Of a stretch of DNA of 64,000 nt, positions 1 to 64,000 are shown piece by piece (position 1 is the stretch's first letter; each line of letters starts with the position of its first letter). A program made the translations under genes and the position numbers. Below the pieces are notes generated by a model. That model did not search any database. It saw nothing but the letters and a program-made list of their open reading frames with translations, and was not told where the DNA came from. Origin of the DNA: Candidatus Binataceae bacterium (lineage in GTDB: Bacteria; Desulfobacterota; Binatia; Binatales; Binataceae); contig DATKML010000025.1 in the NCBI GenBank assembly GCA_035541875.1, forward strand, positions 149 through 64,148, in the 5' to 3' direction.

Positions 1-80
1 CCTCCCGAGCCCAACGCGATGGCCAGCCCTAGCGAAGCCAACCGCGCTGGGATCGAACGATAATCCCTTCCTATTCTCAT
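1..80 (-). CDS. N-terminal fragment of a probable exported protein (runs off the window edge)
   Basis: ATG at 80 preceded by purine-rich GGAAAGGAAGAGG; reads MRIGRDYRSIPARLASLGLAIALGSG with no stop, signal-peptide-like. Confidence 0.4.
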   Translation of the reverse strand, partial: MRIGRDYRSIPARLASLGLAIALGSG

Positions 81-280
81 GCCTCTTCCTTTCCCGGCGA
101 CTCACAGATCGTCCGGTTGCTTTTGCCAGAGCGGCAGACGCACTACTCCCGTTGCCGCGCCGACAATGCTTCAAGTTCTATGCCGCGCTGCCATACGTAA
201 ATCGTCGTAGTTGGCACGTCCGATTGCCCAATCAGCGAGCATTCGCTGATCATCTGCGCTTAATCTTTTGGCAACAGACC

Positions 281-312
281 AAAAAAGAAGAGGGTCCGTG
301 GGGACCCTCTTC
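281..312 (-). terminator. Intrinsic terminator after APC permease
   Basis: Stem GAAGAGGGTCC/GGACCCTCTTC with A6 run on + (U-tail on -), about 40 nt past the stop at 350. Confidence 0.8.
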
Positions 313-349
313 CGAAGTGCAATGCTGCACGTCATTGCTAAGTGAAAGG

Positions 350-2005
350 TTAAGCCGGTTTGGCGACGAGAATCGTATCCTTGCCTTTCTTTTTGGAGTT
401 GCGAGCGAAGTAGATCGCGCCGTAGACACCCCAGACCACCGAGAAGCCCAGTGCCAGAAGGGGTTCTTTCGCGCTACCCAGACCCTCGATCGGTCCGATG
501 ACATAGAAGGCGAGGCAGGCGAAGTTCGCGATCGCACCGAACACCGGAACTACCATGTGCTTGAAGCCGTGGAACTCGTGATGCTCCTTGAAAGCCACGA
601 TACAAATGATGTTCGTCAGGCCGTAGAGCACGAAGGTACCGAAGTTGGACAGCAGCGTTACCAGCAAGAGGCCGTTGGGCAAAGCCGAGAGGCTCGCATT
701 CGAACTCATCCCCAGCGCATACCAAACATTGTGGGGTAAGGTAGCGATCGTCTTGTCATCGGGAGCGACCGAGCCGCTGAAGAAGAACAGCGCGGCGAAA
801 GCTCCCAGCACTGCTGATATCGTTGCTAGCACCCAGATTGCGCGATGCGGTGTCAGATTATCGCCGTGCAGGAAGCCGAAGTGCTCCGGCACCTCTTCGT
901 CCCGGCCCATCGCATAGGTGACGCGCGCGCCGGTGTTGATACAGCTCAGCGTTGTACCAATCAGCGCCAGGAAGACCGTGAAGGCTTCGATCAGCATGAA
1001 GGCTTGGCCGTGACCACCGAGCAGCGTGTTGCCGACGATGACCATCATATCGCCGATCGGAGCAGCCGAACCCTTCGCATCGTTCAGGCTGTACGCGCTG
1101 TTCATAAAGTAGTTGGCCGCGAAGTACTCGATCAGGTAGCAGATAAGCCCCTGGATGGTCAGCGAGAGAAGAACGCCGCGCGGAATATCCTTCTTGGGGT
1201 TCTTGGCTTCTTCGCCCAGCGCGGTGACCGACTCGAAGCCGACGAGCAGCAGAATCGCGATCGTTGCCTGGAGCATCGTCCAGCTCATGTTGTGCGGTGC
1301 GATTACCGATAAGGCGTTCGGATGTGCGGGCGCATCGCCACTCAGCGAGTAGTGCAGGATCTTGCTGGTGCCATCGAGAGCCATGCCGGTCGAACCCTCG
1401 GGATGACCGAGCCGATAGGCGATCGCCAAAGCAGCAAAAAACAACAATGCGACGATCTGTATGACGTTGATGGCTAAGTTAACACCGGTCGAACCGTTCA
1501 CGCCCTGAAAGGCGATGTAAGCGATCAGGTAGGAGAAGACGATCGCGACCAACGCCATAAAGACCGGTCCGGGGATCGTCGCGTTCATCATGCTCGGGGC
1601 CAGCGTGCCGAAGATGTAGCCGACAAGGACTCCCATCGTCGCGACCATCACCCCGGGATAAACCCAGTAATACAGGTGCGACGACCAACCGATTACGAAC
1701 TTGGCGATTCGAGAAAAGCGATAGGCATTTGTCGTATTGAGGAACGCTTGCTCGGCGAAAAGATAGGAACTACCTGCTCCCGGATAGAGCTTCGCCAGTT
1801 CCGAATACGAGATCGCCGTCGCGTAAGCCAGCATCAGCGCGACAAAGATGCCTGCCCACATCGCCAGTCCCGATGGCGCGACATAACCAGCCTGGATGAC
1901 GAACGTGATCCAAAGAAACGCGCCGGGCGCTATCAGCGCCATCGCGTTAACGGTGACGCCGGTCAGCCCGAGCGTCGCTTTCATTTTTGGGGCTTCTTCA
2001 GCCAT
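350..2005 (-). CDS. APC family amino acid permease
   Basis: About 12-14 hydrophobic segments; motifs ELAKLYPGAGSSY, GFESVTALGEEAKNP, ARVTYAMGRD; start taken at MAEEAPK after AGGAGG. Confidence 0.9.
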   Translation of the reverse strand: MAEEAPKMKATLGLTGVTVNAMALIAPGAFLWITFVIQAGYVAPSGLAMWAGIFVALMLAYATAISYSELAKLYPGAGSSYLFAEQAFLNTTNAYRFSRIAKFVIGWSSHLYYWVYPGVMVATMGVLVGYIFGTLAPSMMNATIPGPVFMALVAIVFSYLIAYIAFQGVNGSTGVNLAINVIQIVALLFFAALAIAYRLGHPEGSTGMALDGTSKILHYSLSGDAPAHPNALSVIAPHNMSWTMLQATIAILLLVGFESVTALGEEAKNPKKDIPRGVLLSLTIQGLICYLIEYFAANYFMNSAYSLNDAKGSAAPIGDMMVIVGNTLLGGHGQAFMLIEAFTVFLALIGTTLSCINTGARVTYAMGRDEEVPEHFGFLHGDNLTPHRAIWVLATISAVLGAFAALFFFSGSVAPDDKTIATLPHNVWYALGMSSNASLSALPNGLLLVTLLSNFGTFVLYGLTNIICIVAFKEHHEFHGFKHMVVPVFGAIANFACLAFYVIGPIEGLGSAKEPLLALGFSVVWGVYGAIYFARNSKKKGKDTILVAKPA

Positions 2006-2058
2006 TTTTCCTCCTGCCGGTCGTGTTGGGGGGTGAGACACGAGCCGCAGGGCCGAAT

Positions 2059-2074
2059 TGCAAGCCAAATGCCA
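2059..2074 (-). promoter_or_regulatory. Putative sigma-54 (-24/-12) promoter of the permease
   Basis: Minus strand TGGCATTTGGCTTGCA: GG and GC separated by exactly 10 nt, about 55 nt upstream of the start. Confidence 0.6.
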
Positions 2075-2417
2075 TCAAAAATGCAGCCTGTAGAGAGCCG
2101 TTCGACGTATTGGCTGCTTGCCGCGTAGACATCCGCCTAAAGTTTGACCACCCATTTACGTATCGATCGGACGGGGTGGCTGACCGGGTGGCTTTAGCGA
2201 CAGTTTGCATATGAAGCCGCCACTAACCATCTGTTTGAGCTAATTTACCTCGCTAGCAGCGTCCGGAATCACTCTCTCTGGAAAGTCCCGAAATTGCTTC
2301 GAGACCCTTTCGGTTTGATTGGCCGAAGTTGCGCGAGAAGTGCTATACGAAGCTGCGAGCAAGGGCCAAACCGGCCCGCTTCCTTTCAATTATCGAAGCG
2401 CCACGGGAGGTGCATTC

Positions 2418-3329
2418 ATGGCTGCACGGCTGACTAAAGATCAGGTCAACGGGATTTTCGAGCAGATCAGTAACTGGGGTAAGTGGGGTAAGGACGATCA
2501 GCGCGGCGCGCTCAATTACATCACTAGCGAGAAACGCGCCTCGGCAGCGAAATACGCAAAGGCGGGCGAAGCGGTTTCATGCGCTCAGCCGCTCGCGACC
2601 AAGCCGGGTCCGGACGTAACGCAGCCGGTCCAGCACATGATGCTCCACGTCGGTGCACCGGTTGCTGCGCTCGATTATTTCGGGATCGCGTCGCACGGCT
2701 TTGCGATTACCCATCTCGATGCGCTCTGCCACGTCTTCTGGCAGGGCAAAATGTATAACGGTTACGCTGCCCGCGAAGTTACTCCTGCTGGCGCGCGCAA
2801 GTGCGCAATCGACGTGACCCGCGACGGTATCGTCAGCAAGGGCGTGCTGCTCGATATCCCCAAACTCAAGAAGGTCGACTTTCTCGAACCGGGCGACGCT
2901 ATCTATCCGGAAGTTCTCGATGCGGCCGAGAAGGCTCACGGCGCTCGCGTCGAAGAAGGCGATATCCTGCTGATTCGCACGGGGCGTCATCTGCGCGCCA
3001 AGGTGAAGGGTGCATGGGCCGCGCGGCGCGAAGGTCTCGCGGGTCTCGATGCGGCCTGCTTGCCGTGGCTCCACGAGCGCAAGATCGCGCTGCTGGGATG
3101 TGACGGCGTGAGCGATTGCACGCCGAGTCACTACGCTCCTGAGCACGAGATGCCGGTGCATGTTGGCACGCTCGTGATGATGGGAGTGCATCTGCTCGAC
3201 AACGCCGATCTCGAAGCGCTCTCGACGGCGTGCGCGAAGCATAATCGCTACGAATTTCTTTTCACGATGGCGCCGCTCATCCTTGAGCGCGGCACGGCAT
3301 CGCCGGTAAATCCGATCGCACTACTCTAG
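2418..3329 (+). CDS. Cyclase family (kynurenine formamidase-like) metal hydrolase, copy 1
   Basis: NWGKWGKDDQRGALN, THLDALCH, GDILLIRTG, SPVNPIA motifs; GGAGG before ATG 2418. Confidence 0.88.
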   Translation: MAARLTKDQVNGIFEQISNWGKWGKDDQRGALNYITSEKRASAAKYAKAGEAVSCAQPLATKPGPDVTQPVQHMMLHVGAPVAALDYFGIASHGFAITHLDALCHVFWQGKMYNGYAAREVTPAGARKCAIDVTRDGIVSKGVLLDIPKLKKVDFLEPGDAIYPEVLDAAEKAHGARVEEGDILLIRTGRHLRAKVKGAWAARREGLAGLDAACLPWLHERKIALLGCDGVSDCTPSHYAPEHEMPVHVGTLVMMGVHLLDNADLEALSTACAKHNRYEFLFTMAPLILERGTASPVNPIALL

Positions 3330-3330
3330 A

Positions 3331-3377
3331 GTCATCCTGAGCCGGCGAGCGGAAACGCGAGCCGTGTCGAAGGATCT
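3331..3377 (+). repeat. TGTC-tagged REP-like unit
   Basis: GTCATCCTGAGC-internal hairpin-GTCGAAGGATCT, same ends as the other copies in the window. Confidence 0.7.
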
Positions 3378-3417
3378 GCGCGAAGCGATTCAAACAACTG
3401 CTGAAAGGACGACGATA

Positions 3418-4344
3418 ATGGCCAAACCAACCGAAGCCGAACTTAAAGGGCTTTTCGAAAAGTGCAGCAACTGGGGTAAGTGGGGCAAGGACGATGAGCG
3501 CGGCGCCCTGAATTACATCACGGCGAAGAAGCGGGCCGCCGCCGCGAAGCTGGTCCAGACTGGCGAGGCAGTGTCGCTCGCCCTGCCCCTCGCAACGATC
3601 CCTGCGCCCGACAATCCGACGCCGGTTATGCATCTGGTGCAGCAGGCCGGCTATGATTCGCACGATCTGCCGCTGCTGCCTTACGCGGCTGACTACTTTG
3701 CGATCGCGCCGCACGGCGTCGCGAATACCCATCTTGATGCGCTCTGCCACGTCTTTTATCAGGGCAAGATGTACAACGGTTACGACGCGAGCGAGGTTGG
3801 ATCGCAGGGCGCGAAGAAGTGCGCCATCGACGTGACGAGCGGTGGCATCATCAGCCGCGGCGTGTTGCTCGATATCCCCAAGCTCAAGAAGGTCGATTGG
3901 CTCGAAAACAGCACGCCTATTTCATCGAGCGATCTCGAAGCTGCCGAGAAGAATCACGGACTCAAAGTCGAGGAAGGCGATGTTCTTTTGATTCGCACCG
4001 GTCGTGCGAAGCTGCGCAAGGCCAAAGGCGGATGGGATGCGCTGCACGAAGGGATGGCCGGACTCGATACGACCTGCCTCTCATGGCTGCACGAGCGAAA
4101 GATCGCGGTGCTTGGTTCCGATGGTATCAGTGACGTGGTGCCGAGCGGCTACACCAGTCAGGCGTTGCCGATTCACGTATGCACGCTCGTGATGATGGGG
4201 GTCCACCTGATCGATAACGCCGATCTCGATGCGCTCTCTGAGGCCTGCGCGCGAAACAAGCGTTACGAGTTCCAGTTTGTGATGGCCCCGCTGATCCTGA
4301 ATCGTGGTACGGCGTCGCCGGTGAATCCGATCGCGCTGTTCTAG
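3418..4344 (+). CDS. Cyclase family metal hydrolase, copy 2 (tandem paralog)
   Basis: Same motifs as copy 1 (NWGKWGKDDERGALN, THLDALCH, SPVNPIA). Confidence 0.88.
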   Translation: MAKPTEAELKGLFEKCSNWGKWGKDDERGALNYITAKKRAAAAKLVQTGEAVSLALPLATIPAPDNPTPVMHLVQQAGYDSHDLPLLPYAADYFAIAPHGVANTHLDALCHVFYQGKMYNGYDASEVGSQGAKKCAIDVTSGGIISRGVLLDIPKLKKVDWLENSTPISSSDLEAAEKNHGLKVEEGDVLLIRTGRAKLRKAKGGWDALHEGMAGLDTTCLSWLHERKIAVLGSDGISDVVPSGYTSQALPIHVCTLVMMGVHLIDNADLDALSEACARNKRYEFQFVMAPLILNRGTASPVNPIALF

Positions 4345-4414
4345 TAAAAGTACAGTTAAAGTTGGACGATTCGTATACTCTATCGGCACCAGTCTTGATG
4401 TCGGAGGAGGGTGT

Positions 4415-4894
4415 ATGAACTTCAAGGTAATTGCTTCCGCGACGACGACTCTCGTTTTGCTGGGCTTCGTCGTCCTCTCGTCAGCCAAGGCTCAGGTCGG
4501 AGCGGCCCCGCCACCGCCCAATAAGCATCACGGCGAGGTGTGGGAGTGGTATCAGGGTGAAAAGGGTCATTGGCGCCAGGACAAGCACAATGGTGAGTGG
4601 CATTGGTTCGGCGCCAAGGAACATGGGGAGCATCACGAGCACGAAGAGACCGCTCAGGAGAACGGCCCATGGGAGTGGTATCAGGGTCACAAGGGTCACT
4701 GGCAGAAAGAGCACGGTGGATGGTCCTTCCACACGCCTGAGCTGGTCTGTAACAACGCGGGTAAGAACTGTCGCAGCGGTGGCGTTATCCCTCCCAATGG
4801 CGAGGGGATGGTGAGTGCGAAGAACCCGAAATGGTTCTGGCACTGCGATGAGGACGGCCATCATTGCGACTGGGCGAAACGCCCCGGGATGTAA
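4415..4894 (+). CDS. Secreted His/Trp-rich repeat protein of unknown function
   Basis: GGAGG SD; signal peptide; two WEWYQGxKGHW repeats; 4 C-terminal Cys. Confidence 0.75.
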   Translation: MNFKVIASATTTLVLLGFVVLSSAKAQVGAAPPPPNKHHGEVWEWYQGEKGHWRQDKHNGEWHWFGAKEHGEHHEHEETAQENGPWEWYQGHKGHWQKEHGGWSFHTPELVCNNAGKNCRSGGVIPPNGEGMVSAKNPKWFWHCDEDGHHCDWAKRPGM

Positions 4895-4928
4895 TCCGAT
4901 ACTGATTGAGACCTAAACGGAGAGCGCG

Positions 4929-6128
4929 ATGGCAAATGCTGACGCAAAGGTAATCGACGCTGACGGACATATTCTCGAGCCGCCGGATCTCTGGGAGAAA
5001 TACCTCGAGGCCAAGTATCGTCCCGACGCGATCCGCTTACCTATCGGCGACGACGGGTACGAGTACCTCGAAGTCGCCGGCCATCGCGCGAAAACCGTTG
5101 CGCAGGGACAACTCGGTTCACTCGGCGGGATGGGCAAACAGGTCGAGGAGGCCACCCGCCGCCGCGAGCAGGCCGTCAACGCGGGCAAGGCCGAGTCGCT
5201 GCGCTATGCTAAGCCCAAGCCTGAAGATACTTATCTGCGCGGCGCGGCCTTCGGCACGATGGGTATGAAGGAGCGGATCGAACTGCTTGATCGCGAGCAG
5301 ATGGCGACCTCGATTCTCTATCCGACCCTCGGTCTGTTGTGGGAGGCGGAGACCGATAATGTCGAACTCTCCTCGGCCTACGCCCGCGCCTACAACCGAT
5401 GGATCGCGGATTTCTGCCGCGATTCGGGCGGACGGCTGATCCCGATCGCGCATATCTCCCTTGGCGATCCGGATGAGGCGGCGCGGGAACTGGAGCGAGC
5501 GGTCAAAGACGGATGCCGCGGAGCCTTCGTCGCACCGTTCACGATCTCAAAGCGTCCGCACGGCGATTCGGCGCACGATCGTTTCTTCGCAGTCGCACAG
5601 GATTGCAACGTTCCCGTCGCGATCCATCCGACGACTGAACCCGCCGCGCTTGGTATCCATCATCGCGACAACGGTTTCGGCTGGGCCGCCTGGTACTACG
5701 ACATGTTCGCAGGCCAGCCGGTGCAGCATGCCTTTGCGACCTTCTTTCAGCTCGGCGTCTTCGATCGTTTTCCCAAGTTGAAGGTAGTCGTGCTCGAAGC
5801 GGGAGCCGGATGGATCGGCTATTTCCTCGATCGCGCCGATGCGATCTTTACCGGCACGCCGATCGCGCAGACGGTGCGGCTCAAGGAGAAGCCATCCTAC
5901 TACTTCAAGGAGCGATGCTACATTTCGGCCGATCCCGACGAGCGCACGATCGCGGGCCTGATGACCCATGTGGGTGAGGACAAGTTTTTCTGGGCGAGTG
6001 ACTATCCCCATCCGGACCATCCGGGGAACTACCTCGAAGAGTTACAGGGACTGGTCGCTCCGATGACCGAATCCGGCCGCAGAGGGATTCTCGGGGCCAA
6101 CGTCGCAAAGGCTTACGGGTTGAGCTGA
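4929..6128 (+). CDS. Amidohydrolase family 2 protein
   Basis: IDADGHILEP, VAIHP, VVLEAGAGW, WASDYPHPD motifs. Confidence 0.88.
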   Translation: MANADAKVIDADGHILEPPDLWEKYLEAKYRPDAIRLPIGDDGYEYLEVAGHRAKTVAQGQLGSLGGMGKQVEEATRRREQAVNAGKAESLRYAKPKPEDTYLRGAAFGTMGMKERIELLDREQMATSILYPTLGLLWEAETDNVELSSAYARAYNRWIADFCRDSGGRLIPIAHISLGDPDEAARELERAVKDGCRGAFVAPFTISKRPHGDSAHDRFFAVAQDCNVPVAIHPTTEPAALGIHHRDNGFGWAAWYYDMFAGQPVQHAFATFFQLGVFDRFPKLKVVVLEAGAGWIGYFLDRADAIFTGTPIAQTVRLKEKPSYYFKERCYISADPDERTIAGLMTHVGEDKFFWASDYPHPDHPGNYLEELQGLVAPMTESGRRGILGANVAKAYGLS

Positions 6129-6144
6129 CAGCCAGAGATAATTC

Positions 6145-6189
6145 TGTCATTCGGAGACGAGTCCCCGAGCCGAAGAATCTCGCGGCTTC
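6145..6189 (+). repeat. Left inverted repeat (TGTC-tagged REP-like unit)
   Basis: TGTCATTCGGAGACGAGTCCCCGAGCCGAAGAATCTCGCGGCTTC. Confidence 0.85.
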
Positions 6190-6223
6190 CTCAGGCCGCT
6201 ATACGGACGTTCCACGGCCTTGC

Positions 6224-6507
6224 TCAGGTCCGTTCGTCGGTCAGATCGCGCCACTCGGGATTAATGCTTTCTATCAAACGAATCTTGGCGCCCGCGACAT
6301 CCCCTTGATCTGTTTCCCGCGGGCATTGCATCGCGGATATCTGAGAACTGTTCGAAATAGACTAACTGCTTCAGACTATATCGCGCAGTGAAGCCGCTGG
6401 GTCGGCCCGCTTTATGTTCACTCACTCTCCGCTCCGGATCATTGGTCACAGGGTCCAGGCAGGATTACTCATCATGTACACGTAGTAGAGGGCTCCCGAG
6501 AGCTCAT
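6224..6507 (-). pseudogene. Frameshifted small GIY-YIG nuclease (YhbQ-like)
   Basis: Fragments in different frames: YYVYMMSNPAWTL / VTNDPERRVSEHKAGRPSGFTARYSLKQLVYFEQFSDIRDA / ARGKQIKG / KIRLIESINPEWRDL; the YIG codons are deleted. Confidence 0.8.
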
Positions 6508-6576
6508 GGTTTGCTATGCCATGGCTGACTGAGTGCGAGAAAGCAAAGCAGTGGAACAGATCGACTGTGGCTCAAA

Positions 6577-6621
6577 GAAGCCGCGAGATTCTTCGGCTCG
6601 CCGACTCGCCTCTGAATGACA
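6577..6621 (-). repeat. Right inverted repeat (TGTC-tagged REP-like unit)
   Basis: Reverse complement reads TGTCATTCAGAGGCGAGTCGGCGAGCCGAAGAATCTCGCGGCTTC. Confidence 0.85.
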
Positions 6622-6636
6622 GATATGGTGCTAGGC

Positions 6637-7179
6637 TTAACTCTTCGCGACGGTTACCGGAACCTCGAAATGCAGCGACTGGGGCATCTTGCACATATTG
6701 TCGTTGCACTCCTGGAATTCGATCGTGCCGGATAGTTTGTAATCGCCCGGCCCGACGCTCGGCTTGAGTGCCACTTTGCCGGTCGCATCGAACTTACCCG
6801 TGTAGACCGGATAGGTCTCGCCCAGCGACTCGAACTTGAGCGGCGTCGGTTTCGGCATCGTCACCGCCTGATTCTGCAGTAGCTGATCGTCGAATTTGAC
6901 CTTGGTAGTGGTGAACTCGGTCGGCAGCGGCTCGCCGTAGATATGCCATCCCAGAGCGACATCGAAGGATACAGTTACACCGACCTGACCGCCGGGCTTG
7001 GTCTTCGAGCCCGAGAGCGCGACCTTGGCGGTTACGTCATCGCCCTTAACGACTACCGAGGGCGCATCGTCGGCGCGAACTATCGAGGGGAGGAGTGACG
7101 CTCCAGTTAGGACCGCGGCGAAGAGCAGAGTCCCTGAGTTCCTGTACTTACGCATCGGCAATCGTGTCGTCCTCATCAT
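6637..7179 (-). CDS. Stand-alone secreted DsbD N-terminal (alpha) domain protein
   Basis: Signal peptide, GWHIYG motif, C-terminal QECNDNMCKMP; GAGAGGT SD before 7179. Confidence 0.78.
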   Translation of the reverse strand: MMRTTRLPMRKYRNSGTLLFAAVLTGASLLPSIVRADDAPSVVVKGDDVTAKVALSGSKTKPGGQVGVTVSFDVALGWHIYGEPLPTEFTTTKVKFDDQLLQNQAVTMPKPTPLKFESLGETYPVYTGKFDATGKVALKPSVGPGDYKLSGTIEFQECNDNMCKMPQSLHFEVPVTVAKS

Positions 7180-7260
7180 CGAAACCGCACCTCTCATCTT
7201 CCACAATTCCTTCGCGGCTCACCTGCGTCAATCACCTTAGGAATCTGTCTCCCTCTAGAT

Positions 7261-7320
7261 CCCTCTCCCCGATGGGAGAGGGTGGAGCGACAGGCCGCAG
7301 GCCAGTCGCGAGGGTGCGGG
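7261..7320 (+). repeat. CCCTCTCCC/GGGAGAGGG-type palindromic repeat, left copy
   Basis: Imperfect inverted partner at 7489-7549; internal hairpin CCCTCTCCC-CGAT-GGGAGAGGG. Confidence 0.65.
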
Positions 7321-7340
7321 TCGTGAGCCATCAGACTTCG

Positions 7341-7376
7341 GGATTCTTCGCGGGGCAGCCACGCGCGAGAATGACA
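7341..7376 (-). repeat. TGTC-tagged REP-like unit nested between the CCCTCTCCC repeats
   Basis: Reverse complement TGTCATTCTCGCGCGTGGCTGCCCCGCGAAGAATCC. Confidence 0.65.
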
Positions 7377-7488
7377 TATTATCGATTCGCAGGATTTTTG
7401 AGGCCGGGGAGAAGGATCTTAGGAGGAGGCCAGAATCGCCGAACACTTTACGAGGACGGTCTGTGTCGGATAATCCTTTAGCATTCGA

Positions 7489-7549
7489 CCCTCACCCGCG
7501 TGTTCGGCGCAAGGCGCCCAACGCTTCGCCCTCTCCCATCGGGAGCGGG
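7489..7549 (-). repeat. CCCTCTCCC-type palindromic repeat, right copy
   Basis: CCCTCACCCG...CCCTCTCCCATCGGGAGCGGG, inverted relative to 7261-7320. Confidence 0.65.
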
Positions 7550-7589
7550 ATCTCAGATAGTGAGGAGATCGGGAGGCATTTTCCTTGAC

Positions 7590-8999
7590 ATGGCGGCGCA
7601 GACGCTTTTTCAAAAAATCTGGGACGGACATATCGTCCATGAAACGCCGGGACAACCGGCGCTCCTCTACATCGATTTGCATCTGGTGCACGAGGTGACT
7701 TCGCCGGTGGCCTTCGAGGGTCTGGCAAAGGCCGGACGCAAGGTCCGCCGCACCGATCGCACCTTCGCTACGCAGGACCATAACGTTCCGACCACCGACC
7801 GGTCGGTTCCGATTAGCAATGCCGAGTCCCGGACGCAGATCGAGATGATGCGGAAGAATTGCCGCGATTTCGGGGTGAAGCTTTTCGACCTCGGCGACCC
7901 CGAACAGGGTGTCGTTCACGTCATCGGTCCTGAGCTCGGTCTGACCCAGCCCGGGATGACGATCGTCTGTGGCGATAGCCATACGGCAACCCACGGCGCT
8001 TTTGGCTCGTTGGCCTTTGGTATCGGCACCAGCGAAGTCGAGCACGTGCTCGCGACGCAATGTCTCTGGCAGGCTAAGCCTAAGACGATGGAAATACGGG
8101 TCGACGGCAAGCTCGGGCTGGGCGTCGGCGCGAAGGACATTATCCTCGGGATTATCGGCAAGATTACGACCGATGGCGGCACCGGCTATGTGATCGAATA
8201 TAGCGGCTCGACGATCGAAGCGCTCACGATGGAAGAGCGGATGACCGTCAGCAATATGTCGATCGAGGGTGGGGCGCGCGCCGGCATGATCGCGGCGGAC
8301 CAGAAGACGATCGATTACCTGCGCGGACGTCGCTACGCGCCGTCGGGCAAGGACTTCGACAAAGCTGCCGAGAAGTGGCTCACCTATCGCACTGATGAGG
8401 GAGCCAAATTTGATCAGTCGATCAGCTTTAAAGCCGAAGATCTCGCTCCGCAGGTGACCTGGGGGACAAACCCCGGGATGGTGACTTCGGTGACCTCGAA
8501 GGTCCCCGATCCATCGAGCTTCCCCGATGCGACCCAGCGTCGCGCGGCCGAACTCGCGCTCGAATACATGGCCCTGCAGCCGGGAACGGCGATTCAGGAT
8601 ATCCCGATCGATTACGTTTTTATCGGCTCCTGCACCAATGGCCGGCTGTCGGATCTGCAGCAAGCTGCCGAGGTCGTGAAGGGGCGCAAGGTAGCGCCGC
8701 GCGTGACAGCGCTTGTAGTGCCGGGATCGCAGCAGGTGAAGGCCGAGGCCGAGAAGCTCGGGCTCGACAAGATTTTCACGCAGGCGGGCTTCGAATGGCG
8801 GGAATCCGGATGCAGTATGTGCCTCGGGATGAACCCCGATATCCTGCAGCCGGGCCAGCGATGCGCCAGCACGTCGAATCGTAACTTCGAGGGACGGCAG
8901 GGCAAGGGCGGCCGGACTCATCTGGTGAGCCCGATCATGGCCGCCGCAGCTGCGGTTGCGGGCCACTTCGTGGATTCGCGGGAATTAGCGAACAGGTAG
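7590..8999 (+). CDS. leuC: 3-isopropylmalate dehydratase large subunit
   Basis: [56 protein letters not shown]. Confidence 0.97.
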
Positions 9000-9005
9000 T
9001 TTGCG

Positions 9006-9596
9006 ATGGAAAAGTTCAAGAATTTCAAAGGCTTAGTGGCACCGCTCGATCGGCCCAACGTCGATACCGATCAGATTATCCCGAAGCAGTTCCTCAAGGC
9101 GATCGTGCGCAGCGGACTCGGCGCGGGCCTGTTCTACGATTGGCGCAATCAGCCCGACAGCCAGTTCGTGCTCGAAGAGCCGCGCTTCAAGACTGCGAAT
9201 ATCCTCGTCTCACGGGCGAATTTCGGCTGCGGATCGTCCCGCGAACATGCTGTATGGGCGCTCGCCGATTTCGGCTTCCGGGCGGTTATCGCGCCGACCT
9301 TCGCCGATATTTTCCGCAACAACTGCCTCAAGAACGGCTTGCTCACGATTATCCTGAAGCCGGAAGAGGTCGATGCGATCTTCAACGCGATCAAGGAGCA
9401 CGAAGGCTATTCGCTGAACGTCGACCTCGAAGGGCAGAAGGTCAGCGACGATTACGGATGGTCGGCGCACTTCGATGTCGCCGAATTTCCGAAGAAGTGT
9501 CTGCTCGAAGGACTCGACGATATCGCGCTCACGCTGATCCACGAAAAAGAGATCGCTGCCTACGAAGCGGCGCATCCCGCAACCACCCAAGGGTAG
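9006..9596 (+). CDS. leuD: 3-isopropylmalate dehydratase small subunit
   Basis: NVDTDQIIPKQFL, NFGCGSSREHAVWAL, GLDDIALTL; follows leuC. Confidence 0.97.
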   Translation: MEKFKNFKGLVAPLDRPNVDTDQIIPKQFLKAIVRSGLGAGLFYDWRNQPDSQFVLEEPRFKTANILVSRANFGCGSSREHAVWALADFGFRAVIAPTFADIFRNNCLKNGLLTIILKPEEVDAIFNAIKEHEGYSLNVDLEGQKVSDDYGWSAHFDVAEFPKKCLLEGLDDIALTLIHEKEIAAYEAAHPATTQG

Positions 9597-9667
9597 TTAT
9601 CACGGCGTCCCAGCCACGAATTATCGCTAATGATTCTAAGCGCCTGTCTCTCCAGGGAGGCGCTACC

Positions 9668-10663
9668 ATCAAGAGCTTTCTCGTCCTGACCGTCGAGCCG
9701 ACTCATGAGCGGATGCGGCTCGATCAGTACCTCGCGGCCGCTTTGGCGCCCGAGTACTCGCGTTCGCAAGTCTCCCGGATGATCAAGGCGGGTCTCGTCA
9801 CGATCAATAGTGAGACGCCCCGAGCTTCCGCGGGACTCCATCCGGGGGATCGTATCGAGATTGCGGCACCGCCGCAGGCGGCACTAGTAGAGGCTCCGAC
9901 GGTTGCGCCGCCGATCGAGGTTCTCTACGACGACGCTGAACTGATAGTCGTAAACAAAACGGCCGGGATGACGGTCCATCAGGCTCCAGGCCATCCGGAT
10001 TCAACTTTGGTCGATGCGCTTCTCGCGTGCTTCCCCGAACTCGCCCAGATGGTCGAGCCGGACGGCGTGATGCGCCCGGGTATCGTGCATCGGCTCGACA
10101 AGGATACGTCGGGTGTGCTGGTCGTGGCGCGAACGCCCTACGCTCGCACGGCACTATCGAAGCAATTCAAGGATCGGACAGTAAGCAAGCTTTACGTCGC
10201 CATCGTATGCGGAGTTATCGGCCGCGATGATATCACGATCGCACGAGCCTTGGGGCGTCATCCGACGGAACGCAAGAAAATGTCAGTGAAGTCGCGGAAT
10301 CCGCGCGAGGCAGTCAGTCATGTAACCGTGCTCCATCGTTTCGAGGATTCCACCTTGGTGGGAGTTCGGCCGGAGACCGGCCGGACCCATCAGATACGTG
10401 TGCATCTCGCGTCGATCGGCCACGGCTGCGCCGGCGACACGCTCTATGGCAGCGGCAAGGTTAGCGGCGCGTCGCAGATGGAGCGGCAGGCGCTTCATGC
10501 CTATGCGCTGGAAGTGGATCAGCCGCGAACCGGTGAGAGGTTGCGCTTCCAGGCGCTACTAGCCGACGATATGGCGGCATTTCTGGCGGATCGAGGGATG
10601 GACGCAGCTAGCGCTGTGATCGAGCGGTGGATCGCACAGACAGTTGGGGAATCCAGTGACTAG
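9668..10663 (+). CDS. rluD: RluA/RluD family pseudouridine synthase with S4 domain; start uncertain (ATC 9668 or ATG 9713)
   Basis: RLDQYL, SRSQV, VNKTAGMTVH, PGIVHRLDKDTSG, ETGRTHQIRVH, RQALHA. Confidence 0.9.
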   Translation: MKSFLVLTVEPTHERMRLDQYLAAALAPEYSRSQVSRMIKAGLVTINSETPRASAGLHPGDRIEIAAPPQAALVEAPTVAPPIEVLYDDAELIVVNKTAGMTVHQAPGHPDSTLVDALLACFPELAQMVEPDGVMRPGIVHRLDKDTSGVLVVARTPYARTALSKQFKDRTVSKLYVAIVCGVIGRDDITIARALGRHPTERKKMSVKSRNPREAVSHVTVLHRFEDSTLVGVRPETGRTHQIRVHLASIGHGCAGDTLYGSGKVSGASQMERQALHAYALEVDQPRTGERLRFQALLADDMAAFLADRGMDAASAVIERWIAQTVGESSD

Positions 10664-10676
10664 CAGAATCCCCGCG

Positions 10677-10705
10677 TTGACAGAGCTATTCTGCTGCTAT
10701 AGCGT
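10677..10705 (+). promoter_or_regulatory. Putative sigma-70 promoter for rho
   Basis: TTGACA-17 nt-TAGCGT. Confidence 0.5.
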
Positions 10706-10960
10706 GTTAGTCCAACTCCCGCACCAACGTGCGCTGGAACATTTTTGATTCCATCCGTCTCCCGACGCCCTAGCAATTGTCACACTAACCCGGCGTCGTC
10801 GCTAACCAAAAAGGGTCGGCCGATAGAGGAAGCTGAGAGCGGATGTACGAATAGTCCGGTCACCGTGTGAAGGCGCCCACCTGAGATTGGCGCCGAGATA
10901 AAGATCACGGATCGACCGCAAGAATCAGTGGAGCGGAATCAGGTTGCGGGGAAGGTGATT

Positions 10961-12658
10961 ATGGTCAAGGCTCGAGGACCACAGAGAAGCGAATCCGAAG
11001 AAGTAGCAGCAGAAGAATCTGCGCAGGCGACCGAATCCTCGGCGCCGGCTGCTGCACCGTCTGCCATCCCGACCGCGATAGTGCGGCCGCGGGCCCCGCG
11101 ACATCATCCTGCACCCGCTGCCGATACCAACGGATCGGCTGCCGAGGCGGCGCCCGAAGCGTCGGCCAACGGCAGTGCCGCCACTCCGACGGAGGGCCGC
11201 CGCGAGCATCGTGAACCACGCGACCATCGTGAACACCGTGAACATCGCGAACCAAGGGAGCATCGCGAACATGCCCCTCGGCGAGAGTCGCGTCGCGATG
11301 ATGGCGGTGGATCGCCGCGCGAACCTGAGCAGTATCGAAGCCAGCCGCAACCGTTTGCGGGTGAGCGTCGAGGTGGCGCACCGGTAGCTATAATCGACGA
11401 AAACGGAGCTCTAAACCTCAAGGCGCTCAAGGGTGCCAAGATCACGGAACTCGCCAATATCGCGCGCGACTTCAATATCGAAGGCGCGACGAACATGCGC
11501 AAGCAGGATATGACCCTTGCTATCCTGCAGGCCCAGGCTCAGCGCAATGCGTCGATTTTCGGCGAAGGTGTGCTCGAAATTCTGCCCGATGGCTTCGGTT
11601 TCCTGCGCGCCCCGGACTACAACTATCTGCCTGGTCCTGACGACATCTATATCTCACCCAGCCAGATTCGTAAGTTCGGTCTGCGCACGGGCGATATCGT
11701 TTCGGGTCTGATTCGCCCGCCTAAAGAGGGTGAACGCTACTTTGCGCTTCTCAAGGTTGAATCGATTAACTATGAGTCGCCCGAAAAGGCCCGCGACAAG
11801 ATTCTCTTCGATAACCTGACGCCCCTCTATCCTGAGGAGCGGCTCAAGCTCGAGTACGATCACGAGGACTACACCACTCGGATTATCGACCTCGTCGCCC
11901 CGATCGGTAAAGGGCAGCGCGGTCTGATCGTCGCAGCACCGTTTACCGGCAAGACGATGATGATGCAGGCGATCGCCAAGGCTATCGCCCGGAACCATCC
12001 TGAGGTCGTCCTTATCGTGCTGCTGGTCGATGAGCGGCCCGAAGAAGTCACCGACATGCTGCGCTCGGTACAGGGTGAGGTCGTCAGCTCCACTTTCGAC
12101 GAACCCCCGACCCGCCACGTGCAAGTAGCCGAGATGGTCATCGAAAAGGCGCGGCGCCTCGTTGAGCATGGCCGCGACGTGGTGATTCTGCTCGATTCGA
12201 TTACCCGTCTGGCGCGCGCTTACAACACCGTCGTTCCGCCTTCGGGCAAGATTCTTTCGGGTGGGGTTGATTCGAATGCGCTCCACAAGCCAAAGAAGTT
12301 CTTCGGTGCGGCCCGGAACACCGAAGATGGCGGCAGCCTGACGATTATCGCGACAGCGCTGGTCGATACCGGAAGCCGCATGGATGAGGTAATCTTTGAA
12401 GAGTTCAAAGGCACTGGTAACCAACAGATCGCGCTAGACCGGCGGCTGCTCGAAAAGCGCATCTTCCCGACGATCGATATTCAGCGGTCCTCAACCCGTA
12501 AGGAAGAGTTGCTGTTGCCGCGCAGCACCCTGAATCGCATCTGGATTTTGCGCAAGCTGTTGTCGCAGCTTAACGCAGTCGAGGCGATGGAATTCCTGCT
12601 CGATAAGATGCAGGGAACCAAGACGAACGAAGAGTTCCTTGAGTCGATGAACGCGTAG
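10961..12658 (+). CDS. rho: Transcription termination factor Rho with a long N-terminal extension
   Basis: [47 protein letters not shown]; ATG 10961 after GAAGGTG (GTG 10928 is the alternative). Confidence 0.97.
11201..11272 (+). repeat. Coding 9-nt tandem repeat x8 (REH/REP/RDH) in Rho N-terminus
   Basis: cgcgagcat cgtgaacca cgcgaccat cgtgaacac cgtgaacat cgcgaacca agggagcat cgcgaacat. Confidence 0.85.
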
Positions 12659-12806
12659 AGTGGCCGTTTGCACCAATCTACGGTGTTTGAAACGCAGCAG
12701 TATTTGAGCTATTAGGGCTGGTTCGGTAACGATTTACTGATCGAGTAGCGGTTTAAAGGATCGATAGCATCCCGCAAGAGCGGTTAGAGAGGTTTTGAGA
12801 GCGCTT

Positions 12807-13574
12807 ATGACGGAAATCAGCATGAAGCAGCTGTTGGAGGCCGGGGTTCATTTCGGCCATCAGACGAGCCGCTGGAATCCCAAGATGAAGCCTTACATCT
12901 TCGGCGCTCGCAACGGGATTTACATCATCGACTTGCAGCAGACGGTTAAGATGTTCCGCGACGTCTATGACTTCGTGCGGGATCTTGCTGCCGATGGCGG
13001 CACGCTGTTGATGGTCGGCACCAAGAAGCAGGCTCAGGATATCGTGCGCGAAGAGGCTGAGCGCTGCGGTATGTACTACGTGAACAACCGTTGGCTCGGA
13101 GGGATGCTGACCAACTTCCAGACGATCCGCGCTTCGATCGAAAAGCTGAAAAAGCTCGAAGAGGTGATGGCGGATCCCGAGATGATCCAGGCGCTCACGA
13201 AGAAAGAGATGAGCGATAATGCCAAGGACCATGGGAAGCTCATGGAAAACCTAGGCGGGATCAAGAATATGCGCAAGCTTCCCGATGCGCTGTGGGTTAT
13301 CGATACGAAGAAAGAGGAGATCGCGGTGGCTGAGGCGAATCGCCTTGGTATTCCGGTTATCGCCGTCGTCGACACCAACTGCGATCCTGACCTGATCTCG
13401 TATCGGATTCCGGGCAATGACGACGCTATCCGCGCGATCAAGCTGTTCACCGCTGCTGTGGCCGATGCGATACTTGAAGGCAAGCAGATTGCGGAAGAGC
13501 GCTCCAAGGGGCGTGACGATATCTCGGCGGCCGACATGGGTGCGGCACCGGAAGCACCTGGCGCACAAGCCTGA
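12807..13574 (+). CDS. rpsB: 30S ribosomal protein S2
   Basis: [46 protein letters not shown]. Confidence 0.98.
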
Positions 13575-13612
13575 ACTTTCGATAACCTTCCACAGCAAAG
13601 CAGAACTATAAA

Positions 13613-13637
13613 CGCGCCGCTCACTGCGAGCGGCGCG
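13613..13637 (+). other. GC-rich hairpin between rpsB and tsf (possible attenuator or stability element)
   Basis: CGCGCCGCTC-ACTGC-GAGCGGCGCG, weak U-tail. Confidence 0.45.
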
Positions 13638-13657
13638 AAATTTAATCAGGACGACCA

Positions 13658-14272
13658 ATGGCGGACTTAAGCGCAAACCTTGTTAAAGACCTACGGGAGA
13701 AGACCGGCGCCGGTGTGATGGATTGCAAGAAGGCGCTGGCCGAGAGCAACGGTGACCTTGAGAAGGCTGCCGTGTGGCTGCGCGAAAAAGGCATCGCCGC
13801 AGCGGCCAAGCGCGCCGGACGCGTTGCCTCCGAAGGATCGGTTGGCGCGTACATCCATGCGGGCGGTAAGCTCGGCGTGCTGGTCGAAATCAACTGCGAG
13901 AGCGATTTCGTAGCCAAGACCCCCGAGTTCCAATCGTTGGTGAAAGAGATCGGGATGCAGATTGCGGCTCAGAATCCGCGCTGCGTCCGTCGCGAGGAGC
14001 TGGACCCAGCCGTCATCGAGCAGGAGCGCCAGATCTACGCTTCACAATCGGCGGACAAACCCGCGCAGGTCATTAATAAGATCGTCGATGGCAAGCTCGA
14101 GAAGTTCTACAAAGATGTCGTGCTCAACGAGCAGGCTTGGGTCCGCGACCCGAATCGCACGATCAACGATCTGGTGGGTGAGTACGTCGGCAAGCTGGGC
14201 GAGAAGATCGAAATTCGCCGCTTCGTCCGCTTTCAGTTGGGCGAAAATCGCGAAACGCCGGCCGCGTCCTAA
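13658..14272 (+). CDS. tsf: Elongation factor Ts (short form)
   Basis: LREKTGAGVMDCKKAL, EINCESDFVA, RRFVRFQLGE. Confidence 0.98.
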   Translation: MADLSANLVKDLREKTGAGVMDCKKALAESNGDLEKAAVWLREKGIAAAAKRAGRVASEGSVGAYIHAGGKLGVLVEINCESDFVAKTPEFQSLVKEIGMQIAAQNPRCVRREELDPAVIEQERQIYASQSADKPAQVINKIVDGKLEKFYKDVVLNEQAWVRDPNRTINDLVGEYVGKLGEKIEIRRFVRFQLGENRETPAAS

Positions 14273-14355
14273 GCGACTGGATCAGCCGCGACTGAGACTG
14301 GTGTCCGCGCGACGAAACGCGGAAGATTGCGGCAGGCCTCAAACCAACGGATACG

Positions 14356-15120
14356 GTGATGGCGGCTGAAGGTAGTCCTCGATATCGCAGAGTGCTGCTG
14401 AAATTGTCGGGAGAAGCTCTCGCACCCGATAGGGGCGCGGGAATCAATCTCGACGAAGTCAGCCGAATAGCCCTCGAAATCAAAGAAATCGCTCACTTGG
14501 GTATCCAGCTCATGATGGTGATCGGAGCTGGGAATATACTGCGTGGGAGTGAGTACGAAGCACGCGGGATGGATCGGTCGACGGCCGACCAGATGGGTAT
14601 GCTGGCCACCGTTATCAATGCGCTCGCTCTGCAAAACGCGCTCGAACAGTGCGGCGTCGATACGCGGGTGCTTTCCGGTGTTGCGATTCAGGCGGTGTGC
14701 GAGCCATATATCCGGCGACGCGCCGTGCGTCATCTGGAGAAAGGCCGCGCTGTCATCTTTGCCGGCGGCACTGGTAATCCCTTTTTCACTACCGATACGG
14801 CAGCGAGTCTTCGTGCTCTGGAGATGGGGGCCGAAGTTCTCCTCAAGGCGAGCCATTCTATCGATGGCGTATACGATCGCGATCCGATGCGCGACCCGAA
14901 TGCTGTGCGTTTCGATCGTTTGAGCTACGTCGAGGTGCAGCAGCGCGATCTGAAGGTGATGGATTCGACGGCTATCTCGATGTGCAAGGACAACGGGATG
15001 CCGATTATCGTCTTTAATTTGAGTCAGCCGGGGAATATAAAAAGAGCCATAATGGGCGAGCCGATCGGAACCTGGGTCGGACCCGAGGTTGCGGAGAGCG
15101 CGGCAAAGGCGACGGTCTGA
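14356..15120 (+). CDS. pyrH: UMP kinase
   Basis: [36 protein letters not shown]. Confidence 0.98.
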
Positions 15121-15161
15121 CCGAGGGCGATTACGAGCGTCGCGATGGGCGGTAACTGGTC

Positions 15162-15719
15162 ATGAGTGCAGAGGTGGTCGAACTTGCGCGTACCGAAATG
15201 GACGCCACGGTAGCAGCATTCCGGCATGAGTTGAGCCGGGTTCGTACCGGTCGAGCTTCGACCGCGTTGCTCGAAAATCTCTACGTTAATTACTACGGCA
15301 CCAAGACGCCGCTGCGACAGCTGGCCGGATTGGCGGCGCCGGAAGCGCGACTGCTGGTCATTACCCCGTATGACAAGGGCGCAATGGCCGAAATCGAAAA
15401 GGCTATCCAGACGTCGGACCTCGGCCTGAACCCGATGAACGACGGCAAGGTTATCCGTATCCCGATTCCCGAGCTGAACGAGGAGCGCCGCAAGGAACTG
15501 GTTCGGCATATCCGCAAGACCGCTGAAGATTTTCGCGTCGGAGTGCGGAACCATCGCCGGGACGCCAATGAGATGCTGAAAGACCTTAACAAGGAAAAGC
15601 AGATCACCGACGATGAACTGCGTGCGTCGGAGGCGAAAGTGCAGCAGCTTACGACCGACCACGTCGAAAAGATCGACAAGATGCTTGCCGCCAAAGAAGC
15701 TGAGATAATGGAAGTCTGA
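15162..15719 (+). CDS. frr: Ribosome recycling factor
   Basis: RVRTGRAS, LGLNPMNDG, PELNEERRKEL. Confidence 0.98.
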   Translation: MSAEVVELARTEMDATVAAFRHELSRVRTGRASTALLENLYVNYYGTKTPLRQLAGLAAPEARLLVITPYDKGAMAEIEKAIQTSDLGLNPMNDGKVIRIPIPELNEERRKELVRHIRKTAEDFRVGVRNHRRDANEMLKDLNKEKQITDDELRASEAKVQQLTTDHVEKIDKMLAAKEAEIMEV

Positions 15720-15761
15720 AGCGACCATCTCGGAGCGGACGGCAGTAATCTTTCAAGCGCA

Positions 15762-16550
15762 GTGGCATCGACGTTACCCCTTCAAGAATTTCCCGAACTC
15801 TCGCTCGATATGGCGCGGATACCGCGCCACGTTGCGATCGTGATGGATGGCAACGGACGTTGGGCCACCCGACGCGGACTCAATCGCCATGAAGGCCATC
15901 GCCGTGGGAAAGATTCGGTGCGCGCGGTGGTCGAAGCCTCGCTCGAGATCGGAATCCCGTATCTGACCCTCTTCGTCTTCTCGAACGAAAATTGGCAGCG
16001 ACCTACGACCGAAGTCCGCTTCCTGATGCAGCTGTTCCATCGGTTTCTGATCACCGAGGGCAAACGGCTGATGAAGCGCGGCATTCGGATCATCACCGTC
16101 GGCGACCGCAGCCGCTTGCCGGAACGGGTTCAGGACGCGCTTGCGCAGCTGGTCGAACAGACCAAGGACAACACCGCGATGACGGTGATCCTGGCGCTCT
16201 CGTACGGCGGCCGGCAGGATATCGTTGCGGCCGCGCGCCGTATCGCGGAGGCTGCGGCGGCTGGTACGTTGCGTCCCGACCAGGTTGATGAAGCGTTGAT
16301 CGAACGCGAGTTGATGACCGCAGGCGTGCCCGATCCCGATCTGTTGATCCGGACGTCCGGCGAACTGCGTATCTCAAATTTCTTCCTCTATCAGCTGGCC
16401 TATACTGAACTCTATTTCACCGAAACCTTGTGGCCCGAGTTTCGGGAGCGCGATCTGCTAAAAGCGATCGCGGCCTACCAATCTCGCGAGCGCCGTTTCG
16501 GAACGGTCGACAGCGCCCTTAACGGCCTGCGTGCTGCAAACCAGGCTTAA
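15762..16550 (+). CDS. uppS: Undecaprenyl diphosphate synthase
   Basis: HVAIVMDGNGRWA, FSNENWQRP, DLLIRTSGELRISNF. Confidence 0.97.
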   Translation: MASTLPLQEFPELSLDMARIPRHVAIVMDGNGRWATRRGLNRHEGHRRGKDSVRAVVEASLEIGIPYLTLFVFSNENWQRPTTEVRFLMQLFHRFLITEGKRLMKRGIRIITVGDRSRLPERVQDALAQLVEQTKDNTAMTVILALSYGGRQDIVAAARRIAEAAAAGTLRPDQVDEALIERELMTAGVPDPDLLIRTSGELRISNFFLYQLAYTELYFTETLWPEFRERDLLKAIAAYQSRERRFGTVDSALNGLRAANQA

Positions 16551-17322
16551 AACCGCTGCCATCCTGCTACCGGCGGTCCTCGCGATCATCCTGTTCGCGC
16601 CCGCCACTGCCTTCACCGCGTTCATTGCCATCGTTACCCTTTGGGGTCTCTACGAGACCGCCGAGATGGTCGATTCTGCCGAGCGTCCTTGGATCTGGAT
16701 CGCGCTGCTGGGCATCTGGTCGGTCAGGCGACTTGCTATCAGCGGCGCGGTTTGGTGGCCGTGGTTGGCGATCGTCGCGGGCTCAGCCTCCTATGAGTTA
16801 TTCAGCGTGGGCCGGGAGGGAGCTGAAGAAGGCCGCTTTGTCGGCTGGTCGCTAACCTATCCGTTTTGGGTTGCGGTGCTATTTCCGTACTTCGCGCTGC
16901 TGCGAAATGGTCAAAATGGGATCGCTGCCCTGATTCTCGTGCTGTTATTGGTAGTAGCGAGCGATAGCGGTGCCTATTTCACCGGACGATCGCTCGGACG
17001 GATCAAGTTGCTGCCTAAAGTGAGTCCAAACAAAACCGTCGAAGGTGCTATAGGCGGTTTGCTCGCGACAGTGCTTGGTGGCTTGTTACTCCGTAATTGG
17101 CTGGTTCCTGAATTGTCGGCGGGGCAGATCGTGGTTTTGGGTATCGCAACGGCGACCCTCGCGCAGGTTGGCGATCTCGTTAACTCCGCTTTCAAACGTA
17201 TCGCACGGGTGAAGGATTCCGGCTGGATCTTCCCCGGCCATGGCGGCCTGCTGGACCGCACATGCAGCCTAGTCTTTCCCGTTACGTTTGCCTATTATTA
17301 CCTACGGCTAGTGAAGGTTTGA
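16531..17322 (+). CDS. cdsA: Phosphatidate cytidylyltransferase
   Basis: SDSGAYFTG, PKVSPNKTVEG, KDSGWIFPGHGGLLDR. Confidence 0.95.
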   Translation: MLQTRLKTAAILLPAVLAIILFAPATAFTAFIAIVTLWGLYETAEMVDSAERPWIWIALLGIWSVRRLAISGAVWWPWLAIVAGSASYELFSVGREGAEEGRFVGWSLTYPFWVAVLFPYFALLRNGQNGIAALILVLLLVVASDSGAYFTGRSLGRIKLLPKVSPNKTVEGAIGGLLATVLGGLLLRNWLVPELSAGQIVVLGIATATLAQVGDLVNSAFKRIARVKDSGWIFPGHGGLLDRTCSLVFPVTFAYYYLRLVKV

Positions 17323-17334
17323 GCTGCCTGCATA

Positions 17335-18678
17335 ATGATCACATCTATCGTCGCCGCTGTCGTAATTTTTTCGATCCTCATAGTCATTCACGAAGCCGGT
17401 CACTTTGCTGTAGCAAAGCGGATGGGCGTGCGGGTGTTGCGTTTCTCGTTGGGCTATCCGCCGCGCGTATGGGGTTTCCGACACGGCGAGACGGATTACG
17501 CGATCGGCGCTACTCCGCTTGGTGGCTACGTCAGGATGCTAGGAGATGAGGTCTCGGCCGAGCCGAGCACCGAAACACTCCAGGGATACCTCGAAGAACT
17601 TCGTCTCGACGTGCTCGATGCGATCCAACGTTCTGGATGGTCGGCACGGATCGGCGAGACTGGTGACGCGGCGCTAAAGAAGTTCGCCGATCAGCCGGAA
17701 GCGGAGTTCGCGAAGCAGCTCGGCCGCCCGATCAAGAGCGATGAGCTAGTGCTGCTACGCGAGATCGCCCGGACGAGCGGCGTCAAAGTAGCAATCGAAT
17801 GGCTGGCGGAAAATCGTCCGGCGGCGCTGCTCGAAGAGTACAATCAGCGCGCCTTTCCCACTCAGCCTCTACGCAGCCGCTTCGCGATCGTCTTGGCTGG
17901 GCCTGCCGCTAATATTCTCTTCGCCCCGATCCTGATGACGTTGCTCTATATGGTCGGTGTGCCAGAGGTGCTGCCCATCCTGCGCCCTGTCGATAAGACT
18001 ACGCCAGCGTACGTGGCGGGGCTTCGCGAGGGCGATCGGGTTCTGGCGATCGATGGAACACCCGTAGACGCCTGGGAAGATTTTGCGCAGGCGGTTAAGA
18101 GTAGCGATGGCAAGGAGTTGAACTTCTCGGTCACGCGGCAGCAGGCCGGGGGCGTCACGCGCTTGAATATCGTGGTGAAGCCCAAAAAAGAGGTCACCGA
18201 TACGGGTTATGGGGACAAGGCTCCAAATTGGATAATTGGGGTAAGGCCCGGCCCTGGTGCGGAGATCACGAAACGTTACGGACCAGTTGCCGCCGTAGCC
18301 CACGGCGTTAGCGGGACCGTCCGGATGGCCGCGATGCTGGGAGTGGGCATCGCCAAGATAATCCAAGGCGCCACTCCAGTCCGTCAGGCGCTCGGCGGAC
18401 CGATCATGATCGCGCAAATGGCCGGCCGCGAGGTGCATCAAGGCTTCGCCGACGTTGTGATGTTCATGGTGTCGATCAGCCTGGAATTGGGTATCATCAA
18501 TCTGCTGCCGGTTCCGCTGCTTGACGGCGGACATCTGCTGTTTTTCATTATCGAAGGAATCAAGGGCGAACCGCTCAAACTGCGCCATCGCGAAATCGCG
18601 ATGCAGGTGGGGCTGTTCTTGCTTGTGATCCTGATGGCGTTTGTAATTCTCAATGACCTGTCTCGCCTTATCGGCTGA
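17335..18678 (+). CDS. rseP: RIP metalloprotease RseP (site-2 protease) with one PDZ domain and a large insertion
   Basis: IHEAGH, GGYVRM, AGP, NLLPVPLLDGG. Confidence 0.95.
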   Translation: MITSIVAAVVIFSILIVIHEAGHFAVAKRMGVRVLRFSLGYPPRVWGFRHGETDYAIGATPLGGYVRMLGDEVSAEPSTETLQGYLEELRLDVLDAIQRSGWSARIGETGDAALKKFADQPEAEFAKQLGRPIKSDELVLLREIARTSGVKVAIEWLAENRPAALLEEYNQRAFPTQPLRSRFAIVLAGPAANILFAPILMTLLYMVGVPEVLPILRPVDKTTPAYVAGLREGDRVLAIDGTPVDAWEDFAQAVKSSDGKELNFSVTRQQAGGVTRLNIVVKPKKEVTDTGYGDKAPNWIIGVRPGPGAEITKRYGPVAAVAHGVSGTVRMAAMLGVGIAKIIQGATPVRQALGGPIMIAQMAGREVHQGFADVVMFMVSISLELGIINLLPVPLLDGGHLLFFIIEGIKGEPLKLRHREIAMQVGLFLLVILMAFVILNDLSRLIG

Positions 18679-18712
18679 AAGTCTTAAGCAGACCGCTGCG
18701 ACGGTCGGACCC

Positions 18713-19387
18713 GTGCTCGGAATCGAAACGGGTGGCTCGATAGTAAGCCTGGGTGTAGTCAACCAGGGTCAGATAGCGGCAAGCTTCTCGCGCACGCTCC
18801 CTTCCCATTGCAGCGGACTGCCGGTCGCAATCGATGAGTGTCTCGAGGGGGCCGGATTCACCCTTCGGGATCTCACCGCAATCGCAGTTGGGATCGGACC
18901 TGGATCGTTCACGGGCCTGCGGGTAGGTCTCAGCTACGGCAAAGGGCTCGCGCGAGCACTGGGAATCCCGATCACCGGAGTTTCCTCGCTGGACGCTATT
19001 GTGATGGCTGCCCGAATCGAGCCTCGCGAGGGTACCGTATGCCCGGTAATCGATGCACGGCGGGGCGAGGTCTACGCGGCGCTTTACCGCTTCTCTGGCG
19101 ATGCGCTAGAAAAAAAGGTGAATGAGTTCGCGGCCTCGGCCGCCGAACTTGCCGGGATGATTGATGGCGACGTGGTCTTCACTGGTGATCCTATACAGGA
19201 GGAGGTGCAGCGACTGGCGGCTGCGCGCGGATGCCGCGCGGTTGCGATAGGTGCCGCGGAAATGTATCTCAGGGGGGGCGCTGTTGCAGGAATCGGCGCG
19301 GCAAGAATCGCGACGGGACTGGTAGCGAATACTGCAACACTGGAACCGCTCTACGTTCGTCCATCGGGAGCGGTTCGAGCAGATTAG
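18713..19387 (+). CDS. tsaB: tRNA t6A biogenesis protein TsaB
   Basis: LGIETG, GPGSFTGLRVG, IDARRGEVY, LEPLYVR; GTG 18713 chosen over ATG 18653. Confidence 0.92.
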   Translation: MLGIETGGSIVSLGVVNQGQIAASFSRTLPSHCSGLPVAIDECLEGAGFTLRDLTAIAVGIGPGSFTGLRVGLSYGKGLARALGIPITGVSSLDAIVMAARIEPREGTVCPVIDARRGEVYAALYRFSGDALEKKVNEFAASAAELAGMIDGDVVFTGDPIQEEVQRLAAARGCRAVAIGAAEMYLRGGAVAGIGAARIATGLVANTATLEPLYVRPSGAVRAD

Positions 19388-19404
19388 AGACTAGGAGAGG
19401 GACA

Positions 19405-19638
19405 ATGGAACGTCACGAAGAAGAATTGATCCAGCGCTATGCCAACGACGACCACGAGCTGCGGTCACTCTACGAAGAGCATCAGGCCCTCAAGCATAAA
19501 CTCGATTCCTACCGGAACAAGCATTTCCTCACGGCAGAAGAAGAAGTCGAAATGAAAACGATCCAGAAGCAGAAACTTGTGCAGAAGGATCGTATAATGG
19601 CGATTCTCGAACGCCATCAGCATAATCACGCGCATTAA
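19405..19638 (+). CDS. DUF465/YdcH-like small coiled-coil protein
   Basis: GGAGAGG SD; LYEEHQALK...KQKLVQKDRI pattern. Confidence 0.75.
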   Translation: MERHEEELIQRYANDDHELRSLYEEHQALKHKLDSYRNKHFLTAEEEVEMKTIQKQKLVQKDRIMAILERHQHNHAH

Positions 19639-19707
19639 GTTGCGTTAGCTATTTTTTTCAACAGCCGTAGCGCACTATCGGCGACGGCCAATGGCCAAGC
19701 GTCAGGA

Positions 19708-20235
19708 ATGCCAAGTCATACCATTTCAGTCCAGGTTGAGAACGAATTCGGAGTGCTGTCCCGGGTGGCCGGCCTCTTTTCAAGTCGCGGCTTCAATATC
19801 GAGTCGCTGACAGTTAACGAGGACCCACTCGACCCCACACTCTCGCGGATAGTGCTGGTCAGCTCGGGCGACGATCAGGTGCTTGAGCAGATCAACAAAC
19901 AGCTCAATAAGCTGGTTACGGTCATCAAGGTAATCGACTTCAAAGAAGTCGAGACGATCGACCGCGAGCTGATGCTCGTTAAGGTCGCCGTCGATGATCG
20001 CTCGCGCTCGGAACTGGATTCCATTGTGCAGGCCTTCCGCGCGCACGTAGTTGATATCGGACCGAAGTCGCAGACTATCGAAGTTACAGGCGATTCCACC
20101 AAGATCAAGGCCTTTATCGCGTTGGTCCGGCCGCTTGGGATAAAAGAGATTGTTCGCACCGGGAAGATCGCGATGGCGCGGTCGGTGCAATTACACGAAG
20201 CTTACAATCATCGCGCTTCACGCGAAGCGGTCTAA
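19708..20235 (+). CDS. ilvN: Acetolactate synthase small (regulatory) subunit
   Basis: VENEFGVLSRVAGLFSSRGFNIESL, EQINKQLNKL, EIVRTGKIAM. Confidence 0.96.
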   Translation: MPSHTISVQVENEFGVLSRVAGLFSSRGFNIESLTVNEDPLDPTLSRIVLVSSGDDQVLEQINKQLNKLVTVIKVIDFKEVETIDRELMLVKVAVDDRSRSELDSIVQAFRAHVVDIGPKSQTIEVTGDSTKIKAFIALVRPLGIKEIVRTGKIAMARSVQLHEAYNHRASREAV

Positions 20236-20248
20236 GGGAGATACATAG

Positions 20249-21265
20249 ATGAAGGTTTTTTACGATCGTGATGCCGATCTGAGCGCGCTCCGCTCCCATA
20301 AGATCGCGATTATCGGGTTCGGCAGCCAGGGTCATGCGCATGCGTTAAACCTGCGCGACAGCGGTATGGATGTTCGCGTGGGACTCCGCAAGGATAGCCC
20401 TTCGGTCGCCAAGGCCGAGAAGCAGGGGCTCCGCGTGGTCGATACCGCCGAAGCGGCGCGCGAGGCGGATATCATCATGATGCTGACGCCGGACGAGATG
20501 GCGTCGGATATCTTCAAGGCCGAAATCGAGCCCCATCTGACGAAGGGCAAATATCTGGCCTTCGGCCACGGCTTCAATATCCATTTCAAGTTTATCCAGC
20601 CCTCGCCCGCTGTGAACGTCTTCATGATTGCGCCGAAGGGCCCCGGCCATCTGGTGCGTTCGGAGTTCGTAAAGGGCCGCGGGGTACCATGCCTGCTCGC
20701 GGTACAGCAGGATCCGTCGGGCGATACGCACAAGGTTGGTCTCGCCTACGGATGCGCGATCGGCGGTGGCCGCGCGGCGATTATCGAAACCTCCTTCCGC
20801 GAAGAGACCGAGACCGACCTGTTCGGCGAGCAATCGGTGCTTTGCGGCGGTCTTACCGAACTGATCCGCGCGGGTTACGAGACGCTCGTCGACGCCGGTT
20901 ACGCACCGGAGATGGCCTACTTCGAGTGTCTGCACGAAGTGAAGCTGATCGTTGATCTGATCTACGAAGGCGGCATCTCGAACATGCGCTACTCGATCAG
21001 CAACACGGCCGAGTATGGCGACATGACTCGCGGCAAGCGGATTATCGGCGAGACGACGCGCAAGGCGATGAAAGAGATTCTCGGCGAAATCCAGTCGGGC
21101 AAGTTTGCCAACGAATGGATCGGCGAGTACCGCGAGGGTCTTAAGAACTTCAAGCGGATGCGCGCCGAGGGCGAGCAGCATCCGGTGGAAGAAGTTGGCC
21201 GCAAGCTGCGTTCCTTCATGCCGTGGCTCGGCAGCGACCGCCTAGTCGATCGCGCGCGCAATTAG
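20249..21265 (+). CDS. ilvC: Ketol-acid reductoisomerase
   Basis: [40 protein letters not shown]. Confidence 0.98.
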
Positions 21266-21278
21266 TGGCCATTGATCT

Positions 21279-21986
21279 ATGGCCCCGCCTGAGCGGGTTG
21301 CGAGAGAGATCTTACCGGCGATGACAGACCGTCTAGCTGCGCTTTTACATATCGCACCCGAAGGCGCAGTCATGTCTTTCGGGATCGCCTTGGTGGCCTT
21401 GGTGGTGCTGGGACTCGGCCCACTATGGCTTGGCCTGCCGCTCCTGATACTGGCCCTCGCGGTCGCGAGCTTTTTTCGCGATCCGGAACGGCATGCCTCG
21501 GCGCCGGCTGACGCGGTTATCTCGGCGGCCGACGGCAAGGTTTGCGACATTAGCGAGGCTCCGATTCCCGTTGCGTGCGGGCAGCTTTCGCGGCGGGTCG
21601 CCGTCTTCATGTCCCCGGCCAACGTGCACGTGAATCGGGCTCCGGTTAGCGGCAAGGTGATACGCGTCGAACATACTCCCGGGGAGTTTCGCGCGGCCTA
21701 TCGCGACGATGCGAGTGAGCATAACGAGCACAACGTTATTGTTCTGCAGGACAAACGCGGCCGGCGACATGCTATCGTGCAGATAGCGGGCTACCTCGCT
21801 CGGAGGATTGTCTGTCGCGTGAATCCGGGGGATCATGTTGATCGAGGTGCGCGCGTCGGCCTGATTATGTTTGGCAGCCGGGTCGACCATTTTTTCCCCC
21901 TCGATTACCGGGTCAAAGTCGTGGTTGGTGACCGGGTGCGGGCGGGCGAGAGCGTGCTCGCGGAGATCACGGCCAATGGAAACTGA
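21279..21986 (+). CDS. psd: Phosphatidylserine decarboxylase proenzyme (start may be 21321)
   Basis: FFRDPER, FMSPANVHVNRAP, FGSRVD cleavage motif. Confidence 0.93.
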   Translation: MAPPERVAREILPAMTDRLAALLHIAPEGAVMSFGIALVALVVLGLGPLWLGLPLLILALAVASFFRDPERHASAPADAVISAADGKVCDISEAPIPVACGQLSRRVAVFMSPANVHVNRAPVSGKVIRVEHTPGEFRAAYRDDASEHNEHNVIVLQDKRGRRHAIVQIAGYLARRIVCRVNPGDHVDRGARVGLIMFGSRVDHFFPLDYRVKVVVGDRVRAGESVLAEITANGN

Positions 21987-22824
21987 AAGGTCCATGCAGG
22001 AAGCGGATAGCGTCGCGCGCTTGCGGCTGATTTCGGGCCGCATGATGGAGCGACCGCAACTCGTTACGCCGATCCGACGCGGTATCTTTGTTATCCCTGC
22101 GACTATCACCTCGCTCGGCCTGTTGGCGGGCTTCTATTCGATCATCTCCTCACTCGAGAAGCACTTCGAGTTTGCCGCGGTACTGATCACGATTTCCTTT
22201 ATCTGCGACGGCCTCGACGGGCGCGTCGCGCGTCTTTCGCGTTCATCGAGCCAGTTTGGTGTCGAACTCGACAGCCTGTCCGACGTGGTGGCATTCGGAA
22301 CTGCACCCGCGGTGCTGCTGTATTCGTGGGCGCTGCGACCGCTCGGATCGGTTGCGGTAATGATCAGCGGACTCTTCGTTGTGGCGGCGGCATTGCGGCT
22401 GGCGCGCTTCAATGTTCAGACCGGCAGCGTCGATAAGAGCAAATTTGTCGGACTGCCGGTGCCGGGTGCCGCGGCGATGGTCGCCGGCGTTGTGCTGGCT
22501 TACAGCTATTTCGAATTGAGCTCACCACGCACCCTTTGCGCCGCGATGGCGCCAATTACGCTTGCGTTGGCCGCCCTGATGGTCTCGACGGTGCCCTATC
22601 CGAGTTTCAAGGGCGTTGATTTGCGGCATACGGCGCCGCTGGAACTGCTCGCCGTGGTGGTGATCGTGGCCGCGATGCTGATCGCGATGCCGCAATTCAC
22701 GACTTTCCTGCTGGCGACGGCCTATGTGCTTTCCGGACCGTACAAGTATCTGCGCGGCGAACGTATCGAACTGGCGAAGGATTCGGTCGCCGGCGCGCAA
22801 ACGACGACGGGAGTTGCCTCCTAA
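21976..22824 (+). CDS. pssA: CDP-diacylglycerol--serine O-phosphatidyltransferase
   Basis: DGLDGRVAR, FGVELDSLSDVVAFG, LRLARFN; adjacent to psd. Confidence 0.93.
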   Translation: METERSMQEADSVARLRLISGRMMERPQLVTPIRRGIFVIPATITSLGLLAGFYSIISSLEKHFEFAAVLITISFICDGLDGRVARLSRSSSQFGVELDSLSDVVAFGTAPAVLLYSWALRPLGSVAVMISGLFVVAAALRLARFNVQTGSVDKSKFVGLPVPGAAAMVAGVVLAYSYFELSSPRTLCAAMAPITLALAALMVSTVPYPSFKGVDLRHTAPLELLAVVVIVAAMLIAMPQFTTFLLATAYVLSGPYKYLRGERIELAKDSVAGAQTTTGVAS

Positions 22825-22830
22825 CGGTCC

Positions 22831-22860
22831 TTGACTGCTAGCGATTGGCGCGATTAGATT
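22831..22860 (+). promoter_or_regulatory. Putative sigma-70 promoter of the leu leader
   Basis: TTGACT-18 nt-TAGATT, 8 nt before the leader ATG. Confidence 0.5.
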
Positions 22861-22868
22861 AACGAACA

Positions 22869-22952
22869 ATGTCTTCCAACCTGCTCCTCGGACTGCTGCT
22901 TAGCCTGGCCCTTACGGGGGCCCACGCCACGGGCGTCGAGGTGCAGGCCTGA
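22869..22952 (+). CDS. leuL: Leucine-rich attenuation leader peptide (27 aa)
   Basis: MSSNLLLGLLLSLALTGAHATGVEVQA*, 8 Leu codons in positions 5-15, directly upstream of leuA and a terminator. Confidence 0.8.
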   Translation: MSSNLLLGLLLSLALTGAHATGVEVQA

Positions 22953-22975
22953 GATAGGCTTGAAACTGTAAAACG

Positions 22976-23023
22976 AACGCCCCAGGCGCAGGGCCGAACA
23001 AGCCGCCTGGGGCGTTTTCTTTT
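22976..23023 (+). terminator. Attenuator terminator upstream of leuA
   Basis: 13-bp stem AACGCCCCAGGCG/CGCCTGGGGCGTT followed by TTCTTTT. Confidence 0.85.
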
Positions 23024-23081
23024 GTGACGATCCTCGCGGCCTAATTCGGCTCAAGTCCGATGGCTGTTCGGATGGAGAAAC

Positions 23082-24650
23082 ATGATGGCTAGTACAGACT
23101 CGTTTGCGACGATTGACCCCAGCAGGGTTCGGATCTTCGACACCACACTGCGCGACGGCGAGCAATCGCCCGGATGCACGATGAACGTGGAGGAGAAGAT
23201 CGCGATCGCGCAGCAACTCGAACGGCTCAACGTCGATATTATCGAGGCGGGGTTCGCTGCGTCGTCACCGGGCGATTTCGAGTCGGTGAGCCGGATTGCT
23301 CAGGCGCTGACGAATCCGACGGTTCTGAGCCTCTCGCGAACGCGCGAAGAAGATGTCGATGCGGCGTTGCGCGCGGTGGAAAAGGCCAAGCGGCCGGGAA
23401 TCCATATCTTTATCGCGACCTCCGATATCCACATGAAGTACAAGCTCAACATGACGCGCGAGGATGTGCTCAGCGCGGCAACGTGGGCCGTGACGCGCGC
23501 GAAGAAGCATCTCGACTATATCGAGTTCTCGTGCGAAGACGCCTCGCGCAGCGACTGGGACTTCATGGCCAAGATCTGCACCGAGGTAATTCGAGCCGGT
23601 GCCCGAATTATCAATCTGCCCGATACGACCGGTCACGCGATTCCGACCGAGTACGGCGAGATGTTCGATTACATGCGCACCCATGTCGAGGGTGCGGACA
23701 AGGTTATCTGGAGTGCCCACTGCCATAACGATTTGGGCTTGGCCGTCGCGAACTCGCTCTCTGCGATTCGTCACGGTGTCCGCCAAATCGAGTGCACGAT
23801 CAACGGTATCGGCGAGCGCGCTGGGAACACCTCGATGGAAGAGGTCGTGATGGCGCTGAAGACGCGCAGCGACCTGATGGGCGTCGACTGCGGCGTGGTG
23901 ACCCAGCAGATTTATCCGACCTCGCGACTGCTCTCGCAGATAATCGGGCAGCCGGTGCCGCCGAACAAACCGATCGTCGGTGACAACGCCTTCGCGCACG
24001 AAGCCGGCATTCACCAGGACGGCGTGCTCAAGAACAAGCTGACCTACGAAATCATGAAGCCCGAGGATATTGGGATTCCATCGAACAAGCTGGTGCTCGG
24101 CAAACATTCCGGCCGCCACGCTTTCACGAATCGGCTGAAAGAGCTGGGCGTCGATCCCGCGACGATCGACGTGCAGCGGGCCTTCGCCGCCTTCAAGGCT
24201 CTGTGCGATAAAAAGAAAATCGTCTATGACGACGATATTCTCGCGCTCGCCAATGAAGAGCGTCGCACCGCCGATACTTATGAGCTGATCGATCTGAAAG
24301 TCACGTCGTCCAGTAAAAGCGAACCCCATGCGGAGGTTACGCTCCGGGTGGCCGGTGCGGAGAAGAGTGCCGAAGCGAACGGCGACGGGATGGTCGATGC
24401 GTGCTACAAGGCCATCTACCAGATTGCTGGAATCACCCCGACGCTCGAACGCTACGCGGTGAAGGCGATCACGGGTGGAACCGACGCGCTGGGCGAAGTT
24501 TCGTGCATGGTGCGTGAGGACGGAATGACGGTTGCCGGCCAGGGCGCTCATAGCGATATCGTGATGGCGAGCGCATTGGCGCTGGTGAACGCGCTGAATC
24601 GCCTGCAGGCACGGAATCGCGCGACCGCTGCCGTCGTCGAAGGGCACTAA
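23082..24650 (+). CDS. leuA: 2-isopropylmalate synthase
   Basis: IFDTTLRDGEQSPG, HCHNDLGLAVAN, GIGERAGN, HEAGIHQDG, GKHSGRH. Confidence 0.97.
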   Translation: MMASTDSFATIDPSRVRIFDTTLRDGEQSPGCTMNVEEKIAIAQQLERLNVDIIEAGFAASSPGDFESVSRIAQALTNPTVLSLSRTREEDVDAALRAVEKAKRPGIHIFIATSDIHMKYKLNMTREDVLSAATWAVTRAKKHLDYIEFSCEDASRSDWDFMAKICTEVIRAGARIINLPDTTGHAIPTEYGEMFDYMRTHVEGADKVIWSAHCHNDLGLAVANSLSAIRHGVRQIECTINGIGERAGNTSMEEVVMALKTRSDLMGVDCGVVTQQIYPTSRLLSQIIGQPVPPNKPIVGDNAFAHEAGIHQDGVLKNKLTYEIMKPEDIGIPSNKLVLGKHSGRHAFTNRLKELGVDPATIDVQRAFAAFKALCDKKKIVYDDDILALANEERRTADTYELIDLKVTSSSKSEPHAEVTLRVAGAEKSAEANGDGMVDACYKAIYQIAGITPTLERYAVKAITGGTDALGEVSCMVREDGMTVAGQGAHSDIVMASALALVNALNRLQARNRATAAVVEGH

Positions 24651-24781
24651 AGGCTAAGGCTTGCCGCTATCGCTTACATCGGCTAAGTGCTAAGCCATTG
24701 TTTATCAATTGAGGTTATCGCGACTCTGCTCGATGAAAGGCCGCCTGCTGGTGCGATGACACCGGCGCTCAACGCTCGTAA

Positions 24782-25891
24782 ATGGCTTACAAGATATTAG
24801 TTCTCAGGGGTGACGGTATTGGTCCCGAGGTTGTCGGCGAAGCACTGCAGGTGCTCAAGCTGGCGACCCGCGATGCGGCAGTTGATATGGAATTCAAGGA
24901 CGCGCCGCTCGGTGGCCACGCGATCGATACGTTCGGCACGTCGCTGCCGGATCAGACGCTGCAACTGGCAAAAGAATGCGACGCGATCCTGATGGGTGCA
25001 GTCGGCGGACCCAAGTGGGATAATCCGCAAGCGGCGGATCGTCCTGAGCGTGGCCTGCTGGCTTTACGCAAAGAGCTCGGACTCTTCGCGAATGTTCGCC
25101 CCGTCAAAACGGTCAAAGAGCTGATCAGCGCGTCGCCGCTGCGGCCCGAGATAATCAATGGTGTTGATCTCGTCGTGATTCGCGAACTCACCGGCGGAAT
25201 CTATTACGGCAAGCCGAGCGAACGGCGCGCCGGAGAGTCCGGTCGCGAAGCGGTTGATACCTGCTTCTACACCGAAGGCGAAGTCGCGCGCGTGATGCGC
25301 TACGGTTTCGAGCTGGCGCGGAATCGCCGCAAGAAGCTGACTTCGGTTGATAAGGCCAACGTGATGTCATCGTCACGGCTGTGGCGTGAAGTCGCGACCG
25401 AGCTCAGTGCCGAGTTCAAGGACGTGGCCTTCGAGAACCAGCTCGTCGATTCGATGGCGATGCATCTGATTCGGCGCCCCAAGGACTTCGACGTGATCGT
25501 CGCCGAAAATATGTTCGGCGACATCCTGACCGACGAAGCCTCGGTGCTCGCGGGTTCGATGGGCTTGCTGCCCTCGGCCTCGCTCGGTGAAGATCTCAAC
25601 TCGGCGGGTTTCCGGGTCGGACTCTATGAGCCGATTCATGGCAGCGCCCCCGATATCGCAGGGCGCGACGAGGCCAATCCGCTGGCGGCGATTCTTTCCG
25701 CCGCGATGCTGCTTGAGCATTCGCTGGGAATGCGATCAGAGGCTGAGCGGATCGTGCAGGCGGTCGAAGGCGTGATCCACGACGGCCATCGGACGAAGGA
25801 TCTCGGCGGCACTGGTGCGCGCGCGGTCGGATGCAAGGCGATGGGCCGGTTGGTACGCGAGCGGCTCGAGAGCCTGCTACCGGGCGATTGA
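24782..25891 (+). CDS. leuB: 3-isopropylmalate dehydrogenase
   Basis: [42 protein letters not shown]. Confidence 0.97.
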
Positions 25892-26853
25892 TGCCCGCCA
25901 TCAGTGACACGCCCCCGCGCATCGCAATCGTTGGCGCCACGGGTACGGTTGGCAGTCAGATCGCGGAGCTAATCCAGGAGCGCGCGTTCCCGCACAAGGA
26001 ACTCAGGTTCTTTGGAACCGGGGGCGGCACGGACGACGACGCCGATGCCGACGAAGAAGCGGTCGAGCTCGAAACTCTCGGGTCACCGCGTGATCTTGCT
26101 CGTTTCGATATCGCATTTCTCGCCGCACCTGCCCAGGTCGCCGAGCCGATCCTTAAGGCCTCGCCTGGACCCGTGATGATCGACGTAAGCGGAGCCCGAC
26201 TCGCAAACGAAGCTACTCCGTTGGTGGCGCCGGGGCTGACGCCCAAGTCGCGTATCGGTGGCGCGCAGGATCTCCGATGCTTCAGCGTGCCCCATCCGGC
26301 AGCGCAGGTAATCGCGACGATCCTTAACGCAGTCGAGTACAACAACCAATTCGCTGCCGCGATGGTGATCCTGGCCGCGGCGAGCCGCGGGCGTGAAGCA
26401 ATCTCAGTGCTCTTCCAACAAACGGCCGATCTGCTGAACACGCGACTCGATCTCGACGAAGATGAAACTCAGGTAGCGTTCAATCTGTTTGTGCCTCCGG
26501 GCGCTGAGAGCACCGCCGAGACGATCACGAACCAGGCGAGTATCCTGCTGGCGAACAGCTGTAGGCCCGTCGTGCAGATTGCGCATGCTCCGGCCTTTCA
26601 CGGAGGCGCGGTTGCGCTGTTTGTCCCGCTGAGTCCGGCGATGGATGAATGGAAGACGAAGTTGCATAGCGCCCCGGGTATCATCCTCAAGGAAAATGAG
26701 GCGACGCTGAGTTCCGTCGATGCTGCTGTGGAAGAAGGCGTGGCCGTGAAACTGACGACAACTGCGGCCGGAGCAAAGTTCTGGTGTGTCTTCGATCCGG
26801 CCCGGATTGCGGCGCTGGCAGCGCTCTGGGTCGCGGAGAATCTCGCGCAATAG
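25891..26853 (+). CDS. Aspartate-semialdehyde dehydrogenase-like (Usg-type) protein lacking the catalytic Cys
   Basis: IAIVGATGTVG, QVAFNL, PAFHG; VPHP where Asd has NPNC; coupled to the leuB stop, upstream of truA. Confidence 0.75.
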   Translation: MPAISDTPPRIAIVGATGTVGSQIAELIQERAFPHKELRFFGTGGGTDDDADADEEAVELETLGSPRDLARFDIAFLAAPAQVAEPILKASPGPVMIDVSGARLANEATPLVAPGLTPKSRIGGAQDLRCFSVPHPAAQVIATILNAVEYNNQFAAAMVILAAASRGREAISVLFQQTADLLNTRLDLDEDETQVAFNLFVPPGAESTAETITNQASILLANSCRPVVQIAHAPAFHGGAVALFVPLSPAMDEWKTKLHSAPGIILKENEATLSSVDAAVEEGVAVKLTTTAAGAKFWCVFDPARIAALAALWVAENLAQ

Positions 26854-26893
26854 ATCGTCGCTAGCGCGTGATGCGCAGGCACCATTAATCGCT

Positions 26894-27628
26894 ATGCGCT
26901 TTCGACTGACCCTCGAATACGACGGCGCCAATTACTCCGGATGGCAGCTGCAGCTGGGTCAGGACTCGATTCAAGCCCGTATCGAGGCAGCCTTGGCGCA
27001 ACTCTTCAATCAACCGGTGCGGATCTATGGATCGGGCCGCACCGACGCCGGAGTGCATGCGCGCGGACAGGTTGCTGCCTTCACCGCGCCGCGTGCGATC
27101 GAGGCGACCGATCTGCGGCGGGCGCTCAACGCCCTACTCCCTCCGGATATCGCGGTGATCGACGCTTCGCTTGTGGCCGACGATTTTGATCCGCGCCGCG
27201 CCGCACGCTCACGCGTTTACGAGTATCGGATCCTCAACCGCGAATTGCGCTCGGCTTTTGCGTATCGCTGTGCGTGGCTTGTTCGCGAGCCCCTCGACAT
27301 ATCGTTGATGCAGGAAGCTGCGACGAAGTTCGTTGGCGAGCATGATTTTGCCGCATTTCGGACGCTCGGATCGGACGAGAAGACCACGATCCGCCGCGTT
27401 ATGGTCAGTGAATGGCGTCGTGAGGACGACGACACCCTCGTGTATCGCGTTGAGGCGACGGCCTTCTTGCGTCACATGGTGCGCACGATGGTTGCGCTGA
27501 TGGCCGAGGTGGGTCGCAGCAGGCTACCGTCTGACAGCGTGCCGGCGCTGATCGAATCGCGCGATCGGGCCAAAGCCCCGGCGATGGCGCCGGCGTGCGG
27601 GCTCTTCCTGATGGACGTTCGGTACTGA
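26894..27628 (+). CDS. truA: tRNA pseudouridine(38-40) synthase
   Basis: LEYDGANYSGWQ, GSGRTDAGVHA, FLRHMVR, APACGLFL. Confidence 0.97.
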   Translation: MRFRLTLEYDGANYSGWQLQLGQDSIQARIEAALAQLFNQPVRIYGSGRTDAGVHARGQVAAFTAPRAIEATDLRRALNALLPPDIAVIDASLVADDFDPRRAARSRVYEYRILNRELRSAFAYRCAWLVREPLDISLMQEAATKFVGEHDFAAFRTLGSDEKTTIRRVMVSEWRREDDDTLVYRVEATAFLRHMVRTMVALMAEVGRSRLPSDSVPALIESRDRAKAPAMAPACGLFLMDVRY

Positions 27629-27818
27629 TCGCACCGGCATTTTTCCACCGCAGCGCCAAAAAACCACACGGCGACAGTGGAAAACTGATCGCTTTGTGCA
27701 AAAAACACGCTCTTTTCTAGGAAAAAGAAGCGCTTTTCCGGATCGCCTACTTGCAAAAGCGCATTTGCTCGTTCACGCTGCATGCAGGAAGGTCGTTCAC
27801 GACCTAAGGAGGTGGATG

Positions 27819-28100
27819 ATGACGCAGACTCAGATCTCAGCTTTCCTCGCCGATAAAGTGGGAATCAGCAAGAAGCAGGCGAAGTCGGTCCTCGACGAAC
27901 TCGCGACCCTGATCGTGAAGGAGCTGAAAAAAGAGGGCAAACTGCGCCTGGCCGGCGTTGGAATTTTCACCAAGCGTAAGAGCAAGGCCCGCATGGGACG
28001 TAACCCGGCGACTGGTGCGGCGATCAAGATTCCGGCCCGCACCCGTCTGCGTATCACTCCGGCCAAGGCTCTGAAGGACGCAGTGCTCGGCACGAAGTAA
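27819..28100 (+). CDS. hup: HU family DNA-binding protein
   Basis: AAGGAGG SD; GVGIF, ARMGRNPATG, PAKALKDAV. Confidence 0.93.
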   Translation: MTQTQISAFLADKVGISKKQAKSVLDELATLIVKELKKEGKLRLAGVGIFTKRKSKARMGRNPATGAAIKIPARTRLRITPAKALKDAVLGTK

Positions 28101-28124
28101 GTCTTTCCCAAAGATTGAGAAAAG

Positions 28125-28161
28125 AACGGGGTCGAAGATCTTCTTCGGCCCCGTTTGTTTT
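28125..28161. terminator. Intrinsic terminator between convergent hup and rarA
   Basis: Stem AACGGGGTCGAAGA/TCTTCGGCCCCGTT, then TGTTTT; A-rich left flank. Confidence 0.8.
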
Positions 28162-28187
28162 GGCTCCGTGATGTCTACCCACTGCTG

Positions 28188-29540
28188 TTATTGGGGATTG
28201 CGGCGATTGTTGCGCAGCTTGCGTACTTGTTCGAGGTACTCGCGTAGACGCAGCTCGTAGCCGCGAGTTGACGGAATGTAGTAAATCTTGCCTTCCAGTT
28301 TATCGGGTCGGTAGATCTGATCAGTCACTGCGTCTTGGTAATCATGCGGATATTGATAATCGGCGCCGTAGCCCAGCCCCCGCATCAAGGAGGTCGGTGC
28401 GTTGCGCAGATGGAGCGGTACGGGCAGCGCGCCGTGCTCGCGCGCATCGGCACGCGCCGCATGCATCGCGCGGTAGGACGCGTTCGATTTGGGTGCGCTC
28501 GCCAGATAAGTAACGCCCTGCGCCAGCGGAATAATCCCCTCCGGCAGGCCGACAAACTCCACCGCTTCCTTGACTGCGATTGCGATCTGCAGTGCGCGAG
28601 GATCGGCATTGCCGATATCCTCCGACGCGAAGATCACCATTCGGCGCGCGATAAACAGCGCATCCTCACCCGCTTCGACCATCCGGGTCATCCAGTAGAG
28701 GGCCGCGTCGGGATCGGTCCCGCGCATACTCTTGATGAAAGCGGAGATAACGTTGTAGTGTTCTTCGCCCGCGCGATCGTAGAGCAGCGCTTTGTGCTGT
28801 GCCGCTTCGGTGATGTCGGCAATAGTGATGCCTTTGCGGCCGGCGTTTCCCGCTAGTTCGGCTGCGACCTCGAGCGTACCCAAGGTGCGACGTGCGTCAC
28901 CGCCGGCTATCCGAATGATCTCGGCGCGGGCTGCATCATCGAGGGTCAGGCCGAGTTCACCAAGGCCGCGTTCACGATCGGTCAGCGCGCGATTGATCAG
29001 TTGCGCCATGTGCTCTTCTGGTAAGGGTTGGAGCACGACGACGCGCGCGCGTGAGAGCAGCGGTGCGATCACCTCGAATGATGGGTTTTCCGTCGTTGCG
29101 CCGATCAGCGTAATCAGACCGCTTTCGACGTGAGGCAGAATCGCGTCCTGCTGCGCCCGGTTCCATCGATGGATCTCATCGATAAAGACGACGGTCTGCT
29201 TGCCTTCGAGATCGAGCGAGCGGCGTGCTTCATTCACGGCCTCGCGCAAATCGGCGACGCCCGCAGTAACGGCGGCCAGGGTTTTGAAGATCGCACCCGA
29301 CTTCTGCGCCAGCAGTAGCGCAATAGTTGTTTTGCCCGTGCCCGGTGGGCCCCACAGGATAATTGAATGGATGGATCCCGTAATCGCCATCTGGTAGAGC
29401 AGTTTGCCGGGACCGAGCAGATGCTCCTGCCCGACGACTTCCTCGAGGGATCGCGGGCGCATCCGATCGGCCAGTGGTCTTGCCGAGCGATGCTTGGGCT
29501 TAAAGAGTCCGGGTTCGTCGTGAGTCGTCCGCCGCGCCAT
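28188..29540 (-). CDS. rarA: Replication-associated recombination protein A (MgsA/RarA AAA+ ATPase)
   Basis: PLADRMRP, WGPPGTGKT, FIDEIHRW, GATTENPSF, SAFIKSMRGTDPDAA. Confidence 0.96.
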   Translation of the reverse strand: MARRTTHDEPGLFKPKHRSARPLADRMRPRSLEEVVGQEHLLGPGKLLYQMAITGSIHSIILWGPPGTGKTTIALLLAQKSGAIFKTLAAVTAGVADLREAVNEARRSLDLEGKQTVVFIDEIHRWNRAQQDAILPHVESGLITLIGATTENPSFEVIAPLLSRARVVVLQPLPEEHMAQLINRALTDRERGLGELGLTLDDAARAEIIRIAGGDARRTLGTLEVAAELAGNAGRKGITIADITEAAQHKALLYDRAGEEHYNVISAFIKSMRGTDPDAALYWMTRMVEAGEDALFIARRMVIFASEDIGNADPRALQIAIAVKEAVEFVGLPEGIIPLAQGVTYLASAPKSNASYRAMHAARADAREHGALPVPLHLRNAPTSLMRGLGYGADYQYPHDYQDAVTDQIYRPDKLEGKIYYIPSTRGYELRLREYLEQVRKLRNNRRNPQ

Positions 29541-29687
29541 CCTGTCAGCCTAACATAGTCCCAATTTTGACCGCAGAGACAGGATTTGCCTTGAGCTTCC
29601 GCGATGTTCTAGCCTCTGCCAAGGTTCGTCAGGCGGCCACAGCATAAAAGGGCCGACCGTGAACTGGGCCGCACAGGAGTCGGCACC

Positions 29688-30509
29688 ATGATTGTAGGAA
29701 TTGATATCGGCGGATCGACGACGGACGCGGTGATTCTCGACAACGGGAACATCCACGTGGTCACGATCGAGGCAAACGACCCGGTAGCTGCGGCCGCCGG
29801 CGCATTGGGCAAGCTGATCGAGACGTGTTCGATCCCGCTCGAAAAACTGAGTCGTGTGGCAGCAACTGGAGCGGGTTCGCGGGTTCTTGGCGATCGGCTC
29901 TTCGGGTTGCCGGTGACCAAGGTCAATGAGTTCGACGCGATTGGAATCGGTGGTACGTCACTGGCGGGCAAGGAGCGCGCGTTGGTCGTCTCCCTCGGCA
30001 CCGGAACCGCTATCGTTTCGGTCACGCCTGAAAAGATCTCGCATGTCAGTGGGACAGGTCTCGGCGGGGGGACTCTGCGCGGCCTCTCGCGTCACATGTT
30101 GGGGGTCTCCTCGCTCCAGACGCTCGAGGCGATGGCCCAACGCGGCGATCTCTCTCGCGTGGACCTGGCGGTTCGCGATATTACTGCCGGCGGCGCAATA
30201 GGCGATCTGCCTCCCGGCACCACCGCAGCCAACTTCGGCAAGTTCGCCGCCGATGCGACCGCCGAGGATAAGGCACTCGGCATCATGAACATGATCGTGG
30301 AGGTTGTGTCGGTGCTATCGATTGCTGCGGCTCGCGCCTCGGGTCAGCACGATATCGTGCTGACGGGCAAGCTTACGCATGTTTTCCGCTTCATGCAAAA
30401 AATGAAGCGACTGAACTTTGTTTTTGGCGGCGGTTTTATTATCCCGGAGCATGCTGACTATGCGACGGCAATCGGAGCTGCGCGTGCGGCGGCGAATAGC
30501 AGGGTTTGA
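29688..30509 (+). CDS. Type II (fumble-like) pantothenate kinase homolog
   Basis: GIDIGGS, VNEFDAIGIG, VSLGTGT, GTGLGGGT, DLAVRDI, TAANFGK. Confidence 0.75.
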   Translation: MIVGIDIGGSTTDAVILDNGNIHVVTIEANDPVAAAAGALGKLIETCSIPLEKLSRVAATGAGSRVLGDRLFGLPVTKVNEFDAIGIGGTSLAGKERALVVSLGTGTAIVSVTPEKISHVSGTGLGGGTLRGLSRHMLGVSSLQTLEAMAQRGDLSRVDLAVRDITAGGAIGDLPPGTTAANFGKFAADATAEDKALGIMNMIVEVVSVLSIAAARASGQHDIVLTGKLTHVFRFMQKMKRLNFVFGGGFIIPEHADYATAIGAARAAANSRV

Positions 30510-30554
30510 GACGCACTGATTTCTCGCGTTTAAGGAATTTGAGAAAGGAAAGCG

Positions 30555-31817
30555 ATGGGCTCTGAGCTGCTAAAGGGCTACCGGATGCTCGATCTGGCGG
30601 ATGAAAAGGGCGCCTTGTGCGGCAAGATGTTTGCGGACATGGGCGCCGACGTAATCAAGGTCGAACCGCTCGGCGGATGCTCCACCCGCACGATTCCTCC
30701 CTTTCTCGAGGACCGGCCGGGACCCGATCGCAGTCTTTACGCGATCGCCTACCATGCCGGTAAGCGCTCGATCACGCTTAATCTCGAAAAGCCCGAAGGC
30801 CAGCAGCTTTTCGTCGAACTGGCAAAGCAAGTCGACTTTATCGTCGAGTCGTATCCTTTAGGTTACCTCGACAATTTGGGCCTCGGTTACGAAGCGATTG
30901 ACCAGGCGAATCCGCGCATTATCTATACGTCGATTACACCCTTCGGCGATAAAGGCCCGGCCAAAGATTATAAATTCGCCGACATCACGACCTGGGCGGC
31001 CGGTGGAATGATGTTTCAGATGGGCGAGGAGGGTCGGCCTCCGCTCCAGATGGCACAGCCGCAGGCCGGACTCCATGCCGGTGGTGAAGCGGCGGTCGCC
31101 TCGATGATCGCCCACTACCCGCGCCAGATCGATGGCCTCGGCCAGCACGTTATCGTCGACATGCAGGCCTGTATCGTCTGGACCCTGATGAACGAGCAGG
31201 CGATGCCTTTTCTGCACGGTGACTACATGCGTCGCAGCGGTGTTTTCACCGGAGCGATAGGCGGGCGGCGCAAGACTATCTTCAAATGCAAGGACGGCGC
31301 GGTCTCAGGACTGGTCGCTGGTACCGGTCCCTATTTGGGCTCGACCAATGCGTTGATCGCCTGGATGAAGGAAGAAGGCGCGGCTCCGGATTGGCTTACT
31401 AAGGATGGAGGTATCAAAGCGCTCACGCCCGGGGCTTTCATGACCGCCACTGCGAAGGACCTTGAAGAGTTGGACCGCGCCGAGACTGCCGTCGGAGATT
31501 TCCTCGCCACCAAGACCAAGGCCGAAATCTGGCGCGAGGTCATGAAGCGCCGGATTCTGGCGGCACCGGTCGCAACAGCAGCGGATATCGCGGCTGATCC
31601 GCAGTTGGAGGCGCGCGAATATTTCGTCGATAAGGAATCGAAAGCTTTGGGGCAGACGATACGACTACCTGGAGCCTTTGCGAAACTGAGCAAGACGCCG
31701 ATTGGTCCTGCAGGTGCTGCACCCAAACTCGGCGAGCACAATCGCGAGGTCTATTGCGGCTTGCTTGGTCTCTCGGAACAGCGGCTGAACGATCTGCAGG
31801 CCGGCGGGATTATCTGA
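30555..31817 (+). CDS. Class III CoA-transferase (CaiB/BaiF), subunit or paralog 1
   Basis: DMGADVIKVEP, GKRSITLNL, SITPFG, APKLGEHN. Confidence 0.9.
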   Translation: MGSELLKGYRMLDLADEKGALCGKMFADMGADVIKVEPLGGCSTRTIPPFLEDRPGPDRSLYAIAYHAGKRSITLNLEKPEGQQLFVELAKQVDFIVESYPLGYLDNLGLGYEAIDQANPRIIYTSITPFGDKGPAKDYKFADITTWAAGGMMFQMGEEGRPPLQMAQPQAGLHAGGEAAVASMIAHYPRQIDGLGQHVIVDMQACIVWTLMNEQAMPFLHGDYMRRSGVFTGAIGGRRKTIFKCKDGAVSGLVAGTGPYLGSTNALIAWMKEEGAAPDWLTKDGGIKALTPGAFMTATAKDLEELDRAETAVGDFLATKTKAEIWREVMKRRILAAPVATAADIAADPQLEAREYFVDKESKALGQTIRLPGAFAKLSKTPIGPAGAAPKLGEHNREVYCGLLGLSEQRLNDLQAGGII

Positions 31818-31831
31818 CAGGGGAGTATCGG

Positions 31832-33049
31832 ATGAGGCGCTACGCGTTCGAGGGAATCCATGTCCTCGATTTTACCTGGGTCGGAGTCGGTCCGGTTACG
31901 GTCAAATATCTCGCGGATAACGGTGCTGACGTGATTCGAATCGAATCAACCGCGCGCCCTGACGTTCTGCGGATGGCGCCGCCTTGGAAAGATGCCAAGC
32001 CCGGCCTCAATTCGAGCCAGTTCTTCGCCAGTTACAACACCTCTAAGAAGGGCGTCACGCTCGACATGAGCAAACCCCGTGCTCGCGAGATCTTCTTCAA
32101 GATGCTGCCGTGGGCCGACGTCGTTACGGAAAGCTTTACGCCGAAGGCTCTGCGCAATTGGGGCCTCGATTATGAGCATCTGAGCGCGATCAAGCCCGAC
32201 CTGATCATGCTGTCGACCTGTATGCAGGGTCAGACGGGGCCGCATAGCCAATACGCCGGGTTCGGCAATCTAATGGCGGCGCTGTCGGGCTTCTATCACA
32301 TCGCAGGCTATTCCGAAGAGGAACTGTGCCCGCCGTATGGTGCATACACCGATTTCATCGCGCCGCGTTTCGGAGCTTCGGCGCTAATAGCCGCGCTCGA
32401 TTACAAGCGGCGCACCGGCAAGGGCCAGTATATCGACATGGCGCAATACGAGGCGGCGCTTCATTTCCTCGCTCCCGCGCTCGTGGACTATCACGCAACA
32501 GGCCGCGTACTCGGTCCCAATGGCAACGCCTCTGAGCGCTATGCGCCTCACGGTGCATATCAATGCGCTGACGACGATGGCCACGAACGATGGATCGCCC
32601 TCGCTGTCGAGAACGATCAGGAATGGCAAGCGCTGCTCAAAGTGCTTCGGATCGAAAATAGTGATGCGCGCCTTGCCGTGATGAGCGAGAGGCTCAAGAA
32701 TCGCGACGCCGTCGATGCGATCGTGAGTGCTCATACGCGGAGCCGCAACGCCGACGAACTGACCGTCGCTTTGCAGGCATCGGGTATCGCCGCGTATCCC
32801 GTGCAGAATTGCATGGATATCCATCGCGACGAGAATCTCGAAGCCTTCGATTTCTGGCATTGGCTCGATCATAAGGAGATGGGGCCGTCGCCTTACGAGG
32901 GCTTGCAGCATCGCCTGAGCCGTACGCCGGGAGAACTCCGATGGGCCGCTCCGGTGCTCGGTCAGCACAATGAAGAGATCCTCGGGGGGATGCTCGGTTT
33001 CAGCGGAGCAGAGATCGAGCAGCTCAAACAGGATAAAATCGTCTTCTAG
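31832..33049 (+). CDS. Class III CoA-transferase (CaiB/BaiF), subunit or paralog 2
   Basis: GADVIRIES, YTDF, TGKGQYIDMAQYE, APVLGQHN. Confidence 0.9.
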   Translation: MRRYAFEGIHVLDFTWVGVGPVTVKYLADNGADVIRIESTARPDVLRMAPPWKDAKPGLNSSQFFASYNTSKKGVTLDMSKPRAREIFFKMLPWADVVTESFTPKALRNWGLDYEHLSAIKPDLIMLSTCMQGQTGPHSQYAGFGNLMAALSGFYHIAGYSEEELCPPYGAYTDFIAPRFGASALIAALDYKRRTGKGQYIDMAQYEAALHFLAPALVDYHATGRVLGPNGNASERYAPHGAYQCADDDGHERWIALAVENDQEWQALLKVLRIENSDARLAVMSERLKNRDAVDAIVSAHTRSRNADELTVALQASGIAAYPVQNCMDIHRDENLEAFDFWHWLDHKEMGPSPYEGLQHRLSRTPGELRWAAPVLGQHNEEILGGMLGFSGAEIEQLKQDKIVF

Positions 33050-33071
33050 ATTGTTCGCCCGCTAGAATCAG

Positions 33072-34301
33072 TTGAACTACGAATTGCAAATTGCGCTCCG
33101 CTATCTGCGCGCGCGGAGGCGTGACGCCTTTATTTCGATCACCACGGTTTTTACCGCTATCGGAGTGATGCTAGGGGTTGCGGCCCTGATTATGGTGCTG
33201 GCCGTGATGCGCGGTTTCGAGGTCAGCCTGCGCCAGCGAATCCTGAGCCTCACGCCGCAAATTCAGATCCAGAATCCGCTCGGGTCGATTAGCGATTACA
33301 CCGCGATTATCGCCCGCGTCGATCAGGTCAAGGGTGTTGCGGGGGCAGCTCCCTTTATTCTTGGGCAAGGCATGGCCGCCTCTGCTCGCGGTCTGAGCGG
33401 GGTATTCGTTCGCGGGGTTGATCCCAAGAACGAGTTGGTCCTGAACCGCTTCAGCAAGTACGTTCGCGATGGCTCGCTCGCGGATCTCGATCGAATCGAT
33501 CCCGCGATCGATGGGACCGTCGCAATCGGCGAAACGCTTGCCGAGAAACTCAAAGCCAAGGTCGGTGATCCGGTGAATCTGGTCGTGCCGATCATGTCGG
33601 GCAAGGATGCTGCCGAGCTGACGACGCGCACCGGTCACTTTCGGATCGGGGCGATCTTCGAAACCGGCGTCGTGTTGGTCGATCGCGATCTGATGGTCAC
33701 CGGGTTGGGGCGCGCTCAGACCTTCTTTGGCCGTGAAGGGCGTGTGGACGGAATCGAGGTTCAACTTGCGAATCTGGACGACACTACACCTGTGACCCTC
33801 GCGATACGCGCGGCCTTGGGCAAAGGCTTCGGCGTCAGCAACTGGATGGAATACAACCAGGCCGCGGTTGCCGGCTTCGAACTGCTCAAGCGCGTTTACT
33901 CGATCGTGCTGCTGATGTTAATCGGCGTGGCAGCCTTCAACCTTGTCGCGACGCTAATCATGGTCGTGATGGAAAAGCGGAAAGATATCGCGGTGCTGAT
34001 GGCGATGGGGGCGACGTCGGCCGGAGTGCGGCGAATCTTCCTCTTGAAGGGGCTGATCGTGGGATCGGCTGGTACCGCGGCTGGTCTATCGATCGGTGCG
34101 GCAGGATGCTTCATCCTGTCCCGCTACCACTTCATCCATATCGAGAAGAAAATCTACGGGATCGCGACCCTACCGATCGATGCACAACCATTGAGCTTTG
34201 TGATCGTGGCTATCGCTTCAATCGCTTTATGCTGGATCGCCGCAGTCTATCCGGCCAGGCAAGCCGCTCGCGAACTGCCAGTGGCAATCTTCCGTTCTTA
34301 A
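33072..34301 (+). CDS. LolC/LolE family ABC transporter permease
   Basis: IALRYLR, GVAALIMVLAVMRGF, LIMVVMEKRKDIAVL, YPARQAA. Confidence 0.88.
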   Translation: MNYELQIALRYLRARRRDAFISITTVFTAIGVMLGVAALIMVLAVMRGFEVSLRQRILSLTPQIQIQNPLGSISDYTAIIARVDQVKGVAGAAPFILGQGMAASARGLSGVFVRGVDPKNELVLNRFSKYVRDGSLADLDRIDPAIDGTVAIGETLAEKLKAKVGDPVNLVVPIMSGKDAAELTTRTGHFRIGAIFETGVVLVDRDLMVTGLGRAQTFFGREGRVDGIEVQLANLDDTTPVTLAIRAALGKGFGVSNWMEYNQAAVAGFELLKRVYSIVLLMLIGVAAFNLVATLIMVVMEKRKDIAVLMAMGATSAGVRRIFLLKGLIVGSAGTAAGLSIGAAGCFILSRYHFIHIEKKIYGIATLPIDAQPLSFVIVAIASIALCWIAAVYPARQAARELPVAIFRS

Positions 34302-34345
34302 ACGGATTGGAGCCCGAGCTGTGAAGGTCGGGCTGTCACCACGGT

Positions 34346-34630
34346 TCAGCTATCAGAAGGTTCGGTCGTTGCCGGCGTTTTGGCTGCAATTTTCGGCTTA
34401 CGGATGACGAGCGTCTCGTGGCCGCGCACTTTAATCGTGCGAGCTGCGTCAGACTTGAAACTTACGCTCGGACCTTCTTTATGATGCTGCCGTCCCCGAC
34501 CACCCGTGCGCCGTTGACGCCAATTGCTAAGTTCTTTGCTTAGCTTGTTGGCGACGGAATCGTTTTCGCGATTGTTGCGTTCGGCTGAGCCGTTATCGTG
34601 CAGCTCGTTCTCGATGTCCTGCGGGCTCAT
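34346..34630 (-). CDS. Hypothetical small basic, probably disordered protein
   Basis: Fills the gap between two genes; AAGGAG and AAAGGA SD-like motifs upstream; no family recognised. Confidence 0.5.
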   Translation of the reverse strand: MSPQDIENELHDNGSAERNNRENDSVANKLSKELSNWRQRRTGGRGRQHHKEGPSVSFKSDAARTIKVRGHETLVIRKPKIAAKTPATTEPSDS

Positions 34631-34858
34631 AGTTCCTTTCAGCAATGTCTCCTTATGGAAAAGTTTCTCTCAGGCAAGTATCGAAAAAGTATTTGTTGTA
34701 TAGGGGAATCGGTCTTGTATGAGATTTTACGGACGGCCCTCACGGGCGCTGATTATGGCGTCGTGCAGCGCTCCCGTGGTATAAACGGGAGCTTTGGATG
34801 GGTTCCTTAAGGCTGGATAGTCCCTGTCGATCGAATTTGCGTGGTAAGCCGTTATATC

Positions 34859-35185
34859 TTAGCTGAACAAGCCTTGAAGCTTCAGCGCTAGACCCATATC
34901 ACCGCTGATGCGAAGCTTCCCGGTCATGAAAGCCATCTGGCCATTCAGCTTCCCGGCCACCATGTCCAAGTAATCTTTTGCGGACATCGAGATCGTGATG
35001 TTCGGAGAGGCGTGCTGCCCATCCTGCACCTGACACTGTTCATTATCGATCAGGACCGCCCACTTGCCACCACCATCGCCCGAAAGGTCGAACTGATACA
35101 CCGCATTGAGCCCTTTCGCTGCGTCTTTGTTCAGACGCCCAGGCATCTGGTCGAATACCTCTTTGCAGGTGGTGGGATCAGCCAT
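34859..35185 (-). CDS. SCP2 sterol/lipid-binding domain protein
   Basis: YQFDLSG, AFMTGKLRISGDMGLALKL. Confidence 0.9.
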   Translation of the reverse strand: MADPTTCKEVFDQMPGRLNKDAAKGLNAVYQFDLSGDGGGKWAVLIDNEQCQVQDGQHASPNITISMSAKDYLDMVAGKLNGQMAFMTGKLRISGDMGLALKLQGLFS

Positions 35186-35287
35186 GTGTGGATTGTGTCC
35201 TTATGAACGGAGCCGATGGGTTACTTCTCTTACGCCCATATAATCGAGGCATAGACCGAAAGTCAATAGCTTAGTCTCGCTACCGAA

Positions 35288-36838
35288 TCAGAAGCCAAAA
35301 ACCTTACCAACTTCGATCCGAATCAGGTTCTCACGCACCGTTACGGGGGCGGCGGCCTGGGCCACTGTTACGGCCCTGTCCTTATCGAGCTGGGTCTTAA
35401 CCGTACCGCTCAGATAGACACTCTTTCCGATGACTTTCGCCGTCACGCCGGGCAGGCCAGCAGCCTGTAACTGCTGATTGATACGTATCGCAGTATTGGC
35501 CCAGTCCAGGGTGTCGGTCGTCAGATTGTTGGTTACCGACGTCACGCCGCTGACGCCTCGGGCCGTCCGTTCCGCGAGCATTTTGTCGTTGTCATCGAAG
35601 ACTTTGCCGCTCAGGGTGACGTTGCCGCCTATCGCATAGGCCTGGACTCGGCGCAGCTTGCGATTTGCCCGCAGCTCGTCGTTGAGACGTTCAGTGATCG
35701 ATGGTGGAGGTGGCGCCGAAGCGATACCACCGCCCGGTGATGTGCGATGCCGGCGCGGCTTCGGCGGCGCGGCCACGACGGGAGGAGCAACAGGGGGCGC
35801 CGGTGCCAGTTCGGGCGGAGGCGCAGGAGCTGGAGCCGGTGGCGGTGCCGCGGCTATCGGGGTCGGAGCCGCAGCGGGACTCGCCGGCGCCATCGCGTAC
35901 TCAGGGGCTTCGCCCGGGGCGAGACTCGCCAACTTCTTGCTGAGATCCGCCTCGATAGATGCGGTGTCGCTGGTCGTGGCGAGAATCACTGGATAATCAA
36001 CATCGATCGCAGACCCTGCGCTCGAATCAAATTTCCAGCCCGTCACGGCCTTCGCCACTTCGGCGTCGAGGCTGGGATTAGGAGCCGTCGACACCCGCAC
36101 CGATGCATCGCTGACGGTACCATCAGGCATCACATGCAGGCGGATCATCATCCCATCGCTTAGGCCGGGACTAGTCTCCAGCGTATGACCATACGCGGCG
36201 GCGAGAGAAACCTTGTTGTTCTCAAACACCTTGGTCAGCGTCGCAGCGTCGCGCTGGGTGGCTCCGGTCAGGTCTCCATTCACCTGCACACCTATCGTCT
36301 TGGATAGAGTCACAACGGGCGACGGCGAGGCAGCGGGGCTCGGCGAGGCTTCCGCCACGGGAGCCGCCTGATGGCGTCCACTAAGATAAATCGCGAGCCA
36401 AGCGCCACCAGCCAAAGCCAGTATCGCCGCGAGTACGAAGCCGAGGACCCCGAAACCGCGATCCCCAGGCTCTGCGCTCTCGATAGAGTCCTGCTCCGCA
36501 TGATGTTCCGTGACGCGTGGCCGGTCACTCGCGGGGACATAGGTCTCCGGACTTACGCGGGTGCGCGCAGCGGAAGCCTGGGAGGGCGCGGGTGCTGTTT
36601 TCTCTTCCGGCTGGTCGGGAGCGAGCCGAGTCCCGCAGAAGTTGCAGATCACTTCACCGGGCTGGGCCTTGCCGCCGCACACCGGGCATTCGACGGGAGC
36701 ACCCTCACCAGACGGATTATCGGCCATCACCCTGGTCCCGCGATTCGAAGACGAAGCACTCGCGAGTGCAACGCCATCGTCCTCGCAGAAGGTTTCACTA
36801 TCAGGGTAGGCCTTACCGCATCGCGGGCACTTCTTCAT
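35288..36838 (-). CDS. Membrane protein: zinc ribbons, TM helix, TonB-C/AgmX-like domain, Pro-rich linker, two BON domains
   Basis: CPRC..CEDD, CPVC..CNFC; one TM; VMPDGTV...WKF; VTLSGKV...GVTSVTNNL. Confidence 0.75.
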   Translation of the reverse strand: MKKCPRCGKAYPDSETFCEDDGVALASASSSNRGTRVMADNPSGEGAPVECPVCGGKAQPGEVICNFCGTRLAPDQPEEKTAPAPSQASAARTRVSPETYVPASDRPRVTEHHAEQDSIESAEPGDRGFGVLGFVLAAILALAGGAWLAIYLSGRHQAAPVAEASPSPAASPSPVVTLSKTIGVQVNGDLTGATQRDAATLTKVFENNKVSLAAAYGHTLETSPGLSDGMMIRLHVMPDGTVSDASVRVSTAPNPSLDAEVAKAVTGWKFDSSAGSAIDVDYPVILATTSDTASIEADLSKKLASLAPGEAPEYAMAPASPAAAPTPIAAAPPPAPAPAPPPELAPAPPVAPPVVAAPPKPRRHRTSPGGGIASAPPPPSITERLNDELRANRKLRRVQAYAIGGNVTLSGKVFDDNDKMLAERTARGVSGVTSVTNNLTTDTLDWANTAIRINQQLQAAGLPGVTAKVIGKSVYLSGTVKTQLDKDRAVTVAQAAAPVTVRENLIRIEVGKVFGF

Positions 36839-36941
36839 CGCTCGCTACTCTCCGCTCTCATCAAGGCTGACTACATCAATGATATGGCGGCGAGTCGCTG
36901 CGACCAAGCCCATCGGCTATCGCAGTCTAGTCGACAGTTCG

Positions 36942-37157
36942 TCAGACCGGCGCGCCTTCGAGGCGAAAACCAATCCGCACTTCGACCTGAAAACTCAGTT
37001 CCTTACCGTTTACTCCGCCGCGGATATTCTTGACTTCGAACCAATCGATATTGCGCAGCGTCTGGCTCGCCTTGGCGATTGCATTGCGCACCGCCTGATG
37101 GATGCTCTCCTCCGAAACGCCGACTACATCAACTATCTTGTAGGTCTTGTCCGGCAT
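36942..37157 (-). CDS. Dodecin (flavin-binding)
   Basis: TYKIVDVVGVS, AIAKASQTLRNIDWFEV, FQVEVRIGFRL. Confidence 0.92.
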   Translation of the reverse strand: MPDKTYKIVDVVGVSEESIHQAVRNAIAKASQTLRNIDWFEVKNIRGGVNGKELSFQVEVRIGFRLEGAPV

Positions 37158-37248
37158 GGCTCTGCCTCCGTTCGGCCCAGAGATATGGTCCACGATCCAT
37201 ATCGCGCCACGCCCCACGGGAATGCAAGCGTCGTTATTGATCGGTCGG

Positions 37249-38682
37249 TTAACGGCTGAAGCGAGGTGTTACGGCGAGTGCAAAGGGGTCGATTATAGCG
37301 GCCAAGTCTAAAAGGAATGCGTCGTCGGCGATACGCCCGATCACTCTTTCGCGGCGAAACGCCTCGGCAATCGCCATTGGATTGATCGCACGATGCGTAA
37401 TCCGCAGGGCGCGAGATTCGAGATGTTTACCGGGTTGCGAGCCCGATCCGATCTCCGCCTCTGATGCTACTATCTGAATATTAAATGCTACTCCGAGACG
37501 TTCTGCGAGAAGATCGCGCGCACGTTCCGCAATTTGTTCGAGTTCACCGGGTTTGCGCGAGAGCAGGCGCAGCGTCGGGAGCTCTTCGCTTAGCTCGCGG
37601 CTTTGGCGATAAAGCCTGAGCGTCGATAAAAGCGCTGCGAGCCGCAGCTTGTCGCATCGGATAGCCCGCCACAACGGATTTGCTTTGAGCCGCTGAATCA
37701 GGGCCCCTCGCCCGACTACGATTCCCACCTGCGGCCCGCCAAGCAACTTGTCCCCGGAAAAGGTCACGAGCGAGGCTCCCGCCGCGACACGCTCTGCCAC
37801 GATCGGCTCGCGCGGAAGTCCATACTGCTGCAGATCGATCAGCGCGCCAGCGCCCAAGTCCTCGACGACATCGAGGGCGTGCTCGCGCCCCATTTTTACC
37901 AGTTCCGCCAGATCCACTTCGGAGGTGAAACCGACGATTTGATAATTCGACGGATGCACTTTCATCAGGAGTGCGGTGTCCGGGTTAATCGCGCCAACGT
38001 AATCCCGTGGATGGGTCCGGTTGGTGGTACCGACCTCACGCAATCGCACTTGTGCCTGTGTCATCATGTCGGGAATGCGGAAGGCTCCGCCAATCTCGAC
38101 CAGTTCGCCGCGGGAGACGATTACTTCCCTACCTGCCGCAAGAGTATTCAGCACGAGCAGAACCGCTGCCGCGTTGTTATTGACCACCGTTGCGGCTTCT
38201 GCGCCGGTTAAGGCACAGAGGTCGCTTTCGACCAGCTCGTCGCGATCGCCTCGGCCACCGGTGGCGATCGAGTATTCGAGATTCACTGGCGATCGCGCCG
38301 CCTGCACCATCGCTTCGACCGCGCTCTCGGCCAGCAGCGCTCGCCCTAGATTGGTGTGCAACACGACGCCCGTCGCGTTCACCAGCGGAACAAGGGCCGG
38401 GGCGTCATTCGCGATCGCTTGATGGGCGCGCTCCAGCACGATTCGCACCAAGTGCTCGCGAGTTTCACCGGAGCTGTGGGTTCCATCTGCGATAGCGCTC
38501 CGGAGATCGGTCAGCGCACGTTGAATCAGGGTCTTGAGATAGGAGTGGCTAAAGCGGACGAGGGACAAGTCGCTTTCGGCGGCACTCAGGCATTCTTCAA
38601 CGGACGGGAGGTTGCGGAACGCTCGTGCACGCTCATCATCGCGACCGAGAGAAGAAGTCTTCTTATCCGCATTCGACGCCAT
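37249..38682 (-). CDS. selA: L-seryl-tRNA(Sec) selenium transferase
   Basis: NATGVVLHTNLGRA, VNNNAAAV, EVGTTNRTH, KVHPSNY, FSGDKLLGGPQ. Confidence 0.96.
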   Translation of the reverse strand: MASNADKKTSSLGRDDERARAFRNLPSVEECLSAAESDLSLVRFSHSYLKTLIQRALTDLRSAIADGTHSSGETREHLVRIVLERAHQAIANDAPALVPLVNATGVVLHTNLGRALLAESAVEAMVQAARSPVNLEYSIATGGRGDRDELVESDLCALTGAEAATVVNNNAAAVLLVLNTLAAGREVIVSRGELVEIGGAFRIPDMMTQAQVRLREVGTTNRTHPRDYVGAINPDTALLMKVHPSNYQIVGFTSEVDLAELVKMGREHALDVVEDLGAGALIDLQQYGLPREPIVAERVAAGASLVTFSGDKLLGGPQVGIVVGRGALIQRLKANPLWRAIRCDKLRLAALLSTLRLYRQSRELSEELPTLRLLSRKPGELEQIAERARDLLAERLGVAFNIQIVASEAEIGSGSQPGKHLESRALRITHRAINPMAIAEAFRRERVIGRIADDAFLLDLAAIIDPFALAVTPRFSR

Positions 38683-38719
38683 CGCCCGATTATAGATCGA
38701 TTGTCTCGGTTGCGTCCCG

Positions 38720-40024
38720 TTACTTAGCGGGACTCGTATGCATACGGAGTGCGGCCTGTGCCCGTTCGAGCAGTGGCAAGCGCGAGACCAAGGCTGCTCC
38801 GCACAAAAGGGAAATGATCCCGCAGATCACCACCGCCACCTGCGGGCTGACGTGTTCGCCGATGAAACCCACCTCGAGTGAGCCGAGCGGAGCGAGTCCG
38901 ATGAACGAGAGGGTGTAGATACTCATCACGCGTCCGCGCAGTTCGTCCGAAACGAACATCTGGAGCATCGTATTCGTGCCCGCCATGTAGTTGATAATGC
39001 CGAAACCAATCAGCATCTGGGCGAGCATCGAGATCGCTATCCAGCGCGACATTCCAAATCCGACGATCGCGATCGCGGTACAGAAGAGACCCGCGGTCAA
39101 AGTCTGGCGCAGGGCATGACCGGCACGCGATGCCAGATACACGGCGCCCAGAACAGCACCGATTCCTTGCGCAGCCATCAGGAAGCCATAACCGTGTGCG
39201 CCGACTTTCAGAAGGTCGCGAGCGAAAACGGGAATCAGAACCGAGTAGGTGATTCCGAAGCCGCTGTTCATCAAGACAATCAACAGGAGGATACGCGTCG
39301 GCTGATGTTCCCACGCATATTTGAGTCCCTCGAAGAGCCGCGCGAACATCTGTGAGCCCAACGCTACCGCCGTTTCGCGAGGCGTCAGCTCCATCGAAAA
39401 GAGGCTCCAGAGCGCGGCCAGGTAGCTTACACCATTGAGGAAGAAACAGGTCGCGGTGCTCGTAATGGCGATGAGCAAGCCGGCGATCGCAGGTCCGATC
39501 GTGCGAGCGCCGTTAAAGATCATTGAGTTGAGCGCGATCGCGCTTGGCAGATCTTCCTTGCCAACCATCTCGACCACGAAGGCTTGGCGCCCCGGCATAT
39601 CGAAGGCACTCACCAGACCATTGAATGCAGCGAGCGCGATAACGTGTTCTACCCGAACCGCACCAGTCCAGGTCAGCGCGGCGAGCGCAAAAGCGCTCAG
39701 CATCAGCAGGATCTGCGCGATAATGATCAGCTTACGTCGATCGACGTGATCGACGATTACGCCGGCAAATAGGGCCATCAGCAACGTCGGTACAAAGCTC
39801 GCGAAGGAGACAACACCGAGCATCATGGCCGAGTTGCTGAGCTTCAGCACCAGCCATGATTGCGCCACGGTCTGCATCCAGGTGCCGATAAGCGAGATCA
39901 GCTGGCCGCCGAAGAAAAGACGGAAATTCCGATGGCGCATCGCGCGAAAGGCGCTGAACCATCCTGGCCGCTCCGAGCCGGCGACGGCTCCGCCAACCTC
40001 GTTATCGTTCGGAAGATCTGCCAT
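38720..40024 (-). CDS. MFS transporter (H+ antiporter/DHA3-like)
   Basis: RNFRLFFGGQLISLIGTWMQ, DRRKL, PGRQAF, LRGRVMS. Confidence 0.9.
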   Translation of the reverse strand: MADLPNDNEVGGAVAGSERPGWFSAFRAMRHRNFRLFFGGQLISLIGTWMQTVAQSWLVLKLSNSAMMLGVVSFASFVPTLLMALFAGVIVDHVDRRKLIIIAQILLMLSAFALAALTWTGAVRVEHVIALAAFNGLVSAFDMPGRQAFVVEMVGKEDLPSAIALNSMIFNGARTIGPAIAGLLIAITSTATCFFLNGVSYLAALWSLFSMELTPRETAVALGSQMFARLFEGLKYAWEHQPTRILLLIVLMNSGFGITYSVLIPVFARDLLKVGAHGYGFLMAAQGIGAVLGAVYLASRAGHALRQTLTAGLFCTAIAIVGFGMSRWIAISMLAQMLIGFGIINYMAGTNTMLQMFVSDELRGRVMSIYTLSFIGLAPLGSLEVGFIGEHVSPQVAVVICGIISLLCGAALVSRLPLLERAQAALRMHTSPAK

Positions 40025-40170
40025 CGGGTGAGTGACTAGTTTTATAGCAGTTGGCGGTGATGCGCGACGGGCTTACCGCTCTTGAGCGTTTGCGCTCGGA
40101 GATCGATTCGGCCACTAGTAGCGTGAGCGACCAAAGCCTTCGATTGGCAGCGAAGCTAAGGGTTTTAATC

Positions 40171-41337
40171 ATGGCAAACACGGCGGGCGTTCGAAGAAAG
40201 CCGGAAATTGAGATTACAGAGGCGGAATTTCGCTCAGGGTTTGCCGAGCTACTGTCGAAAGCTCCCGCGCAGACGTTGCCTCATCACGCATTCTTTGCGA
40301 TTCCGGCGAATCAGCACCCGTGGTTCGACACCGGGATAGAGTTAAGGGCCGGCGAGTTCGTAACTATCTTCGCTGTGGGGCGCGCCTGGCTCTCGCGCGA
40401 AGCCGGTATGTGCGTATACCCCGACATGCAGCTGTGGTTCCGCATCGGAGAGCGCGGGAACATCTTTCGCGGCACCCGTTACTCGCACTCCTTTCAGGTG
40501 CGCGAAGCCGGTCGTCTGTTTCTCGGCAACTACTTTCCGGGCGAATGGAATACACGGACTGGTGGTATCGCGGTCGGTACCGAGGCTTATCGGCCGATGG
40601 AAGGCGATATCTGTGTGCTGGCGCTCTGCTGGAGCGGGTTGTCGCTTGAAGGCTTGAAGCGGATAGCGGCGCATGGCGATGTAGCCGGGATGATCCGGCT
40701 GGAGATAGAGCGCCTCGAGAATCCTGCGTTACCACCGGAAGGATGGGAGTATCTGTGGTTTCTCGGCCCGGCCGAGATCTACACTCCGGGATCGCCGGCT
40801 CCGCAGCGGCCCTCAATCCGATGCTATACCCATCAGGATGCCGGCATCCTGCATAAGGACGTATCATTGCCCCTCTCCGATGACGTGCGCCTGCGATGGG
40901 CTTGGAAGGTCGATCTTCTCCCATCCGCGAGCCGGGAAGACCTGCTGCCCAATCACGATTATTTAAGTATCGCGGTCGAATTCGATAACGGTCAGGACCT
41001 GACCTACTTCTGGAGCTCGGAACTGCCGCTCGAAGCGGGGTTCCGCTGCCCGATCACGACGTGGGCGCCTCGTGAAACGCACGTCGTGGTCCGCTCGGGC
41101 AAAGATGAGCTGGGTCGCTGGTGCCAGGAAGAGCGTGCCTTGAAGGCCGATTATCAACGCTACGTCGGTACAGTGGGCGAGAGGGACGCAAGCGTCGACC
41201 CTAGGGTGGTGCCGCCCCCGACACGAATTGTTCGAGTCTGGCTGATCGCGAACAGCATGTTCCGTGAGCAAGTAGGCCAATGCGAATACGGCACTATCGA
41301 GCTACATGCTGGCAGTACCGTCATCACCGTCAACTGA
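40171..41337 (+). CDS. DUF3047 domain protein with an N-terminal lectin-like beta domain
   Basis: LRWAWKV, DLTYFWS, VWLIANS in the C-terminal half; PANQHPWFDTGIEL N-terminal; ATG 40171 chosen (ORF opens at 40051). Confidence 0.65.
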   Translation: MANTAGVRRKPEIEITEAEFRSGFAELLSKAPAQTLPHHAFFAIPANQHPWFDTGIELRAGEFVTIFAVGRAWLSREAGMCVYPDMQLWFRIGERGNIFRGTRYSHSFQVREAGRLFLGNYFPGEWNTRTGGIAVGTEAYRPMEGDICVLALCWSGLSLEGLKRIAAHGDVAGMIRLEIERLENPALPPEGWEYLWFLGPAEIYTPGSPAPQRPSIRCYTHQDAGILHKDVSLPLSDDVRLRWAWKVDLLPSASREDLLPNHDYLSIAVEFDNGQDLTYFWSSELPLEAGFRCPITTWAPRETHVVVRSGKDELGRWCQEERALKADYQRYVGTVGERDASVDPRVVPPPTRIVRVWLIANSMFREQVGQCEYGTIELHAGSTVITVN

Positions 41338-41486
41338 GGATCCGACCAACGAAAAGTCGCTTGCTCAACTCCTGCCCCCAAGCCTTAATGGGATTAACGC
41401 GGAAGCGCAGGCTGAGCTAATATAGAGGCTTACTGAAACGATAGAGAGATCGCTAAGACAGCGGATCCTCAATATGGACACGGCCT

Positions 41487-42662
<1,176 letters not shown>

Positions 42663-42696
42663 TAGGGTCGGCTAAACGTTCATCACGGGCGGGGCG

Positions 42697-43917
42697 ATGG
42701 GCGGATTTTCAGCTGAAAACGATTCGCTGGCGCAGGTCTTCGCGAGTCACGGCTACCTTCCAGGATTCCTCCTGGTGATGCTGGGTGGGCTCGCGCTTAA
42801 CCTTACTCCCTGCGTCTACCCTCTTATCGGCGTCACGGTTGCCTACTTCGGCAATGAGGGCGGCGGACCGCGCCGCGTTATCAGTCTCGCCCTGCTCTAT
42901 GTGCTGGGTATCGCGCTGACCTTCTCGACTGTAGGTGTCGTTGCGGCACTCACCGGGGGACTGTTCGGTGCGGCGATGCAGAATCCTTACGTGCTGGGCG
43001 CAATTGCCCTGATGCTTCTTGCGCTCGCATCGTCGAGCTTCGGCTTTTTCAGCCTGCAACCGCCAGTCTGGCTGATGCAGCGGGCGGGTATCGCGCGGCC
43101 GGGCTACATCGGTTCGCTGGTGATGGGCCTCGGGATGGGCGTGGTTGCGGCGCCGTGTATCGGGCCGATTGTCTTAGGCCTGCTGCTGATGGTTCAACGC
43201 AGCGGCAGTGCGATCTTCGGCTTTTCCCTCTTTTTTGCGCTCGCCGTCGGGATGGGCCTTCCATATATCGCCCTCGCGCTTGCCGCCGGCAATATACGTA
43301 GTCTGCCGCGATCCGGCGAATGGCTTGCTTGGGTCGAACAGCTCTTCGGCTTTATCCTGATTGGTCTCGCGCTCTATTTTCTCGATCCGCTGACGCCGAA
43401 CCGCCTGATGACTCGGCTTCTGCCATATTATGCAGGGGCCGTTGGCATCTTCCTCGGTTTCATTACTCGGCCTGGACGCAACTGGCGCCCATTTCTCGTG
43501 ATCCGGTCTGCAGTCGGCGTGACTGCGACGCTCGCTACCATCTACATGGCGGTGCAGTCGCAACGCCCGCTGGTGGAACTCAGCTTCGCATCCTACAGCG
43601 ACACGCTGCTGCGTAACGCCAAAGAGCAAGGCAAGCCCGTCGTGGTCGATTTCAGCGCGGATTGGTGCGTGCCGTGCCGCGAGATGGAGCATACGACCTT
43701 CGTCGATCCCACGGTGATCGACGCGGCCCGCGGCTTCGTCCGCCTGCGCGCCAACATGACTGCCGACAACGACGTTAATAAGGCGTTAATGAAGCAATTT
43801 AACGTCCAGGGTGTACCAACGACCGTGTTTATCGATTCGCAGGGTCAGATTCGCGCCCGACGGGTCGGTTACGTTGGCCCGCAACAGTTTCTCAAATATC
43901 TCCACGAAGCCAACTGA
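42697..43917 (+). CDS. dsbD: DsbD/CcdA-type thiol:disulfide transporter (TM and thioredoxin domains, no alpha domain)
   Basis: LTPCVYPL, APCIGP, PRSGEWL, ADWCVPC. Confidence 0.88.
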   Translation: MGGFSAENDSLAQVFASHGYLPGFLLVMLGGLALNLTPCVYPLIGVTVAYFGNEGGGPRRVISLALLYVLGIALTFSTVGVVAALTGGLFGAAMQNPYVLGAIALMLLALASSSFGFFSLQPPVWLMQRAGIARPGYIGSLVMGLGMGVVAAPCIGPIVLGLLLMVQRSGSAIFGFSLFFALAVGMGLPYIALALAAGNIRSLPRSGEWLAWVEQLFGFILIGLALYFLDPLTPNRLMTRLLPYYAGAVGIFLGFITRPGRNWRPFLVIRSAVGVTATLATIYMAVQSQRPLVELSFASYSDTLLRNAKEQGKPVVVDFSADWCVPCREMEHTTFVDPTVIDAARGFVRLRANMTADNDVNKALMKQFNVQGVPTTVFIDSQGQIRARRVGYVGPQQFLKYLHEAN

Positions 43918-44042
43918 GCGCTGAGCATCGGGTCGCACTGCGCCTGGATCTCCGTCGGCACGTCTGAAATCCGCAAGGGTTAGTCTCTCGCATACTTTGC
44001 GAATCACGCGCCTCCGATTACGGTAGTCCAAGAAGGTAGAAG

Positions 44043-44528
44043 ATGACGCTTGAAGAGAAGGTTAGGTTGCTTGAAAACTTGCGGGAGATTGAGCAGCTGA
44101 AGTATCGCTATGCTCGCTGCTGCGATAACGGCTATGACTTGGATGGGTTCCGAGCGATCTTCGCTCCGGACGGAAGCTGGTCGGCCAACGGCTACGGCGA
44201 TTCTCGCGGTCATCGGGAGATCTGCGAATTTTTTCGCGAGCTTTCAAAATCCGTCGTTAACGTGCTCCATTACGTCACCTAGCCCAATGTCACGATAGCC
44301 GAGAATGAGGTTTCCGCGACGGGAACGTTCTATCTGCACTGCCTCTCTCAGTTCCGTCGCGAAGAGGATCCGTCACTGGTCGATTTCGTGGTTATCATGG
44401 GCGTCTACGAAGACGAATTCGTAAAGACCGTGAACGGATGGCAGTTCAAATCGATCAAAGTGAAGGTGAGCCACACCAGCAAGCTCAACACCTTGGCGAC
44501 CACGGTTCTTCAACACAAGGACAGCTAA
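44043..44528 (+). pseudogene. SnoaL/NTF2-like protein interrupted by one in-frame TAG at 44280-44282
   Basis: EIEQLKYRYARCCD...HYVT*PNV...GVYEDEFVKTVNGWQFKS; frame stays open to TAA at 44526-44528. Confidence 0.8.
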
Positions 44529-44649
44529 AGGAAGCCCTAAAGCTCATCGCTTCGTTTCACCTAGGGGCGATGGTTTTGTTATGCTTGGCCCAACCGGGTC
44601 TCGGATCTAGGCCGAGATGCCGCAACTTTCGACTTGAGAGGTTCGTTTA

Positions 44650-45345
44650 ATGTCAGCGTCGAGTGAAGCTTTTGTGCGGGACCTGTTTGCGATGGTGCGG
44701 GAGCGCCGTTCCTTCGGCCAGCATCCGCTTTGGAAGAAGATCGCAGATGGAAAGGTGCCGCGCGACAAGATGAAGATTTTTGCGGCACAGTTCTTTCTGC
44801 AGGTGCGTGAATTTCCGCGCGCGATCAGCGCTCTTCATTCCCGCTGCTATGATTCGGTACAACGCCTCAAGTTGGCTGAGAGCCTCTATGAAGAGGAAAC
44901 CGGCCAGCTCTCCGGATCGGCTCCCCATCCCGAATTGTTCATCCGCCTTGGCACTGGCCTGGGGATGAAGCGTGAAGAGTTGACCGAGGCGAAGCCGCTT
45001 CCTTCAACCGCAGCACTGATCGATTGGTTTGAGCTGTCGACCAAGGATCGCTCCTTCGACGAAGGTATCGCTGCGATTAACGTCGCGGCTGAGGGGCAGG
45101 TTCCCGGCAATTTCGAGTCCTTCGCACGCGCACTCCAGAAGCACTACAACCTCAATACCGAGCAGGTGAGCTTCTTCGACGTCCATGAGCTTGCAGACCG
45201 CGACCATAGTGACGTTGGCGATCACGTTCTGAGCCATTCCGAGATGACCGAGCAGGAAAAGGTCAAAGTCAGAGGGGCAGCCGAGCGTTCAGTCGAACTT
45301 TGGTGGCAGTTCTTCGACGGGATGGAACGCGCGATCGGAGTGTGA
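44650..45345 (+). CDS. Heme-oxygenase-like diiron oxidase (CADD/TenA/PqqC superfamily)
   Basis: FPRAISALHSRC, YEEE..H, EGQVP, FFDVHELADRDH metal-ligand pattern. Confidence 0.82.
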   Translation: MSASSEAFVRDLFAMVRERRSFGQHPLWKKIADGKVPRDKMKIFAAQFFLQVREFPRAISALHSRCYDSVQRLKLAESLYEEETGQLSGSAPHPELFIRLGTGLGMKREELTEAKPLPSTAALIDWFELSTKDRSFDEGIAAINVAAEGQVPGNFESFARALQKHYNLNTEQVSFFDVHELADRDHSDVGDHVLSHSEMTEQEKVKVRGAAERSVELWWQFFDGMERAIGV

Positions 45346-45400
45346 CCCGATCGGGTGAACCGAAACTTTACGATTCAGGAACCTTAGTAAGAGAGACACG

Positions 45401-45880
45401 ATGGCCTATCCCTACCGTTCCATCCTCGCGCCGGTTCAGTTCGACGACCCGACTTTTCTCGCACTGGGTTATGCGAAGCAGGTCGCCAAAGACTCGGGTG
45501 CGGTGCTCCATCTGCTGCATGTCGTGGAGAAATTCCCGGCCTTGGGCGAGCCCGACGTGAGTGAGAATGACAATATCCGCGACGAGGACGAGTCACGCGT
45601 TAAGCTGACTGACGTTGCGAACCAGCATCTGGGCGGCGTGAAGTATCAGGTTCACGTGGCTGCGGCTGCGCCGCGCTCGCTCGCCAAAGCGATCGTCCAG
45701 GTAGCAGGCGAGGTCGATGCGGACTTGATTGTTATCAAGACGCACGCGCGCAAAGGGTTGCAGCATCTGATCCTCGGCAGCGTGGCGGAAGAAGTCGTTC
45801 GCAGCGCCCCCTGCCCTGTGCTTACCTTCACCGCTGCTGCACAGGAACGCGCTAGCCATTTAAAGCTGCAAAAAGACTAG
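45401..45880 (+). CDS. Universal stress protein
   Basis: ILAPVQF, LLHVV, ADLIVI, LILGSVAEEVVRSAPCPVL. Confidence 0.93.
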   Translation: MAYPYRSILAPVQFDDPTFLALGYAKQVAKDSGAVLHLLHVVEKFPALGEPDVSENDNIRDEDESRVKLTDVANQHLGGVKYQVHVAAAAPRSLAKAIVQVAGEVDADLIVIKTHARKGLQHLILGSVAEEVVRSAPCPVLTFTAAAQERASHLKLQKD

Positions 45881-46174
45881 AACTCGCAGGAGTTCTCTTC
45901 TCGTTTTGTCTGTATAGGACGTATAGAACGAAATTCTATTTCGATTGCAGGAAGGCGGATTTGGATGGGCTCCGAATCCGTCTTCCTCATTCGCGAATTA
46001 TGCTTTTCTGATCTGGTCTTCGGTGCGTCTCGGAAAAAGGGTAAAATCTTGTTTGTTTCGAAGTCGCTAAACCGGGTCCGTTAGCTTTACCCCATCAGCC
46101 TGACCGGATAGAATTAAAGCTCTATCTCAGCTTGCCTTGGGAGCGGTCCCGCGCGGTAATTCCCCGCGCCATAG

Positions 46175-48595
<2,421 letters not shown>

Positions 48596-48624
48596 CGCAG
48601 CTAGAGCGGACACCAGTCTTTGAG

Positions 48625-48673
48625 TTGTCATCCTGAGCGGAGCGAGTCCGCGAGCGGAGTCGAATGATGACAA
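48625..48673 (+). repeat. TGTC-tagged REP-like unit (internally deleted doublet) between gyrB and gyrA
   Basis: TTGTCATCCTGAGCGGAGCGAGTCCGCGAGCGGAGTCGAATGATGACAA; ends TTGTCA and TGACAA are complementary. Confidence 0.7.
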
Positions 48674-48729
48674 AGTTAGTGATAGCCGGGACTAAAGAAC
48701 CGAGACCGAATCGCGGCACAAAAATATAA

Positions 48730-51255
48730 ATGGCAGATACCAACGGTAACGAACCACATCGTAACGAACCGGCGCGGCTGAATATCGAAGACGACATGCG
48801 ACAGTCCTATCTGGACTACGCGATGTCGGTGAATATCGGTCGCGCGCTCCCCGATTTGCGCGACGGCCTCAAGCCGGTCCATCGACGGATTCTCTACGCG
48901 ATGTTCCGCGAGGGGCTGCTCTCGACGCGTCGCTATTCCAAGTGCGCAGGCGTCGTCGGCGAGGTGCTCAAGAAGTACCATCCACACGGTGACAGCGCGG
49001 TATACGATTCGCTGGTTCGGATGGCGCAGCCGTTCAACCTGCGTTATCCGCTGGTCGACGGCCAAGGCAACTTTGGCTCGATCGACGGCGATAACGCGGC
49101 AGCCTACCGCTATACCGAATGCCGCCTGATGCGAATTGCCGAGCTGATGCTCGCCGATATCGATAAGGACACGGTCGACTTCGTCGATAACTTCGATGGC
49201 TCCGATCAGGAACCCGAGGTTTTGCCGTCGCAGATTCCGAATCTGCTGATCAACGGCTCCGACGGTATCGCGGTCGGGATGGCGACGAATATTCCGCCGC
49301 ACAATCTCGGCGAAGTTTGCGAAGCGCTGCTCAAGCTGATCGACAATCCTGATCTCTCGCTCGAAAAGATTCTCGATATTATCCCCGGCCCTGACTTTCC
49401 GACCGGTGGTCAGTTGCTCGGCCGCCAGGCGATTCGGCAGGTCTATCTGAACAAGCGCGGTATCTTCACGATGCGTGCGCTGGCAGCGATCGAGACCGAC
49501 AAGCGCACTGGCAAAGCGTCGATTATCGTTCGCGAGATCCCCTACCAGGTCAACAAGAAGAAGCTGATCGAACGGATCGCAGAGCTGGTAAACGACAAGC
49601 GGATCGAGGGAATCAGCGATCTGCGCGATGAATCCGACCGCGATGGGATGCGGATCGTAATCGAACTCAAGCGCGACGCCGAGCCACGGATCGTGCTGAA
49701 CCAGCTCTACAAGCTGAGCCAGATGCAGGAAAGCTACGGCATGATCATGCTGGCGATTCACGAGGGTCGTCCGCGTGAGCTCAGCTTGCGAGAGATGCTG
49801 GTTGAGTTTTTGAACCATCGCCGGCAGGTGCTCACGCGCCGTACGCAGTTCGAGTTGAAGCAGGCCGAAGCACGGCTCCATATCCTCGAAGGTCTGCTGG
49901 TTGCGCTGCGCAATCTGGACGCGGTGATCAAGCTGATCCGCGCCGCCAAGGACGCGGAAACGGCGCGTACCGGCTTGATGACGCAATTCAAGCTGACCCA
50001 GGTTCAGGCACAGGCGATTCTCGACCTGACGCTGCGCCGCCTCACATCGCTCGAGCGCGAAAAGATCGAAGCCGAGCATAAAGAGACCGAGGAGACGATC
50101 AAGCAGTTGCGCGAAATCCTCGCCGACGAGAAAAAGTTGATGAAGCTGATCTCCGACGAGCTCACCGAAATAAAAGAAGAGTTCGCTGACGAGCGTCGCA
50201 CGCAGATCGTCGAAGATGAGGGCGAGCTCCGAATCGAAGATTTGATCGTCGAAGAGGATGTGCTCGTGACCGTCACGCACGGCGGCTATATCAAGCGCAC
50301 TCCACTTTCGCTCTATCGTACCCAACGGCGCGGTGGCCGCGGCAAGATTGGTGCGACGACGAGCGAAGAAGATTTCGTTGAGCATCTGGTACCAGTCGGC
50401 ACGCACGACCGGCTGCTGTTCTTTACAAGTGCGGGCAAGGTTTACGAAAAGAAGGCCTACGAGTTGCCCGAGGGAGGGCGCGCCGCGCGCGGTCGCTCGA
50501 TCGCGAATCTGCTCAGCCTCGCGGCGGACGAGCGCCTCTCGGCGTTTATGCCGGTGCCCAAAGATACGGCGGGCAAGTACGTCTTTTTCGCGACACAGCG
50601 CGGGATGGTGAAAAAGACCGAACTCGATCAGTTCGCCAATATTCGTAGCTCAGGAATTATCGCGATCAATCTCGAAGAGGGCGACCAGCTGATCGGCGTC
50701 CGGATCACCGATGGGAATCGCCAAATCGTGCTCTCCACGCGCGAGGGTCAGGCGATTCGCTTCAAGGAAGAGGAAGCGCGCCCGATGGGCCGTGGAACCT
50801 TCGGCGTTACCGGGATGGAACTCGAATCGCGCTCCGTGAAGGACGGCAAGAGCGTCACGCTGGTTAATGACGAGGTCGTTTCGATCGCCGTCGCTCGCGA
50901 TGACGAGACGCTGCTGACCGCCTCGGAGAATGGCTTCGGCAAGCGCACCCCGGCGTCGGAATATCGGCTGACTCATCGTGGCGGTAAGGGCGTGATCACG
51001 ATGGACGTCACGGAAAGAACCGGCAAGGTCGTCGGCGTGCTGCAGGTCGAGGCTGACGATCAGGTCGTGTTGATCACCGATCAGGGCAAAGTGATTCGTC
51101 TTAACGTGAAGCAGGTGCGAATCACGGGCCGCAATGCTCAAGGCGTCCATCTGGTGCGGCTCGAACCGGGCGAAAAAGTTCGTGCCGTATCGCGATTGGC
51201 CGAGCCCGAAGAAGAAGATCCCGAAGGGACTGGCAACGACGGAACGGCGAAATAA
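48730..51255 (+). CDS. gyrA: DNA gyrase subunit A
   Basis: [22 protein letters not shown], GyrA box QRRGGRG. Confidence 0.98.
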
Positions 51256-51361
51256 CGGTCGGCGCTGGTGCGATGAAGCTGCGGCTTTTCTGACAGGGCG
51301 AGAATGTGCTCAAGTCTAGGCGCAGAGCAAATTCTGCCTTGAAGTGTCGAGGGGCCAAGCG

Positions 51362-52162
51362 ATGAGCCAAGAAGCCACCGAAAACCCTGTTGTCGTCCAG
51401 CACGAGGCGCCGCTGGGATGGATTATCATCAACCGTCCGGAGCGCCGTAATGCGCTGAATTTTCTCTCCTGGAAGCGCATCGTCGAGGCGATGGAAGAGC
51501 TGAACGCTGATCCCGATGTGCGCGTGATTATCATGCGTGGGGTGAACAGCGAGGCCTTCATTTCGGGTGCCGATATCTCCGAGTTCCCAAGCCATCGCGC
51601 GAACGCCGAGCAGGCGCGCGCCTATCGATCGGCTCCGGGCAATGCGACGAACGCCCTGATGCATAGTCCGAAGCCGGTGATCGCGATGATCGCGGGGATC
51701 TGCATGGGCGGCGGACTACAGGTCGCGCTCTCATGCGATATCCGGATTGCAGCGCGCGGAACGCGCTTCGGAATCCCAGCAGCTCGGCTCGGACTCGCCT
51801 ATCCGCTCGATGGGGTGCTGAACCTGGTATCGATCGCCGGCCCGGCTAACGCTCGCGATATCCTGATGTCTGCGCGAACCTTCGGTACCGACGAAGCGCT
51901 GCAAATGAACCTGCTGACTCGCGTCGTTGAGCCGGACGAACTCGAAACGAATGTCCGCGAGTACGCGACCAAGATGGCGACCAACGCGCCGCTTACGATG
52001 GCTACTGCAAAGGCCACGATTCGCGAAGGCCTCAAGGATGCCGCCGAGCGCGATATCGACAAGATTACCGCGATGGTCGCCCGATGCTTCGACAGCGAGG
52101 ATTACAAGGAAGGTGTTCGCGCCTTTCTCGAGAAGCGTCCGCCCCGATTTCAGGGCCGGTAG
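51362..52162 (+). CDS. Enoyl-CoA hydratase/isomerase family protein
   Basis: NRPERRNAL, FISGADISEF, GICMGGG, EGVRAFLEKRPPRFQG. Confidence 0.92.
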   Translation: MSQEATENPVVVQHEAPLGWIIINRPERRNALNFLSWKRIVEAMEELNADPDVRVIIMRGVNSEAFISGADISEFPSHRANAEQARAYRSAPGNATNALMHSPKPVIAMIAGICMGGGLQVALSCDIRIAARGTRFGIPAARLGLAYPLDGVLNLVSIAGPANARDILMSARTFGTDEALQMNLLTRVVEPDELETNVREYATKMATNAPLTMATAKATIREGLKDAAERDIDKITAMVARCFDSEDYKEGVRAFLEKRPPRFQGR

Positions 52163-52189
52163 CTCTGAATCTAAAAGCCCGTACGATAG

Positions 52190-53503
52190 ATGGAAACGTC
52201 GGCTGGCGCTGAGCCAACGCCCCCAGCGGAAGGGACGAGGCGATCGTGGATCGCGAGCCAGTTTCCGCCCTTCACTTCGCGACAATGGCGCGTCTTCTGG
52301 ATCTCCACGACTGCCGGCTACTGGGACAGTTACGACGTTGCGCTACTGAGTCTCGCGCTGCGCCAGATTCAGCGCGGACTGGGCGTCGCCGAAGCGAGCC
52401 TTGGTGCAGTCCTATCGGTGATCCGGCTGGGCTATATTGGGGCGCTGCTGATTACACCGTTCGCCGATATTTTCGGGCGTCGGCGTCTCCTGCTCTATAC
52501 GATCGTCGGTTATACGCTCTTTACCGCCCTGAGTGCGACAGCACCGGAGATCCACAGTTTTGTGATCGCGCAAGTCCTCGCGCGCACGTTCTCCGGAGCC
52601 GAGGCAACGATCTCCCTTGTAATTCTCGCCGAGGAAGTTGACGCGGCGGTGCGCGGATGGGCGATCGGCCTGCAAGGGGCCCTCGCGATTACCGGTTACG
52701 GACTCGCTGCTATAGTTTTCGGTTTTATCACGATCGTTCCCTATGGCTGGCGCGGATTGTACACGCTCGCGCTCGTTCCCTTACTCTTGATTATTCCGCT
52801 GCGGCGGCTGTTGCCCGAGAGCCGGCGCTTCAAGGCCGAAGCGCTCAAAGGTTTTAGCCCTCATCGAGCGTTTGAGCCTCTGTTACTCGCTTTCCGTGCT
52901 TACCCGCGACGGGTCGCGACGATGTTCGCAGTCTGGTTCCTCTACGCGATGGGTGCCGCGCCCGCAATGATCTTCGTCCCAAAGTATCTGCAAGAGGTCC
53001 ATCACTGGGCACCCGCTCAAGTCTCATCCCTCTACGTGTTCGGCGGCGCCATTGGGATACTGGGCAATATTTTCTCCGGACGCATCAGTGATCGACTTGG
53101 GCGTCGTGTCATGGGCGGCGCTTTTCTGCTGGTGGGACCTTTTATCGAGATGATGATCTACGCGACCGGATCACGTGCGGTAATCGCGTTCTGGGTGGGA
53201 GCACTCTTCTGTGATCAAGCCGCAACGACCGTTTTGAATACATTCGGTAGCGAGCTCTTTCCGACGTCTCATCGTGCGGCTGCTGGCGGAATAGTGATGC
53301 TGGCGCGGTATGGCGGCGGGGCGGTGGGACTTTTGCTAGAGGGGGTACTCTATCATTTTACCGCCAGCCACTGGAGCGCCGTGTGTTACCTACTCATCGC
53401 TTGGGTGATAGCCGCGATAGCGATGCTGACAACCTTTCCCGAAACCGCTGGGCGCGAGCTGGAGGCTATCGCTCCGGAAGCGGAGGCGGTGGGTTTCGAG
53501 TAA
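52190..53503 (+). CDS. MFS transporter (aromatic acid/sugar porter-like)
   Basis: DSYD, ADIFGRR, PES, SDRLGRR, ELFPT, FPETAGREL. Confidence 0.9.
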   Translation: METSAGAEPTPPAEGTRRSWIASQFPPFTSRQWRVFWISTTAGYWDSYDVALLSLALRQIQRGLGVAEASLGAVLSVIRLGYIGALLITPFADIFGRRRLLLYTIVGYTLFTALSATAPEIHSFVIAQVLARTFSGAEATISLVILAEEVDAAVRGWAIGLQGALAITGYGLAAIVFGFITIVPYGWRGLYTLALVPLLLIIPLRRLLPESRRFKAEALKGFSPHRAFEPLLLAFRAYPRRVATMFAVWFLYAMGAAPAMIFVPKYLQEVHHWAPAQVSSLYVFGGAIGILGNIFSGRISDRLGRRVMGGAFLLVGPFIEMMIYATGSRAVIAFWVGALFCDQAATTVLNTFGSELFPTSHRAAAGGIVMLARYGGGAVGLLLEGVLYHFTASHWSAVCYLLIAWVIAAIAMLTTFPETAGRELEAIAPEAEAVGFE

Positions 53504-53515
53504 ACTTTTTCGTCG

Positions 53516-54004
53516 ATGAAGATTCTCAGTATCCGGTTCCGAGCGTTCCATCGGCTTGCGGCTCTCTTGTTGCTTGTCACCTTGAGCACGGCAATCACCG
53601 CCTGCGCCGATGAGCCACGCGTCGCCCTCACCGCCCCCGACGGCTCGTCGCGTGCAGTCGTGAAAGTCGAAGTCGCGAACACTCCATCCTCGCGGGAGCT
53701 GGGCCTAATGTATCGCAAGCATTTGGATGAAGATGCCGGCATGATCTTCGTTTTTCCGAAGGCGCAGCCGGAGAGCTTCTGGATGAAAAATACGATTCTG
53801 CCGCTCGACATGATCTTCGCCGACGAGCACGGCAAGGTCCTCGGTATTGTTAAGGACGCTGAGCCGTTCTCCGAGCGGTCGCTCAGTGTCGAAGGTGATT
53901 CGTTATATGTGCTCGAGGTGAACGGCGGTTTCAGCCAGCGCCATCATCTGAAGGCAGGTGATCAAATGAAGTTTCTTGGTTTCGTTCCGAGCGCACAGGA
54001 ATAA
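53516..54004 (+). CDS. DUF192 domain protein
   Basis: VEVA..RELGLMYR, FWMKNTILPLDMIF, YVLEVNGG. Confidence 0.9.
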   Translation: MKILSIRFRAFHRLAALLLLVTLSTAITACADEPRVALTAPDGSSRAVVKVEVANTPSSRELGLMYRKHLDEDAGMIFVFPKAQPESFWMKNTILPLDMIFADEHGKVLGIVKDAEPFSERSLSVEGDSLYVLEVNGGFSQRHHLKAGDQMKFLGFVPSAQE

Positions 54005-54367
54005 CTACGAAGCTGCTTTAGCAGCACCGCCGTTTGAGCGTAGCCCGAAGGTGCCCACAACTCCGGCGATATAGGCAGCGCAAAAGACGGTTACGGTAGC
54101 AATTACACCGATGTGCATCGACGAGGCGTGGGCCATCCGCAATCGCGCCATCTGGTTGAAGGCGTAATAGGCCAGCGCGAGGACTGCACAGATGCGGCTG
54201 GTGCGATAGGTCCCATACGCCAATCCGAGCATTATAGCGGCGTCGATCAGGTTAAAAATGTTCAGGCCGCCCAGATTGAAGAGCGAGCCTAAGATCGTCA
54301 GGACACCCAATATCGATCCGACAATCCATCCGCAGGTGATCAGTCGCCGCGCCATCGTTTCGTCCAT
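54005..54367 (-). CDS. Hypothetical small membrane protein (4 TM)
   Basis: Four hydrophobic segments; fills the gap; convergent with DUF192. Confidence 0.65.
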   Translation of the reverse strand: MDETMARRLITCGWIVGSILGVLTILGSLFNLGGLNIFNLIDAAIMLGLAYGTYRTSRICAVLALAYYAFNQMARLRMAHASSMHIGVIATVTVFCAAYIAGVVGTFGLRSNGGAAKAAS

Positions 54368-54568
54368 CTTTTGCCTTTCCTAAAAGCCGCTCGGCGGTGC
54401 TTTCCTATGCAGCCGCCTGATTGTATAGTCCTCGCCTGCATCATATTCTGACTGGTCCTAACGTAAAATGGCCGTGCCCAACGCACGGAACGGTAGGTGG
54501 CTGGGCCGGCTAGGCTCAGCCTAAATCAAGACACGGGTGAGTCTGCGAGCCGCGGCCTAAAGAAAAAG

Positions 54569-56119
54569 ATGGGTCTAAAGGAAAACCTCGAACGTATCCA
54601 ACAGCTTTCACGCCAGGCCGAACTGGGCGGTGGTGAAGATCGTCTCAAGCGACAGCGCGAAAACGGCCGGATGACGGCCCGCGAGCGTATCGCCTTCCTG
54701 CTCGATCGCGATTCTTTCGTCGAGCTGGACAAGTTCAAAACCCATCGCAACAGCGATTTCGGGATGGCCGACAAGAAGATGCCCGGCGACGGCGTCGTGA
54801 CCGGCTACGGCACGATCGACGGCCGACAAGTCTGCGTTTTCTCGCAGGATTTCACCGTCTTCGGCGGCAGTCTTTCCGGTGCCTTTGCTGAAAAGGTCAG
54901 CAAGGTGATGGATCTGGCGGCGAAAATCGGGTGCCCGGTAATCGGTCTCAACGACTCGGGCGGCGCTCGAATTCAGGAAGGCGTTGTCTCGCTAGCCGGT
55001 TACGCCGATATCTTCGTCCGCAACGTTCTGTCCTCGGGCGTGGTGCCACAGATCTCAGCGATCATGGGACCCTGCGCAGGTGGCGCGGTCTATTCGCCCT
55101 CGATGACCGACTTCATCATCATGGTCCGCGATACGTCCTACATGTTCATCACGGGCCCGGACGTTATCAAGGCGACCACGCACGAAGAGGTCACGATGCA
55201 GGACCTCGGCGGTGCGGATACTCATTCGATCAAATCGGGCGTATGCCATCTCGAAGCGGCCGACGATGCCGAAGCGCTCACGACGATTCGCGAGCTGCTT
55301 TCGTACATGCCCTCGAACAATGCCGAGGATCCGCCATTCCGAGCGCCTACCGATGATCCGAATCGGCGTGATGAGGCGCTCGATTCGATCGTGCCGGAAA
55401 ATCCGAACAAGCCCTACGACATGCGCGAGGTGATCACGCGGGTTGTCGACGACGGTCACTGGCTCGAAATCCAGAAGGATTGGGCGCAGAACATGCTGAT
55501 CGGGTTCGCGCGCCTGGGCGGCTATTCGGTCGGAATCGTCGCGAATCAGCCGGCTTATCTCGCCGGATGCCTCGATATCGACGCGTCGGTCAAGGGCGCT
55601 CGTTTCGTCCGCTTCTGCGATTGTTTCAATATCCCTCTGGTGACCTTCGTCGATGTGCCGGGATTCCTGCCCGGTACTGCGCAGGAGTTCGGCGGGATTA
55701 TCCGCCACGGCGCGAAGCTGCTGTATGCCTTTATCGAAGCGACGGTGCCGAAAGTCACGGTGATTACGCGCAAGGCCTACGGCGGCGCCTACGACGTTAT
55801 GTCGTCGAAGCACGTGCGTGCTGATTTCAACTTCGCATGGCCGACGGCCGAAATCGCGGTTATGGGCCCGGATGGCGCGGTTAATATCATCTTCCGCAAC
55901 GAGCTTCAAAAGGCCAAGGATCCCGTCGCGGAGAAGAATCGCCTCGTCGAAGAGTATCGGAAAACCTTTGCGAATCCGTTCAAGGCGGCCGAGCTTGGCT
56001 ATGTCGATGAGGTCCTGATGCCGCGTGATACACGGCCCAGGCTGATCACGTCGCTCAAGATGCTCGAAAACAAGCGCGAGAAAAATCCGCCCCGCAAGCA
56101 TGGCAATATTCCGCTGTAA
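54569..56119 (+). CDS. Acyl-CoA carboxylase carboxyltransferase (beta) subunit, PccB-like
   Basis: [50 protein letters not shown]. Confidence 0.95.
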
Positions 56120-56180
56120 AAGCTTCGCACGGAGAAATCGCAGAATTTGGTGTTGCAACTTTTCGTCGAGTTAATCTCCT

Positions 56181-56247
56181 TTGTCATTCTGAGCGTAGCG
56201 AAGAATCCCGGGATTCTTCGTCGCCGCAGGGCTCCTCAGAATGACAA
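56181..56247. repeat. REPIN-like inverted doublet of TGTC-tagged units
   Basis: TTGTCATTCTGAG...GAAGAATCC-CG-GGATTCTTC...CTCAGAATGACAA folds into a long hairpin. Confidence 0.85.
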
Positions 56248-56276
56248 GCGGTGCGTGGGTGCCGAGCTAAGAGTCA

Positions 56277-57788
56277 ATGTTCAAACGTATTCTGATTGCT
56301 AATCGTGGTGAGATTGCGGTGCGCGTGATGCGCGCGTGCCGCGATCTTGGAATTGCAACCGTCGCTGTTTATTCGGACGCGGATCGCACGGCGATGCATG
56401 TGCGCGAGGCCGACTACGCGGTTGGCGTCGGTCCGGCTCCGGCCGCCCAGAGTTATCTCAAGACCGAGAACATCCTCGATGCGGCGAAGCGCACGGGCGC
56501 CGAAGCGATTCATCCAGGCTACGGCTTCTTCTCCGAAAACGCCAGATTTGCCCGCGCGGTCGAAGCCGCCGGAATTACCTTTATCGGACCCCCTCCAACT
56601 GCGATCGAGGCGATGGGGGATAAGGTCGAAGCGCGCAAGGCGATGATTGCCGCCGGTGTGCCGGTCGTTCCCGGCTCGCCTGATATTCTTGAAGGCGAGG
56701 AAGCGGTGCGCGCGGTCGTGGCGCAAATCGGCTATCCGATCATGCTCAAGGCTGCCGGCGGTGGCGGTGGTAAGGGCATGCGCAAGATCGATAAGGACGA
56801 GGAACTATCGTCTGCCGTGCGCTCTGTCGCCAGCGAAGCGAAATCCTCCTTCGGCGACAGCCGCTTCTACGTCGAGAAGTTCGTTAATAGGCCGCGCCAT
56901 ATCGAGATTCAGGTTTTTGCCGATAAGGCAGGCAACACAGTTCATCTGTTCGAGCGCGAGTGCTCGATTCAGCGCCGCAACCAAAAGGTTGTCGAGGAAT
57001 CGCCCTCGCCGTTTATCACGCCTGAGATGCGTGCCGCGATGGGCGAGGTGGCCGTCCGAGCCGCTCGCGCGGTTAACTACGTTGGTGCCGGAACGATCGA
57101 GTTCCTCGCCGACGCCGATCGCAACTTCTACTTCCTTGAAATGAACACCCGTATTCAGGTGGAGCATCCGGTGACCGAGATGGTGACTGGAATCGACTTG
57201 GTGAAGTTGCAGATCGAGGTCGCCGCCGGAGCGAAGCTCCCCTTCACGCAGGCCGATCTGCGGCAAAACGGATGGGCCGTCGAGTGCCGCGTATATGCTG
57301 AGGATCCTGCGAACGGCTTCGTGCCAGCGCCCGGTAAGATCCACGCGCTGAGCTTCCCCGATGGTCCAGGTGTGCGCGTCGATGCGGGCGTCTATGCCGG
57401 TGCCGAGGTCTCAGTCTTTTACGATCCGATGATCGCCAAGCTCGCAACGTGGGGACGGGATCGCAACGAAGCGATTGCGCGGATGCGTCGTGCGCTGAGC
57501 GAGTTCACGATCGCCGGCGAGCTCTCGACGAATCTGGAGTTCCATCGCTGGATTACCAACCATCCGCGCTTCCTCGCCGGTGACTTCGACACCAACTTTA
57601 TCGCGCAGGAGTATCGACCGGCGGAGCTTAACGGCGGCGTCGATAAAGCGCGTATCGCGGCAATCATGGCGGCGGCCTTTTCGGCCCAGCGCGGCGGTAA
57701 TCAAACCTTGAAGGCCGAGGCGGACGGCAAACGCTCGAACGTGTCGTCGTGGAAGCTTGTCAGCCGCAGCAATCTCTTGGGACGTTAA
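56277..57788 (+). CDS. accC: Biotin carboxylase subunit
   Basis: ILIANRGEIA, IHPGYGF, AAGGGGKGM, RECSIQRRNQK, EMNTRIQVEHPVTE. Confidence 0.95.
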   Translation: MFKRILIANRGEIAVRVMRACRDLGIATVAVYSDADRTAMHVREADYAVGVGPAPAAQSYLKTENILDAAKRTGAEAIHPGYGFFSENARFARAVEAAGITFIGPPPTAIEAMGDKVEARKAMIAAGVPVVPGSPDILEGEEAVRAVVAQIGYPIMLKAAGGGGGKGMRKIDKDEELSSAVRSVASEAKSSFGDSRFYVEKFVNRPRHIEIQVFADKAGNTVHLFERECSIQRRNQKVVEESPSPFITPEMRAAMGEVAVRAARAVNYVGAGTIEFLADADRNFYFLEMNTRIQVEHPVTEMVTGIDLVKLQIEVAAGAKLPFTQADLRQNGWAVECRVYAEDPANGFVPAPGKIHALSFPDGPGVRVDAGVYAGAEVSVFYDPMIAKLATWGRDRNEAIARMRRALSEFTIAGELSTNLEFHRWITNHPRFLAGDFDTNFIAQEYRPAELNGGVDKARIAAIMAAAFSAQRGGNQTLKAEADGKRSNVSSWKLVSRSNLLGR

Positions 57789-57803
57789 TTCGAAAATCTA
57801 CTC

Positions 57804-58301
57804 ATGCGATACGTTGCTACAATCGATGGTGCCGAGCACGAATTCGACCTCGAAGAACTGACGGGTCACTCGCTCAGAATCAAGCTGGGTGATGAACAAT
57901 TCGATGTGGATGTGCGGCATACCGGCCATACCTCCTACTCAATTCTCGTGGGCGACCGCGCGTTCGATTTCGAGATCGCCCGCCATACCGACGAGTTAGT
58001 GGTTGCGACGCGTGGAACGGCGGCGCGCGTTATGCTCCAGGACGCGGCGAAGCGCGTTCGGCATGCCGAACGGGGCCATGGCGGGGGCAAAGCTGAACTC
58101 AAGGCGATGATGCCCGGACGCGTCGTGAACGTGCTGGTTAACGTCGGCGATAATGTAACGGCGCAGCAGGGTGTCGTAGTTGTCGAGGCGATGAAGATGG
58201 AAAACGAATTGAAGTCGCCCAAGGAAGGCACGGTCACTACAATCAAGGTGAAGCCGGGTCAAACCGTCGAAAAAGGCGAACTGCTCATCATAATCGAATA
58301 A
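57804..58301 (+). CDS. Biotin carboxyl carrier protein
   Basis: AMMPGRVV, VEAMKMENEL. Confidence 0.93.
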   Translation: MRYVATIDGAEHEFDLEELTGHSLRIKLGDEQFDVDVRHTGHTSYSILVGDRAFDFEIARHTDELVVATRGTAARVMLQDAAKRVRHAERGHGGGKAELKAMMPGRVVNVLVNVGDNVTAQQGVVVVEAMKMENELKSPKEGTVTTIKVKPGQTVEKGELLIIIE

Positions 58302-58316
58302 CGGAGGCATCGTCTC

Positions 58317-59990
58317 ATGCCTGACAGTACCGAGAAAATCGCGAACGCACGCAAGGAATGGGAACAGAAGCGGATCGCGCCTGGGCTCAAGCGCGGCCCC
58401 GAGCGTCGCGAGAGATTTGCCACGAGTTCAGGAATTGACATTCAGCGCGAATACAATCCCGACGATTTGAACGGTTTCGATTTCCTCTCGGAAATCGGCT
58501 TTCCCGGCGACTATCCCTTCACGCGCGGCGTGCAGCCCACGATGTATCGCGGGCGCCTCTGGACGATGCGCCAGTATGCGGGATTCGGCGACGCGGAAGA
58601 ATCAAATCGTCGTTACCGCTATCTTTTCGCGAATGGCCAGACGGGACTCTCGGTCGCCTTCGATCTGCCGACTCAGATGGGTCGCGACTCGGACCATCCG
58701 CTAGCCAAGGGCGAAGTCGGCCGCGTCGGTGTCGCGATCGGATCGCTCGCCGATATGGAGACCCTGCTGGCTGAGCTGCCGCTCGACAAGATCTCCACCT
58801 CGATGACGATCAACTCGACCGCGGCTATCCTGCTGGCGCTTTATATCGTGACCGCCGAGCGGCGTGGCGTCTCATGGGACAAGCTTAACGGCACGATCCA
58901 GAACGATCTGCTCAAGGAATATATCGCGCGCGGCACCTACATCTATCCGCCCCGCGACTCGATGCGCATCATCACGGATATTTTCGAGTTCGCAAGCCGC
59001 GAGGTGCCGAACTGGAATACGATTTCGATTTCCGGTTACCACATCCGCGAAGCCGGCTCGACCGCGGCGCAGGAACTCGCCTTCACGATCGCCGACGGTA
59101 TCGCCTATGTCGAGGCAGCGGTGAAGGCGGGCCTCAAAGTCGATGACTTCGCGAGCCGCCTGTCGTTCTTCTTCAACGTTCATAACAACTTCTTCGAAGA
59201 GATCGCGAAGTTCCGCGTGGCGCGCCGCCTCTGGGCGCGGATCATGAAGGAGCGCTTTGGATCCAAAGACGAGCGCTCGATGATGATGCGCTTTCACGCG
59301 CAGACGGCCGGCTCGACGCTCACGGCGCAGCAGGTCGATAACAACGTTGTGCGTGTGACGCTGCAGGCGCTGGCCGCGGTGCTCGGTGGAGCGCAATCGC
59401 TGCATACGAACTCCCGCGACGAAGCATTGGCTCTGCCCAGCGAAAGCTCGGCGTTGCTCGCGCTGCGCACGCAGCAGGTGATCGCATACGAATCCGACGT
59501 TACCGATACGGTCGATCCGCTCGGCGGCTCGTATTACATCGAGACGCTCACGCGCGAACTGGAGAAGCGCACGCTGGAGTATCTGAGCAAGATCGATGAT
59601 TTTGGTGGCGCCGTCGCCGCGATCGAGCGCGGCTATCCGCAACGCGAAATCCAGAACTCAGCCTTCATCTATCAGCGCGAAATCGAGCAGAAGCAGCGGA
59701 TTATCGTTGGGGTCAACGACTTCAAGACGGCCAACGAGGTTCCGCCCGATATCTTGAAAGTGAATCCTGCGATCGAGGAGAAGCAACGCGCGCGTCTGGC
59801 CAAGGTCCGCAGCGAGCGCGATCAGACTGCGGCGACCGCGGCGCTCATCCAAGTTGAGCGGGTCGCGCGTGATGGCGGCAATCTGATGCCTCCGATTATC
59901 GACGCGGTGCGGAAGTGGGCAACTCTCGGTGAAATCGCGGACGCGATGCGCGCGGTCTTTGGCGAGTACCATCCGACGGTCGAAGTTTGA
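58317..59990 (+). CDS. Methylmalonyl-CoA mutase, substrate-binding (large) subunit without B12 domain
   Basis: [45 protein letters not shown]; 557 aa, no DxHxxG. Confidence 0.93.
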
Positions 59991-60125
59991 GGTAGGTAGG
60001 GCGTCCCGACCTCAAGTTAAGATTGAAAGAAAAGTTCGTCCGGATCGGTCCGGGTGCTTTATTTGCCCGCACAGGTCTGAAAAAGTAATCGCTCTTATTT
60101 AGGCAGAGTAGGAGATCGCAGATCG

Positions 60126-60686
60126 ATGGGTCCATTTCCGAAAGGGGTTTTTCTCACCAAGGGTGTCGGACGGCATCGCGAGAAACTCAACGCGTTCGAA
60201 CTCTCACTGCGCTCAGCAGGGATCGCCGAATACAACCTCGTGCGCGTGAAATCGATTTTCCCACCGAACTGCAAGCTGATCTCCCAGCAGGAGGGTCAGC
60301 GCTACCTGACTCCCGGGCAGATCGTCTTTGCCGTGATGAGCGATAATGCGACTGACGAGCCGCATCGGCTGATTGCGTCATCGGTCGGAGTCGCGATTCC
60401 GTCGAACTCGGCTCACTACGGCTACCTGTCGGAGCATCACAGCTACGGCGAGACCGAGCAGAAGGCCGGTGACTACGCGGAAGACCTCGCTGCGATGATG
60501 CTCGCGACGATCCTCGGTGTCGATTTCGACCCGAACTCCAGCTATGACGAACGCAAGGACATCTGGCGCGTCTCCGACAAAATTGTCACCACGCGCAACG
60601 TGACGCAGACGGCTATCGGCGATCGCGACGGGCTCTGGACCTCGGTCGTCGCTGCTGCTGTGTTCGTCGATTTGCCGGCCAAGTAG
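60126..60686 (+). CDS. pdaD: Pyruvoyl-dependent arginine decarboxylase homolog
   Basis: VFLTKGVGRH, AFELSLRSAGIAEYNLVRVKSIFPP, GYLSEHHS, AAMMLATILG. Confidence 0.85.
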   Translation: MGPFPKGVFLTKGVGRHREKLNAFELSLRSAGIAEYNLVRVKSIFPPNCKLISQQEGQRYLTPGQIVFAVMSDNATDEPHRLIASSVGVAIPSNSAHYGYLSEHHSYGETEQKAGDYAEDLAAMMLATILGVDFDPNSSYDERKDIWRVSDKIVTTRNVTQTAIGDRDGLWTSVVAAAVFVDLPAK

Positions 60687-60734
60687 TCGCGATCGCCGCT
60701 GGACGCGATCCAGCCTCAGCGCTACGCTTTAGCT

Positions 60735-60965
60735 ATGGCGATCCAGATTCTCTATTGCATGCCGTGAGGCTATCGCGCCCGCGCGGCCAGTTTGGCCGAT
60801 TCGCTCAAAGCCCGCTTTAGTGCCGACGTTGCGATTAAGCCCGGGCGCACCGGTCAATTCGATGTGCTTATCGACAACGAACTGATCTTCTCCAAGGCTA
60901 CCGTTGGACGCTTTCCCGTCGATGGCGAGGTCGAAGAGATCATTGCCAAGGCGCACCTGACCTGA
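60735..60965 (+). CDS. SelW/SelT/SelH (Rdx) family selenoprotein, CxxU, 76 aa (absent from the ORF track)
   Basis: MAIQILYCMP-U(TGA 60765-60767)-GYRARAASLA...GRTGQFDVLIDNELIFSK...GRFP..EVEE. Confidence 0.9.
60784..60798 (+). promoter_or_regulatory. Candidate bacterial SECIS hairpin
   Basis: CGGCCA-GTT-TGGCCG, loop starts with G, 22 nt after the UGA. Confidence 0.6.
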
Positions 60966-61144
60966 CTCTTTCGCCGCTAAGGGTCCTTCTTGCCTCGATT
61001 TTTAACCCTCCAGCCGCCCGATTCCGCTAGATCAATCAATACCCGTGGATGATGAGCGAATTAATTTGCGCTCCTCCGACGAATTTTGTATTAAACCGCA
61101 ACTCAGCGACTGATTTGATGGTTCAGGCCTCGGCCTCTTCAATG

Positions 61145-61158
61145 TGAATGATCATTCA
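61145..61158. promoter_or_regulatory. Perfect 14-bp palindrome, candidate operator
   Basis: TGAATGATCATTCA in an AT-rich intergenic region about 55 nt upstream of the hydrolase. Confidence 0.45.
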
Positions 61159-61212
61159 GCCAAAGATGTGTTAAGTTCTAGTTAAGACGAGCGGGGCGTG
61201 AAGGATACAGGA

Positions 61213-61959
61213 ATGAGCAACAACCTCAGCTTCCTCAACCTGATCCAGGAATTCAAAGCGATTGGCGAGTTCGCGACTTTCGCCAATACTGCGTGGACGT
61301 GGCGATTGGCGCCCCGCACACAGCGACCACAGGCGATACTCCTGATCCCTGGGTTCATGGCCGGCGACGTGACGCTCTATCCGTTTGCCAACTGGCTGCG
61401 CTCCAAGGGTCATCAGGTCTTTTTCTCCGGTATCCTCGCAAACACTGATTGCCCGCGACGGGCCGTGAATCGACTGGAGAACATCCTTCAGGCGCAATTC
61501 GATCGCCACGGCGAGAAGATCGTCGTAATCGGGCACAGTCTGGGTGGTATCTATGCCCGCGAACTCGCGCGCCGGATGCCCCAATGTGTCGAGCAGACCA
61601 TCCTGATGGGTTCACCGGTCCAAGGACCGGGTCAGCACTCCCATCCCTTCGTGAAGATGCTCGCTACGCTAACGATGAAGGTGCATGAGAAGACCAAAGG
61701 ATGTACCTGTCAGATGGAGAACATCTGCGGAGTCCATTCCGATACACTGCCGCCTGACGTTCCCGAATCGCTGATCTTTTCCAAGTCGGACGGTATCGTG
61801 AACTGGATGAGCTGTGTGGAGTCAGGGCCGAACGTTCAGGCGTTCGAAGTGGATTCGACCCACATGGGTTTGCCCTACAACCTCGATACGTTGCGTGTTG
61901 TGCATCGTCTGCTGGAGTCGCGGACAGAAGAGGACGAGGTTGCGAAGCGTCCTCACTAG
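61213..61959 (+). CDS. Alpha/beta-hydrolase (esterase/lipase-like)
   Basis: LLIPGF, GHSLGG, SKSDGIV, STHMGL triad. Confidence 0.85.
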   Translation: MSNNLSFLNLIQEFKAIGEFATFANTAWTWRLAPRTQRPQAILLIPGFMAGDVTLYPFANWLRSKGHQVFFSGILANTDCPRRAVNRLENILQAQFDRHGEKIVVIGHSLGGIYARELARRMPQCVEQTILMGSPVQGPGQHSHPFVKMLATLTMKVHEKTKGCTCQMENICGVHSDTLPPDVPESLIFSKSDGIVNWMSCVESGPNVQAFEVDSTHMGLPYNLDTLRVVHRLLESRTEEDEVAKRPH

Positions 61960-61969
61960 GTCGCGATTC

Positions 61970-62602
61970 TCACATGCGCGGCGCTACTGATACGTAGCGG
62001 TTGCCACGTTCGTAAAAGCGCCATGGGCGCAATGCCCACTCGCCGGCGTACGCTACGTTGATCCTCGGTGAACGACCGACGCCGGCTCGCCGCTCACCTA
62101 CCTCGAGAAAGAGCTCTTTGCCGCACAGATCGATTCCGTAATGCTGCCCGGTGATCGCGAGCGCTTGCGTGAGCTTGCCGGGTCCACTCGTCAGCTCGCG
62201 CGATGTTGCCAGCTTCTTGCGCCGCCGCGCCATCAGCTCGATTCCTCGTATCGGCTCGATCGCGCGAATCAGCACGGCATGCGGTTCGCCTTCCGCGCCG
62301 GCAACAAGATTAATCGCCCAGTGCATCCCGTAGAGCAGATAGATGTACGCATACCCAGGTGGCCCGAACATCGCGGCGGTGCGTTTGGTCAGTCCGCGCG
62401 AGCTGTGCGCCGCAAGGTCCAGTGGCCCGCGATAAGCCTCTGCCTCGACGATTCGTCCCGCTGCCTCACCGTCGGGACTGCGATGGACCAGAATCATCCC
62501 GATACAGTCCCGCGCGACCTCGAGTACCGGTCGCACATAAAACTCGCGGGGCAGAGTCTTCACGCGGCTTTTATCCGATAAGAGATTAATCGCGGTTTCC
62601 AC
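61970..62602 (-). CDS. mpg: 3-methyladenine DNA glycosylase (AAG/MPG family)
   Basis: GRIVEAEAY, AYIYLLYGMH, AVLIRAIEP, SGPGKLTQAL, PWRFY. Confidence 0.95.
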   Translation of the reverse strand: METAINLLSDKSRVKTLPREFYVRPVLEVARDCIGMILVHRSPDGEAAGRIVEAEAYRGPLDLAAHSSRGLTKRTAAMFGPPGYAYIYLLYGMHWAINLVAGAEGEPHAVLIRAIEPIRGIELMARRRKKLATSRELTSGPGKLTQALAITGQHYGIDLCGKELFLEVGERRAGVGRSPRINVAYAGEWALRPWRFYERGNRYVSVAPRM

Positions 62603-62648
62603 GATGGCTCAGCGAGGTGCACAGTTTACGCGAATCCTGCGATGCAAG

Positions 62649-62685
62649 AAAAAGCGGCCCCGCCTCTATCGGAAGCGGGGCCGCT
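62649..62685 (-). terminator. Intrinsic terminator after the fragmented secreted-protein gene
   Basis: Stem AGCGGCCCCGC/GCGGGGCCGCT with A5 on +. Confidence 0.75.
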
Positions 62686-62709
62686 CGTTGCTTCAGGCCG
62701 GGGTCAGGC

Positions 62710-64000
62710 TTACTTGAGCGTGGCCGTCAGGGTTCCTGCCGGCGGATTACCGGTAACGTTGAACGGATCGCTCAACGTCGTCGAGAGCGCCGTACCGCTT
62801 GCCGTTCCTCCCGGAGGAGTGAATTGCGCCGTCACCGTGCACTTGGCGCCTGCGGTGCCCTTCGCCGTGAGCGTAGCACCGCTGCAGTTGTTGGTCACGA
62901 TCGTGAAGTTGGTCCGATCTAAGCCAGCGGTGCGCTCAGCTTGATACTCGCTCCTTTGCTCGTGTTGCTGATCGTGACCGTCTTGGCCGCACTGGTCGCC
63001 CCTGGTGCGGTTTTGGCGAAGCTTACCGTCGGTGGAGCGATCTTCGCCGTTGGTCCGATACCGATACCGGTCAGCGTTGCCGTTGCCGGATTTACAGCGT
63101 CGTAGGTGATCGAGAGGGTCTCGTTCACCGGACCCGGTACCGTCGGGGCGAAGGCTATCCCGATCGTACACTTGCTGGTGGGCTTGCCCTTAACGTCGAG
63201 GGTCTTGCCCGTACAGTTATCCGGCGAGACCACGAACGCACTCGGGTTGGCCCCGATCAGCGAGGCGGTCAGCTTCTGAATATGGGCCGGGACCAGGCTC
63301 TTGTTGGTCGCCGTGAACGTATGCACGGTGCTCGAGCTACCACATTGCCGAAATTGACGCTGGCTGGCCCGATTACGACGCTCGGCGTTGCCAACGGTGT
63401 CGCACTCCCGGTCGGTGTGGCCGTCGGTGTCGGCGTTAGGCCAAGGAACGTCGGGTTTGCCGTGGGCGTGTCGGTTGGTGTTTCCTTCGGAGTCTCTGTC
63501 GGCGTCATCGACGGCGTCGTGGTTGGTGTCGCCGCCGCGCCAGGGATTATATCCCACGCACCACGACCGAGGGTGCCAGCTAGTAAAATGCCGGAGGTGG
63601 GGTCGAAGCGAAGTCGCACAACACGAGCATTAGGAAGCCCGTATCCAGTTGGACCCAACTTCCAGTGCTACCCAAAACAGATTGATAGACGCCGTGATTC
63701 GTTCCCACGGCGATCGATCTTTGACCGCCGCTGACGACAAATTCGATCGAATCAAAGTGCGTTGGATTCGCAGCTGTGAGATTACCGGTGATGTCCAACC
63801 AGCCTCCCCCACTATTGAGGCTTATATGGACCCGGCCCGTGAGCAAGGTTGTAAATCGACGAATGGGAGAATCCGGTTGCAGTCATATATCCGGCCTTGA
63901 ATGAATCGGAGCGTCGCTCCTGGCCCTGATGGAAATCCGCGTGCTTTCGCCTCATCACTCGACTGGCCTCAAAGGGGCCGAGCTTCAATGCAGGTTTGGA
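62710..64000 (-). pseudogene. C-terminal part of a large secreted protein (BNR/beta-propeller end, TP linker, choice-of-anchor-D/ASH-like Ig domains), broken by several frameshifts
   Basis: Consecutive fragments in different frames: WLDITGNL..VGTNHGVY / GLPNA..LAGTLGRGAW..TPTxTP..VNFGNV / TFTATN..NC..CTIGIAFAP / NFTIVTNNC..CTVTAQFTP. Confidence 0.7.

Follow-up and report, generated by a model that had tools for sequence, protein, structure and literature searches.

A probable decayed SRM-ssn-SRM module in a Binataceae genome

Positions 6143-6623 of the window, as we call the whole 64-kb stretch of DNA that was analysed, very probably represent a decayed SRM-ssn-SRM module, in which a gene of the Ssn family lies between two inverted TGTC-headed hairpin repeats; this assignment follows from sequence comparison. 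Ssn nucleases cut single-stranded DNA beside the (C/T)GTC-headed hairpin repeats (NTS/SRM) that flank their own genes (Chenal et al., Nat Commun 2025, PMC11893778). The initial annotation of the segment had proposed a new kind of unit. It is not new: the same association of gene and repeat, in the form of an NTS/SRM-ssnA-NTS/SRM arrangement, was described in PMC11893778 together with the analogy to insertion sequences and RAYT, and the mobility of such modules was raised there as a hypothesis only.

A dead GIY-YIG gene

Between the two repeats lies an SsnA-like, single-domain GIY-YIG pseudogene of the Ssn family on the minus strand (6224..6507; ATG at 6507-6505, stop at 6226-6224). The protein is spelled by three minus-strand reading frames combined, and its conceptual translation of about 94-98 aa has PF01541 as its sole Pfam match (25.7 bits, cut-off 22.6); an NCBIfam search with the conceptual protein gave no match. 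Lesions were called from a DNA alignment against the intact relatives at loci L084, L109 and L088. Four indels break the frame, in agreement with the dead cargo gene of the initial annotation: an insertion of 5 bp at about 6489-6493, a deletion of 10 bp between 6449 and 6450, and deletions of 1 bp each between 6324 and 6325 and between 6287 and 6288. The 10-bp deletion (ACC CTG, then CTAYRCCGGC lost, then GTG ACC) removes the Tyr-Thr/Ala-Gly codons and with them the tyrosine of the YIG motif, the equivalent of Y17 in SsnA. The loss of YIG codons that had been read from the sequence was thereby found again, although the motif expected from the relatives is TLY(T/A)GVT and not TLYIGVT. Furthermore, codon 6316-6318 is GGG, compared with GAG in the relatives, which changes the equivalent of E64 from Glu to Gly; the equivalent of Y6 is kept. 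The window copy is a dead member of the Ssn family. It cannot work, because the Y17 equivalent is deleted, the E64 equivalent is Gly, the gene has four frameshifts and a stem pair is lost in both flanking repeats (see below).

Relationship to SsnA

The Ssn family consists of GIY-YIG nucleases of about 94 aa, SsnA of N. meningitidis having 94 aa, and was delimited in PMC11893778 as single-domain GIY-YIG proteins of <150 aa with a BLAST E < 1e-10 at 75% coverage and cd10448 (GIY-YIG_unchar_3) as top CDD match. Residues Y6, Y17 and E64 are needed for cleavage by the N. meningitidis enzyme (PMC11893778). As reference we used a gonococcal 94-aa protein (locus L175), which was taken as the SsnA ortholog from its length, the positions of these residues and its NTS context; E-values refer to pairwise comparisons. 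The protein contains Y6, Y17 and E64, its gene is surrounded by eight strict NTS/SRM matches, and it matched the family profile with 99.7% probability.

The conceptual translation of the pseudogene is 40% identical to the gonococcal protein over 70 of 94 residues (E 8e-18), and the intact relative P0001 is 39% identical to it over 89 residues (E 2e-22). The matches to the SsnA type score 58-70 bits, against 30.9 bits for P0001 with the UPF0213 proteins of the PDB; a sequence search of the PDB returned these distant proteins only and no Ssn structure. In the 94-aa relatives P0003 and P0005, Y6, Y17 and E64 stand at their published positions. The nearest relatives of the pseudogene protein are only about 60% identical to it. 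The relatives measure 93-123 aa, with PF01541 as the only domain, and the protein family is very large and conserved, with at least 7995 clusters at E <= 1e-8. Genes for ssn are also present in complete genomes of Rhizobium, Sphingobium and Neisseria.

The flanking hairpins

The two arms of the element (6143-6189 and 6577-6623) form a 47-nt inverted repeat that is complementary at 43/47 positions (91%), the arms being separated by 387 nt. It is the longest inverted repeat of the 64-kb window, the runner-up having 39 nt at 72%, and a rough binomial estimate puts the chance expectation for such a pair at about 1e-13. The 45-bp terminal inverted repeats (41/45) reported at the outset, at 6145-6189 and 6577-6621, are part of this repeat, and the REP-like nature then ascribed to the arms was borne out, as both are TGTC-headed hairpin units with the head outward. 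On the plus strand, the unit of the left arm (6145-6180, TGTCATTCGGAGACGAGTCCCCGAGCCGAAGAATCT) is followed by an inner extension of the inverted repeat of about 10 nt (TCGCGGCTTC); the right arm carries the inverted copy of that unit at 6586-6621 (TGTCATTCAGAGGCGAGTCGGCGAGCCGAAGAATCT on the minus strand). Both arms display the NTS design, TGTC-ATTC...AGAAT-C, in inverted copies on either side of the gene.

The tail of the left arm is AGAATC. In the relatives AGAAT pairs with ATTCT, whereas the left arm has ATTCG, by which the fifth stem pair is broken; the same pair is broken in the right arm (ATTCA against AGAAT). When folded alone, the left arm did no better than shuffles, and the right arm gave a weak fold with a stability not above shuffles. 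At gathering thresholds no Rfam family was found across the 64-kb window. A function of the arms as terminators was rejected, since a terminator and promoter scan of 5900-7600 returned no terminator-like site; its single promoter-like site lies outside the element.

Besides the two arms, the window contains three more units, one of which is single while the others form a gene-less doublet. The single unit, which belongs to the family of the arms (TGTCATTCTCGCGCGTGGCTGCCCCGCGAAGAATCC; 7341..7376, minus strand), is the best-preserved NTS-like hairpin of the window (-7.6 kcal/mol, z -1.8) and is almost identical to the arms around the closest intact relatives, L084 and L109. The doublet (56182..56246; TGTCATTCTGAGCGTAGCGAAGAATCC at 56182-56208 on the plus strand, rc TGTCATTCTGAGGAGCCCTGCGGCGACGAAGAATCC at 56211-56246 on the minus strand) is arranged tail to tail with its heads outward. 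Its region, taken as 81 nt of single-stranded DNA, has a folding energy of -21.2 kcal/mol (z -4.8), which 0/200 shuffles equalled. The repeat family can be generalised as TGTCATTC...GAATC units. The dispersal of this family over the window, as initially claimed, holds for the three further full units but not for short motifs, the counts of which were not above chance in the 64-kb window; it is the full units that carry the conviction.

Repeats of the intact relatives

Intact homologs had been suggested as a check on the association, and they do have inverted units of the same family at their flanks: an inverted repeat scoring >=30 between the flanks was present at 55 of the 76 metagenomic loci with intact relatives, compared with 1 of 107 displaced controls. 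Almost all arms of these relatives read TGTCAT(Y)C..GA..GA..ATC, with units of the form TGTCAT...GAATC. The repeats have an outer stem of 5 bp, an internal GA..GA loop and an inner hairpin that varies but is often GCGAAGC. The 5-mer behind the head covaries with the 5-mer ahead of the terminal C, as a diagonal 6x6 table shows, and this argues for selection on the hairpin structure. In 193/242 units the stem is followed by a C; this base was not imposed by the search and agrees with the published key cytosine (PMC11893778). The orientation of the units is mixed (heads outward in 19 cases, heads inward in 12, same direction in 10), and the original picture of fixed terminal inverted repeats is therefore too simple. 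The two arms of one doublet often differ in their loops. Proteins that share a stem type are more alike than others (62.6% vs 58.4% identity; 0/2000 permutations as high).

The published SRM pattern is HGTCWYN(0-2)YYVSBRHN(0-5)WNVSBRGN(0-2)RNCYNB, with the criterion of at least one SRM within 500 bp on both sides. It gave 8 matches in the 1.9 kb around the gonococcal gene, which served as positive control, and 0 matches in the whole 64-kb window, where the arms qualify only by the looser definition of head, palindrome and C. Among the 80 closest metagenomic relatives L144 alone has strict SRM matches on both sides, and the other 79 miss the pattern. The units that flank L144 agree with the Neisseria NTS at 23/25 and 21/25 positions (our own count), the search having allowed up to 4 substitutions. 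The genes of the closest relatives, L084 and L109, are flanked by the unit TGTCATTCTCGCGCGTGGCTGCCGCGCGAAGAATCC and form enzyme-repeat pairs with it. A full-text literature search for the commonest repeat strings returned unrelated papers only.

The locus and its relatives

The putative module sits between convergent amidohydrolase and DsbD_N genes, where relatives have a spacer of 13-100 bp. The left neighbour, an amidohydrolase (PF04909; 4929..6128, plus strand), converges on the element with its stop 14 nt from the left arm, and the right neighbour, a DsbD_N-domain protein (PF11412; 6637..7155, minus strand), has its stop 13 nt from the right arm. The cyclase-amidohydrolase-DsbD_N synteny is conserved among the relatives. 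In 13 of them the amidohydrolase/DsbD_N spacer measures about 13-25 nt or about 100 nt and the element is absent, and a GIY-YIG gene was found in 0 of 80 syntenic loci. The empty sites looked for in related Binataceae thus exist as short element-free spacers, but they are not nucleotide-precise: they come from genomes with neighbour proteins 70-84% identical (even in the closest genome of the collection the amidohydrolase is only 84% identical), absence is judged by synteny, and the spacers do not align. Gene-less doublets sit in this spacer at L017, L040 and L048, and a 59-nt duplication was seen in L048. The doublet of L017 was considered as an orthologous, gene-deleted remnant and rejected, as it is not truly homologous to the element of the window.

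Repeat-bounded modules were found to share 83-94% nucleotide identity within otherwise unalignable flanks (L105/L153, 94% over 543 bp; L115/L128, 91% over 541 bp; L125/L129, 87%; L123/L125, 83%). Because of these modules in unrelated flanks and of the unoccupied syntenic spacers, the comparison points to movement of SRM-ssn-SRM modules in the past. A target-site duplication was not seen at the borders of the L123/L125 modules, and none was convincing at the flanks of the window element (...GAGATAAT/TC and GA/TATGGTG..., the slash marking the border). Identical Ssn proteins in several contexts were sought as a sign of recent transposition; P0025 (24 contigs) and P0007 (9 contigs) occur in one genomic context each. 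With neither a target-site duplication nor several contexts for these two proteins, a spread of the repeats by the nuclease, as initially suggested, is unproven.

Discussion

A coincidence, in which a small, ordinary GIY-YIG gene of the UPF0213/YhbQ type decayed at a place where REP-type repeats merely happened to gather on both sides, is very improbable. It is true that the space between convergent genes tends to collect such repeats, that gene-less doublets occupy the amidohydrolase/DsbD_N spacer of other genomes, and that the short motifs of the 64-kb window are not above chance. However, the inverted repeats at 55/76 loci against 1/107 displaced controls already contradict a coincidence. 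The agreement between the two arms (43/47) is far closer than their agreement with the other units of the 64-kb window, and the protein, with 58-70 bits for the Neisseria SsnA type, stands much nearer to that type than P0001 does to the UPF0213 structures (31 bits).

For the favoured decayed SRM-ssn-SRM module, the repeats would belong to the CGTC/TGTC-tagged REP class that is named dRS3/NTS in Neisseria and recognised by Ssn nucleases. That single-stranded DNA is cut in an orientation-specific manner, a few nucleotides 5' of the repeat, was shown for the Neisseria and Wolbachia enzymes only (PMC11893778). In the experiments on these enzymes, intact Ssn bound the folded repeat solely as single-stranded DNA and in one orientation, read the C directly 3' of the palindrome as well as the bases directly on its 5' side, and nicked a few nucleotides 5' of the head. 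The window element itself would be an inert relic, and activity on the three better-preserved units of the window would require an intact ssn elsewhere in the genome.

The module may be, or may have been, an autonomous, REPtron-like mobile element, in which GIY-YIG nicking beside the hairpins starts the movement of gene-bearing units and doublets, the TGTC/CGTC REP superfamily having been spread by Ssn. We regard this as possible, though somewhat less likely than not. It agrees with an element that is present here and absent from the spacer in 13 relatives, with the other doublets at L017, L040 and L048, with the 83-94% identical modules in unalignable flanks and with a pseudogenisation that is typical of selfish elements; the same hypothesis was raised by the authors of PMC11893778. 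The correspondence between stem type and protein similarity (62.6% vs 58.4%) also fits, but could reflect shared ancestry. SsnA cleavage is restricted to one repeat orientation (PMC11893778), and an inverted pair would therefore be cut once per strand, unlike the two same-strand cuts of IS200/IS605. Also against this reading stand the missing target-site duplication at the window element and the L123/L125 modules, the mixed orientations (19 outward, 12 inward, 10 same direction), the differing loops of doublet arms and the confinement of the identical P0025 and P0007 to single contexts. To our knowledge GIY-YIG enzymes only cleave, and we know of no strand transfer or ligation by them.

Alternatively, Ssn could have been domesticated and kept by the host, as was proposed in the case of Neisseria, to restrict or shape recombination of repeat-bearing single-stranded DNA, incoming or exposed, with the nearby repeats serving regulation or local turnover and the window copy being a lost host gene. 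To us this seems possible but rather doubtful. SsnA of N. meningitidis reduces transformation by NTS-bearing DNA (PMC11893778), identical proteins from many samples keep to a single locus, the family is very large and conserved, and the covariation implies structural selection on the hairpins. On the other hand, near-identical modules in unrelated flanks and a patchy syntenic presence would be unexpected for a purely vertical gene, and the window copy is decayed and therefore not under selection in its source lineage. The most far-reaching version of events is that SRM-ssn-SRM modules are truly mobile, that Ssn is the missing mobiliser of the whole CGTC/TGTC REP superfamily, starting a movement that is finished by host repair or replication, and that the hairpin class of the soil clade (5-bp stem, GA/GA loops, GCGAAGC-type mini-hairpin) escapes the published pattern; as a whole we consider it conceivable but unlikely.

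Taken alone, the locus changes little, as modules of its type are already published and this copy is dead. It does show that the association of Ssn with repeats extends to uncultured lineages from soil, among them the Binataceae and many metagenomic contigs. The repeat variant of these lineages is nearly always missed by the published SRM pattern (1 of 80 loci detected). The published share of ssn genes with flanking repeats, 42%, may be an underestimate, because the pattern misses the repeats of the soil clade. The genes of L084 and L109 with their TGTCATTCTCGCGCGTGGCTGCCGCGCGAAGAATCC units are concrete enzyme-repeat pairs, and comparative evidence is added that modules moved as discrete units, which in PMC11893778 was a hypothesis only. 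The lack of a mobiliser for (C/T)GTC-tagged REPs, noted in the initial annotation, is correct insofar as no dedicated transposase was found for CGTC-tagged REPs (Di Nocera et al. 2013, PMC3733652), but an associated gene, ssn, was identified in 2025. Should it be the nuclease that spreads the repeats, the origin of the CGTC-type REPs, open since 2013, would be settled.

Comparison with known systems

The arrangement resembles that of RAYT and the REP-REPIN systems (REPtrons; Nunvar 2010, PMC2817692; PMC3733652), in which a small nuclease gene also lies between inverted hairpins and the repeats are also scattered as singlets and doublets. Hairpins are recognised as single-stranded DNA in both cases, but the resemblance is functional only: the enzyme is of the GIY-YIG type (only Pfam match PF01541) and not a HUH/Y1 transposase, and the repeat head is TGTC/CGTC and not GTAG/GGAG. 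The covalent intermediate and rejoining chemistry of RAYT has, as far as we know, no GIY-YIG counterpart. With IS200/IS605 (peel and paste) the module shares subterminal hairpins read as single-stranded DNA and the absence of a target-site duplication; those elements, however, have asymmetric ends on one strand, cut and rejoined by a Y1 HUH transposase, whereas the module has inverted copies at its ends and a simple nuclease as its enzyme. Classical IS and MITE also have inverted repeats, but differ in the target-site duplication, which was not seen here.

Among proteins of the same fold family, the UPF0213/YhbQ type (PDB 1zg2, 1ywl) is similar in size but distant in sequence (P0001 vs 1zg2, 30.9 bits), and we know of no association of these proteins with repeats. 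The GIY-YIG homing endonucleases (I-TevI, Seg proteins) are different in that the protein described here, of about 94 aa, consists of the catalytic domain alone, with no separate DNA-binding domain. The repeats share the unpaired CGTC/TGTC tag, the A-T start of the stem, the frequent dimers and the intergenic location with the CGTC-tagged REPs (PMC3733652; dRS3 of Neisseria, RPE-4/6 of Rickettsia). The families of PMC3733652 have 8-9-bp stems and 4-5-nt loops, whereas the units found here have a shorter outer stem and a longer, variable interior.

As in Ssn/SRM, a GIY-YIG domain stands alone in a protein of about 94 aa, 40% identical to the gonococcal SsnA-type protein, and is accompanied by inverted hairpins, headed by (C/T)GTCAT and with a palindrome that begins with AT and is followed by a C, and by gene-less copies elsewhere in the genome. 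It differs from the published cases in that the window copy is dead, that the repeats of the window and of 79/80 relatives fall outside the SRM pattern, and that the gene lies inside a single heads-outward doublet, whereas the nearest units of the gonococcal gene face inward. The host, an uncultured soil lineage of the Binataceae, is likewise unlike the published hosts of Ssn.

The decayed element and its arms

The longest inverted repeat of the 64-kb window (the runner-up has 39 nt at 72%) consists of two 47-nt arms, at 6143-6189 and 6577-6623, which are 91% complementary and enclose 387 nt; the 41/45 identities given in the initial annotation for 6145-6189 against 6577-6621 are exact on recomputation. 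Both arms begin with TGTCATTC and include CGAAGAATC, and the inverted repeat extends about 10 nt inward past the hairpin unit (TCGCGGCTTC). Between the arms, three minus-strand frames jointly spell a GIY-YIG protein, from an ATG at 6507-6505 to a TGA at 6226-6224, whose conceptual translation passes Pfam PF01541 with 25.7 bits (cut-off 22.6). No further GIY-YIG gene was found elsewhere in the window. Aligned at the DNA level to its three nearest intact relatives, the gene shows these lesions: 5 extra bp near 6489-6493, after the ATG but ahead of the first beta-strand; a loss of 10 bp between 6449 and 6450, which took away the Tyr-Thr/Ala-Gly codons and joined ACC CTG to GTG ACC; and the loss of 1 bp between 6324 and 6325 and again between 6287 and 6288. 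Codon 6316-6318 reads GGG in the window copy and GAG in the relatives. With four frameshifts, and with the region of Y17 and residue E64 missing, the gene is dead, as had been proposed.

Intact relatives and their flanking repeats

The conceptual translation matches intact proteins of 93-123 aa that contain PF01541 alone (~55-62% identity), and at E <= 1e-8 a profile search for the family gave at least 7995 clusters. Already in the first three contexts examined, the gene had REPs of the TGTCAT...ATGACA or CGTCAT type around it. In 80 metagenomic loci with intact relatives (L084-L163) the upstream 220 bp was aligned to the reverse complement of the downstream 220 bp. The score was >=30 in 55 of the 76 loci with both flanks available (>=40 in 34/76), against only 1/107 of the controls displaced 900 bp within the same loci, so that the flanking of intact homologs by inverted units, which had been proposed as a check, is borne out. 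Flanks cross-paired between different loci scored >=30 in 15/76 cases, because the repeats resemble each other across loci. Nearly all arms share the consensus TGTCAT(C/T)C(T/C)GAG ... GAAG(G/A)ATC; the orientation of the nearest perfect units varies: their heads (the TGTC ends) point outward in 19 loci and inward in 12, and in 10 loci both units face the same way.

The five bases that follow the (C/T)GTC head covary with the five that precede the terminal C, and the table of their combinations is almost purely diagonal (ATCCT/AGGAT, ATTCT/AGAAT, ATTGC/GCAAT, ATTCC/GGAAT, ATCCC/GGGAT and ATGCT/AGCAT). The stem is followed by C in 193/242 units, and the inner part begins and ends with GA in 137/242, neither of which was imposed by the search. 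Together, the covariation and these recurrences support selection on the hairpin. By the same covariation rule each arm of the element (ATTCG and ATTCA versus AGAAT) has lost the fifth stem pair; the fold stability of both arms was no better than that of shuffles.

The commonest unit in the flanks of the 80 loci, TGTCATCCTGAGCGAAGCGAAGGATC (e.g. L124:2446-2482, L146:2448-2478 and L098:1861-1897), includes GCGAAGC where a doublet in the window carries GCGTAGC. DNA mini-hairpins of exceptional stability arise from sequences such as d(GCGAAGC) and the GNA triloops, and tandem GA/GA mismatches are stable as well; both properties would suit recognition as single-stranded DNA. A full-text literature search with the commonest repeat strings gave no relevant paper. 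In several relatives the called ORF extends into the repeat (e.g. the C-terminus ...DPSLRSG of the intact protein P0002), or, as in L125, the left arm contains the start codon (..GGATCTATG.., 776-845, with the gene at 839-1123), so that repeat units and expression signals may overlap.

Beyond the arms, the window holds a single unit at 7341-7376 on the minus strand (TGTCATTCTCGCGCGTGGCTGCCCCGCGAAGAATCC) and a gene-less doublet at 56182-56208 (plus) and 56211-56246 (minus). The repeats had been described as dispersed in the window; this comes down to these three additional units. Short-motif searches alone across the window were not above chance. As single-stranded DNA the doublet folds at -21.2 kcal/mol (0/200 shuffles equally stable), and the single unit has a moderate fold (z -1.8). 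The latter is adjoined by another palindromic element, CCTCTCCCCGATGGGAGAGG at 7262-7281, which occurs once in the window. A similar ...CTCTCCCCGATGGGAGAGGC... is present in the equivalent spacer of L010, a locus with an amidohydrolase relative, and the palindrome is probably a member of a second family of repeats in these genomes.

Genomic site

The element lies between convergent genes for an amidohydrolase (4929-6128, PF04909) and a DsbD_N-domain protein (6637-7155, minus strand, PF11412), with only 14 nt and 13 nt left outside its arms. The best amidohydrolase relatives (69-84% identity) are found in MAGs named Candidatus Binataceae or Binatia, or bearing older labels such as Deltaproteobacteria, and many Binataceae/Binatia relatives keep the order cyclase-amidohydrolase-converging DsbD_N. 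A Binatia-like amidohydrolase (72% identity) is also present in L033 (CAMBFS010000092.1), a contig assigned by its label to a Klebsiella pneumoniae MAG, probably through an error in binning or labelling. The window has tandem paralogous cyclase genes (2673-3329 and 3691-4344, PF04199; 75-82% DNA identity, in several repeat families), and one or two cyclase copies precede the amidohydrolase in many relatives too. The gene at 4415-4894 encodes a His- and Trp-rich protein of 159 aa, predicted to be secreted and without a Pfam family; the protein has an internal repeat WEWYQG.KGHW, and a DNA repeat in its gene (4541-4574 and 4670-4703) is 91% identical.

The amidohydrolase and DsbD_N stops are ~13-25 nt apart in L050, L055, L058 and L076, and a spacer of ~80-120 nt, in most cases with a GC-rich hairpin, is present in nine other loci (L015, L019, L023, L036, L051, L052, L056, L059 and L061); at the level of synteny, element-free sites of the kind that the initial annotation had suggested looking for are thus found in relatives. 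Since none of the 80 loci with amidohydrolase relatives has a GIY-YIG match, the element was either gained in the window lineage or lost elsewhere. In the closest relative (L004:6180-7608, amidohydrolase 84% identical) the spacer holds unrelated ORFs of 82, 265 and 126 aa, and in L017, L040 and L048 it holds gene-less doublets of TGTC-headed units, of which that of L017 cannot be aligned to the window element. The spacer appears to be a variable spot, an insertion hotspot.

In L048 a 59-nt direct duplication (6206-6264 and 6602-6660, 95% identical) surrounds the gene-less composite. It takes in the terminator hairpin, its second copy begins directly after the ...GGGAATGACA head, and in its length it is unlike ordinary target-site duplications. 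L040 retains a 20-nt remnant of the same type (1795-1814 and 2195-2214), at a spacing of 400 nt as compared with 396 nt in L048.

Possible mobility of the module

In several pairs of modules high nucleotide identity ends at the repeat units, and hundreds to thousands of flanking bases are unalignable. This holds for L105/L153 (94% over 543 bp), L115/L128 (91% over 541 bp, with borders at the tails, AAAAGCAGGTCCTTCGC... and ...GCGAAGGACCTGCTT), L125/L129 (87%) and L123/L125 (83%, with borders that lie beyond the heads, by ~24 nt on the left and 3 nt on the right). Because similar modules stand in unalignable flanks and the element is absent from syntenic loci, we lean towards past movement of the module as a unit. 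That the nuclease itself was the agent seems rather doubtful: a simple enzyme-driven transposon is at odds with the lack of any target-site duplication found, the mixed orientations of the units, the different loops in the two arms of a doublet, and the single cuttable orientation per strand that an inverted pair offers. Moreover, two identical proteins, on 24 and 9 contigs, are always in one context each, and we know of no joining activity in GIY-YIG enzymes, which counts against such a transposon as well. Proteins with the same stem type are more alike (62.6% versus 58.4% identity, reached by 0/2000 permutations); co-adaptation between enzyme and repeat would account for this, but so equally could shared ancestry.

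Relation to the Ssn nucleases and their repeats

CGTC-tagged REPs, whose stems start with AT and whose tag frequently reads TGTC, were defined by Di Nocera et al. 2013 (PMC3733652); the class takes in dRS3 of Neisseria, and no dedicated transposase was found there. The initial annotation agreed with that study in stating that (C/T)GTC REPs lack a characterised mobiliser. SsnA was later shown to bind and cut NTS (CGTCATTCCCGCGMAVGCGGGAATCYRG), the longer form of dRS3 (Chenal et al. 2025, PMC11893778). SsnA is a 94-aa single-domain GIY-YIG protein that cleaves only single-stranded DNA, in one orientation only, the cut lying a few nt to the 5' side of the repeat; cleavage requires Y6, Y17 and E64, and the most important repeat bases are the three preceding the palindrome and the C following it (PMC11893778). 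Its homologs (CDD cd10448) are widespread, 42% have 'Ssn-related motifs' (SRM) on both sides, and the authors draw a comparison with insertion sequences and with RAYT/REP (PMC11893778). A literature search for later SsnA work brought nothing further. The suggestion of a candidate new kind of mobile unit was a sound inference, but the gene-repeat arrangement, with mobility as a hypothesis, was already published in 2025 (PMC11893778), and the element is a newly recorded, decayed copy of that Ssn-repeat arrangement. The additions made here are modest: a variant repeat class outside the published pattern and comparative signs of modular mobility.

A tblastn search of a plasmid collection with the intact relative P0005 gave a match in a 2.17-Mb N. 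gonorrhoeae replicon (L175), where an ORF of 94 aa with Y6, Y17 and E64 lies amid 8 strict SRM/NTS matches within 1.9 kb; we regard this ORF as the SsnA ortholog of the gonococcus. The replicon (NZ_CP119140.1), filed as a plasmid in PLSDB, is evidently the chromosome, and the ssnA-type gene is unannotated there. The gonococcal protein is matched by the window conceptual protein (40% identity over 70 residues, E 8e-18), by the intact relative P0001 (39% over 89 residues, E 2e-22) and by the family profile (99.7% probability, 91 columns), whereas the UPF0213 structures 1zg2 and 1ywl reach only 30.9 bits against P0001. Y6, Y17 and E64 are at the published numbering in the 94-aa relatives P0003 and P0005.

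As described in the literature, an intact Ssn would bind the folded unit on single-stranded DNA and then nick 5' of the head. The window copy, lacking catalytic residues and a continuous frame and with damaged arm stems, is presumably inert, and any action on the better-preserved units at 7341-7376 and 56182-56246 would need an ssn gene outside the window.

Searches with the published SRM pattern gave no hit anywhere in the 64-kb window; of the 80 intact relatives, only one is flanked by matches to it. Despite these misses, because of the SsnA-type homology and because L144, a locus with an intact relative, is bracketed by outward-headed units that fit the Neisseria NTS when up to 4 substitutions are allowed (23/25 and 21/25 positions by hand count), we file the window gene as a probable dead member of the Ssn family. 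In Neisseria the published pattern finds the 8 sites near the gonococcal gene, whereas the window repeats, which keep the NTS design, belong to a variant class that escapes it.

Follow-up and report, generated by a model that had tools for sequence, protein, structure and literature searches.

A short reading frame interrupted by an in-frame TGA may end there, may be read through with an ordinary amino acid, or may be recoded as selenocysteine (Sec), and which of these applies at one locus of an uncultured bacterium is the question considered here. The locus lies in a stretch of 64,000 nucleotides (hereafter the window) from contig DATKML010000025.1 of GenBank assembly GCA_035541875.1. The host lineage, Candidatus Binataceae (Binatia), is known solely from soil, peat, and wetland metagenome-assembled genomes (MAGs). 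A preliminary description made from the letters of the window had proposed a hidden CxxU selenoprotein of the SelW/Rdx family on the forward strand, and this proposal has held up on the family assignment, the Cys or Sec at the TGA column of homologs, the SECIS-type hairpin, and the complete Sec machinery. In our assessment, the locus (selW) is very probably a functional gene that encodes a SelW-like selenoprotein of the Rdx family with 76 residues. The UGA at codon 11 would be recoded through SelB, Sec-tRNA(Sec), and the hairpin, the product would be a redox protein, and the gene probably has its own promoter. The features concerned are listed in Table 1.

Table 1. Positions of selW and associated features in the window.
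Feature	Position	Strand	Basis
SelW-like (Rdx family) selenoprotein gene (selW), 76 codons + TGA stop, C8-x-x-U11	60735..60965	+	Translation, profiles, AlphaFold2 model
In-frame TGA read as selenocysteine (codon 11)	60765..60767	+	Same codon in 90/90 ortholog copies; aligns with Cys of CxxC relatives
SECIS-type hairpin CGGCCA-GUU-UGGCCG, 6 pairs, G-first triloop	60784..60798	+	Folding, bSECIS criteria, ortholog conservation
Promoter-like element, -35 TGGACG (60700-60705), 17-nt spacer, -10 TACGCT (60723-60728)	60700..60728	+	Position-specific signal in orthologs
Pyruvoyl-dependent arginine decarboxylase gene (argDC), upstream neighbor, context only	60126..60686	+	PF01862 193.9 bits, TIGR00286 120.7 bits
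selA, L-seryl-tRNA(Sec) selenium transferase	37249..38682	-	TIGR00474 553.6 bits (cut-off 267.9)
57-aa TTG-started remnant, artefact of stopping at the TGA	60792..60965	+	ORF list; matches Rdx profile positions 19-73 only
Antisense shadow ORF (75 aa)	60729..60956	-	No Pfam match; frame broken

The selW Gene and Its Product

Translation of the forward strand from the ATG at 60735 to the TGA stop at 60963-60965, with the TGA at 60765-60767 read as Sec (U), gives a product of 76 residues, MAIQILYCMPUGYRARAASLADSLKARFSADVAIKPGRTGQFDVLIDNELIFSKATVGRFPVDGEVEEIIAKAHLT, whose redox motif is C8-M-P-U11. The complete Rdx-like protein obtained in the preliminary description by reading through the TGA after C-M-P is present in the sequence, and so is the family pattern reported downstream of it (G-x-F-D/E-V, IFSK, GRFP): G-Q-F-D-V, F-S-K, and G-R-F-P show little or no variation among 30 orthologs. 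The TGA is not a base-call or sequencing error, because 451 bases around selW are identical, with zero differences, in contigs of four wetland metagenome runs. No other Rdx-family gene was found in the genome.

The product scores 66.1 bits against PF10262 (Pfam Rdx, curated cut-off 22.6) and 55.1 bits against TIGR02174 (NCBIfam CXXU_selWTH, curated cut-off 34.2). Against NF041051 (SelTWH_Campy), a Campylobacter-type equivalog model, it reaches 71.7 bits, which is below the cut-off of 88, and it is therefore assigned to the subfamily and not to that equivalog.

An AlphaFold2 model built on 30 orthologs (pLDDT 91.9) contains a strand at residues 2-7, a helix at 14-28, three further strands, and a helix at 65-74, and the CxxU motif is predicted to sit between strand 1 and helix 1. 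The thioredoxin-like beta-alpha-beta-beta-beta-alpha fold of the Rdx family is thus seen in the predicted structure. The best PDB matches of this fold were 2FA8, 2OJL, 2P0G, and 3DEX (TM 0.85-0.91, rmsd about 1 Å), followed by MIEN1 (TM 0.78), mouse SelW (TM 0.69), and thioredoxins. The seven PDB matches returned by a sequence search were MIEN1 (2LJK, E = 1e-9) and six bacterial SelW-related proteins, and all seven have the second Cys of their CxxC in the TGA column; CMPU is matched by CEPC in MIEN1 and by CTQC in the bacterial Rdx proteins. The selW product would have a minimal thioredoxin-like fold (beta1-alpha1-beta2-beta3-beta4-alpha2), in which Cys8 and Sec11, between strand 1 and helix 1, could form a reversible selenenylsulfide, so that the protein would act in thiol/selenol redox reactions.

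Conservation of the In-Frame TGA

Ten homologs were returned from 5.8 billion database proteins, and all of them are fragments of 46-84 residues. One of these (P0003) is identical to the 57-aa remnant of the window, and some are named "selT/selW/selH-like putative selenoprotein." Every one of the ten begins after the TGA, as expected from the earlier remark that standard pipelines would truncate or miss the gene. The ORF track, said to show an antisense shadow ORF alone, does so at the default threshold of 60 aa, and at 40 aa the TTG-started remnant appears too. The antisense ORF was rejected as a gene: it has no Pfam match, and stops interrupt the corresponding frame in 10 of 20 orthologs.

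Fragments starting after the TGA are all that the table-11 ORF lists and the ten database entries contain, which is what would be seen if the TGA were a true stop and the locus were either a decayed gene or a gene for a 57-aa protein initiated at the TTG at 60792. Decay does occur among the orthologs, three of which carry frameshifts. A 57-aa product, however, would be without strand 1 and the whole redox motif, covering only profile positions 19-73, and the orthologs speak against an untranslated N-terminal part. These were gathered in two ways, by the selW protein itself and by the argDC gene as an anchor regardless of selW; the pooled set has 90 copies, some loci having been fetched in both samples. 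Of the 40 relatives examined, 23 belong to the family of the window's genome, and 21 of these carry an ortholog with exactly one in-frame TGA. The TGA occupies the same codon after C-x-x in 90 of 90 Binataceae ortholog copies, conservation at the protein level extends to both sides of it, and Sec is kept throughout the full-length Binataceae copies examined. In the part before the TGA, conserved codons vary synonymously among 20 sequences, namely I5 (ATT 11, ATC 9), Y7 (TAT 7, TAC 13), and C8 (TGC 17, TGT 3), and the conserved L6 does likewise. The ten N-terminal codons are therefore translated in the same frame as the rest. That all 90 copies retain the TGA and the ten codons before it, with silent changes at conserved residues, is unexpected for untranslated DNA, and the promoter signal described below stands at a fixed distance from the ATG at 60735, not from the TTG. 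A true stop at this position is consequently regarded as extremely improbable, and the frame is treated below as that of a 76-residue selenoprotein.

Alignment with Rdx homologs, one of the checks proposed at the outset, places Sec at the TGA column in 90 of 90 Binataceae copies and Cys in G036, G032, and the PDB relatives. The Cys forms CGPC (G036) and CTQC (G032) come from elsewhere in the class, where further Sec forms also occur.

Three orthologs (G010:C1:2991818-2992031, G014:C7:43043-43256, and L048:4174-4387) are split between two frames by a frameshift or an assembly error. The TGA and the argDC neighbor are still in place in the G010 and G014 copies, and the L048 copy lies about 1.2 kb from argDC. 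These three copies are possibly recent pseudogenes.

The SECIS-Type Hairpin

The short hairpin with a G-first loop that had been noticed downstream of the UGA is present at the place described. Nucleotides C60784-A60789 pair with U60793-G60798 around the loop G60790-U-U, 22 nt lie between the UGA and the loop G, and the energy is -9.9 kcal/mol (centroid, in context) or -8.6 kcal/mol (isolated). In the bSECIS model, a bacterial SECIS has an apical loop of 3-9 nt, an upper stem of 4-16 bp, a G in the first two loop positions, a UGA-to-loop distance of 16-37 nt, and a minimum free energy of at most -7.5 kcal/mol (PMC13188914). Applying this model, another of the checks proposed, placed the window hairpin within all four published limits, with the loop GUU (or AGUUU with the A-U closing), 6 pairs, 22 nt, and -8.6 kcal/mol. 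Hairpins that pass are found at about 5% of random positions and after 4% of random TGA triplets in this genome of 58% G+C. Given this background, a single occurrence is weak evidence, and the case is carried by comparison among orthologs.

A strict version of the scan, in which no bulge is allowed, was passed at the same position by 84 of 90 orthologs, and both Cys forms failed it. The hairpin of the genome's own selD (-7.4 kcal/mol isolated) and two distant Sec forms (L108 and L109) failed it as well, so that a negative result from this strict scan is uninformative. In 85 distinct sequences, seven stem pairs are each kept in 77-85, and compensatory double changes were found at two pairs (27-39, G-C to C-G; 29-37, C-G to U-A) along with U-G intermediates. 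No copy departs from the loop G-U, and this includes four that have Gly (GGT) in place of Ser (AGT). Synonymous diversity is zero at Ala18 (GCC in 16 of 16) and at Ser19 (the rare AGT in 20 of 20); at other equally conserved codons of 4- to 6-fold degeneracy it is 0.3-0.75, and two other conserved serines use TCN. The hairpin is thus under constraint at the RNA level; the main grounds are its conservation, the frozen synonymous sites, and a small number of compensatory changes, and distant Sec forms were drawn on as well.

Other measures gave no signal. Covariation in the first 20 orthologs was not above that of shuffles (one compensatory change, with 98 of 500 shuffles as good), and the stability of the 66-nt region does not exceed that of shuffled sequence (z = +1.1). 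Rfam gave no SECIS family match in the whole window at gathering thresholds, and in 60700-60900 under permissive settings the sole match is a chance one (E = 7.8). The stem of the window copy is weaker than the family consensus (-8.6 vs. -12.0 kcal/mol) owing to Asp22.

In the fdhF SECIS of Escherichia coli, as in the window hairpin, a short GC-rich upper stem is closed by A-U and the apical loop contains a G-U, which in fdhF is the contact for SelB. The apex CAGUCUG of most Binataceae copies presumably resembles that of E. coli fdhF, CAGGUCUG. Counted from the U of the UGA, the G-U lies at nucleotides 26-27 in the window and, we take it, at 23-24 in fdhF, and the window SECIS, presumably, differs further in having no bulged U and a loop one nucleotide shorter. 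Sec forms in other families of the class, L107-L109 (G025, G039, G031), have retained the apex, as CAGUCUG or CGGUCUG, but their stem is different (CCGUC/GACGG). In L107 the G-U is shifted 4 nt closer to the UGA, and the SECIS register is therefore not fixed across the class.

Selenocysteine Machinery of the Host

The selA gene, reported earlier at 37.2-38.7 kb, is found there on the minus strand (Table 1). Absence of selB or tRNA-Sec from the genome had been named as a finding that would speak against a selenoprotein; selB, selC, and selD were all found. SelB scores 372.3 bits over the full length of its model and SelD 390 bits, both above their cut-offs, and selD has an in-frame TGA of its own. 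The tRNA-Sec was detected on contig C42 by ARAGORN and by Rfam RF01852 (68 bits, cut-off 47). Across relatives, selB is present in 24 of 26 genomes with the TGA form of selW, the two exceptions being a 75%-complete MAG and a MAG in 430 contigs; in the two 100%-complete genomes that lack selB, selW is either absent or present solely in the Cys form.

The selB and selD genes adjoin on contig C52:39510-42872 (loci L001 and L003). The TGA of selD is at the catalytic Cys position (…KAAG-U-AGKLGP…), so that SelD is itself a selenoprotein, and a hairpin with a G-first triloop, GGGUCC-GGC-GGACCU, follows 17 nt downstream.

Low-level readthrough of UGA that is independent of Sec is known in bacteria, and the residue inserted in the selW product is here a prediction from sequence. 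The UGA could accordingly be read as Trp or Cys by near-cognate insertion, or TGA could be generally reassigned. General reassignment conflicts with the use of TGA as the commonest ordinary stop (868 of 2182 long frames in the genome) and as the stop of selW itself, from which the genetic code is concluded to be standard. Against insertion of Trp or Cys stand an intact and complete Sec pathway that co-occurs with the TGA form across relatives, the coincidence of the TGA with the catalytic residue of CxxC/CxxU, and a SelB-type hairpin after the UGA that is constrained as RNA. Readthrough by anything other than Sec is rated very unlikely. Under Sec insertion, the UGA at codon 11 would be recoded during translation: SelB carrying Sec-tRNA(Sec) would bind the small hairpin, which has its G-U apex 22-24 nt past the UGA, and would deliver selenocysteine to the ribosomal A site.

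Probable Promoter and Transcript Start

The -10 hexamer of the promoter-like element in the window ends 6 nt before the ATG of selW, and there is no Shine-Dalgarno sequence at this place. When the upstream regions of the orthologs are anchored at the ATG, TTGA is found at -35 to -32 and TAnnnT at -12 to -7, the spacer being 17 nt, and each key position carries about 1 bit of information. In 57 of 70 orthologs this signal keeps the same spacing to the ATG, and 54 of them are without a Shine-Dalgarno sequence. It is retained where selW sits 0.6-2.1 kb from argDC. A scan of 60600-61250 for consensus promoters and terminators returned nothing, the window hexamers TGGACG and TACGCT being below threshold. 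A search for RNA runs containing this stretch yielded none.

Leaderless mRNAs are typified by a -10 element whose end falls some 6-7 nt ahead of the start codon and by the lack of a Shine-Dalgarno sequence, and the comparative signal gives selW this arrangement. From these sequences we infer that selW usually has its own promoter, which would give an mRNA with little or no leader. A sigma-70-type promoter in the 48-nt gap after argDC would transcribe selW in most Binataceae, probably including the window's copy, and its placement would let the transcript start at or next to the AUG. The idea that leaderless-type promoters are routine in this genome was considered and rejected: the peak of Shine-Dalgarno motifs is at -14 to -10, and the TTG/TAnnnT pattern occurs at the start in 9 of 3317 crude starts (13 of 7945 when shorter ORFs are included), in front of unrelated genes, a frequency of about 0.3% at most.

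A more specific design may be envisaged, which we regard as a serious possibility that falls a little short of probable. In most Binataceae, a leaderless selenoprotein mRNA would be made from a dedicated promoter, SelB-dependent recoding would take place 30 nt from the 5' end without a Shine-Dalgarno sequence, and the SECIS would lie at nucleotides 50-64, this design being swapped in a minority for a Shine-Dalgarno sequence and co-transcription with argDC. If so, the leaderless and the Shine-Dalgarno/argDC lineages would form a natural pair of expression designs for the effect of the mode of initiation on Sec insertion. A literature search for leaderless bacterial selenoprotein mRNAs found nothing relevant.

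Upstream of selA (38683-38700, minus strand), a perfect TATAAT lies at -12 to -7 from the ATG, an offset equal to that of the selW -10 box; no obvious Shine-Dalgarno sequence and no convincing -35 were seen in this region.

The Arginine Decarboxylase Neighbor

The preliminary description had called the pairing of selW with the arginine decarboxylase gene unexplained. The adjacency on the same strand, with argDC ending 48 nt upstream of selW, is real; the pairing itself has proved to be a gene order confined to Binataceae, with a promoter-like element in the gap. Within the family it is frequent: selW directly follows argDC in 63 of 80 argDC-anchored loci, 7 further loci have it within 2.5 kb and nine do not, and the order mutase, decarboxylase, selW spans many genera.

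This frequency, the shared strand, the 48-nt gap, and the lack of a detected terminator would all suit an operon in which selW is functionally coupled to argDC, for example as a redox partner in polyamine metabolism. Co-transcription is indeed likely in some relatives, since 12 orthologs without their own promoter lie 13-72 nt after argDC and five of these have a GGAG-type Shine-Dalgarno sequence. An operon would show adjacency beyond close relatives and no internal promoter. Outside Binataceae, however, argDC is not the neighbor of any of the five homologs (three Sec and two Cys forms) that come from other families of the class, and in 57 of 70 orthologs the promoter signal is present, staying with selW when the two genes are 0.6-2.1 kb apart. 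The two genes are also found apart, selW directly following the mutase at one locus and nine argDC loci having no selW within 2.5 kb. We know of no chemistry that links the Rdx/SelW-like and arginine decarboxylase families. Functional coupling as an operon is thus judged unlikely. As the gap holds a promoter-like element and most orthologs have a promoter of their own, selW need not share an operon with argDC, and the link between the two genes appears to be positional rather than functional.

Two loci differ from the common gene order. At L020 (G024:C108) no decarboxylase gene stands between the mutase and selW, and at L019 (G012:C76) the last 24 argDC residues alone are detectable upstream of selW. 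In both, argDC seems to have been lost or rearranged locally and selW to have stayed in place.

Relation to Known SelW-Like Proteins

SelW-like selenoprotein genes have been known in bacteria for about twenty years. In a survey of the Sargasso Sea, SelW-like CxxU proteins were the most abundant selenoprotein family, with 48 genes (PMC1088965, 2005), and in 2006 SelW-like proteins were catalogued in bacterial genomes, Cys homologs being remarked on as rare (PMC1794560). An NCBIfam model exists, and the window gene is a genuine further member. It shares with the bacterial SelW-like selenoproteins a length of about 75-100 aa, the N-terminal CxxU, and a hairpin within the coding region with G in a small apical loop (PMC1088965; PMC1794560), and the rarity of Cys homologs in Sec-using organisms, reported for the family, is seen here as well. 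It differs from them in its Binataceae host, in its conserved position after argDC, and in a promoter placed for a leaderless transcript. In a literature search, no report of a selenoprotein from Binatia or Binatota was found.

The same fold is predicted for the window protein as has been solved for Cys-form Rdx proteins of bacteria (2FA8, which is Agrobacterium Atu0228, 2OJL, 2P0G, 2OBK, 2OKA, and 3DEX), for human MIEN1 (2LJK), and for mouse SelW (2NPB). The bacterial Rdx structures and MIEN1 have CxxC, whereas the window protein has CxxU, with the redox motif at the same place. By sequence it is closest to MIEN1 (E = 1e-9) and not to the roughly 105-aa bacterial YCTQC type, whose N- and C-terminal extensions it does not have.

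The locus leaves the understanding of the biology of the SelW-like family unchanged. What is specific here is the host lineage, the retention of Sec in all full-length Binataceae copies examined, a well-sampled minimal SECIS, and a probable leaderless promoter. The practical value concerns annotation. Every retrieved database copy, across an abundant uncultured family of soils and wetlands, either misses or cuts short selW together with its Sec codon and SECIS, and corrected annotation adds a universally retained selenoprotein to the Binataceae proteome. With a Sec-containing SelD, the SelW-like protein, and the full machinery, the lineage is dependent on selenium. The 85 distinct sequences also provide clean comparative data on a minimal SECIS overlapping the coding region of an alpha-helix.

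SelW-like proteins of Binataceae occur in two lengths, a short form of about 76 aa, to which the window's copy belongs, and a long form of about 100 aa (L031, L033, L036, L039, L040, L042, and L043, among others). The long form has a conserved C-terminal tail, …ALKEGKELPP…G-x-V-G-R-x-L-x-K-L-R, that is absent from the window's copy.
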